Part shown: one piece after another, positions 1 through 64,000 of the stretch
How positions within the stretch are numbered: the first letter of the stretch is position 1
Layout of the letters: every line of letters starts with the position of its first letter
Sequence record: OR515477.1
Strand: one strand, 5' to 3'
Origin: Escherichia phage Es2
DNA length: 64,000 bases
Made by a program: the position numbers and the translations under genes
The notes under the pieces: generated by a model
The model's database searches: none
Told to the model about the DNA's origin: nothing
What the model saw: only the letters and a program-made list of their open reading frames with translations

Positions 1-719
1 CCATCATAGTCCTTAGCAACCAGACCACGACGAGACAGCATAGATTTAACACCGCGCTCAGATTTACCAGTTTTCTCAGCGATCTCAGCAACAGTCATGT
101 TAACCAGATCCAGACCTTCTAACAGATCTTCACGAGTTTTAGCACTTGAAGTTTCCTGTACCGGCATAGCAGCGATACGACCTTCACGAAGCAGGCTCAG
201 AGCTTTACCACGGATCTGTTTGATATTACGACCGAAGTGAGCAGCGATAGCTTCAATAGTAGCACCAGCAACAACCTGATTAACAAAATCAGTTTCTTCA
301 TCCGGAGTGAAGGAACGAACAGCGGCAGCTTTTTCAGTTGGTTTAACAGAAGCGGTCATTTCCAGACTCAGGATCTTACCCTGTACCTGTTTAGCACCGA
401 ACTGACCACCAGCTACAGCAGCAGCGATCTCAGCATAGGTATACTGACCAGCATGAGCGTTCAGGAAATCAACCAGTTCAGCTTCCTGCTCAGGAGTCCA
501 CGGGGATTTCTGTACTTCGTTAGCTTTCTGTACTTCAAAACCTTCTTTACGCAGTTTAGAGCCAACGGAGCGAGCAGTAACATCTTTGCCAGTTTCAGCA
601 GCCAGTTCAGCAGCGATAGCAGCTACTTGTTCTTGAGAGATTACAGCAACACCCAGAGCAGTGGCTTTTGCTTTCAGAGACTCGGTTACACCTTCTACGT
701 TCCAGTTCAGTTTAGACAT
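1..719 (-). CDS. hypothetical protein, partial (C-terminus beyond window edge); three internal repeats, strong codon bias
   Basis: Minus frame open from ATG (plus-strand cat at 717-719) to position 1; translation MSKLNWNVEGVTESLKAKATALGVAV... with three similar segments (AEIAAAV / IEAIAAHFGRNIKQIRGKALSL / VAEIAEKTGKSERGVKSMLSRRGL); the + ORF 237-746 is its Ser-rich antisense. Confidence 0.55.
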   Translation of the reverse strand, partial: MSKLNWNVEGVTESLKAKATALGVAVISQEQVAAIAAELAAETGKDVTARSVGSKLRKEGFEVQKANEVQKSPWTPEQEAELVDFLNAHAGQYTYAEIAAAVAGGQFGAKQVQGKILSLEMTASVKPTEKAAAVRSFTPDEETDFVNQVVAGATIEAIAAHFGRNIKQIRGKALSLLREGRIAAMPVQETSSAKTREDLLEGLDLVNMTVAEIAEKTGKSERGVKSMLSRRGLVAKDYD

Positions 720-1494
720 TATTATTTTTCTCCAATAGTTCTTTAATCGACAGGATTTCTATCCCATTCGTTTCGGCTTTCTTATAAGATGAGGAAGAAC
801 GCTTTGATTCATCCTCACAGATTAGGTATTTGACGTCTTTAGTAACGGATTTCTTAACCGTATACCCTAGACTTTCTAAATAGTTTGTTGCATCCGTTCT
901 ATTTGCAAAATCTTGCAAAGATCCGGTAATACATACCGCGATTCCATTTGGTTGGGCTACTAGACCATCAGTGATGATAACCTCAGCTTTAGCACCCTTA
1001 ATACCATTTGAGAATTTCCACGGTAATTCAATAACATCCTTGCCTTGTGGGGAATTTAGCCAGGCTTTATAGTTTTCTCCAGCTTTGCCGTCAGCCTTCA
1101 CATCACGGAAGCTAGTGCAATTTTGGGATAATTTCTTTGCTGCAACCTCTCCAATTAGGGGGATTCCTAAAGAACCGAGAACTGAACCAAAGTCAATGTC
1201 TCCGCGAACTTTAGTATTTAATTCGCTAATTAACTTAGCGGCAACCTTGCTACCCACGGCTCTAACCAAATCTTCTTCGGTTAGGTAAAATAGTTCTGAA
1301 ATCTTCGTCAGCCCCAGCTTCTCAATAGTTTTTGGGCCAAAACCCTTTAACTTCATTTTTGAACAGAAGTTCTCAATTAACTTACTTGATTGCGCTGGAC
1401 AGTTGGACTTATTCCGACAGAATAATTGTCCGTTGACAAGATCTAGCTTAGAACCACAAGAGGGACATTGTGTTGGAATTTCGATTTTCATCAA
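712..1494 (-). CDS. lig: NAD-dependent DNA ligase, C-terminal module (Zn-finger, HhH, BRCT-like)
   Basis: CPSCGSKL..C..C zinc-finger-like N-terminus, GFGPKTIEKL helix-hairpin-helix, C-terminal BRCT-like region; adjacent to the adenylation module. Confidence 0.75.
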   Translation of the reverse strand: MMKIEIPTQCPSCGSKLDLVNGQLFCRNKSNCPAQSSKLIENFCSKMKLKGFGPKTIEKLGLTKISELFYLTEEDLVRAVGSKVAAKLISELNTKVRGDIDFGSVLGSLGIPLIGEVAAKKLSQNCTSFRDVKADGKAGENYKAWLNSPQGKDVIELPWKFSNGIKGAKAEVIITDGLVAQPNGIAVCITGSLQDFANRTDATNYLESLGYTVKKSVTKDVKYLICEDESKRSSSSYKKAETNGIEILSIKELLEKNNNV

Positions 1495-1521
1495 ATTTCT
1501 TCCTTATCAATTTATATAAAT

Positions 1522-1550
1522 ATTATAGCAAGTATTTAAGCATTTAGCAA
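1522..1550 (-). promoter_or_regulatory. early-type sigma70 promoter (minus strand)
   Basis: Reverse complement reads TTGCTA, 17 bp, TATAAT, then TTTATATAAATTGATAAGG. Confidence 0.6.
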
Positions 1551-1693
1551 CTACAATTTTAATTAACTTTGCTTACCCTCGCCATAACTTTCTATCCCTC
1601 AACTGAATGATAATAGTATATACCTAAGCGGCGAAAATGTCAATAACCACTTTATAATTCCGATATGGTAGATGGGTAGCAAAGGGTTATGTA

Positions 1694-2665
1694 TTAATCG
1701 TATACTCGCTCTACTATGCACGGTATTACACCACCAGCACGAATCACTCGAATCTGGCAACCGATCTCTAGATCAAGAGAGTTAATATAATCAACGTTAT
1801 TAAGAGTCGCTTTAACAATTGTAGCGTCATCAATAATTACCGGTTCGAAATATCCAACAGGAGTTACTTTACCAGAAGCCCCTACCTGCCACTCAACTTT
1901 GAGAAGAGTTGTAATTTCGCCTTCTTCATCTTGTTTAATTGCATAAGCACCGCGAGGATGTTTATTCGTCCAACCTTCTCGGAAGAATTTGTTGTTGTCA
2001 TTAATACGAACAACTTTACCGTCCGTAGGAATCCATTTAAAGAAGGAACGCACATTAACAACTGTTAAGAAGTTCTCATTCTCCAGCCAGAGCATATCTT
2101 TTAAATATGCTTCTGTAACACCTACAGATTCAGCAGAACACTGGATACCATATGCAACGAAGATTAAACCACCCTCCCCGATACGTTGTACGAAATCATC
2201 GCTATCTTTGAGGTTAATAGCACCAGAGGCAAAGTTACGTTTATTTTCTACTTCTTTTGTAATTAGAACTTCGCCAGTGATTTGAGTAGGTACTTTTTGA
2301 GAAATCTTTTTAGGAATGTTCAGCAATCTTACGTTGCTTGTGACATCATTTCCCAGAATACCATTACCACGAGTTAATGCTTGAACAAACTCACCGTTAA
2401 TATATAGCAGAGAAATTGCACAACCATCTAACTTATCAGTTTCTACCTGACCTAACGGGTTAAATGGGGGTTTATCTCCACGATTATAATAAACTTTCTG
2501 TAAAGAATACATACGATACAGATGTGGAATATCACCCTTAGGCCCGATCTCTTCTTCTAGTGGGAAGCGTTTTACTAAGCAATCATATTCTTCATCAGAG
2601 ATTAAAGACATGCCTTGATAGTATGCTTCTTGACAGCGTTTAATAAATTCTTTTACATTAGTCAT
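1694..2665 (-). CDS. lig: NAD-dependent DNA ligase, N-terminal adenylation/OB module
   Basis: KLDG adenylation motif (ETDKLDGCAISLLY), LigA-like domain order; promoter-like sequence in the 199 bp gap to the C-terminal module. Confidence 0.75.
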   Translation of the reverse strand: MTNVKEFIKRCQEAYYQGMSLISDEEYDCLVKRFPLEEEIGPKGDIPHLYRMYSLQKVYYNRGDKPPFNPLGQVETDKLDGCAISLLYINGEFVQALTRGNGILGNDVTSNVRLLNIPKKISQKVPTQITGEVLITKEVENKRNFASGAINLKDSDDFVQRIGEGGLIFVAYGIQCSAESVGVTEAYLKDMLWLENENFLTVVNVRSFFKWIPTDGKVVRINDNNKFFREGWTNKHPRGAYAIKQDEEGEITTLLKVEWQVGASGKVTPVGYFEPVIIDDATIVKATLNNVDYINSLDLEIGCQIRVIRAGGVIPCIVERVYD

Positions 2666-2697
2666 TTATTTGTATCTCTCATTAATTTATATAAATA

Positions 2698-2725
2698 TTA
2701 TATAACAGAACTGAGTTGAAAGCAA
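2698..2725 (-). promoter_or_regulatory. early-type sigma70 promoter (minus strand)
   Basis: Reverse complement TTGCTT, 16 bp, TATAAT; drives the ligase N-terminal module. Confidence 0.6.
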
Positions 2726-2752
2726 ATACATTTATAAAGAAAAAGCCAAGAA

Positions 2753-3061
2753 CTAGGCATTCTTGGCTTTGAGTTCTTCAGCTCGTTTCTGTACTTCATG
2801 TAAAACCTCAGATTCGCTAAGAATCTGTGTAAACGCATAGAAAAGCTGTGATGTTGTTTCTAGAGTGTAAGGAAAAGAGAAGCCAGATTTCGTTGGAAAC
2901 CATTCATCATTAATATCAAGAAGCCAGTAACGAATACCCATGTATAGATTCCCACGAAATTCAGATACTGTTAATCTTACTTGTTCCCCCTCCTTCTCCC
3001 AAAGTATGATGGACTGGTCATCAACGTGTCCTTCATAGTTTTGATTTACCTGTTCGCTCAT
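2753..3061 (-). CDS. hypothetical protein
   Basis: Six-frame ORF, 102 aa, preceded by early-type promoter on minus strand. Confidence 0.5.
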   Translation of the reverse strand: MSEQVNQNYEGHVDDQSIILWEKEGEQVRLTVSEFRGNLYMGIRYWLLDINDEWFPTKSGFSFPYTLETTSQLFYAFTQILSESEVLHEVQKRAEELKAKNA

Positions 3062-3080
3062 TTACATATCCCAAATACAC

Positions 3081-3101
3081 AAAAAGCCCCATATAGGGGC
3101 T
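3081..3101 (-). terminator. rho-independent terminator (minus strand)
   Basis: Reverse complement AGCCCCTATATGGGGCT followed by TTTTT. Confidence 0.55.
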
Positions 3102-3111
3102 AATTGGTTTC

Positions 3112-3408
3112 TTATCGGCCTACTGGAGAAGCACGATCTAACTCTGATTGGAGGCTAGTCACACGACGGACTTTCTCGACAGGAATAAAACGGAAGCTAT
3201 CATTAGTACGAGAGAAGACAAGGATCTCATCATCTTTCGCTTTACGAATACGTTCACGTTTAATACGCTCAGCTAGATATTTATCCTGGGCTGGATCAAA
3301 TTCCATAGTACCCTGAAGGTACGTGGTTCCTTTCTGACGAAGTTTCTCGTAATGAAGATAAAACTCACCAAATTTTTCACATTGTGCAATAATTTCAGCT
3401 TTGGTCAT
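3112..3408 (-). CDS. hypothetical protein
   Basis: Six-frame ORF, 98 aa; followed by minus-strand hairpin terminator. Confidence 0.5.
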   Translation of the reverse strand: MTKAEIIAQCEKFGEFYLHYEKLRQKGTTYLQGTMEFDPAQDKYLAERIKRERIRKAKDDEILVFSRTNDSFRFIPVEKVRRVTSLQSELDRASPVGR

Positions 3409-3444
3409 AACTGTGTTCCTTTTGTTGGTGGATTTATCTAAAAA

Positions 3445-3855
3445 TTACTTAGTGATAGCTCGGATTGCTTCTGCCAGATGAGCAGCCGCTTTACCGGTCA
3501 GTTTGTCGATAATTGCATCATCCAGAAAATCTGGTGCTAGGCCAGCATCAGAGAATGCTGAACGAAGGTCGGCATGAGCTTGGGCTTTAGAAGTACGAGA
3601 GCCACCAGAAGCTTTTTCTCCAGTAGATGCGCTAGATTTAGAAGTAGAACCAGCAGCTTTCTTGATGTACAAACCTGCTTTAGTCAGCTTCATACGAAAA
3701 CCGTTCGGGGTTACACCATTTTCCTGGGCAATTTCGCTAACAATTTCCATGCTAACACCCGGACGTTCATCCTCTGGGAATTGCTCCATACGAGCAACAT
3801 ATTCGGAAGACATTTTTTCGAACAGTTCATCAGTCCACTGAGTTGGAGTAGTCAT
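3445..3855 (-). CDS. hypothetical protein
   Basis: Six-frame ORF, 136 aa, promoter upstream at 3913-3941. Confidence 0.5.
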   Translation of the reverse strand: MTTPTQWTDELFEKMSSEYVARMEQFPEDERPGVSMEIVSEIAQENGVTPNGFRMKLTKAGLYIKKAAGSTSKSSASTGEKASGGSRTSKAQAHADLRSAFSDAGLAPDFLDDAIIDKLTGKAAAHLAEAIRAITK

Positions 3856-3912
3856 ATTTTATATTTCCTTAATTAAGAATTAAACAGAATAGTTCTTTCA
3901 AACTATGAGAAT

Positions 3913-3941
3913 ATTATATCAAGAATTGTAGGATTAAGCAA
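3913..3941 (-). promoter_or_regulatory. early-type sigma70 promoter (minus strand)
   Basis: Reverse complement TTGCTT, 17 bp, TATAAT. Confidence 0.55.
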
Positions 3942-3961
3942 TTGAAATTTTTCGGTAATTG

Positions 3962-4222
3962 CTACACATCTAGCTCAACAATCCCCCAATCATCCGCTAG
4001 AGCTTCGTCTAGGGTTAATTCAACCTCTTCATCACTAGGCAGCAGCGTAGTATCTGGAGGCATCCACACGTATTGACGTACAGTATTGCTGTCTACGTCA
4101 AATTTCAATAGTACAGTATATTCTTTATTATTTTCCCAGCTATCCCGCTGGAGATATTTTACGTCTCCAGCTTTAAGTAAATCAGTTAGTTTACTCACGG
4201 CGTTTTCCTTTTTCTTTATCAA
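3962..4222 (-). CDS. hypothetical acidic protein
   Basis: Six-frame ORF, 86 aa. Confidence 0.45.
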   Translation of the reverse strand: MIKKKENAVSKLTDLLKAGDVKYLQRDSWENNKEYTVLLKFDVDSNTVRQYVWMPPDTTLLPSDEEVELTLDEALADDWGIVELDV

Positions 4223-4895
4223 GTTTCAGGGCAGCCTTAACAGCTTCGTTAATCAACGTAATAACTTCTTCACGAGTCCACTTGTACCCCAGTGATTTTA
4301 CGTCAACTCCTAACTTTTCCAGGTGTTTAACAGAAGCCAGCTCATAATTCATATAATGAACGTTCTGTTGTTTGCCTTCCGATAGAAGCCATACGCGGTA
4401 ACAACCAACAGGGTTATCCATTGCTTTTTTGATTTCACCGATACACTGGTATCCAGGAACCCAGACAAGTTCTCCAACCTCAAATTCTTCTGCTACAGCA
4501 TCATCAGGAATAATTGGTGGATTCAATGGATCTACAATATCATTCAAACGAAGCAGAGCGCCATAGCGCTCCAGAACAGATTTAACCATTGCTACAGAGC
4601 GATAATTACGATCAGCAATCTCCTCAAAGGAATCACCAGATAGATACTGTTCAATAACGTTGGCTAACTCGATGCCTTCAATGAGTGTGCCACGTTTCTT
4701 TTTCTTCATTTCGGCAACTTGAATCTGGCGGTCTTGCCATTCCTCAATCATCCTTTCCATAGTTGGATTGGATGATACGCCGAGCATTTCACATGCTGCT
4801 TTCTTAGTACCACCGTTCTCCAGGTGCTCTATAACCTTTTTAAAGACTTCATCTGGGATTTCATGAATGTGTTTCTTTCTGCGAGAACCAGCCAT
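4191..4895 (-). CDS. putative HTH DNA-binding protein
   Basis: 234 aa; N-terminal HTH-like segment (GGTKKAACEMLGVSSNPTMERMIEEW); sits directly downstream of a PN25-like promoter. Confidence 0.5.
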   Translation of the reverse strand: MAGSRRKKHIHEIPDEVFKKVIEHLENGGTKKAACEMLGVSSNPTMERMIEEWQDRQIQVAEMKKKKRGTLIEGIELANVIEQYLSGDSFEEIADRNYRSVAMVKSVLERYGALLRLNDIVDPLNPPIIPDDAVAEEFEVGELVWVPGYQCIGEIKKAMDNPVGCYRVWLLSEGKQQNVHYMNYELASVKHLEKLGVDVKSLGYKWTREEVITLINEAVKAALKLDKEKGKRRE

Positions 4896-4926
4896 ATTTA
4901 AACTCCTCTCTCAAATTTATGAATCT

Positions 4927-4955
4927 ATTATACAGAAATTTTTTGCACTATGCAA
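4927..4955 (-). promoter_or_regulatory. PN25-like strong early promoter (minus strand)
   Basis: Reverse complement AAAAATTTATTTGCAT...TTTCTGTATAATAGATTCATAAATTTGAGAGAGGAGTTT; the -10 and downstream segment match the classic T5 N25 promoter as recalled. Confidence 0.7.
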
Positions 4956-4963
4956 ATAAATTT

Positions 4964-5206
4964 TTACGATTCCTTGAGCAAAGAAGCAAGTTCAGCATAG
5001 ACTTTATCTAACTCAAAGCCTACGCGAAGAGACACGTTAGTTTTCCGTTGTTTAAGTAACCACTCGGATATGTTAGGGATGCCAGCTAGTCTATGCGGTA
5101 CCACCCTACATAGCTTTTCCGAAGTGTCGTAAACAGGAACTTTACGTTCTTTTACTGGAAACTTCCTTGTTTCCCATTTTTTATTCTTCACTGTCATTTC
5201 TAGCAC
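4964..5206 (-). CDS. hypothetical protein
   Basis: Six-frame ORF, 80 aa. Confidence 0.4.
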   Translation of the reverse strand: MLEMTVKNKKWETRKFPVKERKVPVYDTSEKLCRVVPHRLAGIPNISEWLLKQRKTNVSLRVGFELDKVYAELASLLKES

Positions 5207-7970
5207 CTAGCTCTGCCATTGCTTCATCATGCATATGTTTTTCCTCGTCAGTCATGAATTTATAAGGAATTGGCATACACTCGATTTTACAATAAGTTCT
5301 GTACCAGTCTACGATATTTTCAGTGTTCATATCTTTGCCAATACCCATCATACCAAGATACATTCTGGCATATTTTGGGTTAGCACTCTGACCTGTTTTA
5401 AGGAAGAAATCTTTCTTCTTACCTTTCAGAGCTTCTATGAATGGTTTGATAGTGACATTTGAACACTTCTTAATATCTTCCCAGAACATCTCATGCATCT
5501 TATGGAAGAACGCAGCTCGATCATTAGGTTTATCCTTGATATATTGTTCAACATGCTCAACTGTTACATCTTTAATAGACTCAAGATGATAATAGCGAAC
5601 AAGAAGTAGTTTAGCTTCATACGCATCTGCATGGCGTGGAGCACAATAGTCCGGAGTTGAGTGCAGAATAGCTTTGATTCGCTCTTCTGTATACTCTTTT
5701 CCTGCACCTTCGATAGTTCCCCAGCTTTCACTGAAAATATCAATAGTTGCTCCCTGATCAAGCAAGTAATAGCGTAAAGTACTAGTGTAGTTCCTAGATT
5801 CCAGCTCCCTACGACGTGCGTATAATTGCTGTGCTAACTCCAGCCAACCTTCATCAATGTTATATTGTTCAGAACCTGCTGAGAATCCACTCGTAGATTT
5901 ATCAATAAAATAATAAATGTTCTGAGCGCCACGGTCGCGCCTGATTGCTTGGAAACGCATGTTTGGCGCTTGATTACTGGTTCTAGTAATAACGAATACG
6001 TTATCAAAATAGTTAAAGTCAACGCCACTCGTTACGGATGGACTACATAATAAGCAATCAATTTGTTGATCAATTAGCTCATTAGTTGTGTAATCCAGAA
6101 TACGTCTAATATCTACATCAGACGTAGAATTTGAGTGAATTTCCTTAACTAACGCACCCGTATTACGACGCAGTGCCATACCCTTCTCATTCAGCTCATC
6201 AGGGCCACAGTCAGATACTAGAATAGACTTCTCCCCCATCTCTAGTGATGTTTGGAGTGCAACCCAAATACTAGATTCATCAGGAAACTCATAAGCATGG
6301 GCTTTTGACAGCATCTTACGGTGATGATTATAAAATGCGACCGGTTTATCAAACTCAATTAAAGAACCATATGCTTCAATTGTTTCTGCACTAATGTCCC
6401 CATCAGATAATATAATGATTTTTGCAGTTGCAAGAATATCCCGAAGAACCTGAATACATTCACGACGTTGCTTAACAACCGGGGCGAATAACAGGTCATT
6501 CATTACAGCATCACATTCATCGATAAAGATTGCATCTATTTGACCAATAAAACTCTTGAATTTATGCAAAGAGTGAATAGTTGTGGACATACGGTCAATA
6601 GCACCACGCTTAAAATTAAGCATATCTACAGACTTATCGTATTGTCCTGCACTAAATTTCTTAGCATTTGAGGATACCAGTGCTCGAGTATTGGTAATTG
6701 CTAAGAAATTACCTTTAATAACTCCCGAATCTAACCAACGCACAACCGCCGTAGTTTTACCTGTACCTAGACTTGCTTTTACAAAAGTCATATAGCCTTC
6801 TGGTGGTACAGTATTTAATTTCAAGAAGTTATCAGTCTCTAAAGAGTTAGTTTCTAGCTTTTTAAGTGGAATACCTTTTAAAACATCAGGTATATCACGT
6901 TTAGAATTATTAACAAACGCTTTCAGAGCCTGTTTTCTACCATTATTAAAGTAATCTTGAATATTACGACTATTATCTTTAGTTGCAATATATTCTGATA
7001 AGGCTGGGCGGATTTCTTTTTCTAGCCATGCAAAGTCAACACCATCCTCTAAAGCTCTGTGATAGAGTTTAGGTATGATACGTAGATACACTCCATCCTC
7101 AGCTTCTTCTAGTTCGCTGATAGTTTCCTCTACTTTATCAGAGGCAGCTTTTTTACCCTTAATTTGGTCGAGTAAAGAGTAGAACTCTTCTTTAAACTCA
7201 CCTCTAGTTGTTTCATAGTCAACCAGATTATTGGGTAAATTTACTTTAGAACCCTTAACAAATACCAGACGTGAAGCACCCTCCGCTTTAAACGGATCTA
7301 CTATACCATCAGTAAATAAAGGATCTGCAAAATAATGGAGCTGTACGGAAGAGTAATAAGCTAAGTCGGCAATATCAAAGCCATACTTTTGTCTACTACT
7401 TTCGTTGATAGATGTAAATAAGAATTTGATTTGACCCTGAGTTACTTTAACATTAGATTCTAGTATTAAGTGCATTCGGATACCTGGTTTTAGCCCAGCC
7501 GAAGACGATGCGTGAGCGATAAACCCTGCATCAAGAGGAAACATATCCTCACTAATACTATTTAACATTCTAATAATATGTCGAGCCATGCCAACAAGAT
7601 CAAACTTGTTACAACCACCTGTATCTACAATACCATCCACGTCCATTGCAATTATATGACTTGGATTAGATACATTAAAGTTGCCCTTCTTACGTCGCAC
7701 ATTATTTTTAGGTGCAAGACATCGACCTCGTACCGCAACGATATGAGGGTCAGACGTTAAACGTCTCATAAGAGGAAGCATTTCTACTAGGGTTTGAGGA
7801 TCAACTTCATCAATTACATCAAACTTGAAGGGCATTGAAGCTGGTTTACCTTCAGGATGCTTTGAGGAAAATCTTTTAGCAAAAAGATAGTCTTCTGCTT
7901 TAACTTCTCGCCAAATGCCTGTGGCTAAATCGCGATGAAATCCTGCATGACCTTGTAGGATTGAGAACAC
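5181..7970 (-). CDS. SF2-like helicase/ATPase (Walker A GTGKTT, DECD box)
   Basis: Walker A LGTGKTT and Walker B-like IFIDECDAV; track ORF begins at a TTG (8048) but a GTG about 7 nt after an AGGAG at ~7970 is the better start (position +/-1). Confidence 0.6.
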   Translation of the reverse strand: MFSILQGHAGFHRDLATGIWREVKAEDYLFAKRFSSKHPEGKPASMPFKFDVIDEVDPQTLVEMLPLMRRLTSDPHIVAVRGRCLAPKNNVRRKKGNFNVSNPSHIIAMDVDGIVDTGGCNKFDLVGMARHIIRMLNSISEDMFPLDAGFIAHASSSAGLKPGIRMHLILESNVKVTQGQIKFLFTSINESSRQKYGFDIADLAYYSSVQLHYFADPLFTDGIVDPFKAEGASRLVFVKGSKVNLPNNLVDYETTRGEFKEEFYSLLDQIKGKKAASDKVEETISELEEAEDGVYLRIIPKLYHRALEDGVDFAWLEKEIRPALSEYIATKDNSRNIQDYFNNGRKQALKAFVNNSKRDIPDVLKGIPLKKLETNSLETDNFLKLNTVPPEGYMTFVKASLGTGKTTAVVRWLDSGVIKGNFLAITNTRALVSSNAKKFSAGQYDKSVDMLNFKRGAIDRMSTTIHSLHKFKSFIGQIDAIFIDECDAVMNDLLFAPVVKQRRECIQVLRDILATAKIIILSDGDISAETIEAYGSLIEFDKPVAFYNHHRKMLSKAHAYEFPDESSIWVALQTSLEMGEKSILVSDCGPDELNEKGMALRRNTGALVKEIHSNSTSDVDIRRILDYTTNELIDQQIDCLLCSPSVTSGVDFNYFDNVFVITRTSNQAPNMRFQAIRRDRGAQNIYYFIDKSTSGFSAGSEQYNIDEGWLELAQQLYARRRELESRNYTSTLRYYLLDQGATIDIFSESWGTIEGAGKEYTEERIKAILHSTPDYCAPRHADAYEAKLLLVRYYHLESIKDVTVEHVEQYIKDKPNDRAAFFHKMHEMFWEDIKKCSNVTIKPFIEALKGKKKDFFLKTGQSANPKYARMYLGMMGIGKDMNTENIVDWYRTYCKIECMPIPYKFMTDEEKHMHDEAMAELGARNDSEE

Positions 7971-8469
7971 AACAATACTCCTGTGTTGGAAATAAAATAA
8001 GTTTTCTTTAGGACTATTCAGAAAGAATAGAACAACTGTTACTGTCAATTTCTCAACAAATTAATCGCAAATACTGAAGGGGGGTGGCAACTTCCCCTTT
8101 CACGCTACACTGCCGCTTCACTATACCGCACAAATCCTTGAGGATGGCCGCTAAGCCAGATTTGCTCACCTAATGCTTCATGTACTAGCTCATACTAGGT
8201 GCAGTATACCTTACGTCATCACTTCTCAGAGTTTTTCACTCTTCCCGTCTCACTTCACAACCACCTCACACTAGGTTGCTTCGAGGCCTTACCAGGGTTC
8301 CTACGGGATGTAGATCGCTAAGTATTCTATTAACTATTTGTTTAAAAACTAACACGTAACAGTTAAAACAACCCTTAATGGGGCAGCCTAACTGTTCCGT
8401 ATCGCGGATTGTAAACAAGAAAAATTAGTAAAATCAATTTTTACTAATGTCTCTCAATTCAATATAAAT

Positions 8470-8498
8470 ATTATATCAAGATTTTGGGCATCCTGCAA
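8470..8498 (-). promoter_or_regulatory. early-type sigma70 promoter (minus strand) upstream of helicase leader
   Basis: Reverse complement TTGCAG, 17 bp, TATAAT, then TTTATATTGAATTGAGAG. Confidence 0.55.
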
Positions 8499-8589
8499 GT
8501 AAAATTTTCCAGATGGTGCTATCATTGGTCTTGGGTACGGATAAAACCGAGCCAAAATGACTCGGTAATCGGGGTTCAGCTAATAAAAA

Positions 8590-8982
8590 TCATTCATCAT
8601 TTAATCCCGGAACATAGATCCCAACACGGCTTAATTGTTCTTTAGCTTCTGCGAGAATATCTGGAGTGTACTCCCAAATATCATCTTCCACCCGTAAAAG
8701 ATGGGGTGAACAACCATCATCCGGCACACGACATATGGCCAGACCACGTGGATGGAACAAAGAGAAATTTAGGGCAACAATCAAGCCCATAGCAGACAAT
8801 TCATTCCAATCCAATTCCCGTTCCCCGGCATATCCAGACAGGAAAACACCAATGCAGGGGTCATCTATTTGCTGCTCCGGAAAAGTGAAGGAGGCTTGTC
8901 TTACCCCCAACCAACGTTGTAGTAGCTTCTCCGCACGTCTCACCAAACTAGGGTCAATCTGACGCCAATATACTTGTTCCAT
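8590..8982 (-). CDS. hypothetical protein, paralog of 8992-9420
   Basis: Shares PCIG, W.EL..MGL..ALN..LF.P and G..VPGL blocks with the adjacent ORF. Confidence 0.55.
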   Translation of the reverse strand: MEQVYWRQIDPSLVRRAEKLLQRWLGVRQASFTFPEQQIDDPCIGVFLSGYAGERELDWNELSAMGLIVALNFSLFHPRGLAICRVPDDGCSPHLLRVEDDIWEYTPDILAEAKEQLSRVGIYVPGLNDE

Positions 8983-8991
8983 TCTGCCTCC

Positions 8992-9420
8992 TTAAGCAGT
9001 TAAACCTGGGATCATATACCCGAAACGTCGAAGTTTCTGAATCCCCTCATTTACTTCTTCCGGTGAGTAAGACCAACCATAACGTTCATTAACCTGAAAA
9101 CCAGGAGATTCACTAGTCTTATAGTTAACAACGAGGCGATGCTTAGCAGGCATAAACAGCTTATAGTTTAACGCAAAAACTAAGCCCATTTCATCTAGCT
9201 CTTTCCAGCCCACAATCTCTTCAAGACCATCCTCTACCTGCACAATTAAACCAATACATGGGGCCTCATCAATATCATCTTTAAAAGCAAAGGAGATTTC
9301 GTTATTCTCACACCATATTTTCAAAAAGTTAATAGCCTCATTATACAGGCTAGCCGGGAGAGTACGCCAAAAGTTAACCAAAATTGGGTTAGCTTCTTTA
9401 GAGAATACATTATTGAACAT
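8992..9420 (-). CDS. hypothetical protein, paralog of 8590-8982
   Basis: Tandem paralog; same conserved blocks. Confidence 0.55.
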   Translation of the reverse strand: MFNNVFSKEANPILVNFWRTLPASLYNEAINFLKIWCENNEISFAFKDDIDEAPCIGLIVQVEDGLEEIVGWKELDEMGLVFALNYKLFMPAKHRLVVNYKTSESPGFQVNERYGWSYSPEEVNEGIQKLRRFGYMIPGLTA

Positions 9421-9422
9421 AC

Positions 9423-9929
9423 TTACACCTTAAATTGTTGTAAGGATTTACACATTTCAAGATCTGGGCTAAATTCTAGCATATAGCTAACAGCTTTTAA
9501 ATCTTGAAGATTTACCCCAGTCCTACCATTGACTATAACCGTTGGATACTGGTACATCATAGCACCAGCATCATCCAGCACACACCAATGTTTGAGCTTA
9601 TGCTTTTCAACGAAGCGAAGAACAGAATTACCCCTAGATAATCCACCCCCGGTAAAATCCGTTGTACCAAGAAAACGATCGATAAGACCTAATCCGGTCA
9701 TAATCTGAACGTTCTCCATCTCATTTCTGACAGAGAACCAAGATGATACCCCAACAATCATTATTGAAGAGGGACGAATAAAATCCTGAAAAGCCTTGAG
9801 AAGTGGCTTAAAAACCCAATCACTTCCGAAGAAGATCTTTTCATCATCCGGCGCATGGTGGTGCGAGATGCTCGAATTGAGCACCCCATCAATATCTAGA
9901 AAAATAACTGGAGTATTACTTATTTCCAT
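9423..9929 (-). CDS. HAD-superfamily phosphatase-like protein
   Basis: N-terminal FLDIDGVLN (DxDG[TV] HAD motif I). Confidence 0.55.
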   Translation of the reverse strand: MEISNTPVIFLDIDGVLNSSISHHHAPDDEKIFFGSDWVFKPLLKAFQDFIRPSSIMIVGVSSWFSVRNEMENVQIMTGLGLIDRFLGTTDFTGGGLSRGNSVLRFVEKHKLKHWCVLDDAGAMMYQYPTVIVNGRTGVNLQDLKAVSYMLEFSPDLEMCKSLQQFKV

Positions 9930-10098
9930 TTTTGTTCCTTTCTAAGAACGTATCATACTCAACCGTATCAACATATATGACACCATAGTCATCGGATTTA
10001 TAGTCCATTTCCCACAGCTCACAGCGATAACACCAACTACCATCCGCCCATACAAATATATCATCGGGATGTGTATATACAGATTTAACTATAGACAT
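9916..10098 (-). CDS. hypothetical protein
   Basis: 60 aa ORF overlapping neighbours by a few nt (coupled). Confidence 0.4.
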   Translation of the reverse strand: MSIVKSVYTHPDDIFVWADGSWCYRCELWEMDYKSDDYGVIYVDTVEYDTFLERNKNGNK

Positions 10099-10913
10099 AT
10101 TTGTTTCCCTGGCATATAAGGTCTACCCTCTAAATGAGCTTCCACACGAGCAATAAAATCAGGATCACTGAAAGCATCTACCGCACCTTTACTCCAGTAA
10201 GGGATACCACGTTCTTCCAACTGGTACATCTCACTACGAGTCATACCTTGATAGCCGGGCTCCGCTGCTAGAGCACTATCATAGTAGTTAACAACCATAA
10301 GTTTCGCAGCAGTCAAATTAAGAACAGGAAATAATTCCCAGTAGAAGTTAATTACTTGGTTAGAACAACCAACTACAATAATCATATCTTGACTGGTAAT
10401 ACTGTCAAAAACATTATACATTTCTGTGTATGCAGGAGCATGCTCTCCAAAGAAGATTACATTAGGTTTAACCCATTTATAATCATCTGGATCAATAGAA
10501 TTGTATCCTACGTCAATAATCCGTTTATTGCTACTATTATAGCTATCAGCTACAATAATCTCTTTTAAATATCCGTGAATGTGCAGAATGTCACTATGTG
10601 GAACGCCAGCACGTTCAATAAGGTCATCAACGTTAGTAGTCAAGTTTACTACTTGACCTGGATATTGTTTATACCATTCACCAATACGCAAATGCGCAAG
10701 ATTGGGTTCAACAGTTTTTAGCTCTTCACGACGTTTATTGTAAAATGCGTGAGTTTTATGATAAAAGTTACCACGAAAGGCATGAATATTACATACCTCT
10801 TCTAGATCATAATCATCCCACAATGCCTTACCGCTAGCAGTATCCGTACGGAAGGCTCGTACACCACTTTCAACGCTCAAACCTGCACCACTAATAATAA
10901 TTAATCTACGCAT
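10089..10913 (-). CDS. Sir2-family (sirtuin-like) NAD-dependent protein
   Basis: ISGAGLSVESGVRAFR (GAGIS..SGIP.FR-like), TNVDDLIERAG (TQNID.LH..AG-like) and HIHG motifs. Confidence 0.7.
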   Translation of the reverse strand: MRRLIIISGAGLSVESGVRAFRTDTASGKALWDDYDLEEVCNIHAFRGNFYHKTHAFYNKRREELKTVEPNLAHLRIGEWYKQYPGQVVNLTTNVDDLIERAGVPHSDILHIHGYLKEIIVADSYNSSNKRIIDVGYNSIDPDDYKWVKPNVIFFGEHAPAYTEMYNVFDSITSQDMIIVVGCSNQVINFYWELFPVLNLTAAKLMVVNYYDSALAAEPGYQGMTRSEMYQLEERGIPYWSKGAVDAFSDPDFIARVEAHLEGRPYMPGKQICL

Positions 10914-11127
10914 TTTTCACCTGTTCTCTGAAGTTTTGCCCAATACTGTCTAACAGCTCAGCTAACTCTTTATTGCCTTTCTCCATTAAGGTATTAGCAA
11001 TAACTTCTAGCATAGTAGCGCAGGATTCAACACCATCCTTATAGCCAGTTTCCCAGTGCTGCATTAATGCGTTTTCCAAAGCGGTGTTTAAATCATTATC
11101 GGGTAGCATCGGCTTCGAGAATGCCAT
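10906..11127 (-). CDS. hypothetical protein
   Basis: Six-frame ORF, 73 aa. Confidence 0.4.
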   Translation of the reverse strand: MAFSKPMLPDNDLNTALENALMQHWETGYKDGVESCATMLEVIANTLMEKGNKELAELLDSIGQNFREQVKNA

Positions 11128-11320
11128 AAAGTTTCTCCTCTAGTTCCATGATACGATTTTCATAAGAGGCACGCAACTTTTCAATTGCCAGCGCACGCAC
11201 TGTAACTTCATTAGAATTAATAGCTAATTGGGCCAGGTCTTCTGTTTCCATACGTCCGTTGTAAATTAAGCGATATTTAAGATGTTTCACATTCTTAGTC
11301 ATTATTAAACTCCACTGCAA
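11096..11320 (-). CDS. hypothetical protein
   Basis: Six-frame ORF, 74 aa. Confidence 0.4.
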   Translation of the reverse strand: MQWSLIMTKNVKHLKYRLIYNGRMETEDLAQLAINSNEVTVRALAIEKLRASYENRIMELEEKLYGILEADATR

Positions 11321-11675
11321 CTGTTTCTAGGTCTTCATCAGAAAAATTAGAGTATACATCTTTAAGGTATTGTTTAATGTCTTCAGTAATATCTTCGTAT
11401 CCCTCAGGACTACGTTGGTATACTTTTAGTACTCTATTATAAACAAATTCAATATCATACTTTATTTCACCCTCATCCTCGTCAAACAAGCAATCTGAGT
11501 TATACGGTGATACATCTAGATTTGTTTCTACCCAATCACCAATAATTGATGAATATCCAATACCCTCTAGATGGGAGTAATCTCCAGTAGATGCAAAAAT
11601 AGCTTCTCTAAGATCGTCTACGCCAAGATGGAAACCACCACATGTAGACTCAACTATATATGGTTTTAGATTCAT
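11295..11675 (-). CDS. hypothetical acidic protein
   Basis: 126 aa ORF downstream of promoter 11706-11734. Confidence 0.5.
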   Translation of the reverse strand: MNLKPYIVESTCGGFHLGVDDLREAIFASTGDYSHLEGIGYSSIIGDWVETNLDVSPYNSDCLFDEDEGEIKYDIEFVYNRVLKVYQRSPEGYEDITEDIKQYLKDVYSNFSDEDLETVAVEFNND

Positions 11676-11705
11676 AATTCATACCTCTCTCAAATTTATA
11701 AATCT

Positions 11706-11734
11706 ATTATATATAAATTTTTGGCTGAAAGCAA
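11706..11734 (-). promoter_or_regulatory. early-type sigma70 promoter (minus strand)
   Basis: Reverse complement TTGCTT, 17 bp, TATAAT, then ATTTATAAATTTGAGAGAGG. Confidence 0.6.
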
Positions 11735-11770
11735 ATAAAATAAAAGCCAGGTCGACTAGCAACCCGGCTG
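11733..11770 (-). terminator. rho-independent terminator after nrdD (minus strand)
   Basis: Reverse complement AGCCGGGTTGCTAGTCGACCTGGCT followed by TTTATTTTATTT. Confidence 0.6.
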
Positions 11771-11776
11771 ATTAGC

Positions 11777-13651
11777 TTATTTAGCTCGAATATCCTGATG
11801 TTTCACTCTGCCCATAACCTCGTGCTGTTTGCCAGGGTTAAATGGACGAGCACCTGGATTTCCAAGATACCCACAAACTCGACGAGTTACTTCAAGAGTT
11901 TCGGGGTCATGATTACCACAGATAGGGCACTTAAATCCATCTTCGGATGCTACTGTTTCACCTAAGAATCCACATTTACCACAAGAATCCACTGGAGTAT
12001 TAATACCGAAGTAATGAACTTTACTAGCAGCATAATTAATAACCCATTCCAGTGCATCTGGGAATCGTTTCATATCTGGTAGTTCTACATAGGAAATGCA
12101 CCCACCAGAAGCAATCGGAGTAAAATTAGATTCATAATCAAATTTCACATTGGGAGCAACTTTGCGTTCTACATCAAGGTGGTGCGAGTTAGTGTAGTAA
12201 CCTTTACTAAGAATATCTTCATGCTCCGGGAAATATTCACGATCTAAACGGCAGAAACGATCACATAAGGATTCAGATGGTGTAGCATACAGGCTATAAC
12301 CTAACTTAGTTTCTTCCTTCTTCTGATCGACTCTATCCCGCATGTACTGCAATACACGCTGAACAAACTTGATGCAGGTATCGGACATTGTGTCTACATC
12401 TTTGCCAAACATGAACTGTAGCATTTCATGGCAACCAATATACCCTAGAGATACAGAAGCACGGTTATAGAAATGATCGAATACATATTCATCAGGCTCC
12501 AAGCGTAACCCAAAGGCTCCTGACATATAGAGGATGGGTGCAGCTTTAGCTTGGATGTATTTTAAGCGATCAACTCTCCACTCCAATGCTTTTAGCGCTG
12601 TATCCACACGTAGCTCAAGCAAATCAAAGAATAGATCAATATTTCCTTCAGCTTCGATAGCAATTCTAGGCAAGTTTACAGAAACAACACCTAAGTTATT
12701 ACGACCGGCAGTTTCACCATCTTCTGCAGCAGCTAGGAATGAACGACAGCCCATAGAAACTTTGTAGTCTCCAGTAACTTCTACAACCTTGTCATAGCTG
12801 ATATAATCTGGATACATACGTTCAGACGTACATTTCATAGCTAACTTCTTGATGTCATAATTAACATCCCCTGGTTTCATGTTAACGCCATCACGGAGTA
12901 CAAATACCAGTTTAGGGAAGATAGCTGTACGCTTATTGATACCTAAACCATCCATGCGTACTTTCAGTATTGCTTTCTGTACTAGACGTGCTTCCCAAGA
13001 AGTTCCTAGACCAAAACCAAAGGTAATAAATGGACTCTGACCATTAGAGTTGAACATGGTATTGATTTCATATTCTAAACCCTGACAAGCGTCATAGACT
13101 TCTTTTTCAGTCATCTCCGTAGCCATTACGGATGCTTTAGCTTCATCCTTAGTCCAACGTTTTGCAAACGCATGATTTTTGTCATAGGATTTACGAACAT
13201 AAGGGGCTAATACTTCATCAAGGCGATCTACAGAAGTACCACCATACTGATGGGAGCTAACCTGAGTGATAATCTGAGCAGTAATAGCCGCCGCAGTAGT
13301 GATAGAGTTTGGAGTGCTAATTTCAGCATTACCAACCTTCATACCATTCTTCAACATATCTTCCAGAGCTACCAGGCAACAGTTAGTCATGCCTAATGCA
13401 GCATAATCAGCATCATGGAAATGAATATCCCCAATCATATGAGCATTTCGAATCTGAATTGGCATTTCTTCTAGAATCAGATACTTACTCAATTCACCTG
13501 CAAGCATATCCCTTTGTGTAGGGAAACGTTCTGAGGGTTTATTGGCATTATTAAACAGCAGCTCTTCATCTGCTGACCCTTCGATAATCTCTTTGCAGTT
13601 TCTAATTAACGCCTGCATTTCTTTATACTTTAGTTCTTCATTGCGATTCAT
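11777..13651 (-). CDS. nrdD: anaerobic ribonucleoside-triphosphate reductase (class III RNR)
   Basis: C-terminal glycyl-radical motif TRRVCGYLG, Cys-rich CGKCGF..CPICG zinc site, 624 aa. Confidence 0.8.
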   Translation of the reverse strand: MNRNEELKYKEMQALIRNCKEIIEGSADEELLFNNANKPSERFPTQRDMLAGELSKYLILEEMPIQIRNAHMIGDIHFHDADYAALGMTNCCLVALEDMLKNGMKVGNAEISTPNSITTAAAITAQIITQVSSHQYGGTSVDRLDEVLAPYVRKSYDKNHAFAKRWTKDEAKASVMATEMTEKEVYDACQGLEYEINTMFNSNGQSPFITFGFGLGTSWEARLVQKAILKVRMDGLGINKRTAIFPKLVFVLRDGVNMKPGDVNYDIKKLAMKCTSERMYPDYISYDKVVEVTGDYKVSMGCRSFLAAAEDGETAGRNNLGVVSVNLPRIAIEAEGNIDLFFDLLELRVDTALKALEWRVDRLKYIQAKAAPILYMSGAFGLRLEPDEYVFDHFYNRASVSLGYIGCHEMLQFMFGKDVDTMSDTCIKFVQRVLQYMRDRVDQKKEETKLGYSLYATPSESLCDRFCRLDREYFPEHEDILSKGYYTNSHHLDVERKVAPNVKFDYESNFTPIASGGCISYVELPDMKRFPDALEWVINYAASKVHYFGINTPVDSCGKCGFLGETVASEDGFKCPICGNHDPETLEVTRRVCGYLGNPGARPFNPGKQHEVMGRVKHQDIRAK

Positions 13652-13680
13652 TATACTCTCCTTCTCTAACTAAGACTACT

Positions 13681-13709
13681 ATTATAACTCATTCGAGGGC
13701 GGATGTCAA
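13681..13709 (-). promoter_or_regulatory. sigma70 promoter for nrdD (minus strand)
   Basis: Reverse complement TTGACA, 17 bp, TATAAT. Confidence 0.55.
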
Positions 13710-13760
13710 CAATATTTTACTATAAAGTTCTGTAACATGATCTGAGTCAAAAAATTTTAT

Positions 13761-13789
13761 TTGCCAATCTCTATTAAAAATTGTATAAT
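13761..13789 (+). promoter_or_regulatory. sigma70-like promoter (TTGCCA, 17 bp, TATAAT)
   Basis: Part of the divergent control region; followed by CACGCACTCGTGCACGC partial dyad. Confidence 0.5.
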
Positions 13790-13901
13790 CACGCACTCGT
13801 GCACGCAATATAAAATGATTATCTAGTATCACACATCTCACGTTAAAAGCAAGCAAATTTTTTATTTAAATGCAATATCATAGGCTTATTTAAAATTGTA
13901 G

Positions 13902-13930
13902 TTGCTTTTTACTGTATATATTGGTATAAT
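13902..13930 (+). promoter_or_regulatory. early-type sigma70 promoter for phoH operon
   Basis: TTGCTT, 17 bp (TG-extended), TATAAT. Confidence 0.6.
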
Positions 13931-14003
13931 ATATTTGTAAGTTGATAAACAAGATCTTTTTGTTGATCCTCTGTTAGCGAAATACACTATAGGAGTGTTA
14001 TTT

Positions 14004-14756
14004 ATGGGAAAAGCACGTCAAAAAAGAGAGAACCGCAATGGTTCAAGAAAGCGTGGCAACAAGTATGAGAATAACGTAATTCAGGCTGATTTTTCTAATG
14101 ATTACGCTAACCCAGTTGCTAAATCCCTAGTAGGTAAAAACCGCGAGCAAAAATCATATATCAATATGATCAAGAACAACACAGTGACTGTGGGTATCGG
14201 TGAGCCAGGTACTGGTAAAACCTTTATTCCGTCCGTTCTTGCAGCTCAGGAACTCGTAGACATTCACTCAGATATTGAGCAAGTGATTCTCGTCCGTCCT
14301 AATGAACCTCTAGGTAAGTCTCTTGGTATGCTTCCTGGTGATCTAGCGGAAAAGCTAGAGCCTTGGTTGGAGCCAATAGCTGATGGTATGAAATGGGCCA
14401 TCGGCGATCATGCATATAAAGGATATGTCGAACGTCAGAAAATTAAATTTTTGGCTATCGAACATGCTCGTGGCAGAACTTTCAACAACTCCTATGTAAT
14501 TGTCGATGAAGCTCAGAATATTTCCGTTGAGGCAATGATTTGTCTCCTAACTCGTGTAGGACAAGACTGCCGTTTAATTATCTGCGGAGATATAGCTCAG
14601 AAAGACATTAAAGGTGATTCAGGTCTAGCACTCCTTATGGAAGTCTATGAGAAATACGAAAATGCCCCCTTCTCAATGATCGAATTGATTGATAACGTTC
14701 GTTCTGTTGAGTCTAAAGCATTCTATGACATTTTTAAAGACATGGGGAAGGTGTAA
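14004..14756 (+). CDS. phoH: PhoH-like ATPase
   Basis: Walker A GEPGTGKTF, Walker B-like VIVDEAQN; ATG 14004 with AGGAG upstream. Confidence 0.75.
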   Translation: MGKARQKRENRNGSRKRGNKYENNVIQADFSNDYANPVAKSLVGKNREQKSYINMIKNNTVTVGIGEPGTGKTFIPSVLAAQELVDIHSDIEQVILVRPNEPLGKSLGMLPGDLAEKLEPWLEPIADGMKWAIGDHAYKGYVERQKIKFLAIEHARGRTFNNSYVIVDEAQNISVEAMICLLTRVGQDCRLIICGDIAQKDIKGDSGLALLMEVYEKYENAPFSMIELIDNVRSVESKAFYDIFKDMGKV

Positions 14757-14757
14757 T

Positions 14758-14979
14758 ATGGGAAACGTCGTTCATCTGAGCCGTAAAACTAAAATACATC
14801 GTACTTCACTGAGTGCTGCTAATATGATTACACGTAAGGAAGGGGAAGAAAGTCCTAAGACAACCCTAGCATGGAAAATTGTAACCTCAAATCCAAATAA
14901 ACCATTCAATTATAACGAGCTGAGCACCTCCATAGATATTCTATTAAAAGAAGTAGCTAGAGCTAAAGTAATTGAATAA
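14758..14979 (+). CDS. hypothetical protein
   Basis: ATG immediately after phoH stop; 73 aa. Confidence 0.45.
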   Translation: MGNVVHLSRKTKIHRTSLSAANMITRKEGEESPKTTLAWKIVTSNPNKPFNYNELSTSIDILLKEVARAKVIE

Positions 14980-15121
14980 GCTAAAAAGCTAGACTGACAA
15001 CACAGAAGGCCTGGGTATGAAAATACTCGGGCCTTTTCTATCAGAAAATTTTATTTGCCTAATGACCGATAATAAAGTAGAATATTTCCTAAATCCTGAT
15101 AACTATAAAAAGGAAAACCAA

Positions 15122-17452
15122 ATGAGCCATCGTATTGAAAAAGTAATTAAACGTGACGGTACTGTAGAAGACTTTGCTCCTGGAAAAATCAATGGTTGGG
15201 CAGAGTATGGTTGCAAAACAGTTGATGTAAGTTGGTCAGCCATTACTATGGCTGCTCAAAAAACTCTACCTAAAGGGGTTGTAGATTCCGATACTCTGAT
15301 GGACGCATTAATTAAGGCTGCTGAAAGTCTTATCAAAGATAACCCAGCATATGATGTGCCGGCAAAGGAATTACGTCTTGCGCAAATGCGTAAACGTCTT
15401 TATGACTCTTTCGAACCGCCTTCTCTGCGCTTCTTCCACGACCATATGGTTAGCGTAGGTGCATGGGAAGATATGAGTGCATGGATTACCGATGAGCAAT
15501 TTGAAGCTCTGAATCAGGTTATCGACCATGATCGTGACCGTCTTTTTACTAGTGGTGGGCTGAAGCAGTTCTTTGATAAATATTCCCGTCGTAACATAGC
15601 CACTGGTGAAATTTACGAAACCCCGCAGTTTGCCTACATGGGTATGGCAATGGCGATGCTATCTCAACCTAACTGGACAATTCTAGATGCAATCGATCTC
15701 TACAATGCAATGTCGCTCCACAAAATCAACGTTCCTACGCCGCCACTGGTTGGTCTGCGCTCTAGTGACCGTGGATTTGCTAGTTGCTGCCTCGTGGATT
15801 CCACTGACACGTTGGATTCAATCGACACCGCCGAGCACATCGTCTTCAAGATGGTCGCAGCCAGAGCGGGAATCGGGTATCATCTTGAAAGCCGATCAAT
15901 TGCTGATCCGGTGCGAAATGGGGCATTCCCGCATTCCGGAAAACTGCCATATTATCGACACATTGACCGCTCAGTAAAGGCCAATACTCAGCAAACTCGT
16001 GGTGGTTCTGCTACAGTGTCTTATCCATACTTCGACCCTGAAATCATTCAGTTGATGCAGGTTAAGCAACAACGTGCTACAGACGAGAATAAAATCGACA
16101 AGATGGATTATTCTCTGAATTTCAATAATCTTTTGTTAAAACGTTATCTTAAAAACGAAGATATTACGCTAATGTCATACTTCTATGCTCCAGAAGTTCA
16201 TGAAGCGTTTTATAGTGATGACGAGGCTAAATTTGAAGAAATCTACGTGGCAGCGGAGAAACGTGTGGCATCTCTTACAAAGATCGACCACGAAGGAAAA
16301 ACAGTTCCAGCAGCTCCTAAAGTCTCTGCAAAAGAAATCCTAGATACTTGGCTACGTATCCGAATGGAAACAGGACGTATGTATGCTCATCACATCGGGG
16401 AATCTAATCGTCACGGTAACTTCCTTGATCCGATCCGTATGACAAACCTTTGTGTTGAAATTACTCAGCCTACACGCCCGTTCCATCATATTACAGAGCT
16501 GTACAAGACAAAAGAGCAGCTTGATCAAATGAAGCCGGAGGATATTGGTGAAGTATCCCTGTGTAACTTAGGTGGTGTTGTACTTGGACGCATGGAATCT
16601 CTGGCTGAGTGGGAAAAAACTTGCTATATTCTTCTGAAATTCGTTGATACCATCATTGAAATTCAGGATTATCCGTTCCCAACTATGGAATATACGGCTA
16701 AGAAACGTCGTAACGTTGGTATTGGTCTGATGAACGCAGCGGGTGCAATGGCAGCGGAAGGTTTGGCTTACGAAGGTATTGAAGCTCGTAACTGGATCCA
16801 CCGTGAGGCTGAAAAACTATCTTACTTCCTGCATAAAGCCTCTGTACGCCTGGCTAAGGAACAGGGTGCATGTGAGTGGTTTGATCGTACTAAACCATCT
16901 AAAGGAATTCTAGTAATCGATACGTACAAGAAAACTGTTGATGAACTGGTATCCGTAGGTCTAGAAATGGATTGGGAGTCTCTGCGTGCAGATATTCTGA
17001 AATACGGTATGCGTAACTCTGTTCTGACTGCTCAGATGCCAGGAGAAAGTTCTTCTGTTCTGTTAGGTGTTACTAACTCTATTGAACCGCCTCGTAAGAT
17101 TGTATCTATCAAAGGTAGTGCAGTGAATAAAGTAATTGCAATTGCCCCGGGTGCAACCGATTGGGAAACGTTAATGAGCTATAAACTGGCTTATGATGTA
17201 GATCGTATCGAGTGGATCAAATGGGTAGCAACTATGCAGAAATTCTTCAGTCAGTCTATCAGTACGAATATGTACTATGACTACACCAAGTTTGAGAATG
17301 AAATCATTCCTGGCCCAGTAGTAGTTCGTGATTTCATGACTGCTGTTAAGTATGGGTGGAAAACTTGGTATTATGCTAACTTCAACACTGCAAATGGTGG
17401 AGGTGCAGGAGAAGAAGCAGCAGGTTGTGCATCCGGTGGTTGTACTATTTAA
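15122..17452 (+). CDS. nrdA: ribonucleoside-diphosphate reductase alpha subunit (class Ia)
   Basis: N-terminal ATP-cone-like region, active-site TNLCVEI, C-terminal CASGGC tail; start at MSHRIEK with RBS. Confidence 0.8.
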   Translation: MSHRIEKVIKRDGTVEDFAPGKINGWAEYGCKTVDVSWSAITMAAQKTLPKGVVDSDTLMDALIKAAESLIKDNPAYDVPAKELRLAQMRKRLYDSFEPPSLRFFHDHMVSVGAWEDMSAWITDEQFEALNQVIDHDRDRLFTSGGLKQFFDKYSRRNIATGEIYETPQFAYMGMAMAMLSQPNWTILDAIDLYNAMSLHKINVPTPPLVGLRSSDRGFASCCLVDSTDTLDSIDTAEHIVFKMVAARAGIGYHLESRSIADPVRNGAFPHSGKLPYYRHIDRSVKANTQQTRGGSATVSYPYFDPEIIQLMQVKQQRATDENKIDKMDYSLNFNNLLLKRYLKNEDITLMSYFYAPEVHEAFYSDDEAKFEEIYVAAEKRVASLTKIDHEGKTVPAAPKVSAKEILDTWLRIRMETGRMYAHHIGESNRHGNFLDPIRMTNLCVEITQPTRPFHHITELYKTKEQLDQMKPEDIGEVSLCNLGGVVLGRMESLAEWEKTCYILLKFVDTIIEIQDYPFPTMEYTAKKRRNVGIGLMNAAGAMAAEGLAYEGIEARNWIHREAEKLSYFLHKASVRLAKEQGACEWFDRTKPSKGILVIDTYKKTVDELVSVGLEMDWESLRADILKYGMRNSVLTAQMPGESSSVLLGVTNSIEPPRKIVSIKGSAVNKVIAIAPGATDWETLMSYKLAYDVDRIEWIKWVATMQKFFSQSISTNMYYDYTKFENEIIPGPVVVRDFMTAVKYGWKTWYYANFNTANGGGAGEEAAGCASGGCTI

Positions 17453-17459
17453 TAAAAAT

Positions 17460-17487
17460 AAGGAGATCTTCGGGTCTCCTTTTTCTT
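17460..17487 (+). terminator. rho-independent terminator after nrdA
   Basis: AGGAGATC-TTCG-GGTCTCCT followed by TTTTCTTT. Confidence 0.65.
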
Positions 17488-17553
17488 TGAAATTTTACTT
17501 GCTAATCGCTACCAGATTTGCTATAATATCTCCATTAGTTAAGGAGATTAGTT

Positions 17554-18078
17554 TTGATAACACAAGATGAATTAAAAAGGGTTCTGGAATATAATCCAGA
17601 TGAAGGAACATTTACTTGGTTAGATAATCAAGAAGTACATAATAAAGTAAGAGGGCTACCTGCCGGTTGCTTAAAACCGCACTCAGTAGATCCTAACCGA
17701 AAAGATTTAGTAATACAAATCAACGGTAAGAAGTATCCTGCACAAAATATTGCTTTCCTGTATATGACAGGAAATTTACCCAAAATTATGGTTGATCATG
17801 TAGATGGAGATCCACTAAATTATAGGTGGAATAATCTAAGGGAAGCAGACTGGCAGTTAAATAGTCAAAATAGAAAAACCAGCAAAAACAATATATTGGG
17901 TACTAAGAATATTAGGAAGAAAGGGTCTGGGTTCCAAGTTAGAAAATCCATTAACGGAAAAGAATATGTGAAAACTCTTCCTACGCTAGAAGAAGCGATA
18001 GAATATCGAGATTCTTTAATCCTCTCTATAACCAAAGACCCAACACTACTTAGAAACACAGATAAACAGGAGAACTAA
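17554..18078 (+). CDS. HNH homing endonuclease-like protein
   Basis: DHVDGDPLNYRWNNLREA HNH motif; TTG start 7 nt after AAGGAGA; inserted between nrdA and nrdB. Confidence 0.6.
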   Translation: MITQDELKRVLEYNPDEGTFTWLDNQEVHNKVRGLPAGCLKPHSVDPNRKDLVIQINGKKYPAQNIAFLYMTGNLPKIMVDHVDGDPLNYRWNNLREADWQLNSQNRKTSKNNILGTKNIRKKGSGFQVRKSINGKEYVKTLPTLEEAIEYRDSLILSITKDPTLLRNTDKQEN

Positions 18079-19223
18079 TGACAACTTTACTTAACTTAAA
18101 CTGGGACCATACCAATAAAGATCTATTTCTTGGTGATTCTCTTGGTATTGCAGATTATGTACGAGTAGCCCATCCAGAGCTAGAAAGGCTGGCGTTATTA
18201 GCTCGCTCTCAATTTTGGACTGAAACTGAAATCAGTCTGGAAGCAGATAAGAAACAATGGCCTAATCTCCCACGTGAAATTCAGGAAATTACACTCCTGA
18301 ACTTAGCATGGCAAACCCAAACCGACTCCTTTATCAGTCGTGCCCCTGAAGCAGCTATTATGCCGCTTGTAAGTCGTCCAGAATTGGAAGGTATGCTCAA
18401 GCAGTGGAGCTACTTCGAAGATCTGCATAGTCGTGCTTATAGTAATATTATTCGTAATGTGCTGACTGATCCAGCAGAATTTATTGATTCTGTAACCAAA
18501 AACCAGGAAGCATTCGCACGTATCGCTGATTCTGTTGAACTATTCGATGAACTGTACCAGTTAGGTCAGTATTTCATCGCAGTACGCGATCATCGTGGCG
18601 ACAATACATACCCAGAAACTGAGTTCCCTGAAGTTAAACGTGAAACTCAGTCTAAACTATTAGACGCTTACTTTGCGATCTATGGTCTGGAAGCAATGCA
18701 GTTTTACGCATCCTTTGCATGTACCTTTGCATTAGCAGAGAACGATATTCTGCAAGGTATTGCTAAAAATCTGCAATTAATCGCTAAAGATGAAGCTCTG
18801 CACACTCAGATGTCCAAAGCAATCATCCAGATTATGTTTCAGCAATTTGACAAAGATCTGGTAGATGAAGCAGTGGCTAAAGCACCAGCACAGCTCCTGA
18901 AAACTCTGAAAACTGAAATTGAATGGGGTCATTTCATTTTCAAAGGTCGTAGTCTGATTGGCTTGAATGCAGAACTTCTAGAAGAATATCTGTACTTTGT
19001 GGGGCGTAATGCATTTATGCACATTGGTGTAGAATGGCCTAGTCATTTACCAGTAATCACCAAAAACCCTATTCCGTGGATCATGAACTGGTTGGATACC
19101 ACTTCTTTACAGCCTGCTCCACAAGAAATCCAGATTGGTGCAGCTTACCGTGTAGGTCAGGTAACTGAGACCTCTACTGATACTCTGAAAGATTTGGGCA
19201 ATGAATTTGGAGATTTCCTATGA
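18078..19223 (+). CDS. nrdB: ribonucleoside-diphosphate reductase beta subunit
   Basis: Di-iron ligand pattern (EDLHSRAY, DEALHTQM), size 381 aa, follows nrdA. Confidence 0.75.
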   Translation: MTTLLNLNWDHTNKDLFLGDSLGIADYVRVAHPELERLALLARSQFWTETEISLEADKKQWPNLPREIQEITLLNLAWQTQTDSFISRAPEAAIMPLVSRPELEGMLKQWSYFEDLHSRAYSNIIRNVLTDPAEFIDSVTKNQEAFARIADSVELFDELYQLGQYFIAVRDHRGDNTYPETEFPEVKRETQSKLLDAYFAIYGLEAMQFYASFACTFALAENDILQGIAKNLQLIAKDEALHTQMSKAIIQIMFQQFDKDLVDEAVAKAPAQLLKTLKTEIEWGHFIFKGRSLIGLNAELLEEYLYFVGRNAFMHIGVEWPSHLPVITKNPIPWIMNWLDTTSLQPAPQEIQIGAAYRVGQVTETSTDTLKDLGNEFGDFL

Positions 19224-19753
19224 TTACAGCAATGTATGCAGTTGGGCCGAATGGGGAGTTCGGCCTCCGAGGTAAGCTACCATGGGGTTCTTTCAAAGAA
19301 GAATTGAATGCTTTTTATTCCCAACTGGATGTATTGAATCCCGATAACATCATTATTGGTGCGGGTACTTATTTAGCTCTTCCACACGCCGTTAGGGAAC
19401 GTATGATTGGAGCTTCTGACCTATTTATTCGTGCTGATCGTCCACTACCAGACGATATTACACATGATATTTACACTCCAATTTCTAAGATTGGGGATAC
19501 ATTACCTACATTCTTAAAAGATCAACAGACAGTGGTGTTAGGTGGTGCAACATTACTGTACGAAATGTATATTCATGGACATATTGAAAGTGCTTTTGTA
19601 TCCACGATCTTTAGTACTCAAAAACTAGAGGCAGATGTACATCTGGATAATACGATTCTAGATTACAACTATGAATCTACTCGTTTAGTTTACGCAACTG
19701 GCGCAAACAGTGATAACAGCCTGCGATTTGTACAGGAATTGGTTACTTATTAA
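19220..19753 (+). CDS. frd: dihydrofolate reductase
   Basis: [24 protein letters not shown]-terminal DHFR signature; ATGA overlap with nrdB. Confidence 0.7.
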
Positions 19754-20607
19754 TGGATCAGTATATCGAAGTTGGAAAACGTATTCTATCAGAAGGTCAG
19801 TGGGTAACGAATCCTAGAACAGGGGTTCGTTGCCTCACCATTATTGACGCAGATTTTACTTTTAACGTAGGTGCAGGTGAATTTCCACTTATTACTACCC
19901 GTAAGGCGTTTGCAAAACAAGCAATAATGGAAATGATTGGGTATCTACGTGGGTATGATTCAGCAGCACAATTCCGCGCTATTGGTGTTAACACATGGAA
20001 TGCTAATGCAAATGAAAATTTAGCTTGGCTAGACAATCCATACCGTAAAGGTGAGGATGATATGGGACGAGTCTATGGTGTTCAAGGACGTCAGTGGACT
20101 AATTCCGATGGTCTTATGTTTGACCAGCTAGCCAAGATTTACCATAACCTGAAGAAGGGCATTGATGATCGTGGGGAAATTCTAACGTTCTGGAATCCGG
20201 GGGAGTTCTCAAAGGGTTGCTTACGTCCATGTATGCACACTCATCAGTTCTCTATTTTGGGAGATACATTATACCTGAACTCTTTCCAGAGATCTAATGA
20301 CTTCCTGCTAGGCCAAGTATTTAACATGGTTCAGTGCTATACGCTTCTAGCATTAATGGCACAGATTACAGGCCTTAAACCAGGAATTGCACGCCAGAAG
20401 ATTATCAATCTTCATATCTATGAGGATCAGTATAATGTTTTGATGGAGCATAAGCAATTCGATCGTGAACCTTTTGCACCTCCTACTCTAGAAATCAATC
20501 CAAATATCCGAACTCTGGAGGATGTATTGACCTGGGTAAATAAGGATGATTTTACTGTTCGTGGTTATGAACACCATCCTGCTATTGCATACCCCTTTAC
20601 GGTATAA
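19753..20607 (+). CDS. thyA: thymidylate synthase
   Basis: Active-site region [11 protein letters not shown] and conserved DFLLGQVFN-like block; 284 aa. Confidence 0.8.
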
Positions 20608-20610
20608 TAT

Positions 20611-20964
20611 ATGCTTACAATATTATTATTTGTTATATTCTTCCTGAAACATTTTATGGCTGATTATCCCCTCCAAACTCCATACATGTTAAGAAAGACT
20701 CACAAAATAGGATGGAAACTTCCATTACTAACCCATTCTCTAGCACATGCTGGGCTAACCTTTATAATTCTTACTATGTTCACATCACTAGGGATGGCTA
20801 TAACTTTAGCTATAATGGAATTAATCCTACACTTTATCATAGATTACTGGAAAGCACAACGCTGTAAATACGATATAAGTGATTCCAAGTTTTGGATAGC
20901 TTTAGGATTTGATCAGTTACTTCATTACTTAACCTACGCTCTCATAATCTTGATTATAATTTAG
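20611..20964 (+). CDS. small integral membrane protein
   Basis: 117 aa, multiple hydrophobic segments; hairpin terminator follows. Confidence 0.5.
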   Translation: MLTILLFVIFFLKHFMADYPLQTPYMLRKTHKIGWKLPLLTHSLAHAGLTFIILTMFTSLGMAITLAIMELILHFIIDYWKAQRCKYDISDSKFWIALGFDQLLHYLTYALIILIII

Positions 20965-20968
20965 CTCA

Positions 20969-20995
20969 AATAGCCCTTCGGGGCTATTATATTTA
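20969..20995 (+). terminator. rho-independent terminator
   Basis: TAGCCC-TTCG-GGGCTA followed by TTATATTT. Confidence 0.6.
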
Positions 20996-21003
20996 AATTT
21001 CAT

Positions 21004-21032
21004 TTGCTTATTTAGTGAAATTTAAATATAAT
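21004..21032 (+). promoter_or_regulatory. early-type sigma70 promoter
   Basis: TTGCTT, 17 bp, TATAAT, then TTTTATAAATTGG. Confidence 0.6.
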
Positions 21033-21058
21033 ATATTTTATAAATTGGAGGTACACAT

Positions 21059-21322
21059 ATGGGACTCTTTAGAAAGAAAATTTATCTAACAGAAAGGCAA
21101 GAACACAAACTTCTTACTCTATCAGAATACTATCATTTACCTTATGACTACTTTGTAGATAGAGCAATAGAGGAATTCTTGGATAGGGAATTAGAGGCTA
21201 TAAAACCTAAGCCTCCTGAGCCGTCTTTAGCATCAAATGGTCCACAAAGAGAGTACCCAAGAGTTCCACCAATGCCTCCTACTCCGCCAAAAACTAGAGT
21301 TGTAACAGAAGGTGAAAAATAA
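21059..21322 (+). CDS. hypothetical protein
   Basis: 87 aa ORF after promoter 21004-21032, GGAGG RBS. Confidence 0.5.
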   Translation: MGLFRKKIYLTERQEHKLLTLSEYYHLPYDYFVDRAIEEFLDRELEAIKPKPPEPSLASNGPQREYPRVPPMPPTPPKTRVVTEGEK

Positions 21323-21798
21323 TGTCGGTTTTCCACATTTACACAGATGGTGCTTGTAAGTCTAATCCAGGTCCAGGTGCTTGGGGTTTTATTGTCTATG
21401 ATGATAACGACGATCGTTTAGGTTCTAAATCTGGTTATAATCCTAAAACTACAAATAATGAGATGGAACTCACAGCTATCGTAGAAGCCCTACGTTGGTC
21501 TGTTAAAAAAGATAATAGACCAATTGCTATATATACTGACTCTGCTTATTGCAAAAATGGTATGGAAAGTTGGATGTTTTCTTGGCAAAGGAAAGGTTGG
21601 AAGAAAGCAGATGGTGAAGTCCCTCTTAATCTAGAACTTTGGCAGGAAGCATTTAAATTAACACAGCAGTATATCAACTTTCATAATACTAACCCTACCT
21701 TTATTAAGGTTAAAGGACATTCTGGTATCAGTGGTAATGAAGCTGCAGATGCATTGTGTAACACAGTTATTACTGAAGCTGAAATGGCTGAGATGTGA
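21322..21798 (+). CDS. rnhA: ribonuclease H
   Basis: YTDGACKSNPGPGAWG and TNNEMEL RNase HI motifs. Confidence 0.8.
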   Translation: MSVFHIYTDGACKSNPGPGAWGFIVYDDNDDRLGSKSGYNPKTTNNEMELTAIVEALRWSVKKDNRPIAIYTDSAYCKNGMESWMFSWQRKGWKKADGEVPLNLELWQEAFKLTQQYINFHNTNPTFIKVKGHSGISGNEAADALCNTVITEAEMAEM

Positions 21799-21818
21799 TA
21801 AATAAATTAAAAATTTTC

Positions 21819-21847
21819 TTGCTTAAAGCCCTCTAATTTAGTATAAT
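21819..21847 (+). promoter_or_regulatory. early-type sigma70 promoter
   Basis: TTGCTT, 17 bp, TATAAT. Confidence 0.6.
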
Positions 21848-21874
21848 ATTCGTATTGAAAGTGAGGAGGGCTTT

Positions 21875-22153
21875 ATGCGAATTTATAACTCAAATTCACT
21901 AGGATTTAAACCATTGAGAAAACGTGCACAATCACCTCGTCAAATAAGAAAGGCTAATATTGGTGAGCCAGAAACACGTCTTCCACCCCCTCCAGAACAA
22001 CGTTTAGTTTATCTGGACGAAGAATTAGCTGAACGCGAAAGAAAAGCTCAAGAAGAGATTGAGCGTAAGAAAATGTGTACTGCTCCGGCGTATAATAAAG
22101 GAGCGTATCAATATGTCTCAGATGCTGAACAAGCTAAGATGGTTGGTAGATAA
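21875..22153 (+). CDS. hypothetical protein
   Basis: 92 aa ORF with GAGGAGGG RBS after promoter 21819-21847. Confidence 0.5.
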   Translation: MRIYNSNSLGFKPLRKRAQSPRQIRKANIGEPETRLPPPPEQRLVYLDEELAERERKAQEEIERKKMCTAPAYNKGAYQYVSDAEQAKMVGR

Positions 22154-22169
22154 TTTTTAAAAAATTCAT

Positions 22170-22198
22170 TTGCTAAACGTTTCAAATTCTCGTATAAT
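22170..22198 (+). promoter_or_regulatory. early-type sigma70 promoter
   Basis: AAAAATTCATTTGCTA, 17 bp, TATAAT, then TTCATAAATTGAT. Confidence 0.65.
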
Positions 22199-22236
22199 AT
22201 ATTTCATAAATTGATAAACAAAAAGGAAAATAAATA

Positions 22237-22752
22237 ATGGCTAAGCAGAAAAACGCAAAAACTCAAGCAGCTCCGGCAGTTAAAACTTTCCCGCAGACCG
22301 AGGCTAATCGCAAAGCTCGTCTGGAACGTCACCTGCGTAAGCATCCTACCGATGCTCAGGCTGCGCAAGCACTGAATAATCCGGCTCCGATTCGTAAGAA
22401 GCCTAAAGCTAAAAATGCCGCCCGTAAATCCTACAAAATGGTTATGTATGTAGAAAATTACGGCCACAAATCTGTCCCAGTTTCCCTGAGCTTCAACGCT
22501 GGGGCTGAATTGTTCCCTCGTAATGGTATGTCTATGAAAGACTATGAGAAGGCAGTTAACCAGAAGCGTAAACCAACAGCAGATGTATTGCGTGATACTC
22601 GTGGACAGTTTGGTTCTGTTAAGCCAAATATCTTTGGCGTAGAGTATAGTAAAGATAATGTTCGTGCTCTGTGTTACGGTGTAGGCATTAAGTTCACGGG
22701 TGATTCTGCTCGTAAATCTGCTAAACCAGCGCGCAAGCGTAAAGCGAAGTAA
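22237..22752 (+). CDS. hypothetical basic protein (possible nucleic-acid binding)
   Basis: 171 aa, Lys/Arg-rich, host-like codon bias; terminator 22762-22784 follows. Confidence 0.5.
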   Translation: MAKQKNAKTQAAPAVKTFPQTEANRKARLERHLRKHPTDAQAAQALNNPAPIRKKPKAKNAARKSYKMVMYVENYGHKSVPVSLSFNAGAELFPRNGMSMKDYEKAVNQKRKPTADVLRDTRGQFGSVKPNIFGVEYSKDNVRALCYGVGIKFTGDSARKSAKPARKRKAK

Positions 22753-22761
22753 TAGATAAAT

Positions 22762-22784
22762 AGGGGCGAAAGCCCCTCTTATTT
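22762..22784 (+). terminator. rho-independent terminator
   Basis: AGGGGC-GAAA-GCCCCT followed by CTTATTT. Confidence 0.65.
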
Positions 22785-22793
22785 GGAGAAACT

Positions 22794-23030
22794 ATGCGTA
22801 ATTTTGTAGCAAAGAATGACTTTAATCGTGCTAGCACTCATAAGTCCGCTAGAGATTATACACGACTTTCTAGTCATGAGGTAATGGATACCTGTTATGA
22901 AGAGCTGGAAGGTAGCTGGAATGAGTGGCCCGACTTCTCTATGGAAGAGAACTGGGATGTCAGTGAGGATATGCTTCCTGGTTTTAAAGACCCCAAGAAG
23001 TGGGAGTCTATTAAAGAGACAGCTCTTTAA
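22794..23030 (+). CDS. hypothetical acidic protein
   Basis: 78 aa ORF. Confidence 0.45.
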   Translation: MRNFVAKNDFNRASTHKSARDYTRLSSHEVMDTCYEELEGSWNEWPDFSMEENWDVSEDMLPGFKDPKKWESIKETAL

Positions 23031-23058
23031 TAGTTTTCTACACAATAAAGGATAAGTT

Positions 23059-23760
23059 ATGAAAGTAAAACCATTTGGTATGCTAGATATTGAATCTCTG
23101 GGAACTCCAGGAGATTGTGGTACTACTCATATCGCAATGCCTTCTTTCGCTTTTGTGGCTATGCATGGAATTGATAAAGACCCTGATCTAATATTTGTTA
23201 CTTTGGATGTGCAGGATCAGCTTAATTCTGGTGCCAAAGTTACAGCATCTACTCTAGCATTCTGGATGGATCAAGCTAAACATAGCCCGTCTGCTATCCA
23301 CATTATGGAAGCCATGAAGGAACGTAATCCAAAACTGATTGTCTTCCAAAATGGTAAACATCATTGCACTAATAAATTAGGCTCAAACTATGCTGCCTTC
23401 TCTATGGCTCAAAATATTATGGAGTTGGCTCTAGGTGAAAATGCTTTGTATTATGGCAACGGTCCAGAGTTTGATATGACTATCTACTCTGCAAACACGT
23501 TCCATGCTGGAACCAATGAAGAGGTAGTTCCGTGGAAATTCTGGAATTTGGGTAATGTTCGATCTCTTCGTAACCTCTGGATGCAAGCTGGATACAGTTA
23601 TAAAGCTCTAGAGACCGAAGGTATTAGCTGGGCAATAGCTAAAATGGAGAAGATGGACACCATTCGTTATGGGATCTATCCGGTTAAGCACGACCCTGCA
23701 TTTGATGCCTTAGTTGAAAGCTATTGTGTTGCAGCTATGATCGAAAAAATGAAAATTTGA
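23059..23760 (+). CDS. putative DEDDh-type 3'-5' exonuclease-like protein
   Basis: N-terminal MLDIESLG (D-x-E) and C-terminal KHDPAFDA (H-x-A-x-x-DA) resemble DnaQ/RNase T exonuclease motifs. Confidence 0.4.
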   Translation: MKVKPFGMLDIESLGTPGDCGTTHIAMPSFAFVAMHGIDKDPDLIFVTLDVQDQLNSGAKVTASTLAFWMDQAKHSPSAIHIMEAMKERNPKLIVFQNGKHHCTNKLGSNYAAFSMAQNIMELALGENALYYGNGPEFDMTIYSANTFHAGTNEEVVPWKFWNLGNVRSLRNLWMQAGYSYKALETEGISWAIAKMEKMDTIRYGIYPVKHDPAFDALVESYCVAAMIEKMKI

Positions 23761-23761
23761 T

Positions 23762-23790
23762 TTGCTTCCGGCTCCAAAATTCTGTATAAT
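23762..23790 (+). promoter_or_regulatory. early-type sigma70 promoter
   Basis: TTGCTT, 17 bp, TGTATAAT. Confidence 0.6.
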
Positions 23791-23830
23791 ATATTCATAA
23801 ATTTGAGAAAACAATAAAAGGAAAACAAAT

Positions 23831-24013
23831 ATGCCAGTATCTAAAAATGTTCGTAAAAATGGTAAGAAAGCTACTCGTAATCTGGGTATCCGTCGTATGG
23901 CTGAACGTCAATCAGGTATCCAGAAAATCTTTGATCTGCTAAATCGTGCTAATCCTAAAATTGATAACAGTAATGATACTGTTCTGCGCACTCTGCTGGC
24001 AATTGGTCTGTAA
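23831..24013 (+). CDS. hypothetical basic protein
   Basis: 60 aa ORF after promoter 23762-23790. Confidence 0.45.
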   Translation: MPVSKNVRKNGKKATRNLGIRRMAERQSGIQKIFDLLNRANPKIDNSNDTVLRTLLAIGL

Positions 24014-24066
24014 TAGGCCAACTTTAAACAAATTCAAATCTCAAACTTCATATAAGGAAGCAAATA

Positions 24067-24705
24067 ATGACTACTCGTATTTCTAAAACTCGCGCTCTGG
24101 CAACTATCAAATCTCTGGAAGCTAAAATCCGTAAAGCTACTGAACAACATCTTCTGATTGCTGTTGGTGAAGGTAAGGATAAAAACCAGGTTGTAGTTGG
24201 CGCTGCAATCGAAGTAGCTGATCTGTCTACTCGTATTAAGACTGATTTCCAATCTCTGCTGGATATGATGTCTCGGCGTGATCGTATTAAATCTGCTCTG
24301 ATTAAGAGCAATGCAGAAACAATCGTTGAGATCGGTTCTCGTAAGATGACTGTTGCGGAAGCAATTGAAGCTAAGCGTTCTATGGAACTTAAAGCTCAAC
24401 TGCTGGCTAACATGCGTAAGCAGTTCCATGCCGCTACGGTTAAGTTTAATACGCAGAAAGCACAGTTTGATGCTAAATACGAGCGTTTGCAGGACAGCAT
24501 GGCTACCCGCGATAAGAAAACTTCCGAAGATGAAGTTAAAATGCAGCTCAACCTGCTGGAACTCAAGAATACTCCATTCTTGATTGATCCGCTGGAACTG
24601 GAGAAGCTGATTAAGCAGCATGACGAGGAATACCAGGACTTTGCAACAAATGTTGACTTTGTTCTGTCCGAGTCTAACGCCTCTACCTTTATTGAAGTAG
24701 AGTAA
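24067..24705 (+). CDS. hypothetical protein
   Basis: 212 aa ORF, strong codon bias, coiled-coil-like. Confidence 0.55.
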   Translation: MTTRISKTRALATIKSLEAKIRKATEQHLLIAVGEGKDKNQVVVGAAIEVADLSTRIKTDFQSLLDMMSRRDRIKSALIKSNAETIVEIGSRKMTVAEAIEAKRSMELKAQLLANMRKQFHAATVKFNTQKAQFDAKYERLQDSMATRDKKTSEDEVKMQLNLLELKNTPFLIDPLELEKLIKQHDEEYQDFATNVDFVLSESNASTFIEVE

Positions 24706-25088
24706 TAATTTAAAAGCTAGTAAATCGGTAGACGAAAGCCCAAGCATCTTACCTCGCAGCAGCGGTTGAAATACGAGGTTAAATAAGACCGCTGACCATA
24801 CTATAAAGTATAATCTATTGGAGATTATGTTTATTACACCAGCCTTTTAAGCTGACACGTAAGAACAAAGCGTCGTTGATATTACCGACACAACTTCAAA
24901 GATCAACATTTAAGTATGAAAGCTGAAAAGTTCAAAGAACTCAAACTTCTAAACTTCTAAAGCTAAAAGATGCAAAGTATTCGTTGATGATTCAAACCCT
25001 AGATCAAAGGTACATGGCTCATAAGATATGGCCTGTGGCGCCTCTAGGCTGTTTATCGGTTTACTAGTTTCACAATTTAAAAATGTAT

Positions 25089-25117
25089 TTGCTAATCTAC
25101 TAAATTATATGTATAAT
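25089..25117 (+). promoter_or_regulatory. early-type sigma70 promoter
   Basis: TTGCTA, 17 bp, TGTATAAT. Confidence 0.6.
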
Positions 25118-25147
25118 ATATTTTTAAATTGATGAAACGAGGCTATT

Positions 25148-25465
25148 ATGACTTTTCATATTTTGATTGATGATGTGCGTAATCTTCACGGAATGGACAT
25201 TATCATTCGAACCCCAGAAGCCGCTGTAGAGTTTCTGAATAAAACTGATACCACAGGCCATTTCGTTTATATGGATAATGACTTGGCTGTAGATGGTATG
25301 GAAGGTTATCAAATTCTTCGTTTACTCTTAGAATTTGGGCAGAGACCAAAGAAAGTGGTACTAGTAACCTCGAACCCAGTAGCTAAGCAAAATATGCGTA
25401 ATGATTTGCTTGACTTAGGGTATAAAGAAAATCCCAATCGTGTTGAATATGATTGGCAGGAGTAA
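25148..25465 (+). CDS. hypothetical protein
   Basis: 105 aa ORF after promoter 25089-25117. Confidence 0.5.
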   Translation: MTFHILIDDVRNLHGMDIIIRTPEAAVEFLNKTDTTGHFVYMDNDLAVDGMEGYQILRLLLEFGQRPKKVVLVTSNPVAKQNMRNDLLDLGYKENPNRVEYDWQE

Positions 25466-25470
25466 AAAGA

Positions 25471-25920
25471 ATGAAGGCAGCTTTGCTTTTAGTAGCTGCC
25501 CTTACCTTCAGCTTTAGTAGTCAGGCATCGCACGATGCAAAAGAAATAGATTGCATTGCTAAAAATATCTATTTCGAAAGTCGTGGTGAGGGCATAAAGG
25601 GAATGACGGCGATTGCACATGTTACTAAAAACCGTGTAAACTCCGGTAAATTCCCAGATTCCTACTGTAAAGTAGTATATCAGTCTAACCAGTTCTCTTG
25701 GGTATCTAAGAGACCAAAAGTTGATAAAACTGATGAGGCTTGGCAAACCGCTAAGAATTTAGCTAGAGTGATATACTACGTTGATTTACCACAAGATCCT
25801 ACACATGGAGCATTATACTTCCATAGTGGTAAAGATAAACCTTACTGGACAAAGAAATTTAAGAAAACAACTAAGATTAAGGGGCATACATTCTATAAAC
25901 CTGTTGTCACTAAAACTTAA
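25471..25920 (+). CDS. secreted SleB-like cell-wall hydrolase
   Basis: Signal peptide MKAALLLVAALTFSFSSQA then CIAKNIYFESRGE...AHVTKNRV...YCKVVYQSNQFSW (cell-wall hydrolase family signature). Confidence 0.6.
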   Translation: MKAALLLVAALTFSFSSQASHDAKEIDCIAKNIYFESRGEGIKGMTAIAHVTKNRVNSGKFPDSYCKVVYQSNQFSWVSKRPKVDKTDEAWQTAKNLARVIYYVDLPQDPTHGALYFHSGKDKPYWTKKFKKTTKIKGHTFYKPVVTKT

Positions 25921-25928
25921 AAATTTAC

Positions 25929-25957
25929 TTGCTTAAATACTTAAATTTCTGTATAAT
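25929..25957 (+). promoter_or_regulatory. early-type sigma70 promoter
   Basis: TTGCTT, 17 bp, TGTATAAT. Confidence 0.6.
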
Positions 25958-25988
25958 ACTTCCATAAATTAATGAGAGGAAGCGAAAT

Positions 25989-26159
25989 ATGAAATCAGTT
26001 GTAATTATTGGTGTTAACACTCGCGGTATTCGTACTACGAAAACTGTTAAAACTTCTAACGTTGCTGAAATCACTACGAACCCTAAAAAGTTTGATTTCG
26101 CCAAAGTCTCAGCAGTTATGACAGAGCAATCTTTTAACCAAGCATTGGGGATGAAATAA
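25989..26159 (+). CDS. hypothetical small protein
   Basis: 56 aa ORF (MKSVVIIGVNTRGIR...) with AGGAAG RBS after promoter 25929-25957; below track cutoff. Confidence 0.4.
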   Translation: MKSVVIIGVNTRGIRTTKTVKTSNVAEITTNPKKFDFAKVSAVMTEQSFNQALGMK

Positions 26160-26593
26160 TGGGTACGAATATGATTCGTGTGCTGCGAGAATTAATTGAA
26201 AAAGCTCGCAAACACGGTGATACTGTGTCAGTCAAGCACCTTAGTACGATTTTAGGTGACTTACAACGAATTGATAAAGATTGCGTATCTAGACTAGAGT
26301 TTACTAACTGGATTAAATCACAGTTCAAAGCAATTGAGAATACAATGACTTCTGCTGCAAAAGCAAATATCGAGTATACTCCAGATGCTGAATATCTCGA
26401 CTTGTTAGCAGGTCTAGAGTATGAATATGCTCTAGAGCAGTTAACTGAAGTTCAGATTCGTGAGTATTTTGCAGAACTGGTTAAATTAAACCCAGGTATT
26501 ACCAAAGCTCTATTAATGAAAACTATTAAGGCAGAATTTCCTGGACGTTATGACGGTAAAACAACTGCTTTGATTGCTAGTGAATTTTTCTAA
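26159..26593 (+). CDS. hypothetical protein
   Basis: 144 aa ORF, ATGA coupling. Confidence 0.5.
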   Translation: MGTNMIRVLRELIEKARKHGDTVSVKHLSTILGDLQRIDKDCVSRLEFTNWIKSQFKAIENTMTSAAKANIEYTPDAEYLDLLAGLEYEYALEQLTEVQIREYFAELVKLNPGITKALLMKTIKAEFPGRYDGKTTALIASEFF

Positions 26594-26601
26594 AAATTCA
26601 T

Positions 26602-26630
26602 TTGCTAAATGCTTATAAATTCTGTATAAT
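26602..26630 (+). promoter_or_regulatory. early-type sigma70 promoter heading the tRNA/ncRNA cluster
   Basis: AAAAATTCATTTGCTA, 17 bp, TGTATAAT. Confidence 0.6.
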
Positions 26631-26853
26631 ATATTCATAAATTAGGGAACAGCGAGCCGATTACGCTGAGTGCAGAATCCCAACCGGAGCGCATTGAATA
26701 GAGTCGGTGGGTTAGTTGTAAAACTAGTACACAGGGGGCGGCAATCCCGGTTAGTGGCTAGAACGTGTAAAATGAGGCGTCTGAAACCTCTCCCTTAAAC
26801 TCTTCTCTAATTTATAAATAGTGGGGTGTGGAAATCACTTATGTAGTAACACT

Positions 26854-26925
26854 GCCGTCCTAGTATAATTGGTATTATCAAGCCGTAACTGGTGGAAGAT
26901 GTAGGTTCGAATCCTACGGTCGGTA
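26854..26925 (+). tRNA. tRNA-like (isotype undetermined)
   Basis: T-arm GTAGG-TTCGAAT-CCTAC and acceptor GCCGTCC/GGTCGGT, but no clean anticodon arm. Confidence 0.35.
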
Positions 26926-27427
26926 AGAACTGGATAACTGATGCTTTTAACGTAAAAGCTTCCGAGGTTAGTTGCGCACTGCCTAAACCACGCGGTAGTT
27001 GGTTCCAGACTAACCAACCAGTCTGCTGAATAGTTTTATTACGATTTAACTATGTCCAGGCTAAAGAAGAACTTTAGAAAGTATTCTAGGATAGTGAAGT
27101 TCTTTCTCCATATCGGAGTAGTTTTTCAAGCTATCCATAAAGTGGGAAATGCTGGCATGAGAGATGCCACTAATGGTGCACAATAGCACAGGTAATTCGC
27201 GATAACTCCTGTTGAGTAGCAGCAAAAGGCGGGAAGTCATGACCCCAAGCCTAACCGAGTCCTCAATATACCGCAGGACATAACCACTAAGTCACCCTGA
27301 CTTAAACTGGAAAATAATAGACGTTACTGTATTTTGTCTTGAAATACTTAATGAGTGAGACTTATGACTCTCCCGGTATCGTCTGTATTTTTAAGAGTTT
27401 TTACGAGAGTTCTTAAAAATACTTAAA

Positions 27428-27499
27428 CGGGGTGTAGTCTAAGGGAGAGGCAGGAGTCTTCTAAATTCCTTTATGCAGGTTCGAATCCTGTCACCTCGG
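27428..27499 (+). tRNA. tRNA-Arg (anticodon TCT)
   Basis: Acceptor CGGGGTG/CACCTCG, anticodon loop CTTCTAA, T-arm GCAGG-TTCGAAT-CCTGT, CCA encoded. Confidence 0.7.
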
Positions 27500-27536
27500 C
27501 CAATTTTATTAACTGTAGCTAAAACAAAGGAAATAT

Positions 27537-28484
27537 ATGTTTAATACTAAAAATATGAAAGAACTGACTTCTGAGCAAAAAGTAATTCGCACTATTAAAC
27601 GTTGGGGTATTGGTGCTGTAGTTGGTTTAGCAGGTTTAGTTCTAGCTCTTAACTCCTATACCGTTGTTCAAGACGGTACTGTTAAGACCCAGACTTTCTT
27701 GGGTAAAGTTGATCCTAACCCTGTATTGCCGGGCTTTCATATTGTAAATCCTTTTGCTTCTTTTGATACTTTTAGTACTAAAGATATTGCTCTGAAATTA
27801 GATAAACTTCAGGTTCCTAGTCAGGATAAGTTTAAATCCACTGTTGACCTGACTGTTATGTTGCAGTTTGATGGTTCTAAAGCACCGATTAACCGTATTA
27901 ATGCAGGTACTCAGGATCAAGCATTAGACAAATATGTAACTGAAAAATTACTGTCTACTATTCGTGAGTTTGGTAAGTCTGTACCTAAAGCACAAGATTT
28001 ATTTGATGCTAAAATTCAGGCTCAATTGCAAACTGCAATTCAACAGGAAGTTGAAGAGTATGCACGCCCATATGGTTACACAGTTAAGCAGGTGTTTCTT
28101 CAGGATATTACTTTGCCACCGGTAATCATGGAACAGGTACAGAATACCAAAGTTCGTGAAGAACAGGTTAATGCTGCTAAAGCTGAATTAGCTCGTGTTG
28201 AACAGGAAGCACAGCAAAAAGTTAAACAAGCAGAAGCAGATCGTGAAGCTCGCAACAACCAAGCTATTGCTAACGAACGTGACGCAGATGCTAAGCTGTA
28301 TGCAGCTAAGAAAGAAGCTGAAGCTAACGCCGCATTGCAACGTACCATTACTCCTGAGATGATTCACTGGAAGCAACTGGAAGTTGAAATGATTCGTGCT
28401 CAGAAGTATCAGGGTGGTGTACCGCAGACTGTGGTTGGCACTGGCTATGATGGCCAAATGATTATGGATATGCGTAATAAATAA
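27537..28484 (+). CDS. SPFH/band-7 (prohibitin/HflKC-like) membrane protein
   Basis: N-terminal TM (WGIGAVVGLAGLVLAL), SPFH-like core, Ala/Gln/Glu-rich coiled-coil C-terminus. Confidence 0.6.
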   Translation: MFNTKNMKELTSEQKVIRTIKRWGIGAVVGLAGLVLALNSYTVVQDGTVKTQTFLGKVDPNPVLPGFHIVNPFASFDTFSTKDIALKLDKLQVPSQDKFKSTVDLTVMLQFDGSKAPINRINAGTQDQALDKYVTEKLLSTIREFGKSVPKAQDLFDAKIQAQLQTAIQQEVEEYARPYGYTVKQVFLQDITLPPVIMEQVQNTKVREEQVNAAKAELARVEQEAQQKVKQAEADREARNNQAIANERDADAKLYAAKKEAEANAALQRTITPEMIHWKQLEVEMIRAQKYQGGVPQTVVGTGYDGQMIMDMRNK

Positions 28485-28509
28485 TACCCGCATGTAACAT
28501 CTGAAGTAA

Positions 28510-28545
28510 GCCCTGCGTTTCCTGGAGAGCGCAGGGCTTTTCTAT
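28510..28545 (+). terminator. rho-independent terminator
   Basis: GCCCTGCG...CGCAGGGC hairpin followed by TTTTC. Confidence 0.6.
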
Positions 28546-28580
28546 ATAATGTATTTGTAAATCTAACTAGGAGATCAAAT

Positions 28581-29099
28581 ATGAATGTTGATGAGCTAAC
28601 ACAGCACCTCTTATCTAGAGGATTTGATACAGATAAATATCATTGCTGGTTAAGTCCAGCAGGGTGGCTAACAGTCCCGTTGTATGATTTCTCTGGGATG
28701 TTGAGGGGCTATCAAACTTATAATCCTTCTGCTCCAAAAGGTCATGGTAAGTGTCCCTTTGAAGCTAAATATTTTACCTATTCTACTACCCAGTGTGTAT
28801 GGGGATTAGAAACTCTCAATGGAGATGAAAAAGTAGTATTGGTCGCTGAATCTGTATTTAAGGCAGTTGCGTTACATAATGCTGGTTATCCAGCCCTAGC
28901 AATGTTGGGTTCTTCTCCAGGAAAAGCGTTATTAAAGCAACTGAAATTATTACCTTTTAAATTGGTAGCTGTCGGGGATAACGATCCTGCGGGTGAAAAA
29001 TTTGCTAGAAAATTAAACGGCTTTGTTTCTCCTGTAGATGTGGATGAGATGTCTACCGAAAACTTGAAAAATTTTCTTGCTATGAAGCTAAATTTCTAA
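28581..29099 (+). CDS. hypothetical protein
   Basis: 172 aa ORF with AGGAG RBS. Confidence 0.5.
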   Translation: MNVDELTQHLLSRGFDTDKYHCWLSPAGWLTVPLYDFSGMLRGYQTYNPSAPKGHGKCPFEAKYFTYSTTQCVWGLETLNGDEKVVLVAESVFKAVALHNAGYPALAMLGSSPGKALLKQLKLLPFKLVAVGDNDPAGEKFARKLNGFVSPVDVDEMSTENLKNFLAMKLNF

Positions 29100-29120
29100 T
29101 ATAATATATCTTATAAATTC

Positions 29121-29206
29121 GGAAGAATAGCATAATGGTATTGCAGCAGATTGCTAATCTGTCGGTTTGAAATATAGCCTTGTGGGTTCGATTCCCACTT
29201 CTTCCG
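29121..29206 (+). tRNA. tRNA-Ser (anticodon GCT)
   Basis: Acceptor GGAAGAA/TTCTTCC, anticodon loop TTGCTAA, long variable arm, T-arm GTGGG-TTCGATT-CCCAC, CCA encoded. Confidence 0.75.
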
Positions 29207-29215
29207 CCAGATTTT

Positions 29216-29290
29216 GGTTCTCAAGCTCATATGGTATGAGCACCCGGCTCATAACCGGAAGGTACGTAGGTTCGAATCCTCGGGGAGCCA
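29216..29290 (+). tRNA. tRNA-Met/Ile2 (anticodon CAT)
   Basis: Acceptor GGTTCTC/GGGAGCC, anticodon loop CTCATAA, TTCGAAT T-loop (T-stem imperfect), CCA encoded. Confidence 0.6.
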
Positions 29291-29312
29291 CCAACTTATT
29301 TAGGAGCTACAA

Positions 29313-29501
29313 GTGGAACTATACATAGTTTATGTTGTGTTTATTCAAGATAGAGAATATCCGGATGAGTATAAACAAGGGTATAGGTTAGCCAGGGCTA
29401 CCTCTGAAGCACAAGCTATGGATAAAGTAGCTGAGTATATGATTATGGTAGAAAATGTACACTATATCGACTCACTTGAAGCCTCAAAAGTAATTGAATA
29501 A
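29313..29501 (+). CDS. hypothetical protein
   Basis: 62 aa ORF. Confidence 0.4.
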   Translation: MELYIVYVVFIQDREYPDEYKQGYRLARATSEAQAMDKVAEYMIMVENVHYIDSLEASKVIE

Positions 29502-29510
29502 GGAGACTGT

Positions 29511-29696
29511 ATGTCCAAGTTTCAAGAACTCAAGCAAGAGCTAGAAGAATGTGCCTGCCCTGAGTGTAGGGGAATTGGTGAAAGTTCTGATGCAGAAGCA
29601 GGAGATACTTTTTGCAATATCTGGGTTTGCCCAAATTGCAATGGTACAGGTATTAATCCTAACTGTGGTATTTCTCTAGATATTGAAAGGGGATAA
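29511..29696 (+). CDS. small zinc-ribbon protein
   Basis: CACPECRG...CPNCNG paired CxxC motifs, AAGGAG RBS. Confidence 0.5.
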   Translation: MSKFQELKQELEECACPECRGIGESSDAEAGDTFCNIWVCPNCNGTGINPNCGISLDIERG

Positions 29697-29797
29697 TATC
29701 TGTGAAACTAAAAGATTATTATATTGGTTGGTTTGTGGGACTAGTAGTAGGATTTTCACTAGGCTATAATATGTATCAACTAATAAACTGATTACAC

Positions 29798-29871
29798 GGG
29801 GGTGTAATCGAATTGGCATAGGTACTGGACTTAAAATTCAGGTTTTGTGGGTTCGAATCCCACCACCCCTA
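29798..29871 (+). tRNA. tRNA with anticodon TAA (Leu-decoding; class I architecture)
   Basis: Acceptor GGGGGTG/CACCCCT, anticodon loop CTTAAAA, short variable arm, T-arm GTGGG-TTCGAAT-CCCAC, CCA encoded. Confidence 0.55.
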
Positions 29872-30049
29872 CCAAATTAAGGAAATAAGATGTATAGACA
29901 TCCACCTCCGCCAACACGTCGTTCTAGAGAAGTTATCCTCATGGAATTGACTAAAAACTTCAAGGCAACTCTTGAAGATAGAGATTTAGGCACGGATGAA
30001 GACATTGATTTTATTTGTAGACTATTAAAGATGAAATTGGAGAAACAAC

Positions 30050-30256
30050 ATGGCTAATCCTGAAATTACCGCACAACGTTTCATGCTTAAAGGCATGATT
30101 GCTGAAGCAGGTATGACTCAAGAGGTTGCAGACTTTCATAAGCAATTTCTTGATATTATAACTCTAGCTAAGGAGACTGGAGAAAAAGAGCACGCAGCAG
30201 CAATTATGGCTATATCTCTTATTAGTCTAGACTTGGCTGAAGAATCTGGAGTTTAG
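30050..30256 (+). CDS. hypothetical protein
   Basis: 68 aa ORF. Confidence 0.45.
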   Translation: MANPEITAQRFMLKGMIAEAGMTQEVADFHKQFLDIITLAKETGEKEHAAAIMAISLISLDLAEESGV

Positions 30257-30285
30257 CTCCTCCAAACAGAATTTTTAAAAATGTA

Positions 30286-30315
30286 CTTGCCTTTTGCTTT
30301 AAATTTCTGATATAA
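30286..30315 (+). promoter_or_regulatory. early-type sigma70 promoter
   Basis: TTGCCT, 18 bp, TATAAT. Confidence 0.5.
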
Positions 30316-30346
30316 TAGTTATATAAATTAATGAAGGAGTTAACAA

Positions 30347-30622
30347 ATGCAAAATCGTGTTATAGCAACTGGTATTGAAAGTGCAATCTGTAAATCCTGG
30401 GAAGGCTGGGAAGGTGAGATTGAATGGCTTTATTTCTACGATGTAGAACTTCTGCCGGAAGTTAAAGCTAAATGTGTTGAAGCTGGCATGGCTCCAGATG
30501 CAAAAGCTGATATTGATATTTCAATGTCTGAACTTAAAGGCCGTGTAATTACTGTTAGTGATGAGGGCGAAGAAGTTTTCGAACTTCCGTTCTCCTTAAC
30601 TGTCACTCCTAAGTTCGACTAA
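30347..30622 (+). CDS. hypothetical acidic protein
   Basis: 91 aa ORF, AAGGAG RBS after promoter 30286-30315. Confidence 0.5.
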   Translation: MQNRVIATGIESAICKSWEGWEGEIEWLYFYDVELLPEVKAKCVEAGMAPDAKADIDISMSELKGRVITVSDEGEEVFELPFSLTVTPKFD

Positions 30623-30658
30623 CTAATACAGCACTGAGCAAGTTCTTTAAAATTTGAC

Positions 30659-30687
30659 TTGCTCAGTGCCTTAAAACTTGGTATAAT
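30659..30687 (+). promoter_or_regulatory. early-type sigma70 promoter overlapping a 12 bp-stem hairpin
   Basis: TTGCTC, 17 bp, TGGTATAAT; -35 lies inside the inverted repeat GCACTGAGCAAG...CTTGCTCAGTGC (30631-30669). Confidence 0.55.
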
Positions 30688-30705
30688 AGTTATCTAATTT
30701 GGAAA

Positions 30706-30812
30706 CATATTTGAATGAGAAGTAACTAAGCGAGTTGCTTTGAGGGGTAAAGTCAGGATAGCCTGAAATATTCCACCTTGAGTTTAACCGACTTACTTTT
30801 CATTCAAATATG
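30706..30812 (+). ncRNA. long hairpin element (20 bp stem enclosing 67 nt) at start of tRNA-Tyr transcript
   Basis: CATATTTGAATGAGAAGTAA (30706-30725) pairs with TTACTTTTCATTCAAATATG (30793-30812); lies between promoter -10 (30682-30687) and tRNA-Tyr. Confidence 0.4.
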
Positions 30813-30890
30813 GGGGGGTTGGCTCAGAGGCGACGGCGCCTGGCTGTAGACCGGGTATACCACGCGGAGGTTCGAGTCCTCCATCCCCCA
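30813..30890 (+). tRNA. tRNA-Tyr (anticodon GTA)
   Basis: Acceptor GGGGGGT/ATCCCCC, anticodon loop CTGTAGA, extended variable region, T-arm GGAGG-TTCGAGT-CCTCC, CCA encoded. Confidence 0.6.
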
Positions 30891-30911
30891 CCAAATTACT
30901 AAGGAAATAAT

Positions 30912-31457
30912 ATGCACAATAAGTTAATAAATGAACTTCAAAAAAGACAAATAATAACAAAAACTAAGGAGTTTGATATAACTCCGGATTTAATAGTTGA
31001 ATGTTCGAAAGTTTACTTAGAGTTAAGTAACACAAAGGCTAAGAAAGTCTCTTTAGGAGATCTTAGATATAATGTTAAACTATTGTGCCTATCCTTAATT
31101 AAATTTAAGCAAGAAAATAAACTTCTCATAAAAGAAGGTTTCATATATTTTATAGCAAATAAGGCGTGGCCCAATTATTTTAAGATTGGTATGTCAGCTA
31201 ACCCAAAGAAACGTCTGGCTAACTATCAAACATATAGTCCTTTTAGGGATTATACAATGCTACACTGGTCTTTCTGGTTTGACAGAAAGGAAGGTGAAAA
31301 ATTTGTACATAGTCTCTACCAAGACAGAGATCATGAATGGGTTAGGCTGCCACAAAGAAAACTAAATAAAATATTTGAGCAAATAAATAAACTTTCTGGC
31401 CTAGAACACTTGGTACAGAAAGTTAATAGAGAAATAGTTAATGCACCTATCGTCTAA
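30912..31457 (+). CDS. GIY-YIG-like (T5orf172-type) domain protein
   Basis: FIYFIANKAWPNYFKIGMSANPKKRLANYQTYSP resembles the GIY-YIG/T5orf172 fold; 3' end overlaps tRNA-Glu. Confidence 0.5.
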   Translation: MHNKLINELQKRQIITKTKEFDITPDLIVECSKVYLELSNTKAKKVSLGDLRYNVKLLCLSLIKFKQENKLLIKEGFIYFIANKAWPNYFKIGMSANPKKRLANYQTYSPFRDYTMLHWSFWFDRKEGEKFVHSLYQDRDHEWVRLPQRKLNKIFEQINKLSGLEHLVQKVNREIVNAPIV

Positions 31458-31514
31458 TGGTTAGGACATCAGGATTTCAATCTGAGAATCGGAGTTCAAT
31501 TCTCCGTGGGTGTA
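31443..31514 (+). tRNA. tRNA-Glu (anticodon TTC)
   Basis: Acceptor GCACCTA/TGGGTGT, anticodon loop ATTTCAA, T-arm CGGAG-TTCAATT-CTCCG, CCA encoded. Confidence 0.7.
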
Positions 31515-31523
31515 CCAAATTCT

Positions 31524-31599
31524 GCATTCCTAGAGTGTTACTGGACAGCATGTCGGTCTCCAAAACCGTACGGTCTAGGTTCGAGTCCTAGTAGGTTTG
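31524..31599 (+). tRNA. tRNA-like, possible tRNA-Trp (anticodon CCA)
   Basis: Good T-arm CTAGG-TTCGAGT-CCTAG and anticodon loop CTCCAAA, but acceptor stem pairing is poor; ends approximate. Confidence 0.35.
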
Positions 31600-31608
31600 C
31601 CAAAATTT

Positions 31609-31680
31609 GCACCTTTAGCTGAGATGGATTAGCGCTTGCCTGAAGAGCTTGAGAGGTTCGTTCGATTCGAACAGGGTGCA
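31609..31680 (+). tRNA. tRNA, possible tRNA-Phe (anticodon GAA)
   Basis: Acceptor GCACCTT/AGGGTGC, T-arm GTTCG-TTCGATT-CGAAC, CCA encoded; anticodon stem weak (loop CTGAAGA). Confidence 0.5.
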
Positions 31681-31685
31681 CCAAT

Positions 31686-31973
31686 TTGAGGGAGCTGCTG
31701 ATGCATCCTGAAAACTTCTTTATTTACTGCGCTGATAAGTCGCTGAAACGTAGAATTAACAAAGTCTATCATTATAGTGCTAGTCAACAGCCTTATGTAT
31801 ACGCTTTTGACGGTGATCACATTCCACTAGAACAATTATCTTGTGATTACATGATATTGAAGAACTTTGATGAGACGAAGATCTCGAGCGTTCATAATCG
31901 ACAGAATCCATTGACGTGGAAATATAAGAAGAAAAAGAAAGGCATCAAATTCTTAAAAAATGTAGTTGCTTAG
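31686..31973 (+). CDS. hypothetical protein
   Basis: 95 aa ORF; a promoter overlaps its 3' end. Confidence 0.45.
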   Translation: MRELLMHPENFFIYCADKSLKRRINKVYHYSASQQPYVYAFDGDHIPLEQLSCDYMILKNFDETKISSVHNRQNPLTWKYKKKKKGIKFLKNVVA

Positions 31974-31994
31974 TTTCCAAAAGTTCTGTATAAT
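31966..31994 (+). promoter_or_regulatory. early-type sigma70 promoter
   Basis: TTGCTT, 17 bp, TGTATAAT. Confidence 0.6.
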
Positions 31995-32005
31995 AATTAC
32001 ATAAA

Positions 32006-32248
32006 TTGAACTGGAGAAGCAACATGACAGAACAAGAATTGAATGAACGTAAGCTGGTAATGCTTCGCTTACTAAATATTTTCTCTGGTATGGACGGTGG
32101 AATTGACTTTGTTCATCTACGTTCTTTCGTAGAAGAAGCTGAAGGCGAATCTATCACTAAAATCCTTAAACACATGGGATTACTTTTAGATGCTGCTAAT
32201 GTGGCTACTGAATATAAAATAGAAGATCTACCGGAGCGTGTTAAATGA
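32006..32248 (+). CDS. hypothetical protein
   Basis: 80 aa ORF after promoter 31966-31994. Confidence 0.5.
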   Translation: MNWRSNMTEQELNERKLVMLRLLNIFSGMDGGIDFVHLRSFVEEAEGESITKILKHMGLLLDAANVATEYKIEDLPERVK

Positions 32249-32436
32249 AACGATTAGTTAGATTTAAGTGTTGTGGTTCCGAGCACATTTTCACACATCT
32301 TCGTGAATTTAAAATGTGTGATTGTGGTAAATCAGGCTATGACTCAGGAGATGGGTTCTACACCCGTACTCTAGGGAACTTCAATGATCTAGAATTTGAA
32401 GATCTCGAAAAACAAGATAAACCGACCGTTGGCTGA
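32245..32436 (+). CDS. small Cys-rich protein
   Basis: 63 aa, CCGSEH...CDCG motif; 3' end overlaps tRNA-Cys. Confidence 0.45.
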   Translation: MKRLVRFKCCGSEHIFTHLREFKMCDCGKSGYDSGDGFYTRTLGNFNDLEFEDLEKQDKPTVG

Positions 32437-32495
32437 ATGGCTTAGGCGAAGGATTGCAAATCCTTTTTATGTGAGTTCAAATCTCATGCGGTCGT
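32423..32495 (+). tRNA. tRNA-Cys (anticodon GCA)
   Basis: Acceptor CGACCGT/GCGGTCG, anticodon stem-loop AAGGA-TTGCAAA-TCCTT, T-arm GTGAG-TTCAAAT-CTCAT, CCA encoded. Confidence 0.7.
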
Positions 32496-32501
32496 CCAAT
32501 T

Positions 32502-32640
32502 TGCTGAAAGAATTGTTAAATCAATTCAGGCACGCGTAGGAACACTGTCTCCGTAATTGAAAGATGAGGCACGGTTTGGAGAGGTATGCCGCTACACGCT
32601 ACGGTGCTAACTCCGTCTAGGTGAAAATCCTAGTCAGCAA
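32502..32640 (+). ncRNA. long tRNA-like element (~139 nt)
   Basis: 7 bp acceptor-like pairing TTGCTGA/TCAGCAA, D-arm-like hairpin GAATTG-TTAAAT-CAATTC, T-arm-like CTAGG-TGAAAAT-CCTAG; no ORF. Confidence 0.35.
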
Positions 32641-32650
32641 TATAAATTTA

Positions 32651-32730
32651 GGGTCGTTAGCCAAGCGGTTTGGCGGTGGACTGTTAATCCATGTCGAAAG
32701 ACAACGTAGGTTCGAATCCTACACGGCCCG
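32651..32730 (+). tRNA. tRNA-Asn (anticodon GTT)
   Basis: Acceptor GGGTCGT/ACGGCCC, anticodon loop CTGTTAA, extended variable region, T-arm GTAGG-TTCGAAT-CCTAC, CCA encoded. Confidence 0.65.
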
Positions 32731-32835
32731 CCAAATTCTGTGTAGAGTTAAGTAAACCGGTAGCCAACCAGCTATCATTGCTGATATCGAATTCAGCCAC
32801 AGATACCATTTTCATTAATAACTGAGGAAACAAGC

Positions 32836-33021
32836 ATGTCCAAGAATGTAATTGCACAGCTAGAAGTTCATCGTGATAACACAGCTAATAACATTAAGTG
32901 CCGACAAAAAGATATTGAAGCTCGAAAGGCTGATCTTTTAATGAGTATTCGAGAGCTTAATGTACGGAAAGAGTTTCTTAAAGAACTTAATGCAGCTATT
33001 GAAAAACTCAAAGTTGAGTAA
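32836..33021 (+). CDS. hypothetical protein
   Basis: 61 aa ORF, coiled-coil-like. Confidence 0.4.
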   Translation: MSKNVIAQLEVHRDNTANNIKCRQKDIEARKADLLMSIRELNVRKEFLKELNAAIEKLKVE

Positions 33022-33030
33022 ATAAATTAT

Positions 33031-33104
33031 GCGACCGGGGCTGGCTTGGTAATGGTACTCCCCTGTCACGGGAGGGAATGTGGGTTCAAATCCCATCGGT
33101 CGCG
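33031..33104 (+). tRNA. tRNA-Asp (anticodon GTC)
   Basis: Acceptor GCGACCG/CGGTCGC, anticodon stem-loop CTCCC-CTGTCAC-GGGAG, T-arm GTGGG-TTCAAAT-CCCAT, CCA encoded. Confidence 0.75.
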
Positions 33105-33132
33105 CCAAATTAATTTAGTATGAGAATATACT

Positions 33133-33480
33133 ATGCGTAATGCTAAAGAAGAGTTGTTACTTGCCTTAAAAAATACTAATTCTGAAGTTAAATGTATTAA
33201 AATAGAATTCGGGTATTATGGGGATAAAAAAGTTTGGGTATTACCTTTAGGTTATACAGAAAAAGATATTGAGGATTTTCTTAATAATCTAGACTTTAAG
33301 TACGATTCTGGGTATGGTGGGCAATTACTTTATGGTAATGTATGGTTTGCCGACGGAACTTGGCTAGAACGTGGGGAATACGATGGTGCTGAGTGGTGGG
33401 AGTACAAAGCTACCCCGGAAATTCCAGAGGAATGCCGAACAATTAATGGTGAAGTAGATAATACTTTACTATTAAACTAA
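33133..33480 (+). CDS. hypothetical protein
   Basis: 115 aa ORF. Confidence 0.5.
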   Translation: MRNAKEELLLALKNTNSEVKCIKIEFGYYGDKKVWVLPLGYTEKDIEDFLNNLDFKYDSGYGGQLLYGNVWFADGTWLERGEYDGAEWWEYKATPEIPEECRTINGEVDNTLLLN

Positions 33481-33602
33481 AAGAATTTCAGTGCAGAACA
33501 CGGAGCTAGCAATTCGGAAGTGCTGACTCATGATAAGCTGCCTATGTACTTGCTAAGCGGTCGTGTCCAAGACTCGGACTCTTGCACTGAAAACAATCAA
33601 AC

Positions 33603-33723
33603 ATTCTAGCGTGGTTGATGGGGAAACCAGCTTGGCTAGGGCAGAAGCTCGTTCGATTCGAGTGAAAGAATGGTTCTCGTAAGTCCGCACAAGTGATAGC
33701 AGGTTCGAGTCCTGTCTAGAATG
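33603..33723 (+). ncRNA. long tRNA-like element (~121 nt)
   Basis: Perfect 7 bp acceptor pairing ATTCTAG/CTAGAAT, T-arm GCAGG-TTCGAGT-CCTGT, internal second T-arm-like GCTCG-TTCGATT-CGAGT; too long for a canonical tRNA. Confidence 0.4.
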
Positions 33724-33731
33724 ACACTATA

Positions 33732-33859
33732 AAGTTTACTTATTATGTAGGTTCCGATAGATCGGCGGGTCTATTCTGGCATTTAAGAGAAGTCTCGCAA
33801 ACTTCTTTGTCAGCCGTGGGGTTGGTAGCCTCCAGGTGGCCTACACAATAAGTAAATTT
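33732..33859 (+). ncRNA. long hairpin element (20 bp stem enclosing ~88 nt)
   Basis: AAGTTTACTTATTATGTAGG (33732-33751) pairs with CCTACACAATAAGTAAATTT (33840-33859); sub-hairpins inside; no ORF. Confidence 0.4.
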
Positions 33860-33872
33860 ATTAAAAATTCAT

Positions 33873-33901
33873 TTGCTATTTTTCTTAATTATCTGTATAA
33901 T
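33873..33901 (+). promoter_or_regulatory. early-type sigma70 promoter
   Basis: AAAAATTCATTTGCTA, 17 bp, TGTATAAT. Confidence 0.6.
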
Positions 33902-33933
33902 ATATTTTATAAAGTGAAGAGAAGGAAAGCAAA

Positions 33934-34092
33934 ATGAAACACAAGATAGCCCAAGTTTTTATGGCATTATGGTGTATGCCAATAGCTATAACAGCATTTA
34001 ATCTAGATACTTTTACTATAGAAGAAAAATGTATCGGATTAGTTAGCGGCTTTAGTATGCTTGGCTTATCTTTGTTGTGGTTGAAGAAATAA
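33934..34092 (+). CDS. small hydrophobic protein
   Basis: 52 aa ORF MKHKIAQVFMALWCMPIAITAF... after promoter 33873-33901; below track cutoff. Confidence 0.4.
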   Translation: MKHKIAQVFMALWCMPIAITAFNLDTFTIEEKCIGLVSGFSMLGLSLLWLKK

Positions 34093-34096
34093 TATT

Positions 34097-34171
34097 CTCC
34101 GTGTAGCTCAGTTTGGCCAGAGCGTTTCGTTTGGGGCGATAGGGTCGGGGGTTCAAATCCTCCCACGGAGA
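34097..34171 (+). tRNA. tRNA-Pro (anticodon TGG)
   Basis: Acceptor CTCCGTG/CACGGAG, D-arm GCTC..GAGC, anticodon loop TTTGGGG, T-arm GGGGG-TTCAAAT-CCTCC, CCA encoded. Confidence 0.7.
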
Positions 34172-34180
34172 CCAAACAAT

Positions 34181-34255
34181 TGCGGGTTAGATCTCTGGTA
34201 GAGATCGCTAGTCTCATAAGCTAGAAAGAGGTAGGTTCGATTCCTGCACCCGCTT
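34181..34255 (+). tRNA. tRNA-Met/Ile2 (anticodon CAT)
   Basis: Acceptor TGCGGGT/ACCCGCT (1-72 mismatch), anticodon stem-loop CTAGT-CTCATAA-GCTAG, T-arm GTAGG-TTCGATT-CCTGC, CCA encoded. Confidence 0.65.
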
Positions 34256-34278
34256 CCATTTTAATAGAGGATTTCGAA

Positions 34279-34446
34279 ATGAAAGTATTTCGATTAGTAG
34301 TAAGTGACAAACGGTTAGGTAAGAATACATCAAAATCCCTACTCGCTCATTACGGTAAAAATTGGGATGAAGTAATGGCAGAGTTTAGTACTAATCACCC
34401 TTACTTGAAAGTTCACTCTATTAAAGAAGTATATAATGGTTACTAA
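34279..34446 (+). CDS. hypothetical small protein
   Basis: 55 aa ORF with GAGGA RBS between tRNAs; below track cutoff. Confidence 0.4.
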   Translation: MKVFRLVVSDKRLGKNTSKSLLAHYGKNWDEVMAEFSTNHPYLKVHSIKEVYNGY

Positions 34447-34447
34447 T

Positions 34448-34523
34448 AGATCGCTAGCTCAATAGGTTTAGTAGCATCCGACTTTTAATCGGAAGGTTCT
34501 GGGTTCGAGTCCCAGGCGATCTA
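34448..34523 (+). tRNA. tRNA-Lys (anticodon TTT)
   Basis: Acceptor AGATCGC/GCGATCT, anticodon stem-loop TCCGA-CTTTTAA-TCGGA, T-arm CTGGG-TTCGAGT-CCCAG, CCA encoded. Confidence 0.75.
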
Positions 34524-34530
34524 CCAAATT

Positions 34531-34601
34531 GCTCGGTTAGTTTAATGGGAGAACCCCGTCTTTACACGGCGGTTGAGATAGTTCAATTCTATCACCGAGT
34601 A
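34531..34601 (+). tRNA. tRNA-Val (anticodon TAC)
   Basis: Acceptor GCTCGGT/ACCGAGT, anticodon loop TTTACAC, T-arm GATAG-TTCAATT-CTATC, CCA encoded. Confidence 0.7.
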
Positions 34602-34623
34602 CCAATTAACTCAAAATAAGGAA

Positions 34624-34983
34624 TTGCAAATGCAATTATCAAGCAAGATTCAAGGTTATTTCGGTCATGTAACAATGGAGTTCGCTATCTCTAAAGGTTG
34701 GGACTTCGAACAAGATTTAGCTGAGTTCTACAAAGATATTGATCTGAACGTACCGTACATGGGACTTTCTACTGGTCAGGAGATCACAGAAGCCGATGTA
34801 TTCAAGGCAAGTCAAGGTGAGGTAACACCTAGTTTTGCCGAGTTCTGGTTAGGCATTACGTTAAAAGAAGATGCACCAGATAGTGGTGTACTAATGTCTA
34901 GTATGCACTCTGGAAGTTCCGATTACCTTTTCATTAGCGATGTTAAGGAAATACAAGAAGTCTGCAAAAATGTACTTGCTTGA
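34624..34983 (+). CDS. hypothetical protein
   Basis: 119 aa ORF with AAGGA RBS. Confidence 0.5.
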   Translation: MQMQLSSKIQGYFGHVTMEFAISKGWDFEQDLAEFYKDIDLNVPYMGLSTGQEITEADVFKASQGEVTPSFAEFWLGITLKEDAPDSGVLMSSMHSGSSDYLFISDVKEIQEVCKNVLA

Positions 34984-35004
34984 TGCTTAATTTCTTGTTA
35001 TAAT
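34976..35004 (+). promoter_or_regulatory. early-type sigma70 promoter
   Basis: TTGCTT, 17 bp, TATAAT; followed by hairpin GATGAGGA-GAAA-TCCTCATC. Confidence 0.55.
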
Positions 35005-35242
35005 ATTTATATAAATTGATGAGGAGAAATCCTCATCATAGTTCACTAAGGTATTAGCTCGACCTAGGACTGGCTGCCAAAAAGCACGATCCCTACGATT
35101 CGGGAAAAGTTCTAGATTGGTCCACTAGATTCAGCGGCAACTGAATAGTGTATTGGGTTTGCGAGATGACGTAGTTCCTTCCGCTCTAAGCGAAGGTGCT
35201 GTAGTTACGCCGAGCTAATAGCCTTAGTAAACTAAAGAATTT

Positions 35243-35318
35243 GGGGAATGGGTCTGCATGGAGTGGACACCTCGCTTGCACCGAGGACATCAGAACGGTT
35301 CGATTCCGTTATTCTCCA
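35243..35318 (+). tRNA. tRNA-Ala (anticodon TGC)
   Basis: Acceptor GGGGAAT/ATTCTCC, anticodon stem-loop CCTCG-CTTGCAC-CGAGG, T-arm AACGG-TTCGATT-CCGTT, CCA encoded. Confidence 0.7.
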
Positions 35319-35326
35319 CCAAATAC

Positions 35327-35400
35327 GCGTGATTGATGGAATGGGCATACATACCGTCCTTAGAAGTCGGGTTTTGAGGGTTCGAATCCCTTGTCACGCA
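35327..35400 (+). tRNA. tRNA with anticodon TAG (Leu-decoding; class I architecture)
   Basis: Acceptor GCGTGAT/GTCACGC, anticodon loop CTTAGAA, short variable arm, T-arm GAGGG-TTCGAAT-CCCTT, CCA encoded. Confidence 0.55.
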
Positions 35401-35515
35401 CCAAATTTGATGGTCAGAGTAAATTAAACCTACTATCTCGGTTGAGCTGTTTTAATGGGTTCGAATCCCAGCGGGGCGTAACTGCCTGGTGTGATAGAGG
35501 CATCATCTTATTATT

Positions 35516-35603
35516 GGAAGAGCAAATCGAATTGGCGACGAAAACCGCTTGGAAAGTGGCTGACTGGTAAAACGGCTTGAGAGTTCAAATCTCTCCTCTT
35601 CCG
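35516..35603 (+). tRNA. tRNA-Ser (anticodon GGA)
   Basis: Acceptor GGAAGAG/CTCTTCC, anticodon loop TTGGAAA, 18 nt variable arm, T-arm GAGAG-TTCAAAT-CTCTC, CCA encoded. Confidence 0.7.
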
Positions 35604-35618
35604 CCAAACAATTTATAT

Positions 35619-35710
35619 GGTAGGTCAATCCAATGGCTGGCGCTGGACTCCGACTTGAAATCGGTTGATCGTAGTGATACGGTGTAAGGGTTCGATCCCC
35701 TTACCTACCT
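35619..35710 (+). tRNA. tRNA-Ser (anticodon TGA)
   Basis: Acceptor GGTAGGT/ACCTACC, anticodon loop CTTGAAA, 20 nt variable arm, T-arm AAGGG-TTCGATC-CCCTT, CCA encoded. Confidence 0.7.
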
Positions 35711-35716
35711 CCAAAT

Positions 35717-35850
35717 CTTGAAGTATGCCGGAATCGGTAGACGGGGCTGCCTAAAAGGTTTATAGGGAACATCCACTCCCTGCAACATACCTCATAAAGC
35801 GGCTGAGATAAATGGTCTATCTCGTGAAGGTTCAAGTCCTTCTGCTTCTT
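35717..35850 (+). ncRNA. long tRNA-like element (~134 nt)
   Basis: Acceptor-like pairing TGAAGTA/TGCTTCT (6 of 7), T-arm GAAGG-TTCAAGT-CCTTC, internal D-arm-like hairpins; no CCA, no ORF. Confidence 0.35.
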
Positions 35851-35964
35851 GATACATCTATGGCTCAAAGTGTAACGGTGCTATTTGATGCTCTTGGTAA
35901 GACTTCCCCGACATGCGTTCGGGAGTAAGCTGCTAAGACTAGAGTAGAAGAGTTTCTGAGAGCC

Positions 35965-36084
35965 GCCACAATTGAAAATTCGTACTCGTCTTGAGCTGCG
36001 CGCAATAGGAGATAACTTGATTAGTATTCTAGAACATGCTAATTGAGGAAGGTTTCGCTAACCCTGCGAGTTTTCAATTGTGGC
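35965..36084 (+). ncRNA. long hairpin element (18 bp stem enclosing ~85 nt) abutting tRNA-His
   Basis: GCCACAATTGAAAATTCG (35965-35982) pairs with CGAGTTTTCAATTGTGGC (36067-36084); the 3' arm overlaps the tRNA-His acceptor. Confidence 0.4.
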
Positions 36085-36153
36085 TATATCATAATTGGTT
36101 AATGATCCTGATTGTGAATCAGGCCTATGTGGATTCGAATTCCACTAGCCACC
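36080..36153 (+). tRNA. tRNA-His (anticodon GTG)
   Basis: Acceptor GTGGCTA/TAGCCAC, D-arm TCAT..ATGA, anticodon stem-loop CCTGA-TTGTGAA-TCAGG, T-arm GTGGA-TTCGAAT-TCCAC, CCA encoded. Confidence 0.7.
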
Positions 36154-36180
36154 CCAAATTAACTTAAATAGGAAATAAAT

Positions 36181-36387
36181 ATGGCTGATTTCTGCAAACA
36201 ATGCTCCATTGATATGTGGGGTAAAGATACTGGTGATCTTTCTGGTTTGATTACAGAAGCTGAAGTTAAAGAAGGCTACGGTGCTGCTGTGATCTGCGAA
36301 GGATGCGGAGTTATTCGAGTAGATCATGAAGGCAAACGTTTAGAAGATCCAAAAAGTATTAAGAAGAAGGTTAGCCAAGTAGGTTAA
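36181..36387 (+). CDS. small zinc-ribbon protein
   Basis: CKQCS...CEGCG motifs, 68 aa; 3' end overlaps tRNA-Gln. Confidence 0.5.
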   Translation: MADFCKQCSIDMWGKDTGDLSGLITEAEVKEGYGAAVICEGCGVIRVDHEGKRLEDPKSIKKKVSQVG

Positions 36388-36437
36388 GGCTGGGGTCTCT
36401 GAAATCCTGATCAGTGGTTCGAATCCACTACCTTCTG
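36365..36437 (+). tRNA. tRNA-Gln (anticodon CTG)
   Basis: Acceptor AGAAGGT/ACCTTCT, anticodon loop CTCTGAA, T-arm AGTGG-TTCGAAT-CCACT, CCA encoded. Confidence 0.6.
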
Positions 36438-36446
36438 CCAAACAAT

Positions 36447-36521
36447 TGGGGATTAGCTTAGCTTGGCCTAAAGCTTCGGCCTTTGAAGTCGAGATCATTG
36501 GTTCAAATCCAATATCCCCTG
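36447..36521 (+). tRNA. tRNA-Gln (anticodon TTG)
   Basis: Acceptor TGGGGAT/ATCCCCT, D-arm GCTT..AAGC, anticodon stem-loop TCGGC-CTTTGAA-GTCGA, T-arm ATTGG-TTCAAAT-CCAAT, CCA encoded. Confidence 0.65.
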
Positions 36522-36534
36522 CCAGCTAAATTAA

Positions 36535-36607
36535 TGCGTGATTAGTTCAGTGGCTAGAATAACTGGCTTCCAACCAGTAGACACGAGTTCGACTCTCGTA
36601 TCCCGCA
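36535..36607 (+). tRNA. tRNA-Gly (anticodon TCC)
   Basis: Acceptor GCGTGAT/ATCCCGC, anticodon stem-loop ACTGG-CTTCCAA-CCAGT, T-arm ACGAG-TTCGACT-CTCGT, CCA encoded. Confidence 0.7.
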
Positions 36608-36624
36608 CCAAATAAGGAAACGTT

Positions 36625-36846
36625 ATGCACGTTTTTGAGTTTCGTAATAAAAATACTGATAAGCGAGTTATCATTATTGGAGAAACATACCGAGCATATG
36701 AACAAACTGACGGCTCTGTTATCTTGAATGATGAGAAAGGAGGTTTTAGCTTTTATCCAGAAGAACCTTATGAAGAGTTTCGTACTAAGTTTCTTTTACC
36801 AGACTGGCTAGCAGTAGCCGAGCAACGAGAATCCGAAGATGGCTGA
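36625..36846 (+). CDS. hypothetical protein
   Basis: 73 aa ORF, AAGGAAAC RBS. Confidence 0.5.
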   Translation: MHVFEFRNKNTDKRVIIIGETYRAYEQTDGSVILNDEKGGFSFYPEEPYEEFRTKFLLPDWLAVAEQRESEDG

Positions 36847-37001
36847 TAACCTAAAATTAAGGGTCGACAAACAAAAGAAATACATTGAGGTTGAATTAGG
36901 CGAAGAACGATTAAAGCTAACTTTCGAGTTTCTTCAGCAGTTGGCTATGACAGTTATGACTGATAAGTCTCCTGTTATTGAAAAAGAAATCCCGTTGAAA
37001 T
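36840..37001 (+). CDS. hypothetical small protein
   Basis: About 53 aa ORF (MADNLKLRVDKQKKYIEV...) overlapping the previous stop; coordinates +/-2. Confidence 0.35.
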
Positions 37002-37012
37002 AACGGGATCAT

Positions 37013-37085
37013 CGCTCCTAAAGCATTGCTGGCGATGCAGTTGCCTTGTAAGCATCTGAACCGGGTTCGATTCCTGGTGGGAGCA
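37013..37085 (+). tRNA. tRNA-Thr (anticodon TGT)
   Basis: Acceptor GCTCCTA/TGGGAGC, D-arm GCAT..ATGC, anticodon loop CTTGTAA, T-arm CCGGG-TTCGATT-CCTGG, CCA encoded. Confidence 0.65.
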
Positions 37086-37103
37086 CCAAATTTAAAAATT
37101 CAT

Positions 37104-37132
37104 TTGCTTTCTCTCTTATTTATTGTTATAAT
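37104..37132 (+). promoter_or_regulatory. early-type sigma70 promoter
   Basis: AAAAATTCATTTGCTT, 17 bp, TATAAT. Confidence 0.6.
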
Positions 37133-37162
37133 ATTCATATAAATTAATGAGAGGGAAGCCAA

Positions 37163-37456
37163 ATGAAACGTTATCTTTCTGTTGTGTTCCAAACTGGTGG
37201 TCAACGCTATACTTACGAATTTCCTGGCTCTTGGAAGATCAAAGAAGGTGATCAAGTAGTAGTGTTAACACCGCGTGAGGGTTTTAAGGTAGTAACGGTT
37301 AAGCAAGTATTTCCAAAAGAGCGTGAACCAGCTAAAGGCATTCGCTATAAGATGATTCATGGTGTAGTTCGTCAAGTACCACGAGCGGAAGTCGAAATCA
37401 AAGTAGATAAAGATGGTAAACTTAAATATACCTCTTGCTTAGACGAGTTGCTATAA
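37163..37456 (+). CDS. hypothetical protein
   Basis: 97 aa ORF after promoter 37104-37132. Confidence 0.5.
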   Translation: MKRYLSVVFQTGGQRYTYEFPGSWKIKEGDQVVVLTPREGFKVVTVKQVFPKEREPAKGIRYKMIHGVVRQVPRAEVEIKVDKDGKLKYTSCLDELL

Positions 37457-37662
37457 TGAGGATTACTTTTACAGAAAAGATCATGAGTAATGGTGTTATG
37501 ATCATTACCGCATGGGATGGTAATCAGTGGTGTAGTGTTTCAGGTATTAAGCCTGAAGAACAAACACTAGATAATATCTCAAAGATTAAGCGAAGAATGA
37601 CAGAACGTGCACGACTTCCAGGTGCACCTAGAAATGGCAAACGTTCTGCTGCAAAATGTTAA
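37456..37662 (+). CDS. hypothetical protein
   Basis: 68 aa ORF starting at overlapping TAATG. Confidence 0.45.
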   Translation: MRITFTEKIMSNGVMIITAWDGNQWCSVSGIKPEEQTLDNISKIKRRMTERARLPGAPRNGKRSAAKC

Positions 37663-37663
37663 T

Positions 37664-37737
37664 GCTTCGGTAGCTTAGCGATCTAAAGCACTCGGCTGAT
37701 AACCGAGAGATCGGGGGTTTAAATCCCTCCCGGAGTA
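37664..37737 (+). tRNA. tRNA-Ile (anticodon GAT)
   Basis: Acceptor GCTTCGG/CCGGAGT, D-arm GCTT..AAGC, anticodon stem-loop CTCGG-CTGATAA-CCGAG, unusual T-loop TTTAAAT, CCA encoded. Confidence 0.7.
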
Positions 37738-37836
37738 CCAAATTTAGGAATTAAGACTATGCGTCCAGGAAAGTTTAAAAAAGCTAATTGGTCTAAAGAG
37801 TATAAAGAATACTTACTTAGTCTAGTAAAACATAAT

Positions 37837-37909
37837 AGTTAGTTGGCAGAGTGGTTATGCACCTCCTTCATACGGAGCGACTACAGTGGTTCAAATCCAC
37901 TACTAACTA
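37837..37909 (+). tRNA. tRNA-Met/Ile2 (anticodon CAT)
   Basis: Acceptor AGTTAGT/ACTAACT, anticodon loop TTCATAC, T-arm AGTGG-TTCAAAT-CCACT, CCA encoded. Confidence 0.65.
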
Positions 37910-37949
37910 CCATTAAAAGAGCTAGAGATAGCTAACTTTAGGAGCAGCT

Positions 37950-38144
37950 ATGTTAACAATTAAAATAATGTCAGCCAAGAATGGGGAACAGATTCATACA
38001 GGCAAAAGTGTAAGCTTTAATCCTAGAAATAAAAGACTGGCTATAGTTGGAGTAGACCAAGCCATCTTTTTAAAAGAAGATGAAGTAGCATATGTCATGA
38101 ACCAAACTGGTAAGACAGTTTCCGTATACTATGGAAAAGTATAA
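37950..38144 (+). CDS. hypothetical protein
   Basis: 64 aa ORF, AGGAG RBS. Confidence 0.45.
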   Translation: MLTIKIMSAKNGEQIHTGKSVSFNPRNKRLAIVGVDQAIFLKEDEVAYVMNQTGKTVSVYYGKV

Positions 38145-38186
38145 AGAATAAATAGCTGAGCCAAATTCTAACATCGGGGAGATCTA

Positions 38187-38555
38187 ATGAAAGCATATCA
38201 AAACCTTAAATCTGGCGTAATTAATATTGTTCATAATAATCAGATCATTCAGCTATATTCCGATAATGGTGAACTTAAACAGAAAGTTCTAGTTGAAGAT
38301 CTAGAAGGTATCACACCTCACTTTGACCCTGAGGCCTTTCGCATTGTAGATGTGGAAGTGGTTCCTCAAATCGAAGGTGGTCAGCACCTAAATGTCAATG
38401 TATTAAGCCGTGATCAGCTTTTGGATGCGCAGAAACATCCTGAAAAATACCCTCAATTAACTATCCGTGTTTCAGGGTACGCTGTTCGATTTAATGCACT
38501 GACTCGTGAACAACAGAACGACGTTATTAGTCGTACATTTACTCAGGCGATGTAA
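38187..38555 (+). CDS. grcA: autonomous glycyl-radical cofactor-like protein (GrcA/YfiD-like)
   Basis: C-terminal [11 protein letters not shown]...[37 protein letters not shown] closely matches the GrcA/PFL glycyl-radical domain as recalled from memory (RVSGY motif). Confidence 0.7.
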
Positions 38556-38636
38556 TGGGGTTTGGGTACGATTTCTCCCAGCTACGCAAGGTAGTCGAGC
38601 AAACTCCGTTTATCTCCCAAGTTTTAGGAGAAATGT

Positions 38637-38951
38637 GTGGATCGAGCATTAAGACGTCATCACAGGCAACGTGTAAAGAACAACCGCAAGAAGTACTGGA
38701 CAGTCTTTCCACATGAAGAAAGCCCTAAGCGGTTAGGTATTATCACTACTACTCCTTGCATCTGTTCTTGTTGGATGTGTGGGAACCCTCGCAAGTACTA
38801 TAAGAATAGTAAAGCAGGCATGAAAACCTCGGAGATCAGGAAAATGGAAGCGATGATTATGGGCATCTCAAATGATGAATTTGATGGCTTTGTAGGATTC
38901 GGAGAAGGAATCAGCTCAGGCTGTTTAGAAGATGAACGCCCCGACCTGTAA
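38637..38951 (+). CDS. hypothetical Cys-rich basic protein
   Basis: 104 aa ORF, CICSCWMC motif; start codon uncertain. Confidence 0.4.
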   Translation: MDRALRRHHRQRVKNNRKKYWTVFPHEESPKRLGIITTTPCICSCWMCGNPRKYYKNSKAGMKTSEIRKMEAMIMGISNDEFDGFVGFGEGISSGCLEDERPDL

Positions 38952-38962
38952 TTAATAACAAA

Positions 38963-38997
38963 CCCCAGCTATTGAATAAGTAGTCTGGGGTTTTTCT
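38963..38997 (+). terminator. rho-independent terminator
   Basis: CCCCAG...CTGGGG hairpin followed by TTTTTCT. Confidence 0.6.
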
Positions 38998-39072
38998 GTA
39001 TAAAGGTACATAATATATGTATAATAAAATTCATCCACATTAGGTTAATTTAAAAGACTTAATGGAGGTAAT

Positions 39073-39420
39073 ATGAGCCGTACTTATCGTAGACAATCTG
39101 GTGATCAGTGGTGGAAGTCTAAAGAACAATTCTCTCAAGAATATTCTTTCCTCAAAGAAAATGGCTACTGGATTCGTGTTATTTATGCCAAATCCTGGGA
39201 CGACATCAAAAAAGAAATGAAGGAAGCAACCATTCGTAATGAGAAAAAGGATGGTTATAACTGGAATTCCATTAGTAAGAATGTTAAGTGGCATTCTAAT
39301 AAAATGGTTCGTCAAGGGAATCGTCAAGAACTCCACCGCGTGATGAAAGATCCAGAAAATTACGACTATAATCGCGACCATGACATGCGTAAGCGTGGAT
39401 TATGGTGGTGCTATGACTAA
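39073..39420 (+). CDS. hypothetical protein
   Basis: 115 aa, Trp/Lys-rich, GGAGG RBS. Confidence 0.5.
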   Translation: MSRTYRRQSGDQWWKSKEQFSQEYSFLKENGYWIRVIYAKSWDDIKKEMKEATIRNEKKDGYNWNSISKNVKWHSNKMVRQGNRQELHRVMKDPENYDYNRDHDMRKRGLWWCYD

Positions 39421-39437
39421 ATTCTGAAATAATTCAT

Positions 39438-39466
39438 TTGCTAAACCTCTCTTTTCTTGCTATAAT
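39438..39466 (+). promoter_or_regulatory. early-type sigma70 promoter
   Basis: TTGCTA, 17 bp, TATAAT. Confidence 0.6.
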
Positions 39467-39496
39467 ATATTTATAAATTGATAAGAGAGGTTTGAA

Positions 39497-39778
39497 ATGA
39501 AAAATCGCCTAGACTGTGCCATTCATGTTCTTGAACATGATGTTACGGGAACCTGTATGTCTTACCACGAAGCAGGTCGTTTAATTAAAGAACGCGTGGC
39601 AGATGTGTGCGGATTGAAGATTACTGCTGAGGAAGCTGATGATCTTTTAGGTCAAGCACTGGAGAAAACCGAAATGTTCCTCTGCGATTCTTGTTCTTGG
39701 TGGTGTGAAGCTCACGAACGTTCTTTCAACGATTATGATGTATGTCGTGATTGTAGTGGGGAGGATAAAGATGAATAA
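39497..39778 (+). CDS. hypothetical Cys-rich protein
   Basis: 93 aa ORF after promoter 39438-39466; CDSCSWWC...CRDC motifs. Confidence 0.5.
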   Translation: MKNRLDCAIHVLEHDVTGTCMSYHEAGRLIKERVADVCGLKITAEEADDLLGQALEKTEMFLCDSCSWWCEAHERSFNDYDVCRDCSGEDKDE

Positions 39779-40067
39779 GTTTATTATTGCACTGATGATC
39801 TCCGCAGTTAGTTTCGGTTCTCTGGCGTCTACCAAAGTTTCTATGAAAAATGGTAATGTTAAAGTCCAACAGAACGGTATTATTACTGAGTATGGTAAAG
39901 TTCGTGATGTTAAAGAACGTAATGGTAAGGTAGAAATCTATACTAATAAAAACTTCTCTACTCCAGCCGTTACTATTAGCAAACGCGGTGAAATAACCAC
40001 TCAACGTACTAATAGCTCCAGTTCTTTTACTTGTCGTTATGATTGCGACTTTGAAGGGGAAGAGTAA
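39771..40067 (+). CDS. secreted small protein (signal peptide)
   Basis: MNKFIIALMISAVSFGSLAS signal-like N-terminus; ATGAATAA overlap with upstream stop. Confidence 0.5.
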   Translation: MNKFIIALMISAVSFGSLASTKVSMKNGNVKVQQNGIITEYGKVRDVKERNGKVEIYTNKNFSTPAVTISKRGEITTQRTNSSSSFTCRYDCDFEGEE

Positions 40068-40068
40068 C

Positions 40069-40377
40069 ATGGAAAAGAACGTGAAAAAACTAAACATCAA
40101 CAGCACAGTGCAGATTCCAGCAACTAAGGATGTTTTAACATTCCTACGGAGTGAAAACGCTCAGTTTTGGCATGATCATGTTGTAAAGAACGGTAGTACT
40201 CCAGATGTAGTTTACTTTGCTAAAAAACGTATCGAAGAATATAAAGATCCAGAGATTAAAGATGGGATGATAACTATGCAATTGTGGGTAGCCATGAATA
40301 CGTTTGGACCTACTATGAGTCTAGGAGTTACTCCACTGTTTACTAATATTCTAATTAATGAAAAGGATCTGAAATGA
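40069..40377 (+). CDS. hypothetical protein
   Basis: 102 aa ORF starting MEKNVKKLN with GAAGGGGAAGAG RBS. Confidence 0.5.
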   Translation: MEKNVKKLNINSTVQIPATKDVLTFLRSENAQFWHDHVVKNGSTPDVVYFAKKRIEEYKDPEIKDGMITMQLWVAMNTFGPTMSLGVTPLFTNILINEKDLK

Positions 40378-40658
40378 TTATCTCTCCATTTGCTCTTTGG
40401 TTCGTCATCGGATCTATAGTAGCTATTTACAGCTTGGTTGATGATCTGTATATTTCTAAGAATAAAGATGTAATATTATACATTATACATAAAACTCGAC
40501 CGTTAGATCTGCCTCCTCTTGATGATAAAACATTACTGAGATGTGCTAGATCTATGATATTTATTGTGGATATTCTTCTAGGCCCAACATCTGTGTTTTT
40601 CTTTTATAGAAAGACTCGTAATATGAAAAAATTTAAAGCTGAAATGCAGAATACCTAA
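40374..40658 (+). CDS. small membrane protein
   Basis: 94 aa with two hydrophobic segments; ATGA coupling. Confidence 0.5.
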   Translation: MIISPFALWFVIGSIVAIYSLVDDLYISKNKDVILYIIHKTRPLDLPPLDDKTLLRCARSMIFIVDILLGPTSVFFFYRKTRNMKKFKAEMQNT

Positions 40659-40768
40659 AGAACTCGCGTAGGACCGAGTTGCGTCACCTGCAACTGTTAC
40701 GGATAAGGGAGTCGTGCCCCTTAGTGCGGTAAGTGGTGAGGTGGCTGCTAGCCCTAACTGGAGATAAT

Positions 40769-41113
40769 ATGACTATATTACTAATTCTTGTTACAACTTG
40801 GTTTTTAATCGGTGCTGGATATGCGATAGCTATTATTAGACATTTGGATGAACATTCTGCTGAATGGTTTGTTAAGTATCTACGTATTGATGGTCAAGAA
40901 CAGAAGTTTAAAGACGAAAAGCAGAAAAAAGCAGTAAATAATATGACAGCCAAAGAATGCTTGTTCTACATGCGTATTGTAGGGTTCTTTGGACTATTAG
41001 TTGCTGGCCCAATTGGTTCTACCATTGCCCCATATAAAGAAACAGTTGCTGACATCAAATTGTGGAGAAATGCAGGGGTACTGCACAAAGCTAGAAAAAC
41101 TAATATTACATAA
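40769..41113 (+). CDS. membrane protein
   Basis: Start MTILLILVTTWFLIGAGYAIAII with GGAGA RBS; hydrophobic segments; terminator follows. Confidence 0.5.
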   Translation: MTILLILVTTWFLIGAGYAIAIIRHLDEHSAEWFVKYLRIDGQEQKFKDEKQKKAVNNMTAKECLFYMRIVGFFGLLVAGPIGSTIAPYKETVADIKLWRNAGVLHKARKTNIT

Positions 41114-41158
41114 GATTGACACTAAGTCAGCTTACTAGCAAAAGCAAATAATGACAAA

Positions 41159-41193
41159 GCCCAGCCTGCACTTTTGCGACTGGGCTATTTTTA
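41159..41193 (+). terminator. rho-independent terminator
   Basis: GCCCAG...CTGGGC hairpin followed by TATTTTTAT. Confidence 0.6.
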
Positions 41194-41207
41194 TAATAAA
41201 ATTTTAG

Positions 41208-41236
41208 TTGCTTAGATGCCCAAACTTTTGTATAAT
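41208..41236 (+). promoter_or_regulatory. early-type sigma70 promoter
   Basis: TTGCTT, 17 bp, TGTATAAT. Confidence 0.6.
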
Positions 41237-41267
41237 ATGTTTATAGATTGAGGCAAGAGGATTAAAT

Positions 41268-41966
41268 ATGAGGATTATTTCTAAGTTCGCCGATGTGTAT
41301 GATTTGCAGAACAGTTTGTTTGACCCAGATCGTGTGTGGGAACGTAAAACTGAGGAGTTACTGGTTAAAGTAACCGATGATGCAGAAAAGAACATTGTGC
41401 ATACTCGCCAGGTATTTCGTGATGGTTCGCTATCTTTCCGTGGTGATTTCGAATACTTTGTAAACCCACTATTTGTTGCAGGTGAAGTTTACTGGTTACA
41501 CGAGCTGTACTGCTGGCATCCAGCATTTAGCTTCAAAACGTTCAACCTCGACACTATGTTCGATAAAATGGAAGAGATGGGATTGCATGCTCGCTCTTAC
41601 TTAATGGATAAGAGTCGCGGAGATGTTCGTGAAACAATGCGTGATTTGCTCGCTGAAGCAAAACCTAAAGCAGAACGTATCTTATCCGAACTGCGTGTAC
41701 CGATTGCATATGTGAAAGGTATTAAGAAGAACGATAACGATGATGTTCGTAACTTCGTGATTCAGACTAACATTCGTTTCCATCAGTCAGGTATTCCGTG
41801 GCAGGAAATTGAAAGTAACTTATACCGTTTACACCAAGTTCTCGAACAGTATATCTTCGGTGTACTAGGAACTGGTGAGCCTGATATGATTAAAGTATCA
41901 GATAAAGACAGGTTAGCAGCGCATGGATTTGATACAAAAACTTCTTTCAGGAATATGGCAAGGTAA
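41268..41966 (+). CDS. hypothetical protein
   Basis: 232 aa ORF after promoter 41208-41236. Confidence 0.55.
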   Translation: MRIISKFADVYDLQNSLFDPDRVWERKTEELLVKVTDDAEKNIVHTRQVFRDGSLSFRGDFEYFVNPLFVAGEVYWLHELYCWHPAFSFKTFNLDTMFDKMEEMGLHARSYLMDKSRGDVRETMRDLLAEAKPKAERILSELRVPIAYVKGIKKNDNDDVRNFVIQTNIRFHQSGIPWQEIESNLYRLHQVLEQYIFGVLGTGEPDMIKVSDKDRLAAHGFDTKTSFRNMAR

Positions 41967-42372
41967 GTGGTATATCCTGGGAGCAGGTCTAGCGATAGGC
42001 ATCGGGTTCGGTGCTTATCACTTAGTAGATAAAGTGGAGACTTTAGCGGGAGATCTTGCGGTAGCTACTAAAAAGATCTCTTCTCTAGAAACTTCCCTTA
42101 ATAAGGTGAAAGCTGAGAGCGAACTTCGGGAGACTCGAATGAACCAGTATTTCACAATGAATAATATTTCGCAAGCAGATCTAGACAAAAAGATTAAGCA
42201 GCTAGATAAAGCTCTTAGTCGTCAAGATATTATAGCTGCAAAGCCTGGATTGGTAACATTAATAGCTAAAAAGCAGAGTAGAGAGTTCGAGGAAAGATTA
42301 GCATGTTTAACTGGAAACTTGGAATACTGCTCGCAGCCGCAATCACAATCACAGGCTGTGCAGAAGAAATAA
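41923..42372 (+). CDS. putative i-spanin-like protein (TM plus coiled coil)
   Basis: N-terminal TM (WYILGAGLAIGIGFGAYHLV) followed by coiled-coil; downstream lipoprotein gene starts inside its 3' end. Confidence 0.45.
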   Translation: MDLIQKLLSGIWQGKWYILGAGLAIGIGFGAYHLVDKVETLAGDLAVATKKISSLETSLNKVKAESELRETRMNQYFTMNNISQADLDKKIKQLDKALSRQDIIAAKPGLVTLIAKKQSREFEERLACLTGNLEYCSQPQSQSQAVQKK

Positions 42373-42656
42373 AACCAGAGCCTTCTCATGAGTTAAAGCA
42401 AGCTCATGTAGACTGGCCTAAAGGACTTCAACCTTGTAGCTTTGACTTTAAGTTTGAAAAGAAATTAGCTACAAATGGGGAAGATGGCGTAGTAGTTGTT
42501 GTACCATATAAAGATTGGAATGCAAAAGCAAAATGTGAGGAAGCAGTTTACTCTTACATTTCACGACTGACTGGTATGGTTTGCTTCTATCGCCAAGATT
42601 TACAAGAAAAACGTTGCTTAGTTTACTATCCACCAATTAACAATAGGAAAGATTAA
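42303..42656 (+). CDS. putative o-spanin-like lipoprotein
   Basis: Lipoprotein signal MFNWKLGILLAAAITITGC (lipobox ITGC); overlaps the upstream gene in another frame (Rz/Rz1-like arrangement). Confidence 0.45.
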   Translation: MFNWKLGILLAAAITITGCAEEIKPEPSHELKQAHVDWPKGLQPCSFDFKFEKKLATNGEDGVVVVVPYKDWNAKAKCEEAVYSYISRLTGMVCFYRQDLQEKRCLVYYPPINNRKD

Positions 42657-43408
42657 TGTCAGTATTAGTCGGTTTACATGGTGAAGCTGGTTCGGGAAAA
42701 GATACCGTTGCAAAATTAATTATCGATTGGTGTAATGACACGTATCCAACGTGTTTATCCCGTCGTTATAGTTTTGCTAAGCCCGTTTATGAACTTGCAT
42801 CCGTAATCCTCGGTGTAACTCCAGAGTTTCTAGGAGAGCGCAGAGGAAAAGAGATTGCTCAATGGTTTACGGTCACACAATCTCAATTGGAGCGAGCTAG
42901 AGATGTGTGGTTTAAATACGGTATCGATAAGTTTGAAGACTTCTCGTACGTTTGGCCTATTTTTGAGGAAAAATATCTTAATCCTCAACAACTTATCTCA
43001 GAGAATAAAGAAGACGGACTTTATAGTTTATTTATTTCTCCGAGAAAAATGTTACAGCTCGTAGGGACAGAGCTAGGAAGGCAGCTGGTGCATGAACGCA
43101 TTTGGCTCATAATTCTGGAGCAATCCATCGCTAAAGACGACCCAGACGTCGCCGTAATAACAGATGTTAGATTCCCCAATGAAGGAGAGCTACTCAGAGA
43201 AACAAACCATTTAGATATGGATTCTTTGATAGTAAATGTAGTACCCGCTGAGCAGAAGTTTACTATTAAATCAGATCATCCATCTGAAAGTGGTATTCCT
43301 GCAAAATATATTACTCACGAATTAGTTAATAAATTCGATGGTATCAATAACCTTAAACTAGAAGTTTATAACTTCTGTGACTTAGAGCTAGAACCACTAG
43401 TTGGATAA
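42656..43408 (+). CDS. deoxynucleoside monophosphate kinase-like P-loop kinase
   Basis: Walker A LHGEAGSGKDT resembles phage dNMP kinases. Confidence 0.55.
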   Translation: MSVLVGLHGEAGSGKDTVAKLIIDWCNDTYPTCLSRRYSFAKPVYELASVILGVTPEFLGERRGKEIAQWFTVTQSQLERARDVWFKYGIDKFEDFSYVWPIFEEKYLNPQQLISENKEDGLYSLFISPRKMLQLVGTELGRQLVHERIWLIILEQSIAKDDPDVAVITDVRFPNEGELLRETNHLDMDSLIVNVVPAEQKFTIKSDHPSESGIPAKYITHELVNKFDGINNLKLEVYNFCDLELEPLVG

Positions 43409-43420
43409 TCAAGGATCGCT

Positions 43421-44020
43421 ATGACTAATAAAAAAGAAGAAAAGACTAACCTGTTTCACTCCATTCGCCAATCTAACGAGTATACCTTTTTCTTTGATGA
43501 AGAATTAGGCCCACCAGATGAATACCGTGATTTATCAATGGTACTTATGCAGGCAAATGAGGACGACGAAATTAATCTGATGATTAATGGTCCGGGTGGT
43601 TATGTTGATACTGCTGCACAGTTATCTAACTTAATTGCTAATTGCCGTGGAACAGTTATAGGGCATCTGATTGGTCCTAGTGCTTCTGCTTACTGCACAA
43701 TTTTCCTATCCTGTCATGGGTGGGTAGTACATCCACATGCTACGCTAATGGGGCACACGTTCTCTGGCGGATTCTGTGAGAAGGGTCAAGAAATTAAGAA
43801 AGCCTATGAATCTTACAACAAGTTCGTAGAAGATATGATGCTAGATGTCTACTATCCGTTCTTCTCAATAGACGAAATCGACGAGATGGTAAAAGACAAC
43901 AAAAATATCTATCTAGATAGCAAAGAAATCCATAAGCGTATTGAAATCTTGGCAAAATATCGATCTGAGCAATATAATAAAGCCCAGTTACCTCAATTAG
44001 AGGAGCACAGTGAAGAGTAA
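43421..44020 (+). CDS. ClpP-like serine peptidase
   Basis: INGPGGYVDTAAQL (ClpP INSPGG-like), GPSASAY serine region, downstream His residues. Confidence 0.55.
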   Translation: MTNKKEEKTNLFHSIRQSNEYTFFFDEELGPPDEYRDLSMVLMQANEDDEINLMINGPGGYVDTAAQLSNLIANCRGTVIGHLIGPSASAYCTIFLSCHGWVVHPHATLMGHTFSGGFCEKGQEIKKAYESYNKFVEDMMLDVYYPFFSIDEIDEMVKDNKNIYLDSKEIHKRIEILAKYRSEQYNKAQLPQLEEHSEE

Positions 44021-44029
44021 GTAGTTTTA

Positions 44030-44060
44030 AGCCAGGGTTTAACGACCCTGGCTTTTCTTT
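44030..44060 (+). terminator. rho-independent terminator
   Basis: GCCAGGG...CCCTGGC hairpin followed by TTTTCTTTT. Confidence 0.65.
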
Positions 44061-44176
44061 TATCTAAAATTCTTCTTGACAACGACAAAATTTTATGCTC
44101 CAGAAGTGATCTTTAAAAACACATTGTAATTTTCCTCCAAAATTAGTATAATGGTACTGGTTAGAGGAGGTTACAA

Positions 44177-44833
44177 TTGGAAAAGTTCTTACAATTATTA
44201 ACGGTACTGCTCCAAGAAGCGAAAGATCCAGCATCGCTTCTTAAACGTCTGCTAACTATCTTAGTTGCTGTCATTATTTTCTTATTTGTTAGTAATACTA
44301 GCGAGGTGATGTCATTCTTAAAGACTTTCTCCACGTCTGCGGTTCTACAGGATGTTCAAACTCAAAGGATAGATAACTTTCCTAATGTAGCTAGAGAAAA
44401 AAGCATGGTACTCTTTTCTCAAACGGGTGCGGATGCTGTTTTTGTCGTCAAGTATAAACCCGATGCCATTAATGATTATTCTAACATTATTGCATGGGAA
44501 AGCAATGCGCAATTAGATAGGGCTGACTTGGCCGATAAAGCGGTAAATAAAACGTCTGAGCTATATAGACGTCACTTGGAAGGCTTTAACTACGCATCGG
44601 ATTTAAGTGTAAAAGTAAATAAATACATGGGGTTAGATATACCTGCGTTTAAGAACGTTACTTTTAATTACATATACACTTGTCCATATTTCAATCTAAA
44701 CAATATCTATGCTGGATATATTGGTATTGCTTGGAAAGATAATCCTGTAGATGCAGCCGATTCTGAGAAATTTAACGAGTATTTAACAAAGCTCTGTTCC
44801 CCACAACAGAGATCTTTAGGTAGATCAATATGA
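44177..44833 (+). CDS. putative holin
   Basis: 218 aa with N-terminal TM (LTILVAVIIFLFV), directly upstream of and overlapping the endolysin gene. Confidence 0.6.
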   Translation: MEKFLQLLTVLLQEAKDPASLLKRLLTILVAVIIFLFVSNTSEVMSFLKTFSTSAVLQDVQTQRIDNFPNVAREKSMVLFSQTGADAVFVVKYKPDAINDYSNIIAWESNAQLDRADLADKAVNKTSELYRRHLEGFNYASDLSVKVNKYMGLDIPAFKNVTFNYIYTCPYFNLNNIYAGYIGIAWKDNPVDAADSEKFNEYLTKLCSPQQRSLGRSI

Positions 44834-45243
44834 GTTTTAAATTTGGTAAAAATAGTGAAAAACAATTAGCTACCGTTAAGCCAGAGCTACAAAAAGTAGC
44901 TCGTAGAGCTTTAGAATTATCTCCATATGATTTCACGATCGTACAGGGTATTCGTACAGTAGCACAAAGTGCCCAGAATATTGCTAATGGTACTTCATTT
45001 TTAAAAGATCCTAGTAAAAGCAAGCATATTACTGGGGATGCCCTTGATTTTGCTCCATATATTAATGGCAAAATTGATTGGAATGATTTAGAAGCATTTT
45101 GGGCAGTTAAAAAGGCTTTTGAACAAGCAGGTAAAGAACTAGGCATTAAACTTCGTTTTGGTGCTGATTGGAATGCTTCGGGAGACTATCACGATGAAAT
45201 AAAACGTGGTACCTATGATGGCGGTCATGTCGAACTAGTTTAA
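44830..45243 (+). CDS. lys: endolysin, L-alanyl-D-glutamate peptidase type
   Basis: 137 aa; H..D...H metal-site pattern (KHITGDALD ... DGGHVELV); matches the T5 endolysin as recalled from memory. Confidence 0.75.
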   Translation: MSFKFGKNSEKQLATVKPELQKVARRALELSPYDFTIVQGIRTVAQSAQNIANGTSFLKDPSKSKHITGDALDFAPYINGKIDWNDLEAFWAVKKAFEQAGKELGIKLRFGADWNASGDYHDEIKRGTYDGGHVELV

Positions 45244-45252
45244 TTGATAACT

Positions 45253-45278
45253 GAGGCGGGAATATTCCCGCCTTTTTA
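45253..45278 (+). terminator. rho-independent terminator
   Basis: GGCGGG-AATATT-CCCGCC hairpin followed by TTTTT. Confidence 0.7.
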
Positions 45279-45320
45279 GGCAAAGGGGGCTTTAATAATT
45301 TTTGAAGATAGGAGAAAGCC

Positions 45321-45737
45321 ATGTTTGCAGAACTATTCACTATGATGCTGCTAGGTATCTGGAAAATAAGTCTAGTAGTATTCGTTTTAATGATAGTTTT
45401 TACTATCCTTGCATTAACTACCCGAAATAGCTTACTAATAAAGGTTATTCACGGACTAGAGTATATAATTATGGGTTCATTCGGCGTTTGTAAATGCAAT
45501 TGCCATAGAGATACGAAATATTGTTGGTTATGGATGGAACTAGAGAATCCTATATCCATAGCTTTGGCTGTTTCATTCGGCATGATTCTTATGGCCCTTA
45601 CTCTAGCATTAATTCCTTTGATGTTAGCTGGGGGAGTTACAGCGTATTTCACCCTTTTCTCCCCGATACTTATGTACTCAATTTACCCAATAACTATGTA
45701 TCTAGTTAGGAAAAGATTTATACATGCAGTAGATTAA
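45321..45737 (+). CDS. integral membrane protein
   Basis: 138 aa with 3-4 hydrophobic segments. Confidence 0.5.
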   Translation: MFAELFTMMLLGIWKISLVVFVLMIVFTILALTTRNSLLIKVIHGLEYIIMGSFGVCKCNCHRDTKYCWLWMELENPISIALAVSFGMILMALTLALIPLMLAGGVTAYFTLFSPILMYSIYPITMYLVRKRFIHAVD

Positions 45738-45750
45738 GATAAAAAAGTAG

Positions 45751-45779
45751 TTGACTTTTAGCCCTAGTTATTATATAAT
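45751..45779 (+). promoter_or_regulatory. sigma70 promoter
   Basis: TTGACT, 17 bp, TATAAT. Confidence 0.6.
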
Positions 45780-45812
45780 ATATACATAAATTAGTTAAGA
45801 GAGGTATATATT

Positions 45813-46244
45813 ATGTCTGATCGTTTCTATACTCAAATGGCGGAACATTTTCGTATACCACATTACGAGCTAAACATTGCACTCCGTGATCATGACTCTC
45901 CTGAGTACAAAAAGCTCGAAAAGAAAGCGGAAAAATCTATTGATACAAAGGTAGGTGCATCTATGTCTAAGGGCAAAAAGTTAACTCGTCTTGATCTTAA
46001 TAAAATTTTAACTGAACTTTTGGGTACTGATATTGAAGGTGCTAAATTACCGCTTCTTGTACTAGAGACTATGATTAAAAAGGTCAAAAATAAAGAGTAT
46101 AAAAAGGTAGAAGTCCCAGAAGGCAGATTAAAGGCTCCTTATCAGGAAGCATTAACCGAGTGTTTGGGTGTAAATCTTGATCTGAGCACCGCAACCGTAA
46201 AAACTATGAAAAACTTCTTAGAGGCCATTAATAACTATGAGTAA
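45813..46244 (+). CDS. hypothetical protein
   Basis: 143 aa ORF after promoter 45751-45779, GAGAGG RBS. Confidence 0.5.
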   Translation: MSDRFYTQMAEHFRIPHYELNIALRDHDSPEYKKLEKKAEKSIDTKVGASMSKGKKLTRLDLNKILTELLGTDIEGAKLPLLVLETMIKKVKNKEYKKVEVPEGRLKAPYQEALTECLGVNLDLSTATVKTMKNFLEAINNYE

Positions 46245-46527
46245 ATTAGTATATCTATTGAAAGGTTCTACTTGCAACCCTTGCAAAATGTTTGAGCCAG
46301 TATTTGATAAAGTAGTCAATGAATATAATTTGGAAGTCCATAAAGAGACTGATAATACAGAATTAATGCAGAAATTTGGCGTACGCCAAGTTCCTGTAGT
46401 AGTTCTGGCAGATCGCTTACCTAATGGTCGAGTAGAAGCTAATCATATTTTGATTGGACGTCAGCTTCGTAAAGAAACTATGCACGAAGCTATTAAAAAT
46501 TTCCTGGATGATAATCCAGAGGATTAA
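46237..46527 (+). CDS. thioredoxin-fold protein (CxxC)
   Basis: N-terminal STCNPCKMFEP CxxC motif, 96 aa. Confidence 0.5.
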   Translation: MSKLVYLLKGSTCNPCKMFEPVFDKVVNEYNLEVHKETDNTELMQKFGVRQVPVVVLADRLPNGRVEANHILIGRQLRKETMHEAIKNFLDDNPED

Positions 46528-46533
46528 TAAACC

Positions 46534-46566
46534 AAGCCTGATCTTAGCGGATCAGGCTTTTATTTT
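46534..46566 (+). terminator. rho-independent terminator
   Basis: AAGCCTGAT...ATCAGGCTT hairpin followed by TTTATTTT. Confidence 0.7.
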
Positions 46567-46568
46567 AC

Positions 46569-46597
46569 TTGCTTTCAGCTAAAAATTTTGGTATAAT
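46569..46597 (+). promoter_or_regulatory. early-type sigma70 promoter
   Basis: TTGCTT, 17 bp, TGGTATAAT. Confidence 0.6.
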
Positions 46598-46624
46598 ACT
46601 TATATAAATTGATTGGAGGATTAA

Positions 46625-46870
46625 ATGTTAGCGGAACAAGCAAAACGTTTAGCTAGGATAAATAGAGCTGCTCTTCTCAAGAGCAGAAAGAAGCCGTATA
46701 GATACGTTAAAAGACGGATTCTAGCTTCTGTAGAGGCTGGGGGTTCTTTTATACAATTTAATCGTGATGAAATTAGTTATGAAGCTATAAAAGCCCTCTA
46801 TAAAGATGGTTATACTCTAAAACTATCAAATAATTATGGTACAACTATTTTAAATGTTATTTGGGAATAA
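46625..46870 (+). CDS. hypothetical protein
   Basis: 81 aa ORF after promoter 46569-46597. Confidence 0.5.
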   Translation: MLAEQAKRLARINRAALLKSRKKPYRYVKRRILASVEAGGSFIQFNRDEISYEAIKALYKDGYTLKLSNNYGTTILNVIWE

Positions 46871-46872
46871 TT

Positions 46873-47736
46873 ATGAAAAAAGAATTTAATGTACATAAAA
46901 CACTAGTAGTACCTGATGATGTTAACTTATTCTTTGTTGGTGATATTCATGGATGCAACGATTTACTAGAAGATGCACTACAATTAGCTGGATATAACGG
47001 CAAGAAAGATTGCGTTGTATGCGTGGGAGATTTAATTGATCGAGGCACGCAGAACCTACAAGTTTTAGCTAAATTCCTGTATAATCCACGCTTTATCAGT
47101 GTCCGTGGTAATCATGACCAATTTATGATTGTGGGAGATTGGGCTAACTGGATGTATAACGGTGGTATGTGGGCTATGAATGAACTAGATGCAGATACCA
47201 TTAAAAATATTGCCGAAGACATGGCTGAAAAAATGCCAGTATTCCTAACTGTTAAACATCGCGGCAAGAAGTATGGTGTTGTTCATGGTGGTGTACCTTT
47301 TACATACAAAGAATGTGGTAATGAAGTAGAAACCCCAGTATGGGATAATCTTATTGCACAAGTAGAAGCAGCTAAGGAAGACCCACACGACCATCCTGGA
47401 TACCATGTTGAGCCATACTTATGGGATCGAGATGTAATCCAAGAAATAGGTTTTCACTTAGCTAAAAATGGTGAAGAACACTCATATTTCCAGCGTTATG
47501 CAGGGTTTAAAGAGAAATACATGGTAGAAGTACCTCCAGTTAATGGGGTAGACTTTGTATTTCATGGACATACCGGAGTACCTTACCCGATTTTATACCA
47601 GAACCGTGTTTATCTTGATACTGGCGGTGTTTTCAACGGGCAGTTGACGGTTGCGCAAGTTAATGATGAAACTGGGAAAATCACAACATTTACCACGCTT
47701 CGAGAAGATAGCTGTGGTGTACAGAGGATTCTTTAA
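46873..47736 (+). CDS. Ser/Thr protein phosphatase (calcineurin-like metallophosphoesterase)
   Basis: GDIHGC, GDLIDRG and RGNHD motifs. Confidence 0.75.
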   Translation: MKKEFNVHKTLVVPDDVNLFFVGDIHGCNDLLEDALQLAGYNGKKDCVVCVGDLIDRGTQNLQVLAKFLYNPRFISVRGNHDQFMIVGDWANWMYNGGMWAMNELDADTIKNIAEDMAEKMPVFLTVKHRGKKYGVVHGGVPFTYKECGNEVETPVWDNLIAQVEAAKEDPHDHPGYHVEPYLWDRDVIQEIGFHLAKNGEEHSYFQRYAGFKEKYMVEVPPVNGVDFVFHGHTGVPYPILYQNRVYLDTGGVFNGQLTVAQVNDETGKITTFTTLREDSCGVQRIL

Positions 47737-48023
47737 TGAATGATAGAATGAAAGAAGTACAAGAAGAATTACGAGCAATGCGTATTGATGCCCTTCGTTG
47801 GAGAGCATTAGTTAATGCTTTCGTCAAAGGAGATACCGGAGTAATATATTCTGGAATAGCAGTCAATTTTTGTTTTAATTCTCCTGCTGAAATAGAGATA
47901 GAAACAAGGCTTACTACCTACCTTAATGAGGTAGACCTTAAGGAAGGAGAGACTCCCGGGGAGTTTAAAACTAGAGTATTAACTACCTGGGTTGATAATT
48001 TAATACAAAAAAGGAGTAAGTGA
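47736..48023 (+). CDS. hypothetical protein
   Basis: 95 aa ORF, ATGA coupling. Confidence 0.45.
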   Translation: MNDRMKEVQEELRAMRIDALRWRALVNAFVKGDTGVIYSGIAVNFCFNSPAEIEIETRLTTYLNEVDLKEGETPGEFKTRVLTTWVDNLIQKRSK

Positions 48024-48613
48024 TGAAGGTTAAATTCTGGTCAGACTTGCACTTAGACCACCCTGGAGCACTACGTTTCCGTCCGTGGTTTAAGAACATG
48101 AAAGAGCACGATGAGTATATTCTAGATACTTTATCCAAGCATATTGGTAAACGAACAAAACTTATTTTGCTAGGAGATATTGCAGTAGGTCGTGAAGGTC
48201 TGGCCAAATTAAAGTCGGTTATCCACAATGTCCCTAATCAACTCATTATGGGTAATCATGATGCGGAGCGTCAAGGACTGAGTATTAGGGACTTAGCGGA
48301 AGTTTATGACGATATTCAAGCTCTAGGCAAACAGACTGGAGGTGGCAAAAAGTTTTGGCTATCTCACTGCCCTTTGCACCCTAATGAACTTCGTGGCAAA
48401 CTAAATATTCACGGACATGTACATACTACTTCTTTACGTGATCCACGTTATATTAATGTCTCATTTGAAATGAGTAGAACTCCAATTCCACTAGAGGATA
48501 TTGTGTCTGGTAAGTTTACTAGTTACGATAGAGTGGTTAATTGTACTACCGGCGAGGTATTACAAATAGGAGAAGACGTAGCTGCTGTATTGCGTGGCGA
48601 TATAAATGTCTAA
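48020..48613 (+). CDS. calcineurin-like metallophosphoesterase (second copy)
   Basis: LGDIAVGREG, GNHD and HGHVH motifs. Confidence 0.6.
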   Translation: MMKVKFWSDLHLDHPGALRFRPWFKNMKEHDEYILDTLSKHIGKRTKLILLGDIAVGREGLAKLKSVIHNVPNQLIMGNHDAERQGLSIRDLAEVYDDIQALGKQTGGGKKFWLSHCPLHPNELRGKLNIHGHVHTTSLRDPRYINVSFEMSRTPIPLEDIVSGKFTSYDRVVNCTTGEVLQIGEDVAAVLRGDINV

Positions 48614-48721
48614 GTATATAGCTAGGGCTATTATTAAACGAATTATACAAGTGATAGCAATACTTATAGTTATTTGTATTGCCATTGGCACAGGACTAGG
48701 CATTTTAATTAAAAGTTTTAT

Positions 48722-48750
48722 TTGCTAAAATGCCTAAATTTCTGTATAAT
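48722..48750 (+). promoter_or_regulatory. early-type sigma70 promoter
   Basis: TTGCTA, 17 bp, TGTATAAT. Confidence 0.6.
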
Positions 48751-48780
48751 TACTTTATAAATTGATGAGAAGGAATAAAA

Positions 48781-49212
48781 ATGAACAAAGTCGATAAAGC
48801 CTTAGTTTTCGCAGCAGCAGATAAGTTTGAACAAGTCAAGGCAACTTTCCGAACCTTGTTCCAGTCTTACGTTCAAGATAAGTCTAATCCTATTTCTGAA
48901 CGCTTAATGGTTTGGGAATGTCATGCTTGCAATGCCCTGCTAATTGCGGATTATCGTAGTGATATAGATAAAGATCTCTGTGAAATCCTCATCCCTGAGG
49001 AAGCAGAACGTTATCAGCTAATCTCTTTTCAAGATTTGGCAGAGCACATAATCCCTGATGATCTTTGGGATAAATACTATGGTGATCCTGAAGATGAGGG
49101 GATGACTCCAGAAGCATGTATTGAGTTAATCTGTAAGGATCATCCTGAAATTGCAGAAAAATTTGAAAAAGTTTTTGCTTCTGAGTTCTCTGGTGTTGTT
49201 AACGATTGGTAA
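48781..49212 (+). CDS. hypothetical protein
   Basis: 143 aa ORF after promoter 48722-48750. Confidence 0.5.
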   Translation: MNKVDKALVFAAADKFEQVKATFRTLFQSYVQDKSNPISERLMVWECHACNALLIADYRSDIDKDLCEILIPEEAERYQLISFQDLAEHIIPDDLWDKYYGDPEDEGMTPEACIELICKDHPEIAEKFEKVFASEFSGVVNDW

Positions 49213-49229
49213 GTAATTAAAAAATTCAG

Positions 49230-49258
49230 TTGCTTTAAGCCTTAAAATTCTGTATAAT
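49230..49258 (+). promoter_or_regulatory. early-type sigma70 promoter
   Basis: TTGCTT, 17 bp, TGTATAAT. Confidence 0.6.
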
Positions 49259-49290
49259 AAGTTCATAAATTAATGAGAGAGGAAATTCTA

Positions 49291-49542
49291 ATGGAAAACA
49301 TGACTAAAAATGAAATGGCTAACGTTCTGGCAATTCTCCTCGACATGCAGGGTTTTGAGGGTCAGCTCATGAAGATGTCTATTCCGGCAATGAAAAAGAT
49401 GTATGATTCTCTGAATAAGAATGCTATGGCATTCAACCTTGCAAAACAGGAAGCACGTTTTGCTAAAGAGCATCAAGCGACTGCCGAACGTCGTGCAGCA
49501 TCTTTTGAGCGTGAAGTTAAGCAACTGAAAGGTAAGAAATAA
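49291..49542 (+). CDS. hypothetical protein
   Basis: ATG 49291 with GAGAGG RBS after promoter 49230-49258. Confidence 0.5.
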   Translation: MENMTKNEMANVLAILLDMQGFEGQLMKMSIPAMKKMYDSLNKNAMAFNLAKQEARFAKEHQATAERRAASFEREVKQLKGKK

Positions 49543-49564
49543 GGACTAAGGGAGTATATAATTA

Positions 49565-49846
49565 ATGTTGATTGAAATTCTTATTGGGTTACTAGTTCTT
49601 ACTACCCTAGTAGCGATTGGCGGAGTTATTGGGATTGTGAATGCACGAAAAAGCATGGAAAATATGCTTATTACTAATGATGGACTACACCACCGTTTGC
49701 TAGAGCAAGAGCAGGATATTGAATTAGCACAAAGACGCTCGGATATTCTTAAGGAAAAATTAAATAATATAGAAGCAATAGTTGGGAATAATAAATTACC
49801 TGCTAAAGTAATGCGTACACAGATAATCACGGAGATTAAAAAATGA
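49565..49846 (+). CDS. membrane-anchored protein
   Basis: N-terminal TM (ILIGLLVLTTLVAIGGVIGIV), 93 aa. Confidence 0.5.
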   Translation: MLIEILIGLLVLTTLVAIGGVIGIVNARKSMENMLITNDGLHHRLLEQEQDIELAQRRSDILKEKLNNIEAIVGNNKLPAKVMRTQIITEIKK

Positions 49847-50088
49847 TGATGTTTATTCTAGCGTTTTATCTAATTGTGGTTGGTGTACTGGTTACTAAGT
49901 ATCACACATGGACACCAAAGAATGTAGGTAAGGTAGCACTGTTTGTTATCCCAGTTCCACTTATTATCTTTTCTATGTTACTGGTGATGTTAATTGGTAA
50001 AGTAACAAAAACTGATATTAAACGTATTGCTGATGAATTGCAACAGTCTTGTGATATGGTAGAGGATATTATTAAAGATGAAGCTTAA
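49843..50088 (+). CDS. small membrane protein
   Basis: 81 aa, two hydrophobic segments. Confidence 0.5.
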   Translation: MMMFILAFYLIVVGVLVTKYHTWTPKNVGKVALFVIPVPLIIFSMLLVMLIGKVTKTDIKRIADELQQSCDMVEDIIKDEA

Positions 50089-50404
50089 TTTTAATGAATT
50101 AAATACCTTACATGAGATATTACAGTTTGTGAATAATAATATTAGTATTCCAGATGATACTCTAGAAGTTCTCATGTTAATCGAGAAAAAGGTAGGAATT
50201 GAAATTGAGGATTCTTGGAAACCACTTTCTGTATTAACACCACTTAATATAAAAGTGATAGTTAAAAATATTGATACTGGTGAAGAGTGTGAAATGATTC
50301 GTAAAGAACTAGCTGATAGTTATTCACCAAAGTCTGTAGTAATGTACCATGATGATACTCCTAAGGTTCTACAGACAGCTAATTACGTATGGCGTCTACC
50401 ATGA
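50078..50404 (+). CDS. hypothetical protein
   Basis: 108 aa ORF. Confidence 0.5.
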   Translation: MKLNFNELNTLHEILQFVNNNISIPDDTLEVLMLIEKKVGIEIEDSWKPLSVLTPLNIKVIVKNIDTGEECEMIRKELADSYSPKSVVMYHDDTPKVLQTANYVWRLP

Positions 50405-50503
50405 TTGATCTAGTACCAGTTACTGCGGGGCTAATAGCATTGCTAGTATTAGCAGTATTCATTATTGTGGAGCAGGCCAAAGTAATAAGGAGACTTAAAA
50501 ACA

Positions 50504-50704
50504 ATGATAAAACGTCTTGTTTATCAGGCACCAAAGATTGTAACTGAGTATTTTGTATTACTGCCTCAGATTGTATTTCTAACAGCATTATTTAATATAC
50601 TTTTTCGACATCTAGGAATAACGGAAAATATCTTCTACACTTCTGAACTACTTCCCTTTATGTACGAAGGCATCATCGTGGCAATTAACGGAGTTCGTAA
50701 ATGA
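50504..50704 (+). CDS. hypothetical protein
   Basis: 66 aa ORF. Confidence 0.4.
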   Translation: MIKRLVYQAPKIVTEYFVLLPQIVFLTALFNILFRHLGITENIFYTSELLPFMYEGIIVAINGVRK

Positions 50705-51162
50705 CAGCACTACAACAACTACAGAATTACTGGTTTGATAACCAATTTAACGATCTCTTTATCCAGTTGTTTGTCGAAACGAACGGACGCTTCAACTACC
50801 GATTCTTTAATAAGTTTCACGAAACAAAATTCTCCCATACAGAAATTAACGCAGCAATTCAGGACTTAACAGGTTCTAAGGTAATTCAGTATCGTGAAGT
50901 AGACTTTACACCAGATTGTTTTGGATTTGAATTGTTTAAGAAAGCGTATAAATTTGGCAAGTTTGAGGATGCTCGTCAATGGGTTCATGATTTCTGGTAT
51001 AATACCGATATTGTTCCTAGTCGTGTGCTGATTCTTAACTGGATTGCTAAACAACACCCACCTAAAGCTCAATCGTCCTTCTTACCAACTGACACAGGAA
51101 ACCTTTACCATGACAGAAAAGAAAAATCCATTGCTGGAGCAGATGAAGGAATGGGAGAGTAA
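50701..51162 (+). CDS. hypothetical protein
   Basis: 153 aa ORF, ATGA coupling. Confidence 0.5.
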   Translation: MTALQQLQNYWFDNQFNDLFIQLFVETNGRFNYRFFNKFHETKFSHTEINAAIQDLTGSKVIQYREVDFTPDCFGFELFKKAYKFGKFEDARQWVHDFWYNTDIVPSRVLILNWIAKQHPPKAQSSFLPTDTGNLYHDRKEKSIAGADEGMGE

Positions 51163-51481
51163 TATTGAAACTGGTCTAGTAGACGGAGAAGATATTGTTA
51201 ACTCTATGCTAGAAGTAACAGTGGATAATATTAACCCTATTTTGGCCGGGGAAACCTCAGATCTTATAGGACTTTCTAGTACATTCGATTCTTTGGCTAA
51301 ATTAGCCTTAGATAACGAAGAGATAACCAAAGAAGATCTCGCTACAGCTATGAATATGGCTATTAACGCCTATATTGGTAAACGTACTGATGAACTCGAT
51401 AAACAAATCAAAAAGCGTGATACAACGTTAGATCTTATGGAAATGGCCACTATGTTAAGAAGTGGTAAACAACTTCATTAA
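51110..51481 (+). CDS. hypothetical protein
   Basis: Start MTEKKNPLLEQ (ACAGGAAACC upstream); terminator follows. Confidence 0.45.
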   Translation: MTEKKNPLLEQMKEWESNIETGLVDGEDIVNSMLEVTVDNINPILAGETSDLIGLSSTFDSLAKLALDNEEITKEDLATAMNMAINAYIGKRTDELDKQIKKRDTTLDLMEMATMLRSGKQLH

Positions 51482-51487
51482 TTTTAG

Positions 51488-51518
51488 GGGCCAGGACTTA
51501 ATTGTTCTGGCCTTTTGT
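51488..51518 (+). terminator. rho-independent terminator
   Basis: GGCCAGG...CTGGCC hairpin followed by TTTTGTG. Confidence 0.6.
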
Positions 51519-51535
51519 GTTTCAAGGAACTCCAA

Positions 51536-51739
51536 ATGCAAGTATACGTCCTTACTAGAGACATAAATGAGTATAATCAGGATGGTGAGTATTTTGTAAA
51601 AGTGTTCGCTGAAAAGCCAAGTAAACAACAACTATTAGACGCTGGAGTACCAGAAGACCAGGCTAAGTATATACTACAAGATAAAGAATTTACTGGAGAT
51701 GCTTACGAATGCTTCCATCTTAGTTGTGAGAATATCTAA
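51536..51739 (+). CDS. hypothetical protein
   Basis: 67 aa ORF. Confidence 0.45.
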   Translation: MQVYVLTRDINEYNQDGEYFVKVFAEKPSKQQLLDAGVPEDQAKYILQDKEFTGDAYECFHLSCENI

Positions 51740-51740
51740 T

Positions 51741-52187
51741 ATGAGAGAAAAAGTAAATGAATTATTAATCGAGGAAGCGAACAACTTCCCAATAAATAGG
51801 TTTATCAAATCGGATGGATCTATTAATAGAACTAAGATTAAGCAGTTACACCCCGACTTTCAACAAGAAGCGCTAAATCTTATATTTGTCAAGAAAGCTG
51901 TTGCAGCTCATGGGGTTTTCTTCGGGTATGAGCGTGTAAATTATAAGACAATGCAACAGCAGGTTGAGATATATTGTCCAGACCACAAGGGTTATTACTG
52001 GCAAACTGCTAGATCTCATTTAGAAGGGCATGGTTGTCGACTGTGCGCACACAAGGTTGTGCAGCGTATCACGGATTATGGAACTTATACCGTACCAGCA
52101 TGTTATCATAAATTTGTAATTGACGATAACCATATAGTTTGGTATAATAAGTTTTCAAAGTTAAGAATGGAGATAAATAGTGAGTAG
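51741..52187 (+). CDS. hypothetical Cys/His-containing protein
   Basis: 148 aa; CPDHKGYYW...HGCRLCAHK motif. Confidence 0.45.
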   Translation: MREKVNELLIEEANNFPINRFIKSDGSINRTKIKQLHPDFQQEALNLIFVKKAVAAHGVFFGYERVNYKTMQQQVEIYCPDHKGYYWQTARSHLEGHGCRLCAHKVVQRITDYGTYTVPACYHKFVIDDNHIVWYNKFSKLRMEINSE

Positions 52188-52470
52188 CTACATTGTATGG
52201 TCAAATCCATTAGCAGCACTTAGTAATAAATTATTTAAAACAGAATGGGGTAAAAACGAAATAGACTTAGGTAGTCGCCCAATACCAAATAAGCACCCAT
52301 TAGTACCCGAGCTATATAGGGTAGTTATAAATGGCACAGAGTATTTGGTCGATAAATTTGACAGAAAACGTTTACTAGAGGGTATCTACGATAATTCTAT
52401 ATCAATAAATGAATTAGTGGAACATGCCCAAATATATGATAAAAGCTGGATGTTAATATGGAAATCATAG
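52180..52470 (+). CDS. hypothetical protein
   Basis: 96 aa ORF. Confidence 0.45.
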   Translation: MSSYIVWSNPLAALSNKLFKTEWGKNEIDLGSRPIPNKHPLVPELYRVVINGTEYLVDKFDRKRLLEGIYDNSISINELVEHAQIYDKSWMLIWKS

Positions 52471-52691
52471 CAATTATTTTAGTAGTTATGTTATTCATCG
52501 TAGTACTTGTATCTTTTGCTATTATGAGCAGAGCTAGAGAACTAGCAGAAGATCTAACAAAATTACGTGGTGAAGTGGCCGCCCTTAAACTACAGCGTGA
52601 GGCTTTAAAGTTGTTTGTAGTTCAGGGTAGCGTAGCTCATACACCAGAAGACTTCATCATATACCTCAAACGCTATATGGGGATTAAATAA
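52458..52691 (+). CDS. small membrane protein
   Basis: 77 aa with N-terminal TM. Confidence 0.45.
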   Translation: MEIIAIILVVMLFIVVLVSFAIMSRARELAEDLTKLRGEVAALKLQREALKLFVVQGSVAHTPEDFIIYLKRYMGIK

Positions 52692-52876
52692 TGGAAACAC
52701 TTTTTCTTTTAATGCTCGTAGGTTCGTTAGTAGTTATATTAGCACTCCTATTAATCTGTAATATTCTTAATAATAAGAATTTAGGACTAAAGTGTGAGAA
52801 CCAAATCCTTAATCGTGAACTTGAGCAATATAACCTAGCAGCCCATAAACTATTAGACAAACTGGAGAATAAATAA
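52691..52876 (+). CDS. small membrane protein
   Basis: 61 aa with N-terminal TM. Confidence 0.45.
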   Translation: METLFLLMLVGSLVVILALLLICNILNNKNLGLKCENQILNRELEQYNLAAHKLLDKLENK

Positions 52877-53475
52877 TGTTCACACAACAACCTATTCAAG
52901 TAGTACCAGACCATGAACTGAACACATGGGATTATAGCTTTAAAGATTTAACTGCTACTGTACAATTCAAATCTATGAAGCTAACATTTGCACACACTGA
53001 CCTTAGAGCATGTAAAGATCTTGAAGGTAAGCTAGAAGATGCTCGTAAGATTTTTGGCAAGGCTCGCATCCCGGCTGATAACCTGATTAATGCACTGATC
53101 GATGCAGGATACAAACTCGTGAAGGCTGAGGTTAACCGTCCTAGTACTCCAGTGACTATTAGAGATCCGTGGCAATCAGGGCCAATCGCAATGCTAAATA
53201 AATCATCGGATTTGCACAATGTTCCATGTGGCGGTACGCTGTCGTCTAATCAATCCTATCGAGTTGGGGAAGATTATGGGCCTTCTATACAGTTGAAACA
53301 TACTCAAGAAGCTCTTGAGTCTGACATGAAAAGCGTAGCACCGGGGAACTCTGGAGTTTCTAGGAATTCTGTCTATACTGTTCATTTAAACAATCCTGGT
53401 AATCATGGAAGTTTAGAGGATGCTATTATGGAGGCGTTGGGAGCTGTCATTAATGAAGATAAGAGAGGTAATTAA
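52876..53475 (+). CDS. hypothetical protein
   Basis: 199 aa ORF. Confidence 0.5.
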   Translation: MFTQQPIQVVPDHELNTWDYSFKDLTATVQFKSMKLTFAHTDLRACKDLEGKLEDARKIFGKARIPADNLINALIDAGYKLVKAEVNRPSTPVTIRDPWQSGPIAMLNKSSDLHNVPCGGTLSSNQSYRVGEDYGPSIQLKHTQEALESDMKSVAPGNSGVSRNSVYTVHLNNPGNHGSLEDAIMEALGAVINEDKRGN

Positions 53476-53822
53476 TGATATTTGGTAAAACAAAAATAGC
53501 CCCTGCTGGGGAAAATTTAATTACTCTTAGCCTCTACTATAAGGATGAAAATGTAGAAATAGAAACATTAGAGTATGTTCTTATAAATACTAATAAGCCT
53601 AAAATAGGAGAGTTACTTGGTATAATCTCTAATATCTCTGATAGGGAAGATATTCCAAGTATAACACCAAAGAATATAGCTCACTTAGCACAACAATTAG
53701 GAATCTTGTGGTATAAAGTAGATCTTCCAGCTAAAGAAAGAACCAAAGGAACCTTTGCAGAGATCGCAAGAAAACCTAAGTCAGAAAAGAAAGAAACAGG
53801 GGAGCAAGCGTCTGATATATGA
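53475..53822 (+). CDS. hypothetical protein
   Basis: 115 aa ORF. Confidence 0.5.
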   Translation: MIFGKTKIAPAGENLITLSLYYKDENVEIETLEYVLINTNKPKIGELLGIISNISDREDIPSITPKNIAHLAQQLGILWYKVDLPAKERTKGTFAEIARKPKSEKKETGEQASDI

Positions 53823-54532
53823 TTAAAGAAGCCGAAAAATTAAAACGTCTCATCCAGCTAGCGCGGGGTGCTACACAAAAGAGTCTTTCCCAGCTAACTA
53901 ATGAAGAAAAATATGCAGTAATGTTTTTAGGAGATCATTATCCTGCTAGGTGGGATAAAGGTAAGATCAAGTATGATCGTGATGCAAAACAAGTTGTTTG
54001 GTCAGGCTCATATGTAGAAGTGAATAAAGCATTAAAGGCTTTAGATCCTGAAGCAAAAGGTTTCTCTTCTAATGCTATTCATATTCTAATTGATGAAGAT
54101 CTCCCAAGATTTAAGGAAGCATCATTTAAAGAAGCATTAGCTAGTGAAGATCTTATTCCTTTTAAACACGGTAAGTATGCACATCTTCCACCACTAGAAA
54201 AAGAGAAACCTACTCTAGTTAAAGATGAAGTTTATCGTGGGATTGGCACAATGCTAGCGAGTTTGACTGTAGCTCTCCATAAAGATCTAGAGTTAACGCC
54301 CCTAGAAAACGCTGTGCATTTCATGTGCCATAAGTACGAGGATACATTTAAAGAGCTATGTAAGTCGCTAGGAATGCCAAGTTACACGATATTAAACTAT
54401 GCTCCTGAATATACTAGAGCAGCTCGTGGAACTATGGATTACGATGATACAGGATCCACTGCTTCCTATTTAGCAACTTATATCTACTTCGCATCCTTAG
54501 GTATCAAACTCAAATCCAAGAAGGAGGAATAA
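53819..54532 (+). CDS. hypothetical protein
   Basis: 237 aa ORF; last gene before the repeat region. Confidence 0.5.
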   Translation: MIKEAEKLKRLIQLARGATQKSLSQLTNEEKYAVMFLGDHYPARWDKGKIKYDRDAKQVVWSGSYVEVNKALKALDPEAKGFSSNAIHILIDEDLPRFKEASFKEALASEDLIPFKHGKYAHLPPLEKEKPTLVKDEVYRGIGTMLASLTVALHKDLELTPLENAVHFMCHKYEDTFKELCKSLGMPSYTILNYAPEYTRAARGTMDYDDTGSTASYLATYIYFASLGIKLKSKKEE

Positions 54533-54547
54533 AAGTTAACAAAAAGT

Positions 54548-54576
54548 TCTTGCATTCTCATACCCAAACATGTTAT
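54548..54576 (+). promoter_or_regulatory. sigma70-like promoter (TTGCAT, 17 bp, TATAAT)
   Basis: ttcTTGCATtctcatacccaaacatgtTATAATaatc. Confidence 0.5.
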
Positions 54577-54582
54577 AATAAT

Positions 54583-54750
54583 CTCATAGATTAACAACTA
54601 CTCTAGTTGATTAACTCTAGGGGCGATGATTATTACACGAATGTCTCGTATAGCTTGCGGCCTAGCAACAGCGGTATGACGGCATGAGTACTCACGTAAT
54701 TAATCACGCGCCCACAGGAGAGACTCTCATGAAATTGGGGGTCTCTTTTT
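54583..54750 (+). ncRNA. candidate small RNA unit (promoter to terminator, no ORF)
   Basis: Bounded by promoter 54548-54576 and hairpin AGAGAC...GTCTCT plus TTTTTCTTT (~54713-54750); internal inverted repeat TTAACAACT...AGTTGATTAA. Confidence 0.35.
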
Positions 54751-55042
54751 CTTTATATTATTTAAATATTTTTAATGGCAATATCTGTGTTCAAGATGAT
54801 ACACCTGTTGCCGCTCATCTGCTAGGATGGCACAACACTTTCTTCTAGACTCCTAAGTTTCTAGGAATAGTTGAGCACTAACTCTAGAGTTTACATTAAA
54901 CTTTAAATCTGTTTCTCTAGTCAACTCAGGCGGTTTTCATATTCCTAGAAACTCTAGCAATAGGCGGTTAATACAGGGCGGTTTTAGGGAGGGCGGTTAT
55001 TTCTAGAAGACATTTTTTGAAAACACATTTCTAGAAATTACT

Positions 55043-55643
55043 GTCGTATTTGCACACTGCATTTCTAGAAATTTATGGTCGGATTTGCACAAACGCCTAA
55101 GTTTTTAGGAACATATAATCTCTTGAAAATGGCAGCATTATTTCGGGCCGAAGGCCCGTGATTGCCTGAGTTTTTAGAGCCACAAGAATTTTCACTTGTC
55201 AAGCTATTTTGCCCCATTTAGCAAATAAAATTTTACTTTATCTCCTCTAATCTCAAATTAACCCAAATCTTCTCAACTCTTCCCCAAAATACCCGCAAAT
55301 CAGGTGCTCCGCACCAAACATGCGCCTCTCCCACAGTTCCCCCAAAATTTCTCTCGCTCTCTCAACTTCTCCCCAAACATACACAATCACACACCCTCCA
55401 ATCGAAGCCACAAAAATCTTGTCGGATTCGCACATCTTAATCCTAGAAAAACCGTGTCGGATTTGCACATACCCCACAGGATTCGAACGCAGTTCGAGAT
55501 TGCTGGAGTTTTTAGGAAAATTCATTGTCGGATTCGCACACTATAAAAATTTTTCGGGTCGGATTTGCACACTACCAAAAATTGTCGGATTCGCACATAC
55601 ACGCCCGCACGTAACACCCGTGGAGCAATGTCGGATTTGCACA
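55043..55643 (+). repeat. eight dispersed copies of a 14 bp motif GTCGGATT(T/C)GCACA
   Basis: Copies at about 55043, 55078, 55421, 55456, 55527, 55558, 55584 and 55630; interspersed TTCTAGAA palindromes and GGCGGTT repeats. Confidence 0.7.
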
Positions 55644-55646
55644 AAA

Positions 55647-55668
55647 GCGCAGGGCAATTGCCCTGCGC
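55647..55668 (+). repeat. perfect palindrome GCGCAGGGC-AATT-GCCCTGCGC
   Basis: 9 bp arms with 4 nt centre; read directly. Confidence 0.8.
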
Positions 55669-55669
55669 T

Positions 55670-55900
55670 AAATGAGAATAAAAATAAGAATCATTCTCAT
55701 TTAGAAAGCGGAATGAGAATGATAATAATTCGCATTTAGAAAGCGAAATGAGAATCAATCTCATTTAAGAACGGAAACGAAAATTATTCAGGAAGTGAAA
55801 CGATTCTCATTTAGAAAGTGGAATGATTCTCATTTAGAAAGTGGAATGCAAATGATAATGATTCGCATTTAAGAATGGAAGTGAGAAACACTGTTATTTA
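55670..55900 (+). repeat. tandem ~28-30 bp direct repeats (CTCATTTAGAAAG[CT]GGAATGA-like), about 6 units
   Basis: Repeated ATTCTCATTTAGAAAGCGGAATGAGAATGA-like units with variants; no ORF. Confidence 0.7.
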
Positions 55901-56010
55901 AGTTATCCACAGACTTATCAACAGCACGATTTGACTTGACAAAATTCTAGCCATTTTGAGGCGTTATCAACAGACTTATCAACAGCTTATCCTACTGTAT
56001 AAATATACAG
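55881..56010 (+). repeat. left composite inverted repeat (IR-A and IR-B) with DnaA-box-like TTATCCACA
   Basis: IR-A 55881-55918 is 37/38 identical to the reverse complement of 59205-59242; IR-B 55971-56010 is 38/40 identical to the reverse complement of 59113-59152. Confidence 0.75.
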
Positions 56011-56207
56011 TATTCCTATGCAGTGAATAATTCTAATATACAGCTAAAACGCTCTCAAACGCATTCTAACGCGTTTAATTTTGGTGGGGATACTAAAACA
56101 CGGGCAAAATTGGAGGAGGCTTAGAAATTAGTTAGCTCGCTAACGATCACACAAGGCGACACGTAACATCCTAACCATTAGCAGGCTAACCATCGCGGGC
56201 GCGGTCA

Positions 56208-56228
56208 AATGAGAATGATTCTCATTTG
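56208..56228 (+). repeat. palindrome AAATGAGAAT-G-ATTCTCATTT
   Basis: 10 bp perfect arms; same half-site as the 55670-55900 repeats. Confidence 0.75.
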
Positions 56229-56378
56229 AGAATTGGGGGCACTTCCTGATAGTTGCGCCCCGTGATTATTACAGTAGTGGGCAACCTTTACGCTTTGCCC
56301 ATTCCCGCCACTCATCTTGATGTCTAGACTTGCGACGGCGTACTAAAAACCATTTATACCAGTGATTAAACCATCGTT

Positions 56379-56582
56379 TCATAAATCCTCCTCCGGTAGT
56401 CGGTGCGTGATTTTTTCCTCCTCTCCGTAGGAATCCACTAAATGCTGATAATAACCATCGTGATCATAAATCACTTTATCATATTCGCCACGCTCGACCG
56501 CTTGTCGGTTTTCCGGCGTATCTGGCACGTAAAAAACATCAACCATTGTACTGATTTTGGTTACAACAATTTTATTGCTCAT
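56379..56582 (-). CDS. hypothetical protein
   Basis: 67 aa; last gene of the inverted-repeat-bounded block; GGAG RBS. Confidence 0.45.
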   Translation of the reverse strand: MSNKIVVTKISTMVDVFYVPDTPENRQAVERGEYDKVIYDHDGYYQHLVDSYGEEEKITHRLPEEDL

Positions 56583-56607
56583 AATAACGCTCCGTTATTA
56601 TATAATC

Positions 56608-56952
56608 TCATTGTGCCACCTTTCGAAACGCTGTTTCAATACTTTCCGCAGTTGACTGAATATACGCGCCTTTCATGATCAGGCGCTCAGTGCATACCTT
56701 ACGGAAGATATTAATAAAATCATCTTCATTTTCTGCAATTAACGCTTCACCCATAACCTGAACGTCACAAGATGCAAAGGTCAAAAATTGAAACGCTAGT
56801 TCACGGGCAACGACCTCATTGATTTTATAATGCGCCTTGCCCTCATAAATATTAATAACGCCCTTATATGTTGGGGAAAGCTGATTTAAATAATTTGCTA
56901 ATAATGCTGGGCGGCAATTAGCAATAAAACGATTGCCTTCATAAATAACCAT
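56608..56952 (-). CDS. hypothetical protein
   Basis: Start MVIYEGNRF after GGGAGG; 114 aa. Confidence 0.5.
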   Translation of the reverse strand: MVIYEGNRFIANCRPALLANYLNQLSPTYKGVINIYEGKAHYKINEVVARELAFQFLTFASCDVQVMGEALIAENEDDFINIFRKVCTERLIMKGAYIQSTAESIETAFRKVAQ

Positions 56953-57079
56953 TTGACAGCCTCCCAATTAGATAGCCAGATAATAACATAAAGATCCCCA
57001 ATGAAAGGGGGTCATTTTTAAATAGGGTGGCGGTAAAACCGCCAGCCATTGCAAGGATGATAACAATAACGCTTTTCAT
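56942..57079 (-). CDS. small hydrophobic peptide
   Basis: 45 aa (MKSVIVIILAMAGGFTATLF...), ATGA coupling to the upstream gene; below track cutoff. Confidence 0.35.
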
Positions 57080-57288
57080 AGTACCCCACGAAACGCAGCG
57101 TAAAAGGTGGCAAAATGTTTAACTGTTTCAGCTATCACGTTGCCGCGCTTGTCAAATTTCTTTTCTGTAACACGAAAGGCATTCTTATTACGTGCTACAT
57201 ATTCAATTTTACAATCTTCCCGCTCGAACGTGTTAACATCCACCAGCTTAAAGCCTTTCGAACGTGCAAGAGAAACATTGCGGATCAT
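57076..57288 (-). CDS. hypothetical protein
   Basis: 70 aa; AGGAGAATAA RBS. Confidence 0.5.
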   Translation of the reverse strand: MIRNVSLARSKGFKLVDVNTFEREDCKIEYVARNKNAFRVTEKKFDKRGNVIAETVKHFATFYAAFRGVL

Positions 57289-57290
57289 TT

Positions 57291-57446
57291 TTATTCTCCT
57301 TTACTAGTCATGCAGCCCAGCAGATAAGAAAATGCAGCGATACCCGCGCCAATAATAACCGCGTGAACACCGAAAGCTATTGCAAAAAGGGATAAAATAG
57401 CGCCCAAGATACCTGCTAGAATAGCTCGAAAAATAACCATTTTCAT
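57291..57446 (-). CDS. small hydrophobic peptide
   Basis: 51 aa (MKMVIFRAILAGILGAILSLFAIAFGVHAVIIGAGIAAF...), GGAGA RBS; below track cutoff. Confidence 0.35.
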   Translation of the reverse strand: MKMVIFRAILAGILGAILSLFAIAFGVHAVIIGAGIAAFSYLLGCMTSKGE

Positions 57447-57486
57447 TCTCCTAGTTTGCGGGGCGAAAGTAACGCCCCGTTATTAC

Positions 57487-57717
57487 TTACATTAAAACAA
57501 TTTTTGCCGCTTGTTTTTTAGTACAGTGTTCCGCTTTCAGGGTATCCAGCAAAAAGCCGGCCGTTTGCTGATCGATTTTATCGGCGTTGTATAGTTCTTG
57601 GATGGTGTTATAAGTTTTAGCAATGCCGAACTCCTGCACCATTTCATGAATGATGGCGCGATTAGATACCCAGCCTTGCGCGGTGAACAGATGACTAGCA
57701 GAAGAATAAGCAACCAT
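57487..57717 (-). CDS. hypothetical protein
   Basis: Start MVAYSSASH after GGAGGT; 76 aa. Confidence 0.5.
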   Translation of the reverse strand: MVAYSSASHLFTAQGWVSNRAIIHEMVQEFGIAKTYNTIQELYNADKIDQQTAGFLLDTLKAEHCTKKQAAKIVLM

Positions 57718-57781
57718 TTTAAACCTCCAAATTTTTGGGAAAATTTTCAACCGTCCTCAAACGGTGTAAAGGCATTATAAC

Positions 57782-57810
57782 AAAAAAGGTCGCCATAAAA
57801 GGCGACCTTT
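57782..57810 (-). terminator. rho-independent terminator (hairpin usable on both strands)
   Basis: AAAGGTCGCC-ATAAAA-GGCGACCTTT with A/T runs on both sides. Confidence 0.65.
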
Positions 57811-57835
57811 ACAAAACTTTACATTAGATTATTTA

Positions 57836-58846
57836 TTACTCGTTTTCGGTGTTAGTGGTAAAAGTAGAAATATCGATACCTTTTACCATTTCATCAATCA
57901 TTTCAGCGATGTTAAAACTTTGCACCATTTCCAACATTGCCGCTTCCATAGCTGCCCCTGCTACCGCTTTCGCTTTCTGGTTGCTTGGGGCATACTGGTC
58001 AACCGCTACGCTCAGCAGGTTGGCAATTACTACTCGACCGATAGGCGTATCAATATAACCTTTAATCATGAACGGTGCTTTTTTAGCCGCTACTTTCGTA
58101 ATTTGAGTCAGTGCAATTTTACCCGCTTCCAGTTTTGCAGCGTTTACAACGGCGGATTTATTAGCGGCAACGATGTTAGCAATCTTGGTCATGGTATTTT
58201 TTCCTTTATTTTCAGTGATTTGAGTATTAACGCTTTGAGTGTTAGAATTTACAGCATGGTTTTCTACGCTGTCAATAATCTGATCTTCATCTTTCCAGAA
58301 AGAAAAACCAGCGCTTTCTATATCCCCATCATAAATATACGGGTATAGCTCCCGTGGTAACAAAAAATTACCGTCGCCATCAAAAGCCATTATACCGGTA
58401 TATTGAGATCCGTCGTTATCCGGCTTATACCATCCAGCGGGTAAATACTTCCAGATAACATCTAAAAATCCCTCAATGCTAGAAAGTCCATTTATCAGAT
58501 CAAGCCCAATAAGCTCAAAACCATTTATATTAAATGATTGACGGCCTGAATTGCTATGATACGCAACAATAGTATTGCCCTGCGCAACAATAAAATCGGT
58601 ATCCGGCCCCGCTCCCCTGCCCGTAAAGATATGGCAATCCCGATTATGTAAAACTAGCGTTGCCCCTTGCTTATATAAGGGTAGAAAACTATCCATATCA
58701 TAGGCGTCATATTCATCAAAAAAGTTTTGATGAATAGTTTCAACCTTGTTAATAAAATGTTTAATGCTGGTTGACTTGCTACCGTCCAGCAGGTTACGCA
58801 ATGCACCTTTTAAGACGGTTGCGTTATCTGGTTTATAAAGCCTCAT
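57836..58846 (-). CDS. hypothetical protein (336 aa)
   Basis: AGGAGG RBS; GC-richer codon usage than the surrounding phage genes; no recognisable motif. Confidence 0.55.
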   Translation of the reverse strand: MRLYKPDNATVLKGALRNLLDGSKSTSIKHFINKVETIHQNFFDEYDAYDMDSFLPLYKQGATLVLHNRDCHIFTGRGAGPDTDFIVAQGNTIVAYHSNSGRQSFNINGFELIGLDLINGLSSIEGFLDVIWKYLPAGWYKPDNDGSQYTGIMAFDGDGNFLLPRELYPYIYDGDIESAGFSFWKDEDQIIDSVENHAVNSNTQSVNTQITENKGKNTMTKIANIVAANKSAVVNAAKLEAGKIALTQITKVAAKKAPFMIKGYIDTPIGRVVIANLLSVAVDQYAPSNQKAKAVAGAAMEAAMLEMVQSFNIAEMIDEMVKGIDISTFTTNTENE

Positions 58847-59112
58847 TTGTTCGGCCTCCTCGTTAATCGGTGAGTGAATGATAAAGGTATTTTCTTTCTA
58901 GGGGCAAATATTATTTTACCTTTTTATTTTCTTTGCCTAACTCCTAGTTTTATGCTAATCGCGCAGCGGTACAGTAAAGAGCAAAACACGGCGAAGCCAC
59001 CAGGGCGACGGGTGAAGGCTTTACTTTAATATTACCCCACTGCATTTAGCTCGTTAGAAAGCGATTTAGGCCGCTTAAAATTGATTGCAGTTGTTAACAC
59101 TACCTTTTTACC

Positions 59113-59242
59113 CTGTATATTTATACAGTAGGATAACCTGTGGATAAGTCTGTGTAAAAGTCCTTATATCGCCGCCTATCATGTCAAGTTATTTTACAAA
59201 ATGTATAAGTCTGTGGATAACTTAAATAATAGTGTTTCTCAC
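59113..59242 (+). repeat. right composite inverted repeat (IR-B' and IR-A') with two TGTGGATAA DnaA-box-like sites
   Basis: Reverse-complement match to 55881-56010. Confidence 0.75.
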
Positions 59243-59410
59243 TAACTAATTTATGCAGTTATTATATCGTAAAATATAGTTAGTTGGCTAATAGGATTTT
59301 AAAGTGATTATGAGTCCGCTAATTAAACCTGAAAAACTCATTAGCTAGTCTGCTAATCATTTTGATATAATATAATAGAGATTAAATTAATAACATAAGG
59401 AAACAATTAG

Positions 59411-59929
59411 ATGCCTAAATATAAACATATAGATTATGACCTTTTTAATAGTTACTTTTATTATGATGAAACATCGTTATCATTTTTACGCTGGCGAGAA
59501 GATCATGCCATCGCTGGTGGTTTAAATGGTAATTATTGGCAAGTTGAATTATTAGATAAAGGACAATTCAAAGTACATAGAATTATTTTTTGTATAATGA
59601 ATGGTGGTATAGATAGCGAGCTAATGATTGATCATATTGATCGTAACCCCCGTAATAATAACATTTGGAATCTTCGCGCGGTTGATAGTTCCCAGAATAA
59701 CTATAATAAGACTCCTAGTGAGTATGAAAACTATAAGCGTGCTAATGGTATCCCTAGAAACATTTACGTTAATAAAATTCGCCCCCGTGATAGTTTCGGG
59801 CGTGATTATTTAACTGCTCAAATTAAGAATCCTATTACTAACAAGCGTGTTAGTAAGTCTGGTTATGATTTACAAGAGTTATTATTATGGCTTGAAGCTA
59901 AAAAAGCTGAATTCGGAATTGTCAATTAA
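59411..59929 (+). CDS. HNH endonuclease
   Basis: DHIDRNPRNNNIWNLRAV HNH motif; AAGGAAAC RBS. Confidence 0.65.
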   Translation: MPKYKHIDYDLFNSYFYYDETSLSFLRWREDHAIAGGLNGNYWQVELLDKGQFKVHRIIFCIMNGGIDSELMIDHIDRNPRNNNIWNLRAVDSSQNNYNKTPSEYENYKRANGIPRNIYVNKIRPRDSFGRDYLTAQIKNPITNKRVSKSGYDLQELLLWLEAKKAEFGIVN

Positions 59930-60875
59930 TTTATTTTATAAATTAACTCGTTTAGTCTTGATTTTTAAAAGTCAAGACCTTTTTCAACTATTTTTCAATT
60001 TTGCGGTTGTTAAATATTTGTTAAACCGAAAATAAGCCGCCTAAAACGCCCCAGAACGCGATGAAAGTTTTAGTCATGCCATTGCATTGCCTACCCTCGT
60101 TTATCGCTACCACGAGCTTTTTAGATTTTGTCAAGTAGGGGAAAGCAAATATAAATGAAAAAATTACTTGCCTATCTGCTATGTTTTGTGGTATTCACGC
60201 GCCCGTTTCTTTTAATTTTAGTGTGCCGCGCCCTAGTCGCCGCACGCCGTCCGGTGAATCGTGTCTTTACGTTTCTTTACAAAAATAAGGTTGCGCCATT
60301 TTCGGGAATCCCCTATTATTTATCACGTAGGGCGGCAATGACGAACTACACGGCGGGAAGTTTACCGCCACGCTCTTTAAAAATTGGGTATATCTTAAAG
60401 CCTATCGGCGGTAAACTTATTCATTATAAGGAATCGACGATATGAAACAAACGCTTTTGATAACTGGTAAACCAGCTAAAAAATTAGATGGTACTACTAA
60501 AAAATTGTTGACAGTAGCGCAAAGATCCATAAGATATAGATTCACGCAGTACAAGAAAGGCCGCCAGCAAGGTTTAGAAATGATCTGGCGAAATATTATG
60601 ATTGACCTGAAAGAAAATCATAAAAAACTGCAAAAAATTGTTTGACACCCTAGCCGATAGGCTTTAAGATGTACCCAGTTCGATGAGAGCGATAACTTGA
60701 TACAATTTGACGGTCGGTGCTTACCATAATGCATCCCGCCCCCTAACTGGGATATAGCGGCCTGAGTGGAGTTCTTTAAATTGATTATAATGGCGAGCGG
60801 ATTGTTACTTATTACCTGCTACTATTTTCTAGTAGGTAATGCGAAACAATCCCCTAAATAACTGGAGTTTATACT

Positions 60876-61127
60876 ATGCAAAACGTTACTAATGCGCCGA
60901 AAATTGGTCAATCCGTTTTTATCCCTTTCGTTACCAAAACGGATGAATTAACCGGAAAAGCCGAACGTATTAAAGGTGCGGCGCTTATGCCGTTCGATAC
61001 AATCGACGCGGTATACGCTGAAAATGAACGCAGTAACAACGGCAAGCCGATTTATAACGTTCGCGTTAAATCCGGCGACGTTGTAAAGGTTGTTCAACGC
61101 AACGAAAAATGGGAAGCTGTACTGTAA
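60876..61127 (+). CDS. hypothetical protein
   Basis: 83 aa ORF with TGGAG RBS. Confidence 0.5.
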   Translation: MQNVTNAPKIGQSVFIPFVTKTDELTGKAERIKGAALMPFDTIDAVYAENERSNNGKPIYNVRVKSGDVVKVVQRNEKWEAVL

Positions 61128-61225
61128 TCTAGTGTTAACTTTATATTCCCCTGAAATATGGGGAATATAACGATTAACATTAGTTAATCATAATCCCTTA
61201 AATTAAACTAATAGGAGTTTATATC

Positions 61226-61633
61226 ATGACTAACGCAAAAACCGCAAAATTCGCATGGAATGAAGAAAACACCCAAAAAGCTGTTACCATGTACCAGCAG
61301 TTAATCAACGAAAACGGTTTAGATTTCGCAAATAGTGACGGGCTGAAAGAGATTGCAAAAGCAGTAGGCGCGGCTTCTCCCGTATCCGTTCGCTCAAAAT
61401 TGACCAGTGCAAAAGCCTACCAGAAAAGCGATAAGCCGCGTAAAGTTGGCGGCGGCAGTTCTGTACGCAAAGCGCATTATGTGCGTGTTATTGCTAAACA
61501 TGCCATTGATTCCGGCATTATCAAAGACGCTGACGATCTGGCATCACTGGAAAGTGCAAAACTTGAAACGCTGGACGCGGTAGCGCAATTGCTAGGCGTT
61601 GCCGATGAAGTGAAACAAGCCGCAGGCGAATAA
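61226..61633 (+). CDS. hypothetical protein
   Basis: 135 aa ORF with AGGAG RBS. Confidence 0.5.
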   Translation: MTNAKTAKFAWNEENTQKAVTMYQQLINENGLDFANSDGLKEIAKAVGAASPVSVRSKLTSAKAYQKSDKPRKVGGGSSVRKAHYVRVIAKHAIDSGIIKDADDLASLESAKLETLDAVAQLLGVADEVKQAAGE

Positions 61634-61722
61634 TAGTTATACATTGCCCTTCCTAGTGGGAGGGCAATAATATAACTGTTTAGCGATAGTTATTTTCTTC
61701 CCTTAAATCAGGAGTTTTAAAA

Positions 61723-61920
61723 ATGATTTTCTTTCCTACTGAATCATTAATTTTAGGCTTGTTTATTATGGCGGCCTCATTATTGTTCGCTTATTTTCAA
61801 AATGATTTAGATTCATATTATTTTAAACGTAAATCTAAGTTAGCAAAGCGTTTAGGTCTGATTTGTTTTATTGCCGCCGTTGCTTGTGGTGTTAGTTCTA
61901 GCCTTATGCCTTTAAATTAA
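61723..61920 (+). CDS. small membrane protein
   Basis: 65 aa, two hydrophobic segments. Confidence 0.45.
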   Translation: MIFFPTESLILGLFIMAASLLFAYFQNDLDSYYFKRKSKLAKRLGLICFIAAVACGVSSSLMPLN

Positions 61921-62016
61921 TGTTGCAAATTATAACGCCTATTATTCAAGGCGTTATATTTGGCAATATTTGCCAATAACAAACGTTTTTTAATCCCTTT
62001 AATGGAGTTTATTACT

Positions 62017-63681
62017 ATGATTATTTCCGCAGAAAAACAAACCGTTATCCTGAAAATGGCCGCTGACTTTAATTTCTATGGTAAACGTCTGCGCGCCACT
62101 AAACTGGAGGTCTGCGACGATATATCAAAAGCGGTCTACGATACAACAAAACACTCGACCGCCATTTGTGATTGGCTGGAAGCAAATAAACCAGTTAAAC
62201 CAAAAGCTGCAAAAGTAGCAAAAGCTATTAAAAACGATGAGCGCCCCGAAGCGGCTGGGATCGTTTCTAGCACGGTTGAACAGTGGGAAGTAAAACAAGG
62301 CAAACGCTTTATTATTACGTCGATTCAGAATAATACTTTCCCGCATAAAAACTTTTTGGCCTCGCTTGAACAGTATGCTAAATACATCGGCGCTGATTTG
62401 CTTGTTTCTAAGTATATTTATAATAAAAACGGCTTCCAAAATGGTGAAGGTGCGGATGGAATCAAATATGATTCCGCGTTCGATAAGTATATTTGCAGCA
62501 AAAACGTGTTTTTAAACAACCGCCGTTTTGCTTTCATGGCTGAAATTAACGTTTTGCCTACCGCAGATTATCCGCTTTCTGGATTCGCTGAAACTGCAAC
62601 GGCGCTTAATCTTGAAGGTCTGGCAATTGGTCACGCTAAAATCACCGCCGAAAGCGTGCCAGCTTTAAAAGGTGAAGTAGTACGCCGCATGTACTCAACC
62701 GGAACGGCAACGCTAAAAAACTACATTCAGCAGAAAGCAGGGCAAAAAGCGGAAGCGCTGCATAACTTCGGTGCGCTGATTGTTGAGTTCGACGAAGACG
62801 GTGAGTTTTTTGTACGCCAGCTTGAAACAATGGACGAAAGCGGGGTGTTTTATGATCTGAATGTTTGCGCTACTCCCGCAGGATGCTATGAAACATCGGG
62901 GCATGTTTTAGGTTTACAATATGGCGACATCCACGCAGAAAAATTAGATGATGATTGTGCCGTTGCGTCATGGGCTGGCGAAAATAGCTTGCTTGATATT
63001 CTTAAACCAAAATATCAGTTTATCCATGACGTTCACGATTTTACATCTCGCAATCATCATAATCGTGCGTCCGGTGTATTCCTAGCGAAACAGTACGCCG
63101 CCGGACGTGATAAAGTTCTGGATGATCTTATCGATACGGGGCGCGTGCTGGAATCAATGGAACGTGATTTTAGTCAAACGATCATTGTTGAATCGAATCA
63201 CGATTTGGCGCTATCCCGTTGGCTGGATGATCGTAATGCTAACATTAAAGACGATCCAGCAAACGCCGAACTATATCACCGCCTGAATGCTGCAATTTAC
63301 GCGGCAATCGGTGAACACGACGAAACGTTTAACGTGTTAGATTATGCGCTGCGCAAGGTTGCAGGTTGCGAGTTTAACGCCATTTTCCTAACAACTGACC
63401 AATCATTTAAAATTGCAGGCATCGAGTGTGGCGTACACGGTCACAACGGCATTAACGGAAGCCGTGGCAATCCTAAACAGTTTAAGAAATTGGGCAAACT
63501 GAACACGGGGCATACGCATACGGCAAGCATTTACGGCGGGGTATACACCGCTGGCGTGGCTGGTAGTCTGGACATGGGTTACAACGTTGGCGCGTCAAGC
63601 TGGACGCAAACGCATTTAATTACCTATGCAAACGGTCAGCGCACTTTGATTGACTTTAAAAACGGTAAATTCTTTGCGTAA
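62017..63681 (+). CDS. A1: A1-like pre-early protein with calcineurin-like phosphoesterase motifs
   Basis: GDIHAE, ESNHD, GHNG and GHTHT metallophosphoesterase motifs; size ~554 aa; gene symbol assigned by analogy to T5 A1 from memory. Confidence 0.5.
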   Translation: MIISAEKQTVILKMAADFNFYGKRLRATKLEVCDDISKAVYDTTKHSTAICDWLEANKPVKPKAAKVAKAIKNDERPEAAGIVSSTVEQWEVKQGKRFIITSIQNNTFPHKNFLASLEQYAKYIGADLLVSKYIYNKNGFQNGEGADGIKYDSAFDKYICSKNVFLNNRRFAFMAEINVLPTADYPLSGFAETATALNLEGLAIGHAKITAESVPALKGEVVRRMYSTGTATLKNYIQQKAGQKAEALHNFGALIVEFDEDGEFFVRQLETMDESGVFYDLNVCATPAGCYETSGHVLGLQYGDIHAEKLDDDCAVASWAGENSLLDILKPKYQFIHDVHDFTSRNHHNRASGVFLAKQYAAGRDKVLDDLIDTGRVLESMERDFSQTIIVESNHDLALSRWLDDRNANIKDDPANAELYHRLNAAIYAAIGEHDETFNVLDYALRKVAGCEFNAIFLTTDQSFKIAGIECGVHGHNGINGSRGNPKQFKKLGKLNTGHTHTASIYGGVYTAGVAGSLDMGYNVGASSWTQTHLITYANGQRTLIDFKNGKFFA

Positions 63682-63735
63682 TTAAATTATTACCCTAGCG
63701 GCTTGAAATACAGCCGCTATTATAGGAGTCAAAAA

Positions 63736-63993
63736 ATGAAAGTTACATTACCCAAAACATTAGACGAAAAAGCGTTTATTTCCCCCGATGAAATGGAATC
63801 CGATAAAGTTTACAGCTTCGGGCCTATCCTAGCCGCCAAAACTAATACTGATGGAATTATTACAGTCGATTATCGTGATAATGATATTGTTCCCTTTGAC
63901 GATGATGACGCTTTTTACGAGTGGTTAAGCGATAATAATTTACCCGTAAGTGGTGAATTAACGCCGTATCAGATGCAAATCATTATCAAATAA
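63736..63993 (+). CDS. hypothetical acidic protein
   Basis: Start MKVTLPKT with AGGAG RBS; 85 aa. Confidence 0.45.
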   Translation: MKVTLPKTLDEKAFISPDEMESDKVYSFGPILAAKTNTDGIITVDYRDNDIVPFDDDDAFYEWLSDNNLPVSGELTPYQMQIIIK

Positions 63994-64000
63994 TTTAAAT

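What the first reader, a model, noticed from the sequence alone, without database searches (positions are those of the whole stretch)
32502..35850. Family of long tRNA-like elements (120-140 nt) interspersed among canonical tRNAs
Three ORF-free elements (32502-32640, 33603-33723, 35717-35850) each pair a 7 bp acceptor-like helix with a T-arm-like hairpin but span 120-140 nt, with extra hairpins in place of normal D and anticodon arms; 33603-33723 even contains two T-arms. They could be stable phage small RNAs, tRNAs with insertions, or decayed tRNAs retained as processing signals. T5-type phages are reported to make stable small RNAs of unknown function, and these are candidates.
Basis: seen in the sequence. 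Interest (0 to 1): 0.6.

Follow-up and report, generated by a model that had tools for sequence, protein, structure and literature searches.

The report
tRNA-scaffolded small RNAs in T5-like phage
The three elements are real, conserved, non-coding RNAs built on a tRNA frame; two are the already-annotated "tRNA-like stable RNAs" RNA2 and RNA1 of phage T5, the third is an unannotated relative in kind, and one of them belongs to a family found in very different phages, but what any of them does is still unknown.

Summary
The window is the tRNA cluster of a T5-like phage. All three elements are there, within 0-2 nt of the stated coordinates. E2 (33603-33723) is the orthologue of T5 RNA2 (96.8% identity). 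E3 (35719-35850) is the orthologue of T5 RNA1 (84.8%). The T5 RefSeq record annotates both as "tRNA-like stable RNA with unknown functions". E1 (32501-32641) has no T5 counterpart; T5 carries a CDS at that site. It occurs in 219 phage records, where it is left unannotated or, in a few records, placed under a hypothetical protein, and in Mydovirus tRNA clusters.

They are three separate families, not one. Compensatory base changes support each fold. E3 is a tRNA-Leu-like frame whose anticodon loop is replaced by an extended arm with an invariant apical loop. E2 carries a second T-loop hairpin and an invariant core. Its family also occurs in T4-like Acinetobacter phages and in 86-363 kb viral contigs, always co-oriented with tRNAs, and it is absent from Rfam.

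None of the three has an anticodon loop or an encoded CCA, whereas all 26 tRNAs in the window encode CCA. Best reading: these are non-decoding RNAs that use a tRNA scaffold for excision and stability and display a conserved payload. The target of that payload is unknown.

The parts
32501..32641 (+). E1: 141-nt tRNA-framed element between tRNA-Cys and tRNA-Asn. It has no T5 counterpart and is not annotated as an RNA in any public record seen.
   Evidence: Model R3 scores it 176.5 bits. It occurs in 219 phage records. Homologues lie in Mydovirus tRNA clusters.
32501..32507 (+). E1 acceptor-like helix, 5' strand (pairs with 32634-32640). The discriminator-position base is U at 32641, with no CCA after it.
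   Evidence: 4 of 7 pairs change on both sides. CCA check.
32510..32527 (+). E1 D-like hairpin (6 bp, loop UUAAAU, no GG).
   Evidence: 5 of 6 pairs change on both sides: GAAUUG/CAAUUC, AGGUUA/UAACCU, GAUGU/ACAUC.
32546..32571 (+). E1 middle hairpin (UGUCUC/GAGGCA; GCCAC/GUGGC in Sugarland-like phages; UCCCCA/UGGGGA in Mydovirus).
   Evidence: 82.8% paired; 2 pairs change on both sides.
32578..32604 (+). E1 core GGAGAGGUAUGCCGCUACACGCUACGG, nearly identical between Demerecviridae and Mydovirus (24 of 27 positions invariant; its 3' two-thirds, GCCGCUACACGCUACGG, almost invariant). Its pairing is unresolved.
   Evidence: Alignment A5, invariant columns.
32617..32633 (+). E1 T-arm-like hairpin with the non-canonical loop UGAAAAU.
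   Evidence: 100% paired; A-U to U-A swap in Mydovirus.
33603..33723 (+). E2: orthologue of T5 RNA2 (rna2, T5s06) and member of a family found across diverse phages.
   Evidence: 96.8% identity to T5 RNA2 over 125 nt, mapping to window 33602-33726. Model R1 scores it 121 bits. Covariation.
33612..33629 (+). E2 D arm (UGGUU / GAUGGGGA / AACCA) with the GG dinucleotide.
   Evidence: Helix 2: 5 of 5 pairs change on both sides.
33630..33694 (+). E2 central domain that replaces the anticodon arm. It consists of P3 (33630-33634 / 33690-33694), P4 GGGC/GUCC (33639-33642 / 33683-33686), the inner T-loop hairpin P5 (33647-33663, loop UUCGAUU) and the near-invariant core UGAAAGAAUGGUUCUCGUAA (33663-33682).
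   Evidence: P3: 5 of 5 pairs covary. P4 pair 44-92 is U-A in 15 sequences, C-G in 14 and other in 8. P5: 4 of 5 pairs covary. The core is conserved as far as T4-like and jumbo-size contigs.
33699..33715 (+). E2 canonical T arm (GCAGG / UUCGAGU / CCUGU). It is followed by the acceptor 3' strand 33716-33722 and discriminator G at 33723, with no CCA.
35719..35850 (+). E3: orthologue of T5 RNA1 (rna1, T5s03), a class-II tRNA-Leu-like frame with an extended arm in place of the anticodon loop.
   Evidence: 84.8% identity to T5 RNA1, mapping to window 35717-35861. Model R2 scores it 159.8 bits, and the next-best hits are tRNA-Leu genes. Rfam tRNA model 25.2 bits. ARAGORN -i calls it.
35728..35744 (+). 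E3 D arm (CCG / GAAUCGGUAGA / CGG), preceded by U8 G9.
   Evidence: Invariant in 23 sequences. It matches the D arm of the tRNA model.
35746..35803 (+). E3 anticodon-like stem (35746-35750 / 35799-35803) carrying a 48-nt extension with two further helices and the apical loop ACAUCCAC (35769-35776; six of the eight positions invariant, two varying in single sequences).
   Evidence: Helix 3: 2 pairs change on both sides. Helix 4: 1. Helix 5: 4. The loop stays nearly constant.
35805..35823 (+). E3 variable-arm hairpin (GAGAUA / AAUGGUC / UAUCUC).
   Evidence: 100% paired, with an A-U to U-A swap in 5 sequences.
35826..35842 (+). E3 canonical T arm (GAAGG / UUCAAGU / CCUUC). It is followed by the acceptor 3' strand 35843-35849 and discriminator U at 35850, with no CCA.

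Best explanation
E1, E2 and E3 are three unrelated, non-decoding small RNAs, each built on a tRNA scaffold.

How they are made (inferred). They are transcribed with the surrounding tRNAs and small ORFs from the phage's tRNA-cluster promoters. Each keeps the coaxial acceptor/T-arm stack. E2 and E3 also keep the D-loop/T-loop elbow. The host tRNA-processing machinery should therefore excise them like tRNAs: RNase P at the 5' end, and endo- and exonucleases at the 3' end. The compact tRNA-like fold would then make them metabolically stable, which fits the label 'stable RNAs' in the T5 annotation.

What they cannot do (shown). The anticodon arm has been replaced by a family-specific module:
- E1: a branched domain with an invariant GC-rich core.
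- E2: a stem carrying a second T-loop hairpin plus a D-loop-like AAUGGU / CGUAA core.
- E3: a long arm ending in a nearly invariant ACAUCCAC loop.
They have no anticodon loop and no encoded CCA, and their acceptor and discriminator sequences vary. They are therefore not adaptors in translation.

What they do (inferred). The scaffold serves as a delivery and stability device, and the conserved module is the functional payload. My preferred, weakly held guess (about 0.25) is that they act as tRNA mimics that occupy or divert a host factor that reads tRNA shape. Candidates are a tRNA-directed defence nuclease, RNase P, a T-loop modification enzyme or a ribosomal tRNA-elbow site. E2 would present two elbow-like surfaces.
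For: Identity:
- The T5 RefSeq record annotates rna2 and rna1 as tRNA-like stable RNAs at syntenic sites.
- blastn maps them to E2 (96.8%) and E3 (84.8%).

Real structured RNAs:
- E2 family: 93.1% of cells paired, 25 of 30 pairs with compensatory change, covariation score 0.761 against 0.192 in shuffles and at most 0.124 with slid partners. RNAalifold recovers all six helices on its own.
- E3: 95.7% paired, 12 compensated pairs against 1-2 in slid controls, on a purely sequence-based alignment.
- E1: 95.7% paired, 12 of 28 pairs compensated.

tRNA frame:
- Model R1 cross-hits ordinary tRNAs at 36 bits or less. R2's next-best hits are annotated tRNA-Leu genes at 38-46 bits.
- The Rfam tRNA model aligns E3 end to end.

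Co-transcription context:
- In 23 of 25 loci, E2-family elements lie among tRNAs, always on the same strand as every tRNA there. Nine have a tRNA 10 nt or less away.

Not decoding:
- All 26 tRNAs in the window encode CCA. E1, E2 and E3 do not.
- The would-be anticodon loop of E3 differs between the window and T5 (CUAAAAG against CGAAUAG).

The payload is under selection:
- The E2 core is invariant from T5-likes to T4-like Acinetobacter phage 133 and to 86-363 kb contigs, while all stems covary.
- The E3 apical loop is nearly invariant while its stem covaries.
- The E1 core is nearly identical between Demerecviridae and Vequintavirinae.

Not coding:
- No frame is stop-free across members.
Against: - No expression, processing or stability data were examined here. 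'Stable RNA' rests on the wording of the T5 record, whose experimental basis for RNA1 and RNA2 I could not read.
- E1 is dispensable. It is absent from T5, VAH1 and My1, replaced by a CDS in T5, and half-deleted in L037.
- The T4-like subfamily of E2 lacks a convincing acceptor helix, so the scaffold is not universally required.
- No recurrent partner protein is encoded nearby.
- No complementary target for the E3 loop was found in the window.
- The decoy function is conjecture.
- Alignments A3 and A6 were fitted to the models and so lean towards the structures. E1 rests on only three clades.
Confidence: 0.7

Rival explanations
1. They are decayed tRNA genes with no function of their own in trans. 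They are kept only because their acceptor/T-arm frames give RNase P cleavage sites that punctuate the polycistronic tRNA/ORF transcripts.
For: - They sit in tRNA clusters between tRNAs and small ORFs.
- E1 is accessory and is replaced or truncated in some phages.
- E3 clearly derives from a tRNA-Leu-type gene.
Against: The most conserved parts are the inserted modules, not the processing frame.
- The E2 core and inner T loop are invariant across phage families, while the acceptor sequence varies freely and is even lost in the T4-like subfamily.
- The E3 apical loop is nearly invariant over a covarying stem.
- The E1 core is nearly identical in Demerecviridae and Mydovirus.
A mere cleavage signal would not need 50-70 nt of conserved insert.
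Confidence: 0.13
2. They are trans-acting base-pairing regulators. The conserved single-stranded loops, for example ACAUCCAC in E3, pair with a host or phage RNA, and the tRNA frame only provides stability.
For: - The 8-nt apical loop sits on a covarying stem and hardly varies, which is the classic look of a seed region.
- It is compatible with the scaffold-plus-payload model.
Against: - No complementary site above chance in the 64-kb window: 1 match, which is the element itself, against 0.8 expected.
- Host targets could not be screened.
- The conserved core of E2 looks like a folded tertiary module (T loop plus a D-loop-like sequence) rather than an open seed.
Confidence: 0.12
3. They are functional tRNAs interrupted by introns or insertions, which are spliced or tolerated, and they decode codons.
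For:
- One GenBank record annotates it as tRNA-Phe (H135).
Against: - The putative anticodon loop is not conserved (CUAAAAG in the window, CGAAUAG in T5).
- The 'intron' is itself the most conserved and structured part.
- There is no encoded CCA, unlike all 26 tRNAs of the cluster.
- From general knowledge, bacterial tRNA introns are group I or II introns of more than 200 nt, and no splicing endonuclease exists in these hosts.
- E1 and E2 appear as 'tRNAs' only at very relaxed thresholds, with different arbitrary anticodons.
- All three score below Rfam's tRNA threshold.
Confidence: 0.03
4. They are (parts of) small protein-coding genes, as several GenBank records annotate.
For: - Mechanical ORFs of 27-55 aa overlap them.
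- 'Hypothetical protein' features lie over them in some records.
Against: - No reading frame is free of stops across family members: E1 0/11 in all six frames, E2 at best 17/37, E3 at best 9/23.
- Substitutions follow base-pairing, not codon, constraints.
Confidence: 0.02

Closest known systems
Phage T5 RNA2 (gene rna2, locus tag T5s06, NC_005859 32959-33083), annotated 'tRNA-like stable RNA with unknown functions'
   Same: E2 is its orthologue. Identity is 96.8% over 125 nt. The position is the same, between the T5.067-type CDS and RNAIV. The helices are the same.
   Different: Only a few substitutions. The record gives no structure or function. The wider family described here (T4-like Acinetobacter phages, large uncultivated viral contigs) is not annotated anywhere I could see and is not in Rfam.
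Phage T5 RNA1 (gene rna1, T5s03, NC_005859 30501-30644), annotated 'tRNA-like stable RNA with unknown functions'
   Same: E3 is its orthologue. Identity is 84.8%. The position is the same, immediately upstream of RNAI, RNAIII and tRNA-His.
   Different: About 15% divergence, much of it as compensatory stem changes. The T5 feature extends about 11 nt further 3' than the tRNA-like fold.
Phage T4 RNA C and RNA D (species 1 and 2 RNAs; 139 and 119 nt)
   Same: They are small stable RNAs of unknown function encoded at the end of a phage tRNA cluster, of similar size to E1-E3. RNA C ends in a T-arm-like hairpin. The literature still calls their roles unknown (PMC3014915; PMC12685909).
   Different: No detectable homology. 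Models R1, R2 and R3 hit only the true tRNAs, or nothing, in the T4 locus L005.
Canonical tRNA (Rfam RF00005), in particular class-II tRNA-Leu for E3
   Same: All three have an acceptor-type terminal helix stacked on a T-arm-type hairpin. E2 and E3 also have U8, a D arm with GG and a canonical T loop. E3 has a long variable arm, and its model's best non-self hits are tRNA-Leu genes.
   Different: No 7-nt anticodon loop. No encoded CCA. Scores are below Rfam's gathering threshold (25.2, 16.6 and no hit). The D and T loops of E1 are non-canonical.
Other tRNA mimics that lack an anticodon: the tmRNA tRNA-like domain, bacterial Y-RNA-like YrlA, and mascRNA (from general knowledge)
   Same: The concept is the same: a tRNA-shaped module recruits tRNA-processing or tRNA-binding factors while another part of the RNA carries the function.
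   Different: No tag ORF or pseudoknots; ARAGORN's tmRNA search at default settings finds none. No match to the corresponding Rfam families even with permissive filters. The ends here form a true acceptor-type helix, not a Ro-binding stem.
Engineered 'tRNA scaffold' RNAs, in which a recombinant RNA is inserted in the anticodon stem of a tRNA for stable expression in E. coli (Ponchon and Dardel approach; from my own knowledge, not checked here)
   Same: The architecture and presumed logic are the same. The payload replaces the anticodon loop, and the tRNA frame gives correct processing and nuclease resistance.
   Different: The elements here are natural, phage-encoded and evolutionarily conserved. 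That they behave like the engineered scaffolds is inferred, not shown.

Membership tests
Canonical tRNA (RF00005) | Score at or above Rfam's gathering threshold (29 bits) | tested here: not met
   E3 25.2 bits, E2 16.6 bits (partial), E1 no hit. No hit at the gathering threshold.
Canonical tRNA (RF00005) | 5-bp anticodon stem closed by a 7-nt anticodon loop | tested here: not met
   E3 has the 5-bp stem, but it continues into a 48-nt extension. E2 has a 5-bp stem leading to a branched domain. E1 has no recognisable equivalent.
Canonical tRNA (RF00005) | 7-bp acceptor helix stacked on a 5-bp T stem with a 7-nt loop | tested here: met
   E1 7 bp, E2 7 bp, E3 6 bp plus a UxU mismatch. T stems are 5 bp and 98-100% paired across each family's alignment.
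Canonical tRNA (RF00005) | Elbow nucleotides: G18 G19 in the D loop and UUCRAnY in the T loop | tested here: met
   Met for E2 and E3. Not met for E1: D-like loop UUAAAU, T-like loop UGAAAAU.
Canonical tRNA of this phage's cluster | Genomically encoded 3' CCA | tested here: not met
   All 26 tRNAs in the window have it. E1, E2 and E3 do not.
T5 RNA2 family (E2) | Sequence homology and synteny with T5 rna2 | tested here: met
   96.8% identity over 125 nt, same neighbours. R1 scores: 121 bits for the window, 121.3 bits for T5.
T5 RNA1 family (E3) | Sequence homology and synteny with T5 rna1 | tested here: met
   84.8% identity over 145 nt, followed by RNAI, RNAIII and tRNA-His as in T5. R2 scores: 159.8 and 152 bits.
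T5-type 'stable RNAs' | Accumulates as a discrete, long-lived RNA in infected cells | not testable with these tools
   This rests only on the wording of the T5 RefSeq annotation. No transcript data were available.
T4 RNA C / RNA D | Detectable sequence/structure homology to T4 rnaC or rnaD | tested here: not met
   R1, R2 and R3 searches of the T4 locus L005 return only genuine tRNAs, or nothing.
Intron-containing tRNA | Conserved anticodon and flanking loop nucleotides, with an excisable intron | tested here: not met
   The loop is CUAAAAG in the window and CGAAUAG in T5. The 'intron' is the conserved, structured part. Splicing itself is not testable here.
tmRNA | tRNA-like domain plus a tag-peptide ORF and pseudoknots | tested here: not met
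   ARAGORN at default finds no tmRNA. Only spurious calls appear at a 70% threshold. No meaningful tmRNA hit in Rfam: only two far-sub-threshold fragments (11.7 and 14.1 bits) at 35294-35484, outside the elements, and none in the per-element scans.

The most novel reading that the evidence does not exclude
The RNA2/E2 family is a phage-restricted class of structured RNA found across many phage groups and absent from Rfam. It would be a 'double-elbow' tRNA mimic. Its conserved inner T-loop hairpin plus D-loop-like AAUGGU/CGUAA core would form a second tRNA-elbow-like surface at the anticodon end. With it the RNA would capture or block a universal reader of tRNA shape, such as a tRNA-directed defence nuclease, RNase P, a T-loop modification enzyme or the ribosomal L1-stalk/E-site. 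That would make it a new kind of viral RNA effector, with E1 and E3 as lineage-specific analogues carrying other payloads.
Probability: 0.2. Interest if true: 0.8.

Novelty: new member of a known kind. Interest (0 to 1): 0.5.

Why it matters
The small stable RNAs of T5 and T4 have been known for decades, and no function has been assigned to them.

This analysis does not solve that problem, but it makes it sharper and testable.
- It separates scaffold from payload.
- It gives covariation-supported secondary structures.
- It shows that the payloads are what selection preserves.
- It shows that one family (RNA2/E2) is not a T5 oddity. It is shared by T5-like, T4-like and very large phages, which points to a target common to many hosts.

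It also has a practical use. These loci are currently left blank, or are mis-annotated as hypothetical proteins or as tRNA-Phe, in hundreds of phage genomes. The three covariance models could fix that and could seed Rfam families.

If the decoy idea holds, these would be RNA-based counter-defence or host-takeover factors that ride on the tRNA-processing pathway.

Tried and rejected
- Single homologous family: rejected. Each covariance model finds only its own family, plus tRNAs at low score for R1 and R2.
- Known Rfam family: none, even with permissive per-element scans.
- Homology with T4 RNA C/D: none. A shared GGUUGAGAUA 10-mer between T5 RNA1 and T4 rnaC, and 7-8-mers shared with E. coli RNase P RNA, were judged to be at chance level by rough estimate and were not pursued.
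- Host-genome origin of E2: a scan of 185,579 species' genomes gave 54 pattern hits. All are coding or chance matches except two large phage-like contigs.
- Distant E1 and E3 relatives: the degenerate patterns GGTANACGGN{15,45}ACATCCNCT and GCGTAGGN{35,65}CCGCTAC saturated with chance matches. None of the 70 loci from each scan that were searched with R2 or R3 was confirmed. The pattern CTNGGTGAAAATCCNAG gave only marginal hits of 23 bits or less.
- Partner protein by neighbourhood: only NUMOD3 homing endonucleases recur.
- Target of the E3 loop within the window: none beyond chance.
- Hammerhead and 11-nt tetraloop-receptor resemblances in the E2 core: considered by eye and not convincing.
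- Thermodynamic stability as evidence: z-scores are weak, so I did not rely on them.
- Literature: six full-text searches found no functional study of the T5 stable RNAs or of an E2-like family.

Full report
CONTEXT. The window is the tRNA gene cluster of a T5-like phage (Demerecviridae, Tequintavirus type). ARAGORN finds 23 tRNAs and Rfam 24, all on the + strand. The 3.7-kb stretch that holds the finding is 93-98% identical to many Escherichia and Salmonella T5-like phages. The T5 reference record NC_005859 annotates, among its tRNAs, several misc_RNA features. These include rna1 and rna2, both 'tRNA-like stable RNA with unknown functions', and rna3, 'putative tRNA-like RNA'. It also annotates RNAI, RNAIII, RNAIV, RNA2H and RNAX as 'stable RNA with unknown functions'.

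OBSERVATION. All three elements are present.
- E1 has a perfect 7-bp terminal helix and, directly before its 3' strand, a 5-bp hairpin with a 7-nt loop.
- E2 has a 7-bp terminal helix and two T-arm-type hairpins.
- E3 has 6 bp plus a conserved terminal UxU mismatch, and a canonical T arm.
- Default ARAGORN and Rfam at gathering thresholds call none of them.
- With introns allowed, ARAGORN calls E3 'tRNA-Phe(aaa) with a 41-nt intron' at default stringency. E1 and E2 appear only at a 70% threshold, with arbitrary anticodons.
- With permissive filters, Rfam's tRNA model aligns E3 end to end at 25.2 bits (threshold 29), with a 45-nt insertion in the anticodon loop and a long variable arm. It aligns E2 only partially (16.6 bits) and E1 not at all.
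- Single-sequence folding energies are not unusual (z = -1.8, -0.2, -1.9), so the case rests on comparative evidence.

IDENTITY. blastn of the T5 features against the window gives these placements:
- RNA2 maps to 33602-33726 (96.8% identity), which is E2.
- RNA1 maps to 35717-35861 (84.8%), which is E3.
- RNA3, RNAIV, RNA2H, RNAI and RNAIII map to their syntenic positions.

E2 and E3 are therefore orthologues of already-annotated T5 RNAs. E1 has no T5 counterpart. Between tRNA-Cys and tRNA-Asn, T5 and VAH1 carry a 519-nt CDS (T5.069) instead.

E1 is nevertheless widespread. It occurs in 219 phage records, mostly at 95% identity or more, and in the listed records it is nearly always unannotated. 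E2 occurs in 475 records and E3 in 492. Some records place 'hypothetical protein' or 'tRNA-Phe' features over these elements.

THREE FAMILIES, NOT ONE. I built a covariance model for each element (R1 for E2, R2 for E3, R3 for E1).
- R1 gives a clean bimodal result over 87 phage loci. There is one hit of 63-124 bits per phage that has the element, then ordinary tRNAs at 36 bits or less. E1, E3 and T4 rnaC/rnaD do not appear among the listed hits.
- R2 finds E3 only in T5-like and Sugarlandvirus loci (131-160 bits). Its next-best hits, at 38-46 bits and about 82 nt, include the annotated tRNA-Leu genes of Mydovirus, T5 and Sugarlandvirus. This marks E3 as a derivative of a class-II tRNA-Leu frame.
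- R3 finds E1 only in window-type T5-likes, Sugarland-like phages and Mydovirus (Vequintavirinae). There it sits in a 144-nt gap between two tRNA-Ser genes. R3 does not cross-hit tRNAs.

STRUCTURES.

E3 (alignment A4: 23 distinct sequences, aligned by MAFFT and not fitted to any structure). In order along the RNA:
- Acceptor helix, then U8 and G9.
- A 3-bp D stem with the loop GAAUCGGUAGA.
- A 5-bp anticodon-type stem.
- In place of the anticodon loop, a 5/6-nt internal loop, a 4-bp helix, another internal loop, and a 6-bp apical stem closed by the 8-nt loop ACAUCCAC, which varies at only two positions, each in a single sequence.
- A 6-bp variable-arm hairpin (loop AAUGGUC).
- A canonical T arm, then discriminator U.

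95.7% of cells are paired. 12 pairs show changes on both sides, against 1-2 when the partners are slid by 1-3 columns. Covariation is 0.291 against 0.125 in shuffles.

E2 (alignment A3: 37 distinct members, fitted to the model). Its parts are:
- P1, the acceptor helix.
- P2, a D stem with a GG-containing loop.
- P3, a central 5-bp stem.
- P4, GGGY/RUCC.
- P5, a 4-5-bp hairpin with the invariant loop UUCGAUU.
- A conserved joining strand, UGAAAG-(A/U)AUGGU-nn-CGUAA.
- P6, the T arm.

93.1% of cells are paired. 25 of 30 pairs change on both sides. Covariation is 0.761, against 0.192 in shuffles and at most 0.124 with slid partners. RNAalifold recovers all six helices independently.

E1 (alignment A6: 11 sequences from three clades, fitted to the model). 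The acceptor helix, a 6-bp D-like hairpin, a middle hairpin, a variable hairpin and a T-like arm are 95.7% paired. 12 of 28 pairs are compensated, against 1-2 in slid controls. The pairing of its invariant core (GCGUAGG ... GGAGAGGUAUGCCGCUACACGCUACGG) cannot be resolved, because it does not vary.

No reading frame is open across the members of any family.

DISTRIBUTION OF THE E2 FAMILY.
- A blastn hit of E2 to the T4-like Acinetobacter phage 133, in the gap between tRNA-Gly and tRNA-Cys, was the first sign of a wider range.
- IMG/VR scans with the core pattern then found full-architecture members in contigs of 86, 101, 104-122, 155, 164, 167, 204, 310, 359 and 363 kb, as well as in shorter ones.
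- The same pattern run on one genome for each of 185,579 bacterial and archaeal species returned 54 matches. All are coding or chance sequence except two large phage-like contigs. The family therefore looks phage-restricted.
- In 23 of 25 diverse loci the element lies among tRNAs, and every tRNA in the locus is on its strand (for example 36/36, 25/25, 24/24). In nine loci a tRNA lies 10 nt or less away.
- A T4-like subfamily (Acj133, L023, L135) keeps P3-P6 but lacks a convincing acceptor helix.
- Named isolates with the element are mostly T5-likes, Acinetobacter T4-likes and Paraglaciecola Antarctic GD virus 1.
- No partner protein recurs next to it. The only shared neighbours are NUMOD3 homing endonucleases.

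WHAT THEY ARE NOT.
- Not decoding tRNAs. They have no 7-nt anticodon loop. The would-be loop of E3 is CUAAAAG in the window and CGAAUAG in T5. All 26 true tRNAs in the window encode CCA, and the three elements do not. Acceptor and discriminator sequences vary freely within the E2 family.
- Not tmRNA, and not any other Rfam family.
- Not homologues of T4 RNA C/D, although they are analogous in size, context and obscurity. The reviews I could read still call the roles of the T4 RNAs unknown (PMC3014915; PMC12685909).

HOW THEY MOST LIKELY WORK.

Shown:
- Each has a conserved tRNA-type frame.
- Each has a conserved, structured insert in place of the anticodon loop.
- They are co-oriented with tRNAs and closely spaced among them.
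- They lack the features needed for decoding.

Inferred from established knowledge of bacterial tRNA maturation: a coaxial acceptor/T-arm stack with an elbow is what RNase P and the 3'-end processing enzymes recognise. These RNAs should therefore be cut out of the polycistronic transcripts like tRNAs, and should resist decay. This would explain why T5's versions are labelled 'stable RNAs'. The design matches engineered tRNA scaffolds used to express recombinant RNAs (my own knowledge).

The insert is invariant while every stem around it covaries, so the insert is the functional payload.

Its target is unknown. My preferred guess (about 0.25) is tRNA mimicry aimed at a host factor that reads tRNA shape. 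In E2, the inner T-loop hairpin and the D-loop-like AAUGGU segment could form a second elbow. All these positions are invariant, so covariation cannot test that.

Alternatives are listed separately with their odds: base-pairing through the E3 loop, mere transcript punctuation, an intron-containing tRNA, and protein coding.

NOVELTY AND VERDICT. E2 and E3 are already known as entities (T5 RNA2 and RNA1), so this is largely a rediscovery. Three things appear to be new, as far as the databases and searchable literature show:
- E1, a third, accessory RNA of the same kind, shared with Mydovirus.
- Covariation-backed structures for all three elements.
- The finding that the RNA2 family extends well beyond T5-like phages and is absent from Rfam.

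Function remains open.

CAVEATS.
- No expression data were examined.
- Alignments A3 and A6 were fitted to their models.
- E-values from the models are rough.
- Collection scans find only exact matches to the patterns used.
- I could not read the experimental basis of the T5 annotation.

Noticed in passing
window 32736-32808: Homologue (98.6% identity) of T5 RNA3, 'putative tRNA-like RNA', directly after tRNA-Asn. Unlike E1-E3 it ends in A-CCA. It folds better than shuffles (z = -3.2). Neither ARAGORN nor Rfam calls it.
   Followed up: partly
window 33745-33847, 35052-35223, 35862-35968, 35973-36078: Homologues of T5 RNAIV (99%), RNA2H (96%), RNAI (92%) and RNAIII (98%). These are further 'stable RNAs with unknown functions' that are not tRNA-like. 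RNAIV directly follows E2. RNAI and RNAIII directly follow E3.
   Followed up: no
window 35516-35606 and 35619-35713: Two class-II tRNA-Ser genes (GGA and UGA, both with CCA). Default ARAGORN and Rfam at gathering thresholds miss them; they score only as weak 'tRNA-Sec' hits of 19.7 and 37.6 bits. They are called at a relaxed threshold and are annotated in T5.
   Followed up: partly
window 29216-29290 and 26854-26925: Rfam tRNA hits (40.3 and 35.5 bits) that ARAGORN does not call. The first is at the position of T5 tRNA-Ile2(CAU). The second lies where, by synteny with T5, the homologue of the 719-nt 'RNAX' stable RNA upstream of tRNA-Arg should be (the mapping itself was not checked).
   Followed up: no
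window 35404-35515: A stretch of about 110 nt between tRNA-Leu(UAG) and tRNA-Ser(GGA) containing a T-arm-like remnant (GGGTTCGAATCCC). T5 carries the hegC HNH homing-endonuclease gene at this position.
   Followed up: no
window 32499-32650 compared with T5 record 34006-34524; window 31089-31301; locus L037 924-1064: The E1 site is polymorphic. T5 and VAH1 have a 519-nt CDS (T5.069) there instead of E1. The window holds a paralogue of that CDS, 70% identical, elsewhere. One T5-like contig has the 5' half of E1 replaced by an ORF start.
   Followed up: partly
GenBank records under hits H56, H76, H85, H107, H110, H111, H124, H135, H161 and others: Public phage records place 'hypothetical protein' CDS features, or in JLBYU43 a 'tRNA-Phe', over E1, E2 or E3. 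These are probably mis-annotations.
   Followed up: partly
L384 about 4184-4254 (- strand): In an unrelated viral contig's tRNA cluster, a 66-nt mini tRNA-like element directly follows tRNA-Gly. It has a 7-bp acceptor (GCGGAAA/UUUCCGC) and a T-like arm with the same unusual UGAAAAU loop as E1.
   Followed up: no
L003 2464-2568 (Acinetobacter phage 133), L023, L135: A T4-like subfamily of the E2/RNA2 family keeps the central domain and T arm but has no convincing acceptor helix. In phage 133 only 4 nt separate its T arm from G1 of tRNA-Cys.
   Followed up: partly

What the first reader, a model, noticed from the sequence alone, without database searches (positions are those of the whole stretch)
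38187..38555. GrcA-like glycyl-radical spare-part gene in a phage that also encodes the glycyl-radical enzyme NrdD
The 122-aa product ends with ...[33 protein letters not shown], closely matching the autonomous glycyl-radical cofactor GrcA/YfiD, which restores oxygen-cleaved pyruvate formate-lyase. The phage also encodes class III RNR NrdD (11777-13651, glycyl-radical motif RRVCGYLG), but no nrdG-like radical-SAM activase is seen in the window. The phage may carry GrcA to maintain host PFL activity or to interface with glycyl-radical chemistry during infection under microaerobic conditions.
Basis: partly seen in the sequence, partly recalled or inferred. Interest (0 to 1): 0.65.

Follow-up and report, generated by a model that had tools for sequence, protein, structure and literature searches.

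The report
Phage copy of GrcA spare-part protein
This T5-like phage gene encodes a small protein that most likely repairs the host's oxygen-damaged pyruvate formate-lyase; it is real and under selection, but it is ordinary, because the T4 counterpart was characterised in 2001 and the gene is present in over 1,500 phage genome records.

Summary
ORF 38187..38555 (+) encodes 122 aa ending in a PFL-type glycyl-radical domain. It contains the exact PFL-activase substrate heptapeptide RVSGYAV, with the radical glycine at G97. The window is a T5-like phage (Tequintavirus), about 97% identical to Escherichia phage IME178, and the gene is the ortholog of T5.056. Over its full length it is 51% identical to T4 vs.6/Y06I, one of only two biochemically validated spare-part proteins. 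Its last 62 residues are 79% identical to E. coli PflB 698-759 and 77% to GrcA/YfiD. tblastn finds it in 1,582 phage records, several already labelled GrcA. Across 29 T5-like alleles dN/dS is 0.07. NrdD is present, on the minus strand. No NrdG or PflA-type activase is found in the window or in the IME178 genome. The GrcA-like protein shows no significant pairwise (BLASTP) similarity to the phage NrdD, so it is not a spare part for it. The most likely mechanism is that host PflA puts a radical on G97 and the protein then restores O2-cleaved host PFL. A plausible rationale, which is inference only, is that PFL supplies formate, the reductant of formate-type class III RNR. The only unusual feature is an N-terminal half more divergent than in other phage or bacterial GrcAs. 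Verdict: known kind, low interest.

The parts
38187..38555 (+). grcA-like gene (ortholog of T5.056 and of T4 vs.6/Y06I). [quoted passage not shown]
38176..38181 (+). Shine-Dalgarno-like GGGGAG, 5 nt upstream of the ATG
   Evidence: read directly from the sequence
37837..37912 (+). tRNA-Met(CAT), the last tRNA of the phage tRNA cluster. It lies upstream on the same strand, so the gene sits at the distal end of the tRNA/early region, as in T5.
37950..38144 (+). 64-aa ORF (phrog_3909, function unknown) between tRNA-Met and grcA. It is present in only 13 of about 31 T5-like loci, so it is not an obligatory partner.
38637..38951 (+). 104-aa ORF (T5.055 ortholog, phrog_4499, function unknown) 81 nt downstream and apparently co-transcribed. 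It carries a CxCxCxxCGNPR motif. It follows grcA in the T5-like loci but was not found in the T4 region examined.
38960..38993 (+). Intrinsic-terminator hairpin followed by a U-run, which closes the transcription unit (-19 kcal/mol, z = -5.2). It corresponds to the terminator annotated in T5 after T5.055.
11777..13651 (-). Class III (anaerobic) ribonucleotide reductase NrdD, 624 aa, with glycyl-radical motif RRVCGYLG. It is 54% identical to E. coli NrdD, lacks that enzyme's first ~110 residues (the N-terminal region), and keeps the C/M/C residues typical of formate-dependent enzymes. It is context for the finding, not physically linked to grcA.

Best explanation
[quoted passage not shown] It is expressed from the tRNA/early region of a T5-like phage. 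The proposed mechanism follows, and every step in it is inferred by homology. The host radical-SAM activase PflA abstracts a hydrogen from G97 in the RVSGYAV loop. The activated protein docks into host pyruvate formate-lyase whose own C-terminal radical domain has been cut off by oxygen at G734, or is otherwise inactive. The G97 radical is passed to PflB Cys419, and pyruvate cleavage to acetyl-CoA and formate resumes. The phage thereby keeps fermentative acetyl-CoA/ATP and formate production running in host cells exposed to traces of oxygen. A likely additional benefit is that formate is the reductant of formate-type class III ribonucleotide reductases, and the phage encodes such an NrdD. Because the phage encodes no activase, both of its glycyl-radical proteins would have to be switched on by pre-existing host enzymes: PflA for GrcA and NrdG for NrdD.
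For: What is shown here: (1) The ORF and its motif are present. (2) Gly_radical scores above the Pfam cut-off. (3) The best PDB matches are YfiD (2.8e-29) and the PflB C-terminus (6e-27), about 15 orders of magnitude better than other glycyl-radical enzymes; I counted 49/62 identities to PflB 698-759 and 48/62 to GrcA from that alignment. (4) RVSGYAV is present exactly; this heptapeptide is a competent PFL-AE substrate (PMC10665898). (5) The protein is 51% identical over its full length to T4 vs.6/Y06I; Y06I is activated by PFL-AE and restores O2-cleaved PFL (PMC8683613). (6) Both proteins fall in the same PHROG, phrog_1209, over their full length. (7) The AF2 model's C-terminal half matches the YfiD NMR structure and PFL. 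(8) Purifying selection is strong: dN/dS is 0.07 overall, 0.017 in the C half and 0.11 in the N half. (9) The gene is conserved in T5 itself as T5.056 and is found in 1,582 phage records. (10) No activase is present in the window or in the closest complete genome. (11) The phage NrdD keeps the equivalents of E. coli C175/M382/C384; E. coli and T4 class III RNRs use formate as reductant, and PFL is the source of formate (PMC4390871). (12) In vivo, GrcA transfers its radical to PflB C419 (PMC12338860).
Against: Nothing biochemical is known for any T5-like ortholog. The protein scores 118.9 bits on NCBIfam TIGR04365, below the 170-bit equivalog cut-off, and only residues 54-122 match; the validated T4 Y06I also falls below the cut-off at 151 bits. 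The N-terminal half contributes to cPFL binding in E. coli YfiD; in this protein it shows no direct similarity to bacterial GrcA and links to it only through other phage homologs. The formate-to-NrdD rationale rests only on co-occurrence in a few phage groups, and no co-occurrence statistic could be computed. T5 infection is short, and the phage also carries an aerobic class Ia RNR, so the fitness value may be confined to micro-oxic niches.
Confidence: 0.85

Rival explanations
1. It is a spare part for the phage's own glycyl-radical enzyme NrdD, replacing NrdD's oxygen-cleaved C-terminus.
For: The two genes occur in the same genome, and the phage has no activase of its own. Reviewers of the field speculate that spare parts may exist for other glycyl-radical enzymes (PMC8683613).
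Against: BLASTP finds no significant similarity between the 122-aa protein and the phage NrdD (best E=3.5), beyond the Pfam Gly_radical domain that both match. The NrdD radical loop is RRVCGYLG, preceded by a Cys-rich segment (CGKCG...CPICG), whereas this protein has the PFL loop RVSGYAV and is 79% identical to the PflB C-terminus. The two genes lie about 25 kb apart on opposite strands.
Confidence: 0.02
2. It is a decoy or inhibitor. It soaks up host PflA, or occupies PFL non-productively, to redirect pyruvate flux or SAM use during infection.
For: The N-terminal half is unusually divergent from bacterial GrcA and is predicted to fold rather than be disordered. Phage early genes often antagonise host metabolism.
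Against: The T4 homolog restores PFL activity rather than blocking it. The radical glycine and all 32 columns that are invariant across the 51 aligned phage and bacterial homologs are kept. The C-terminal half is under very strong purifying selection (dN/dS 0.017), as expected for a catalytically competent radical domain.
Confidence: 0.05
3. It serves the PFL paralog TdcE (2-ketobutyrate formate-lyase) or another PFL-like host enzyme instead of, or in addition to, PflB.
For: Several GenBank records label the gene '2-ketobutyrate formate-lyase'. TdcE is a formate-producing glycyl-radical enzyme of E. coli (abstract of PMC5600444, listed). The protein is about equally distant from PflB (79%) and GrcA (77%).
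Against: No TdcE comparison was made here, and the database labels are automatic. PflB is the major, constitutively present enzyme, and it is the only demonstrated GrcA client.
Confidence: 0.07
4. It is a non-functional captured fragment of a host pflB or grcA gene.
For: The gene is short, many records annotate it as 'hypothetical', and truncated versions exist (67-aa P0033; a 30-122 match in KKP_3822).
Against: The full-length ORF is intact in about 30 independent T5-like genomes, with dS 0.38 and dN/dS 0.07. It has a ribosome-binding site and a terminator-bounded transcription unit. It is conserved between T5-like and T4-like phages.
Confidence: 0.01

Closest known systems
Bacteriophage T4 Y06I (gene vs.6), autonomous glycyl radical cofactor
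   Same: Both are stand-alone proteins of about 120 aa that start MKAYQ. They are 51% identical over the full length and belong to the same PHROG, phrog_1209. Both carry an identical [19 protein letters not shown] core. Both come from virulent coliphages that also encode NrdD. Y06I is activated by host PFL-AE and restores O2-cleaved PFL.
   Different: The C-terminal half of T4 Y06I is almost identical to E. coli GrcA, while the T5-like one is equally distant from GrcA and PflB. The N half of T4 Y06I still matches the bacterial GrcA model from position 25, whereas the T5-like N half does not. T4 carries its own NrdG and the T5-like phage does not. The T5-like protein has never been tested.
E. 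coli GrcA/YfiD (PDB 6owr; NCBIfam TIGR04365)
   Same: The two-part architecture and size are the same. Identity is 73% over residues 51-122. The radical glycine aligns (G102 in E. coli, G97 here). The AF2 model of the C half superposes on the NMR structure.
   Different: It is a bacterial stress-induced gene. Its N-terminal 60 residues are disordered in solution, whereas the phage N half is predicted as a small beta-sheet with pLDDT 82-89. The phage N half has no direct sequence similarity to it. The phage protein scores 118.9 bits against the 170-bit family cut-off.
C-terminal glycyl-radical domain of pyruvate formate-lyase PflB (residues 698-759; PDB 2pfl, 1h16)
   Same: Identity is 79% over 62 residues, including RVSGYAV and the C-terminal ...RTFTQxM ending. 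This is the segment that the spare part structurally replaces.
   Different: PflB is a 759-aa enzyme with the catalytic Cys418/Cys419. The phage protein has only the radical-bearing module and cannot catalyse anything on its own.
Short GrcA2/GrcA3 forms (NCBIfam NF008341, NF038360; about 80 aa)
   Same: The C-terminal 60 residues match these models at 90-116 bits.
   Different: These forms lack the N-terminal half. The phage protein falls below both cut-offs (145 and 158 bits) and has a conserved 60-residue N half.

Membership tests
[quoted passage not shown] | Small stand-alone protein (about 120-130 aa) rather than a domain of a large enzyme | tested here: met
   The ORF encodes 122 aa between an RBS-preceded ATG and a TAA stop.
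[quoted passage not shown] | C-terminal glycine-radical domain (Pfam PF01228) above the gathering score | tested here: met
   66.2 bits against a cut-off of 22.2, residues 63-103.
[quoted passage not shown] | Radical glycine within the PFL-type loop RVSGYAV, the PFL-AE recognition heptapeptide | tested here: met
   RVSGYAV lies at residues 94-100, with G97 aligned to GrcA G102 and PflB G734. The peptide is a PFL-AE substrate mimic (PMC10665898).
[quoted passage not shown] | Radical domain is specifically PFL-like rather than like other glycyl-radical enzymes | tested here: met
   PflB E=6e-27 and YfiD E=2.8e-29, against 2e-12 or weaker for YbiW, CutC, diol and glycerol dehydratases and others.
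[quoted passage not shown] | Score above the NCBIfam TIGR04365 equivalog cut-off (170 bits) | tested here: not met
   118.9 bits, with only residues 54-122 aligned. As a calibration, E. coli GrcA scores 234 bits, but the biochemically validated T4 Y06I also fails at 151.1 bits, and T5.056 scores 121.5 bits. The cut-off therefore appears to exclude the phage forms tested here; it rejects one validated spare part.
[quoted passage not shown] | N-terminal half homologous to the GrcA N-terminal half, which contributes to cPFL binding | tested here: inconclusive
   hhalign was run on the N halves only. T5-like versus bacterial gives no match (probability 0.5%). T5-like versus other phage forms gives 79% probability, E=1.6e-5. 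Other phage forms versus bacterial give 99% probability, E=3e-18. Homology is therefore only transitive.
[quoted passage not shown] | Fold of the C half equals the YfiD NMR structure and the PFL C-terminal domain | tested here: met
   Foldseek with the AF2 model: 6owr E=1.7e-5 (TM 0.74 on the target) and 2pfl E=5.5e-4. This is expected, given about 80% sequence identity.
[quoted passage not shown] | Converted to an oxygen-sensitive glycyl radical by PFL activase (PflA) | not testable with these tools
   This needs EPR and O2-cleavage assays. It has been shown only for YfiD and T4 Y06I.
[quoted passage not shown] | Restores catalytic activity to O2-cleaved or G734-mutant PFL | not testable with these tools
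   This needs reconstitution or complementation, for example in strain DH903 (PMC12338860).
Phage GrcA family (phrog_1209; T4 vs.6/Y06I) | Full-length match to the phage family profile and to T4 Y06I | tested here: met
   phrog_1209 E=5e-47 over residues 1-122. T4 vs.6 hits the same PHROG at E=6e-62. BLASTP to T4 vs.6 gives 51% identity, E=9e-38.
Glycyl-radical enzyme activase (radical-SAM NrdG/PflA) encoded by the phage | CxxxCxxC cluster motif in a protein of about 150 aa or more that is homologous to NrdG or PflA | tested here: not met
   There is a single CxxxCxxC in the window, in a 104-aa ORF with no Pfam hit. tblastn with T4 NrdG and E. coli NrdG against the window and the IME178 genome gives no hit better than E=0.11. 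PflA itself was not used as a query.
Class III ribonucleotide reductase NrdD (context gene) | NRDD catalytic domain plus a C-terminal glycyl-radical motif | tested here: met
   Pfam NRDD E=1e-171 and Gly_radical E=8e-23. The protein is 54% identical to E. coli NrdD and has RRVCGYLG.

The most novel reading that the evidence does not exclude
T5-like phages carry two glycyl-radical proteins (NrdD and GrcA) but no activase, so anaerobic dNTP synthesis by the phage would depend on two host radical-SAM enzymes. On this reading the phage GrcA exists mainly to keep PFL-derived formate flowing to the formate-dependent phage NrdD, making a metabolic relay between two glycyl-radical enzymes. The unusually divergent N-terminal half is under selection and is predicted to fold, and it may have been retuned for faster or broader docking, for example onto intact PFL or TdcE, than bacterial GrcA achieves.
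Probability: 0.2. Interest if true: 0.45.

Novelty: already known. Interest (0 to 1): 0.18.

Why it matters
The finding matters little as a discovery. Phage-encoded GrcA has been known since the T4 Y06I work of 2001. The T5 ortholog (T5.056) is annotated in the T5 reference record (NC_005859) by its glycine-radical domain. Hundreds of T5-like genomes carry the gene, and some already name it grcA. Two things are modestly useful. First, annotation of this gene is chaotic: it appears as pyruvate formate-lyase, 2-ketobutyrate formate-lyase, acetyltransferase-related protein, ribonucleotide reductase subunit or hypothetical protein, and it could be harmonised to 'autonomous glycyl radical cofactor GrcA'. 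Second, T5-like phages offer a clean genetic system for asking why virulent enterophages maintain host fermentation under micro-oxic gut conditions. They have NrdD and GrcA, no NrdG, and a phage-specific N half. The question of whether PFL-derived formate feeds the phage class III RNR could be tested there.

Tried and rejected
1. Spare part for phage NrdD. Rejected: BLASTP finds no significant similarity.
2. A hidden activase in the window. Rejected after the CxxxCxxC scan of all six frames and tblastn with T4 and E. coli NrdG against the window and the whole IME178 genome. The only motif hit, the 104-aa ORF next to grcA, has no Pfam match and is too small.
3. The 104-aa and 64-aa neighbours as functional partners. 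Not supported. ORF104 is syntenic only within T5-like phages and was not found in the T4 region examined. ORF64 is present in only 13 of about 31 loci.
4. Pseudogene or captured fragment. Rejected by dN/dS.
5. Structured RNA around the gene. Rfam finds only tRNAs in 26-41 kb.
6. The simple promoter and terminator scan gave counts no higher than in shuffled sequence and missed the real terminator because of its loop length. Folding the region recovered the terminator.
7. Literature on T5-like GrcA. No paper in the held library contains both 'pyruvate formate' and 'T5-like', and none contains nrdG, nrdD and T5-like together. The original Wagner 2001 paper and Kammel & Sawers 2022 are not held.
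8. A genome-wide co-occurrence statistic for GrcA and NrdD across phages could not be computed, because the search tool returns at most 60 rows.

Full report
OBSERVATION. The ORF at 38187..38555 on the + strand is real. A GGGGAG Shine-Dalgarno-like element lies 5 nt upstream of the ATG. No competing ORF of any size overlaps it on the minus strand. The + strand translation is full of stops. The minus strand gives a 624-aa protein with Pfam NRDD (E=1e-171), Gly_radical (E=8e-23) and the motif RRVCGYLG.

WHAT THE WINDOW IS. The region is 100% identical to Escherichia phage IME178 over the 1.1 kb around the gene. Most other aligned blocks across the window are 91-99% identical, and a few near the window's 3' end fall to 82-88%. 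IME178 is a Tequintavirus (Demerecviridae), that is, a T5-like phage. The gene sits at the distal end of the large tRNA cluster, which has 23 tRNAs by ARAGORN and 24 by Rfam. The local order is tRNA-Met (37837-37912), a 64-aa ORF, the grcA-like gene, a 104-aa ORF, and then a strong hairpin terminator at 38960-38993 (-19 kcal/mol, z=-5.2, followed by a U-run). The prototype phage T5 has the same arrangement. There the ortholog is T5.056, 'putative acetyltransferase-related protein, identified by match to InterPro domain IPR001150', and it is followed by T5.055 and an annotated rho-independent terminator.

WHAT THE PROTEIN IS.
- Pfam Gly_radical scores 66.2 bits against a cut-off of 22.2.
- Against all PDB sequences the best hits are E. 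coli YfiD/GrcA (6owr, E=2.8e-29) and the C-terminus of pyruvate formate-lyase (residues 698-759, E=6e-27). Every other glycyl-radical enzyme scores E=2e-12 or weaker.
- From the printed alignments, residues 61-122 are 49/62 (79%) identical to PflB 698-759 and 48/62 (77%) identical to GrcA.
- The heptapeptide RVSGYAV, which is itself a competent substrate mimic for the PFL activase (PMC10665898), is present exactly at residues 94-100. G97 aligns with GrcA G102 and PflB G734.
- The protein matches phage family phrog_1209 over its whole length (E=5e-47).
- It is 51% identical over its whole length to T4 vs.6. T4 vs.6 is Y06I.
- Y06I and E. coli YfiD are the only two 'spare part' proteins validated biochemically. 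Both are activated by PFL-AE and restore activity to oxygen-cleaved PFL (Wagner et al. 2001, as summarised in PMC8683613; also PMC13450708).

IS IT FUNCTIONAL? Thirty T5-like orthologs from IMG/VR plus the window gave 29 distinct nucleotide alleles and 18 distinct proteins. Pooled Nei-Gojobori estimates are dS 0.38, dN 0.027 and dN/dS 0.07. The N-terminal half gives 0.11 and the C-terminal half 0.017. Both halves are therefore under purifying selection, and the pseudogene or captured-fragment idea is excluded.

HOW COMMON IS IT? tblastn finds the protein in 1,582 phage records. These include about 440 T5-like genomes at the DNA level, T4-like phages at about 50% identity over the full length, and Klebsiella/Salmonella jumbo phages, Vibrio phages and others. 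The large protein database adds bacterial GrcAs from Vibrio, Aeromonas, Photobacterium and Pantoea. GenBank labels for the T5-like gene range from 'autonomous glycyl radical cofactor'/grcA to 'pyruvate formate-lyase', '2-ketobutyrate formate-lyase', 'acetyltransferase-related', 'ribonucleotide reductase subunit' and 'hypothetical'. So the gene is already known and partly correctly annotated.

THE ONE UNUSUAL FEATURE IS THE N-TERMINAL HALF.
- NCBIfam's GrcA equivalog model (TIGR04365) matches only residues 54-122 and scores 118.9 bits, below its 170-bit cut-off.
- As a calibration, E. coli GrcA scores 234 bits, but the validated T4 Y06I also fails at 151 bits, and T5.056 scores 121.5 bits. Failing the cut-off therefore does not argue against function.
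- With the C-terminal domain removed, profile-profile comparison of the N halves gave three results. Other phage forms versus bacterial GrcA: 99% probability, E=3e-18. T5-like versus other phage forms: 79% probability, E=1.6e-5. T5-like versus bacterial: nothing.
- The T5-like N half is therefore the most divergent known branch and connects to GrcA only transitively.
- An AlphaFold2 model built on a 51-sequence alignment has mean pLDDT 77.7. It predicts the N half as four to five beta-strands with pLDDT 82-89, although the YfiD N half is disordered in solution.
- The C half of the model matches 6owr (E=1.7e-5) and PFL (E=5.5e-4). Nothing in the PDB matches the N half.
- In YfiD the N half promotes cPFL binding and efficient radical installation but is dispensable for catalysis. 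A divergent yet constrained N half may therefore mean retuned docking. I cannot test this.

THE ACTIVASE QUESTION.
- A six-frame scan for CxxxCxxC in all stop-to-stop segments of at least 50 aa gave one hit. It lies in the 104-aa ORF just downstream of grcA (TPCICSCWMCGNPRKYY).
- That ORF has no Pfam match and belongs to a PHROG of unknown function. It is too small to be a radical-SAM enzyme. It accompanies grcA in the T5-like loci but was not found in the T4 region examined.
- tblastn with T4 NrdG and E. coli NrdG found nothing better than E=0.11 in the window or in the IME178 genome. The stretch of that genome not held as a locus lies within the window.
- T4, in contrast, has nrdG next to nrdD, and NrdG homologs occur in 2,280 phage records.
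- By inference, host enzymes must activate both phage glycyl-radical proteins.
- This is plausible for NrdD. It is 54% identical to E. coli NrdD, and its radical loop (VTRRVCGYLGNPGARPFNPGKQHEVMGRVKH) is nearly identical to the host's.

RELATION TO NrdD. BLASTP finds no significant similarity between the GrcA-like protein and the phage NrdD (best E=3.5), although both match the Pfam Gly_radical domain. It therefore cannot plausibly act as a spare part for NrdD. A metabolic link is more plausible. The phage NrdD conserves the equivalents of E. coli C175, M382 and C384 (C90, M299 and C301). By my knowledge of Wei et al. 2014, these mark the formate-dependent subclass, and the Cys-Met pair is mentioned in PMC4390871. 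The E. coli and T4 class III enzymes use formate as reductant, and PFL is the fermentative source of formate (PMC4390871). Keeping PFL alive under micro-oxic conditions would therefore sustain ATP and acetyl-CoA production and also the reductant for phage dNTP synthesis. This is inference. The phage also encodes an aerobic class Ia RNR, so the benefit would be niche-specific.

MECHANISM, WITH STATUS OF EACH STEP.
- The gene is expressed with the tRNA/early transcription unit. This is inferred from layout and from the T5 annotation.
- Host PflA generates a radical on G97. This is inferred from the exact RVSGYAV motif and the T4 precedent.
- The protein docks into PFL that has lost residues 734-759, with the N half assisting. 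This is inferred from the YfiD work.
- The radical passes to PflB C419 and catalysis resumes. This has been shown for E. coli GrcA in vivo (PMC12338860), not for this protein.

I put 0.85 on this explanation. The rivals are an NrdD spare part (0.02), a decoy or inhibitor (0.05), a TdcE-directed role that is not exclusive of the main explanation (0.07), and a dead fragment (0.01).

VERDICT. It is the T5-like ortholog of a phage GrcA family whose T4 member was characterised in 2001, and it is present in more than 1,500 phage records. Novelty: already known. Interest: about 0.18. What remains of interest is the untested, divergent N half and the fact that T5-like phages carry NrdD and GrcA without any activase. 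That makes them a clean system for testing the link from PFL through formate to NrdD.

Noticed in passing
window 38637-38951 (+): A 104-aa ORF lies directly downstream of grcA and is the T5.055 ortholog. It holds the only CxxxCxxC motif in the whole window (TPCICSCWMCGNPRKYY) and has a very basic N-terminus. It has no Pfam hit and falls in phrog_4499 (function unknown). It follows grcA at a fixed spacing in the T5-like loci but was not found in the T4 region examined. It is too small to be a radical-SAM activase and is probably a small Cys-cluster or zinc protein.
   Followed up: partly
window 11777-13651 (-): The phage NrdD lacks the first ~110 residues (N-terminal region) of E. coli NrdD, since the alignment starts at E. 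coli residue 113. It keeps the Cys/Met/Cys residues typical of formate-dependent class III RNRs, and its glycyl-radical loop is almost identical to the host enzyme's. No nrdG is present in the window or in the closest complete genome (IME178), unlike T4.
   Followed up: partly
window 38187-38366 (residues 1-60 of the protein): AlphaFold2 predicts the N-terminal half as a 4-5 stranded beta-sheet with pLDDT 82-89, although the corresponding half of E. coli YfiD is disordered by NMR. No PDB structure matches it. It is similar in sequence to other phage GrcAs but not directly to bacterial ones.
   Followed up: partly
window 9423-10913 (-): Downstream of nrdD lie a Sir2-family protein (274 aa, PF02146) and a HAD_SAK_2 phosphatase-like protein (168 aa, PF18143). 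They are separated from nrdD by three small ORFs in PHROGs of unknown function.
   Followed up: no
window 37950-38144 (+): A 64-aa ORF (phrog_3909) lies between tRNA-Met and grcA. It is present in only 13 of about 31 T5-like loci and is absent in T5 itself, so this is a variable insertion in an otherwise fixed gene order.
   Followed up: partly
window 26854-26925 and 29216-29290 (+): Rfam's tRNA model reports two tRNA-like genes here, at 35.5 and 40.3 bits, that ARAGORN did not list. IME178 annotates an undetermined tRNA and a second tRNA-Met at the corresponding positions.
   Followed up: no
L010 and L031 (IMG/VR contig IMGVR_UViG_2974601769_000001): The same 110.9-kb viral contig carries a grcA copy at each end, 95% and 93% identical to the query. 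This suggests an assembly that runs through a concatemer or mixes two related phages.
   Followed up: no
public records: Annotation of this gene in GenBank is inconsistent. It appears as formate-lyase, pyruvate formate-lyase, 2-ketobutyrate formate-lyase, acetyltransferase-related protein, ribonucleotide reductase subunit, hypothetical protein or GrcA. Truncated calls also exist, such as 67 aa in Citrobacter phage YZU-L1.
   Followed up: partly
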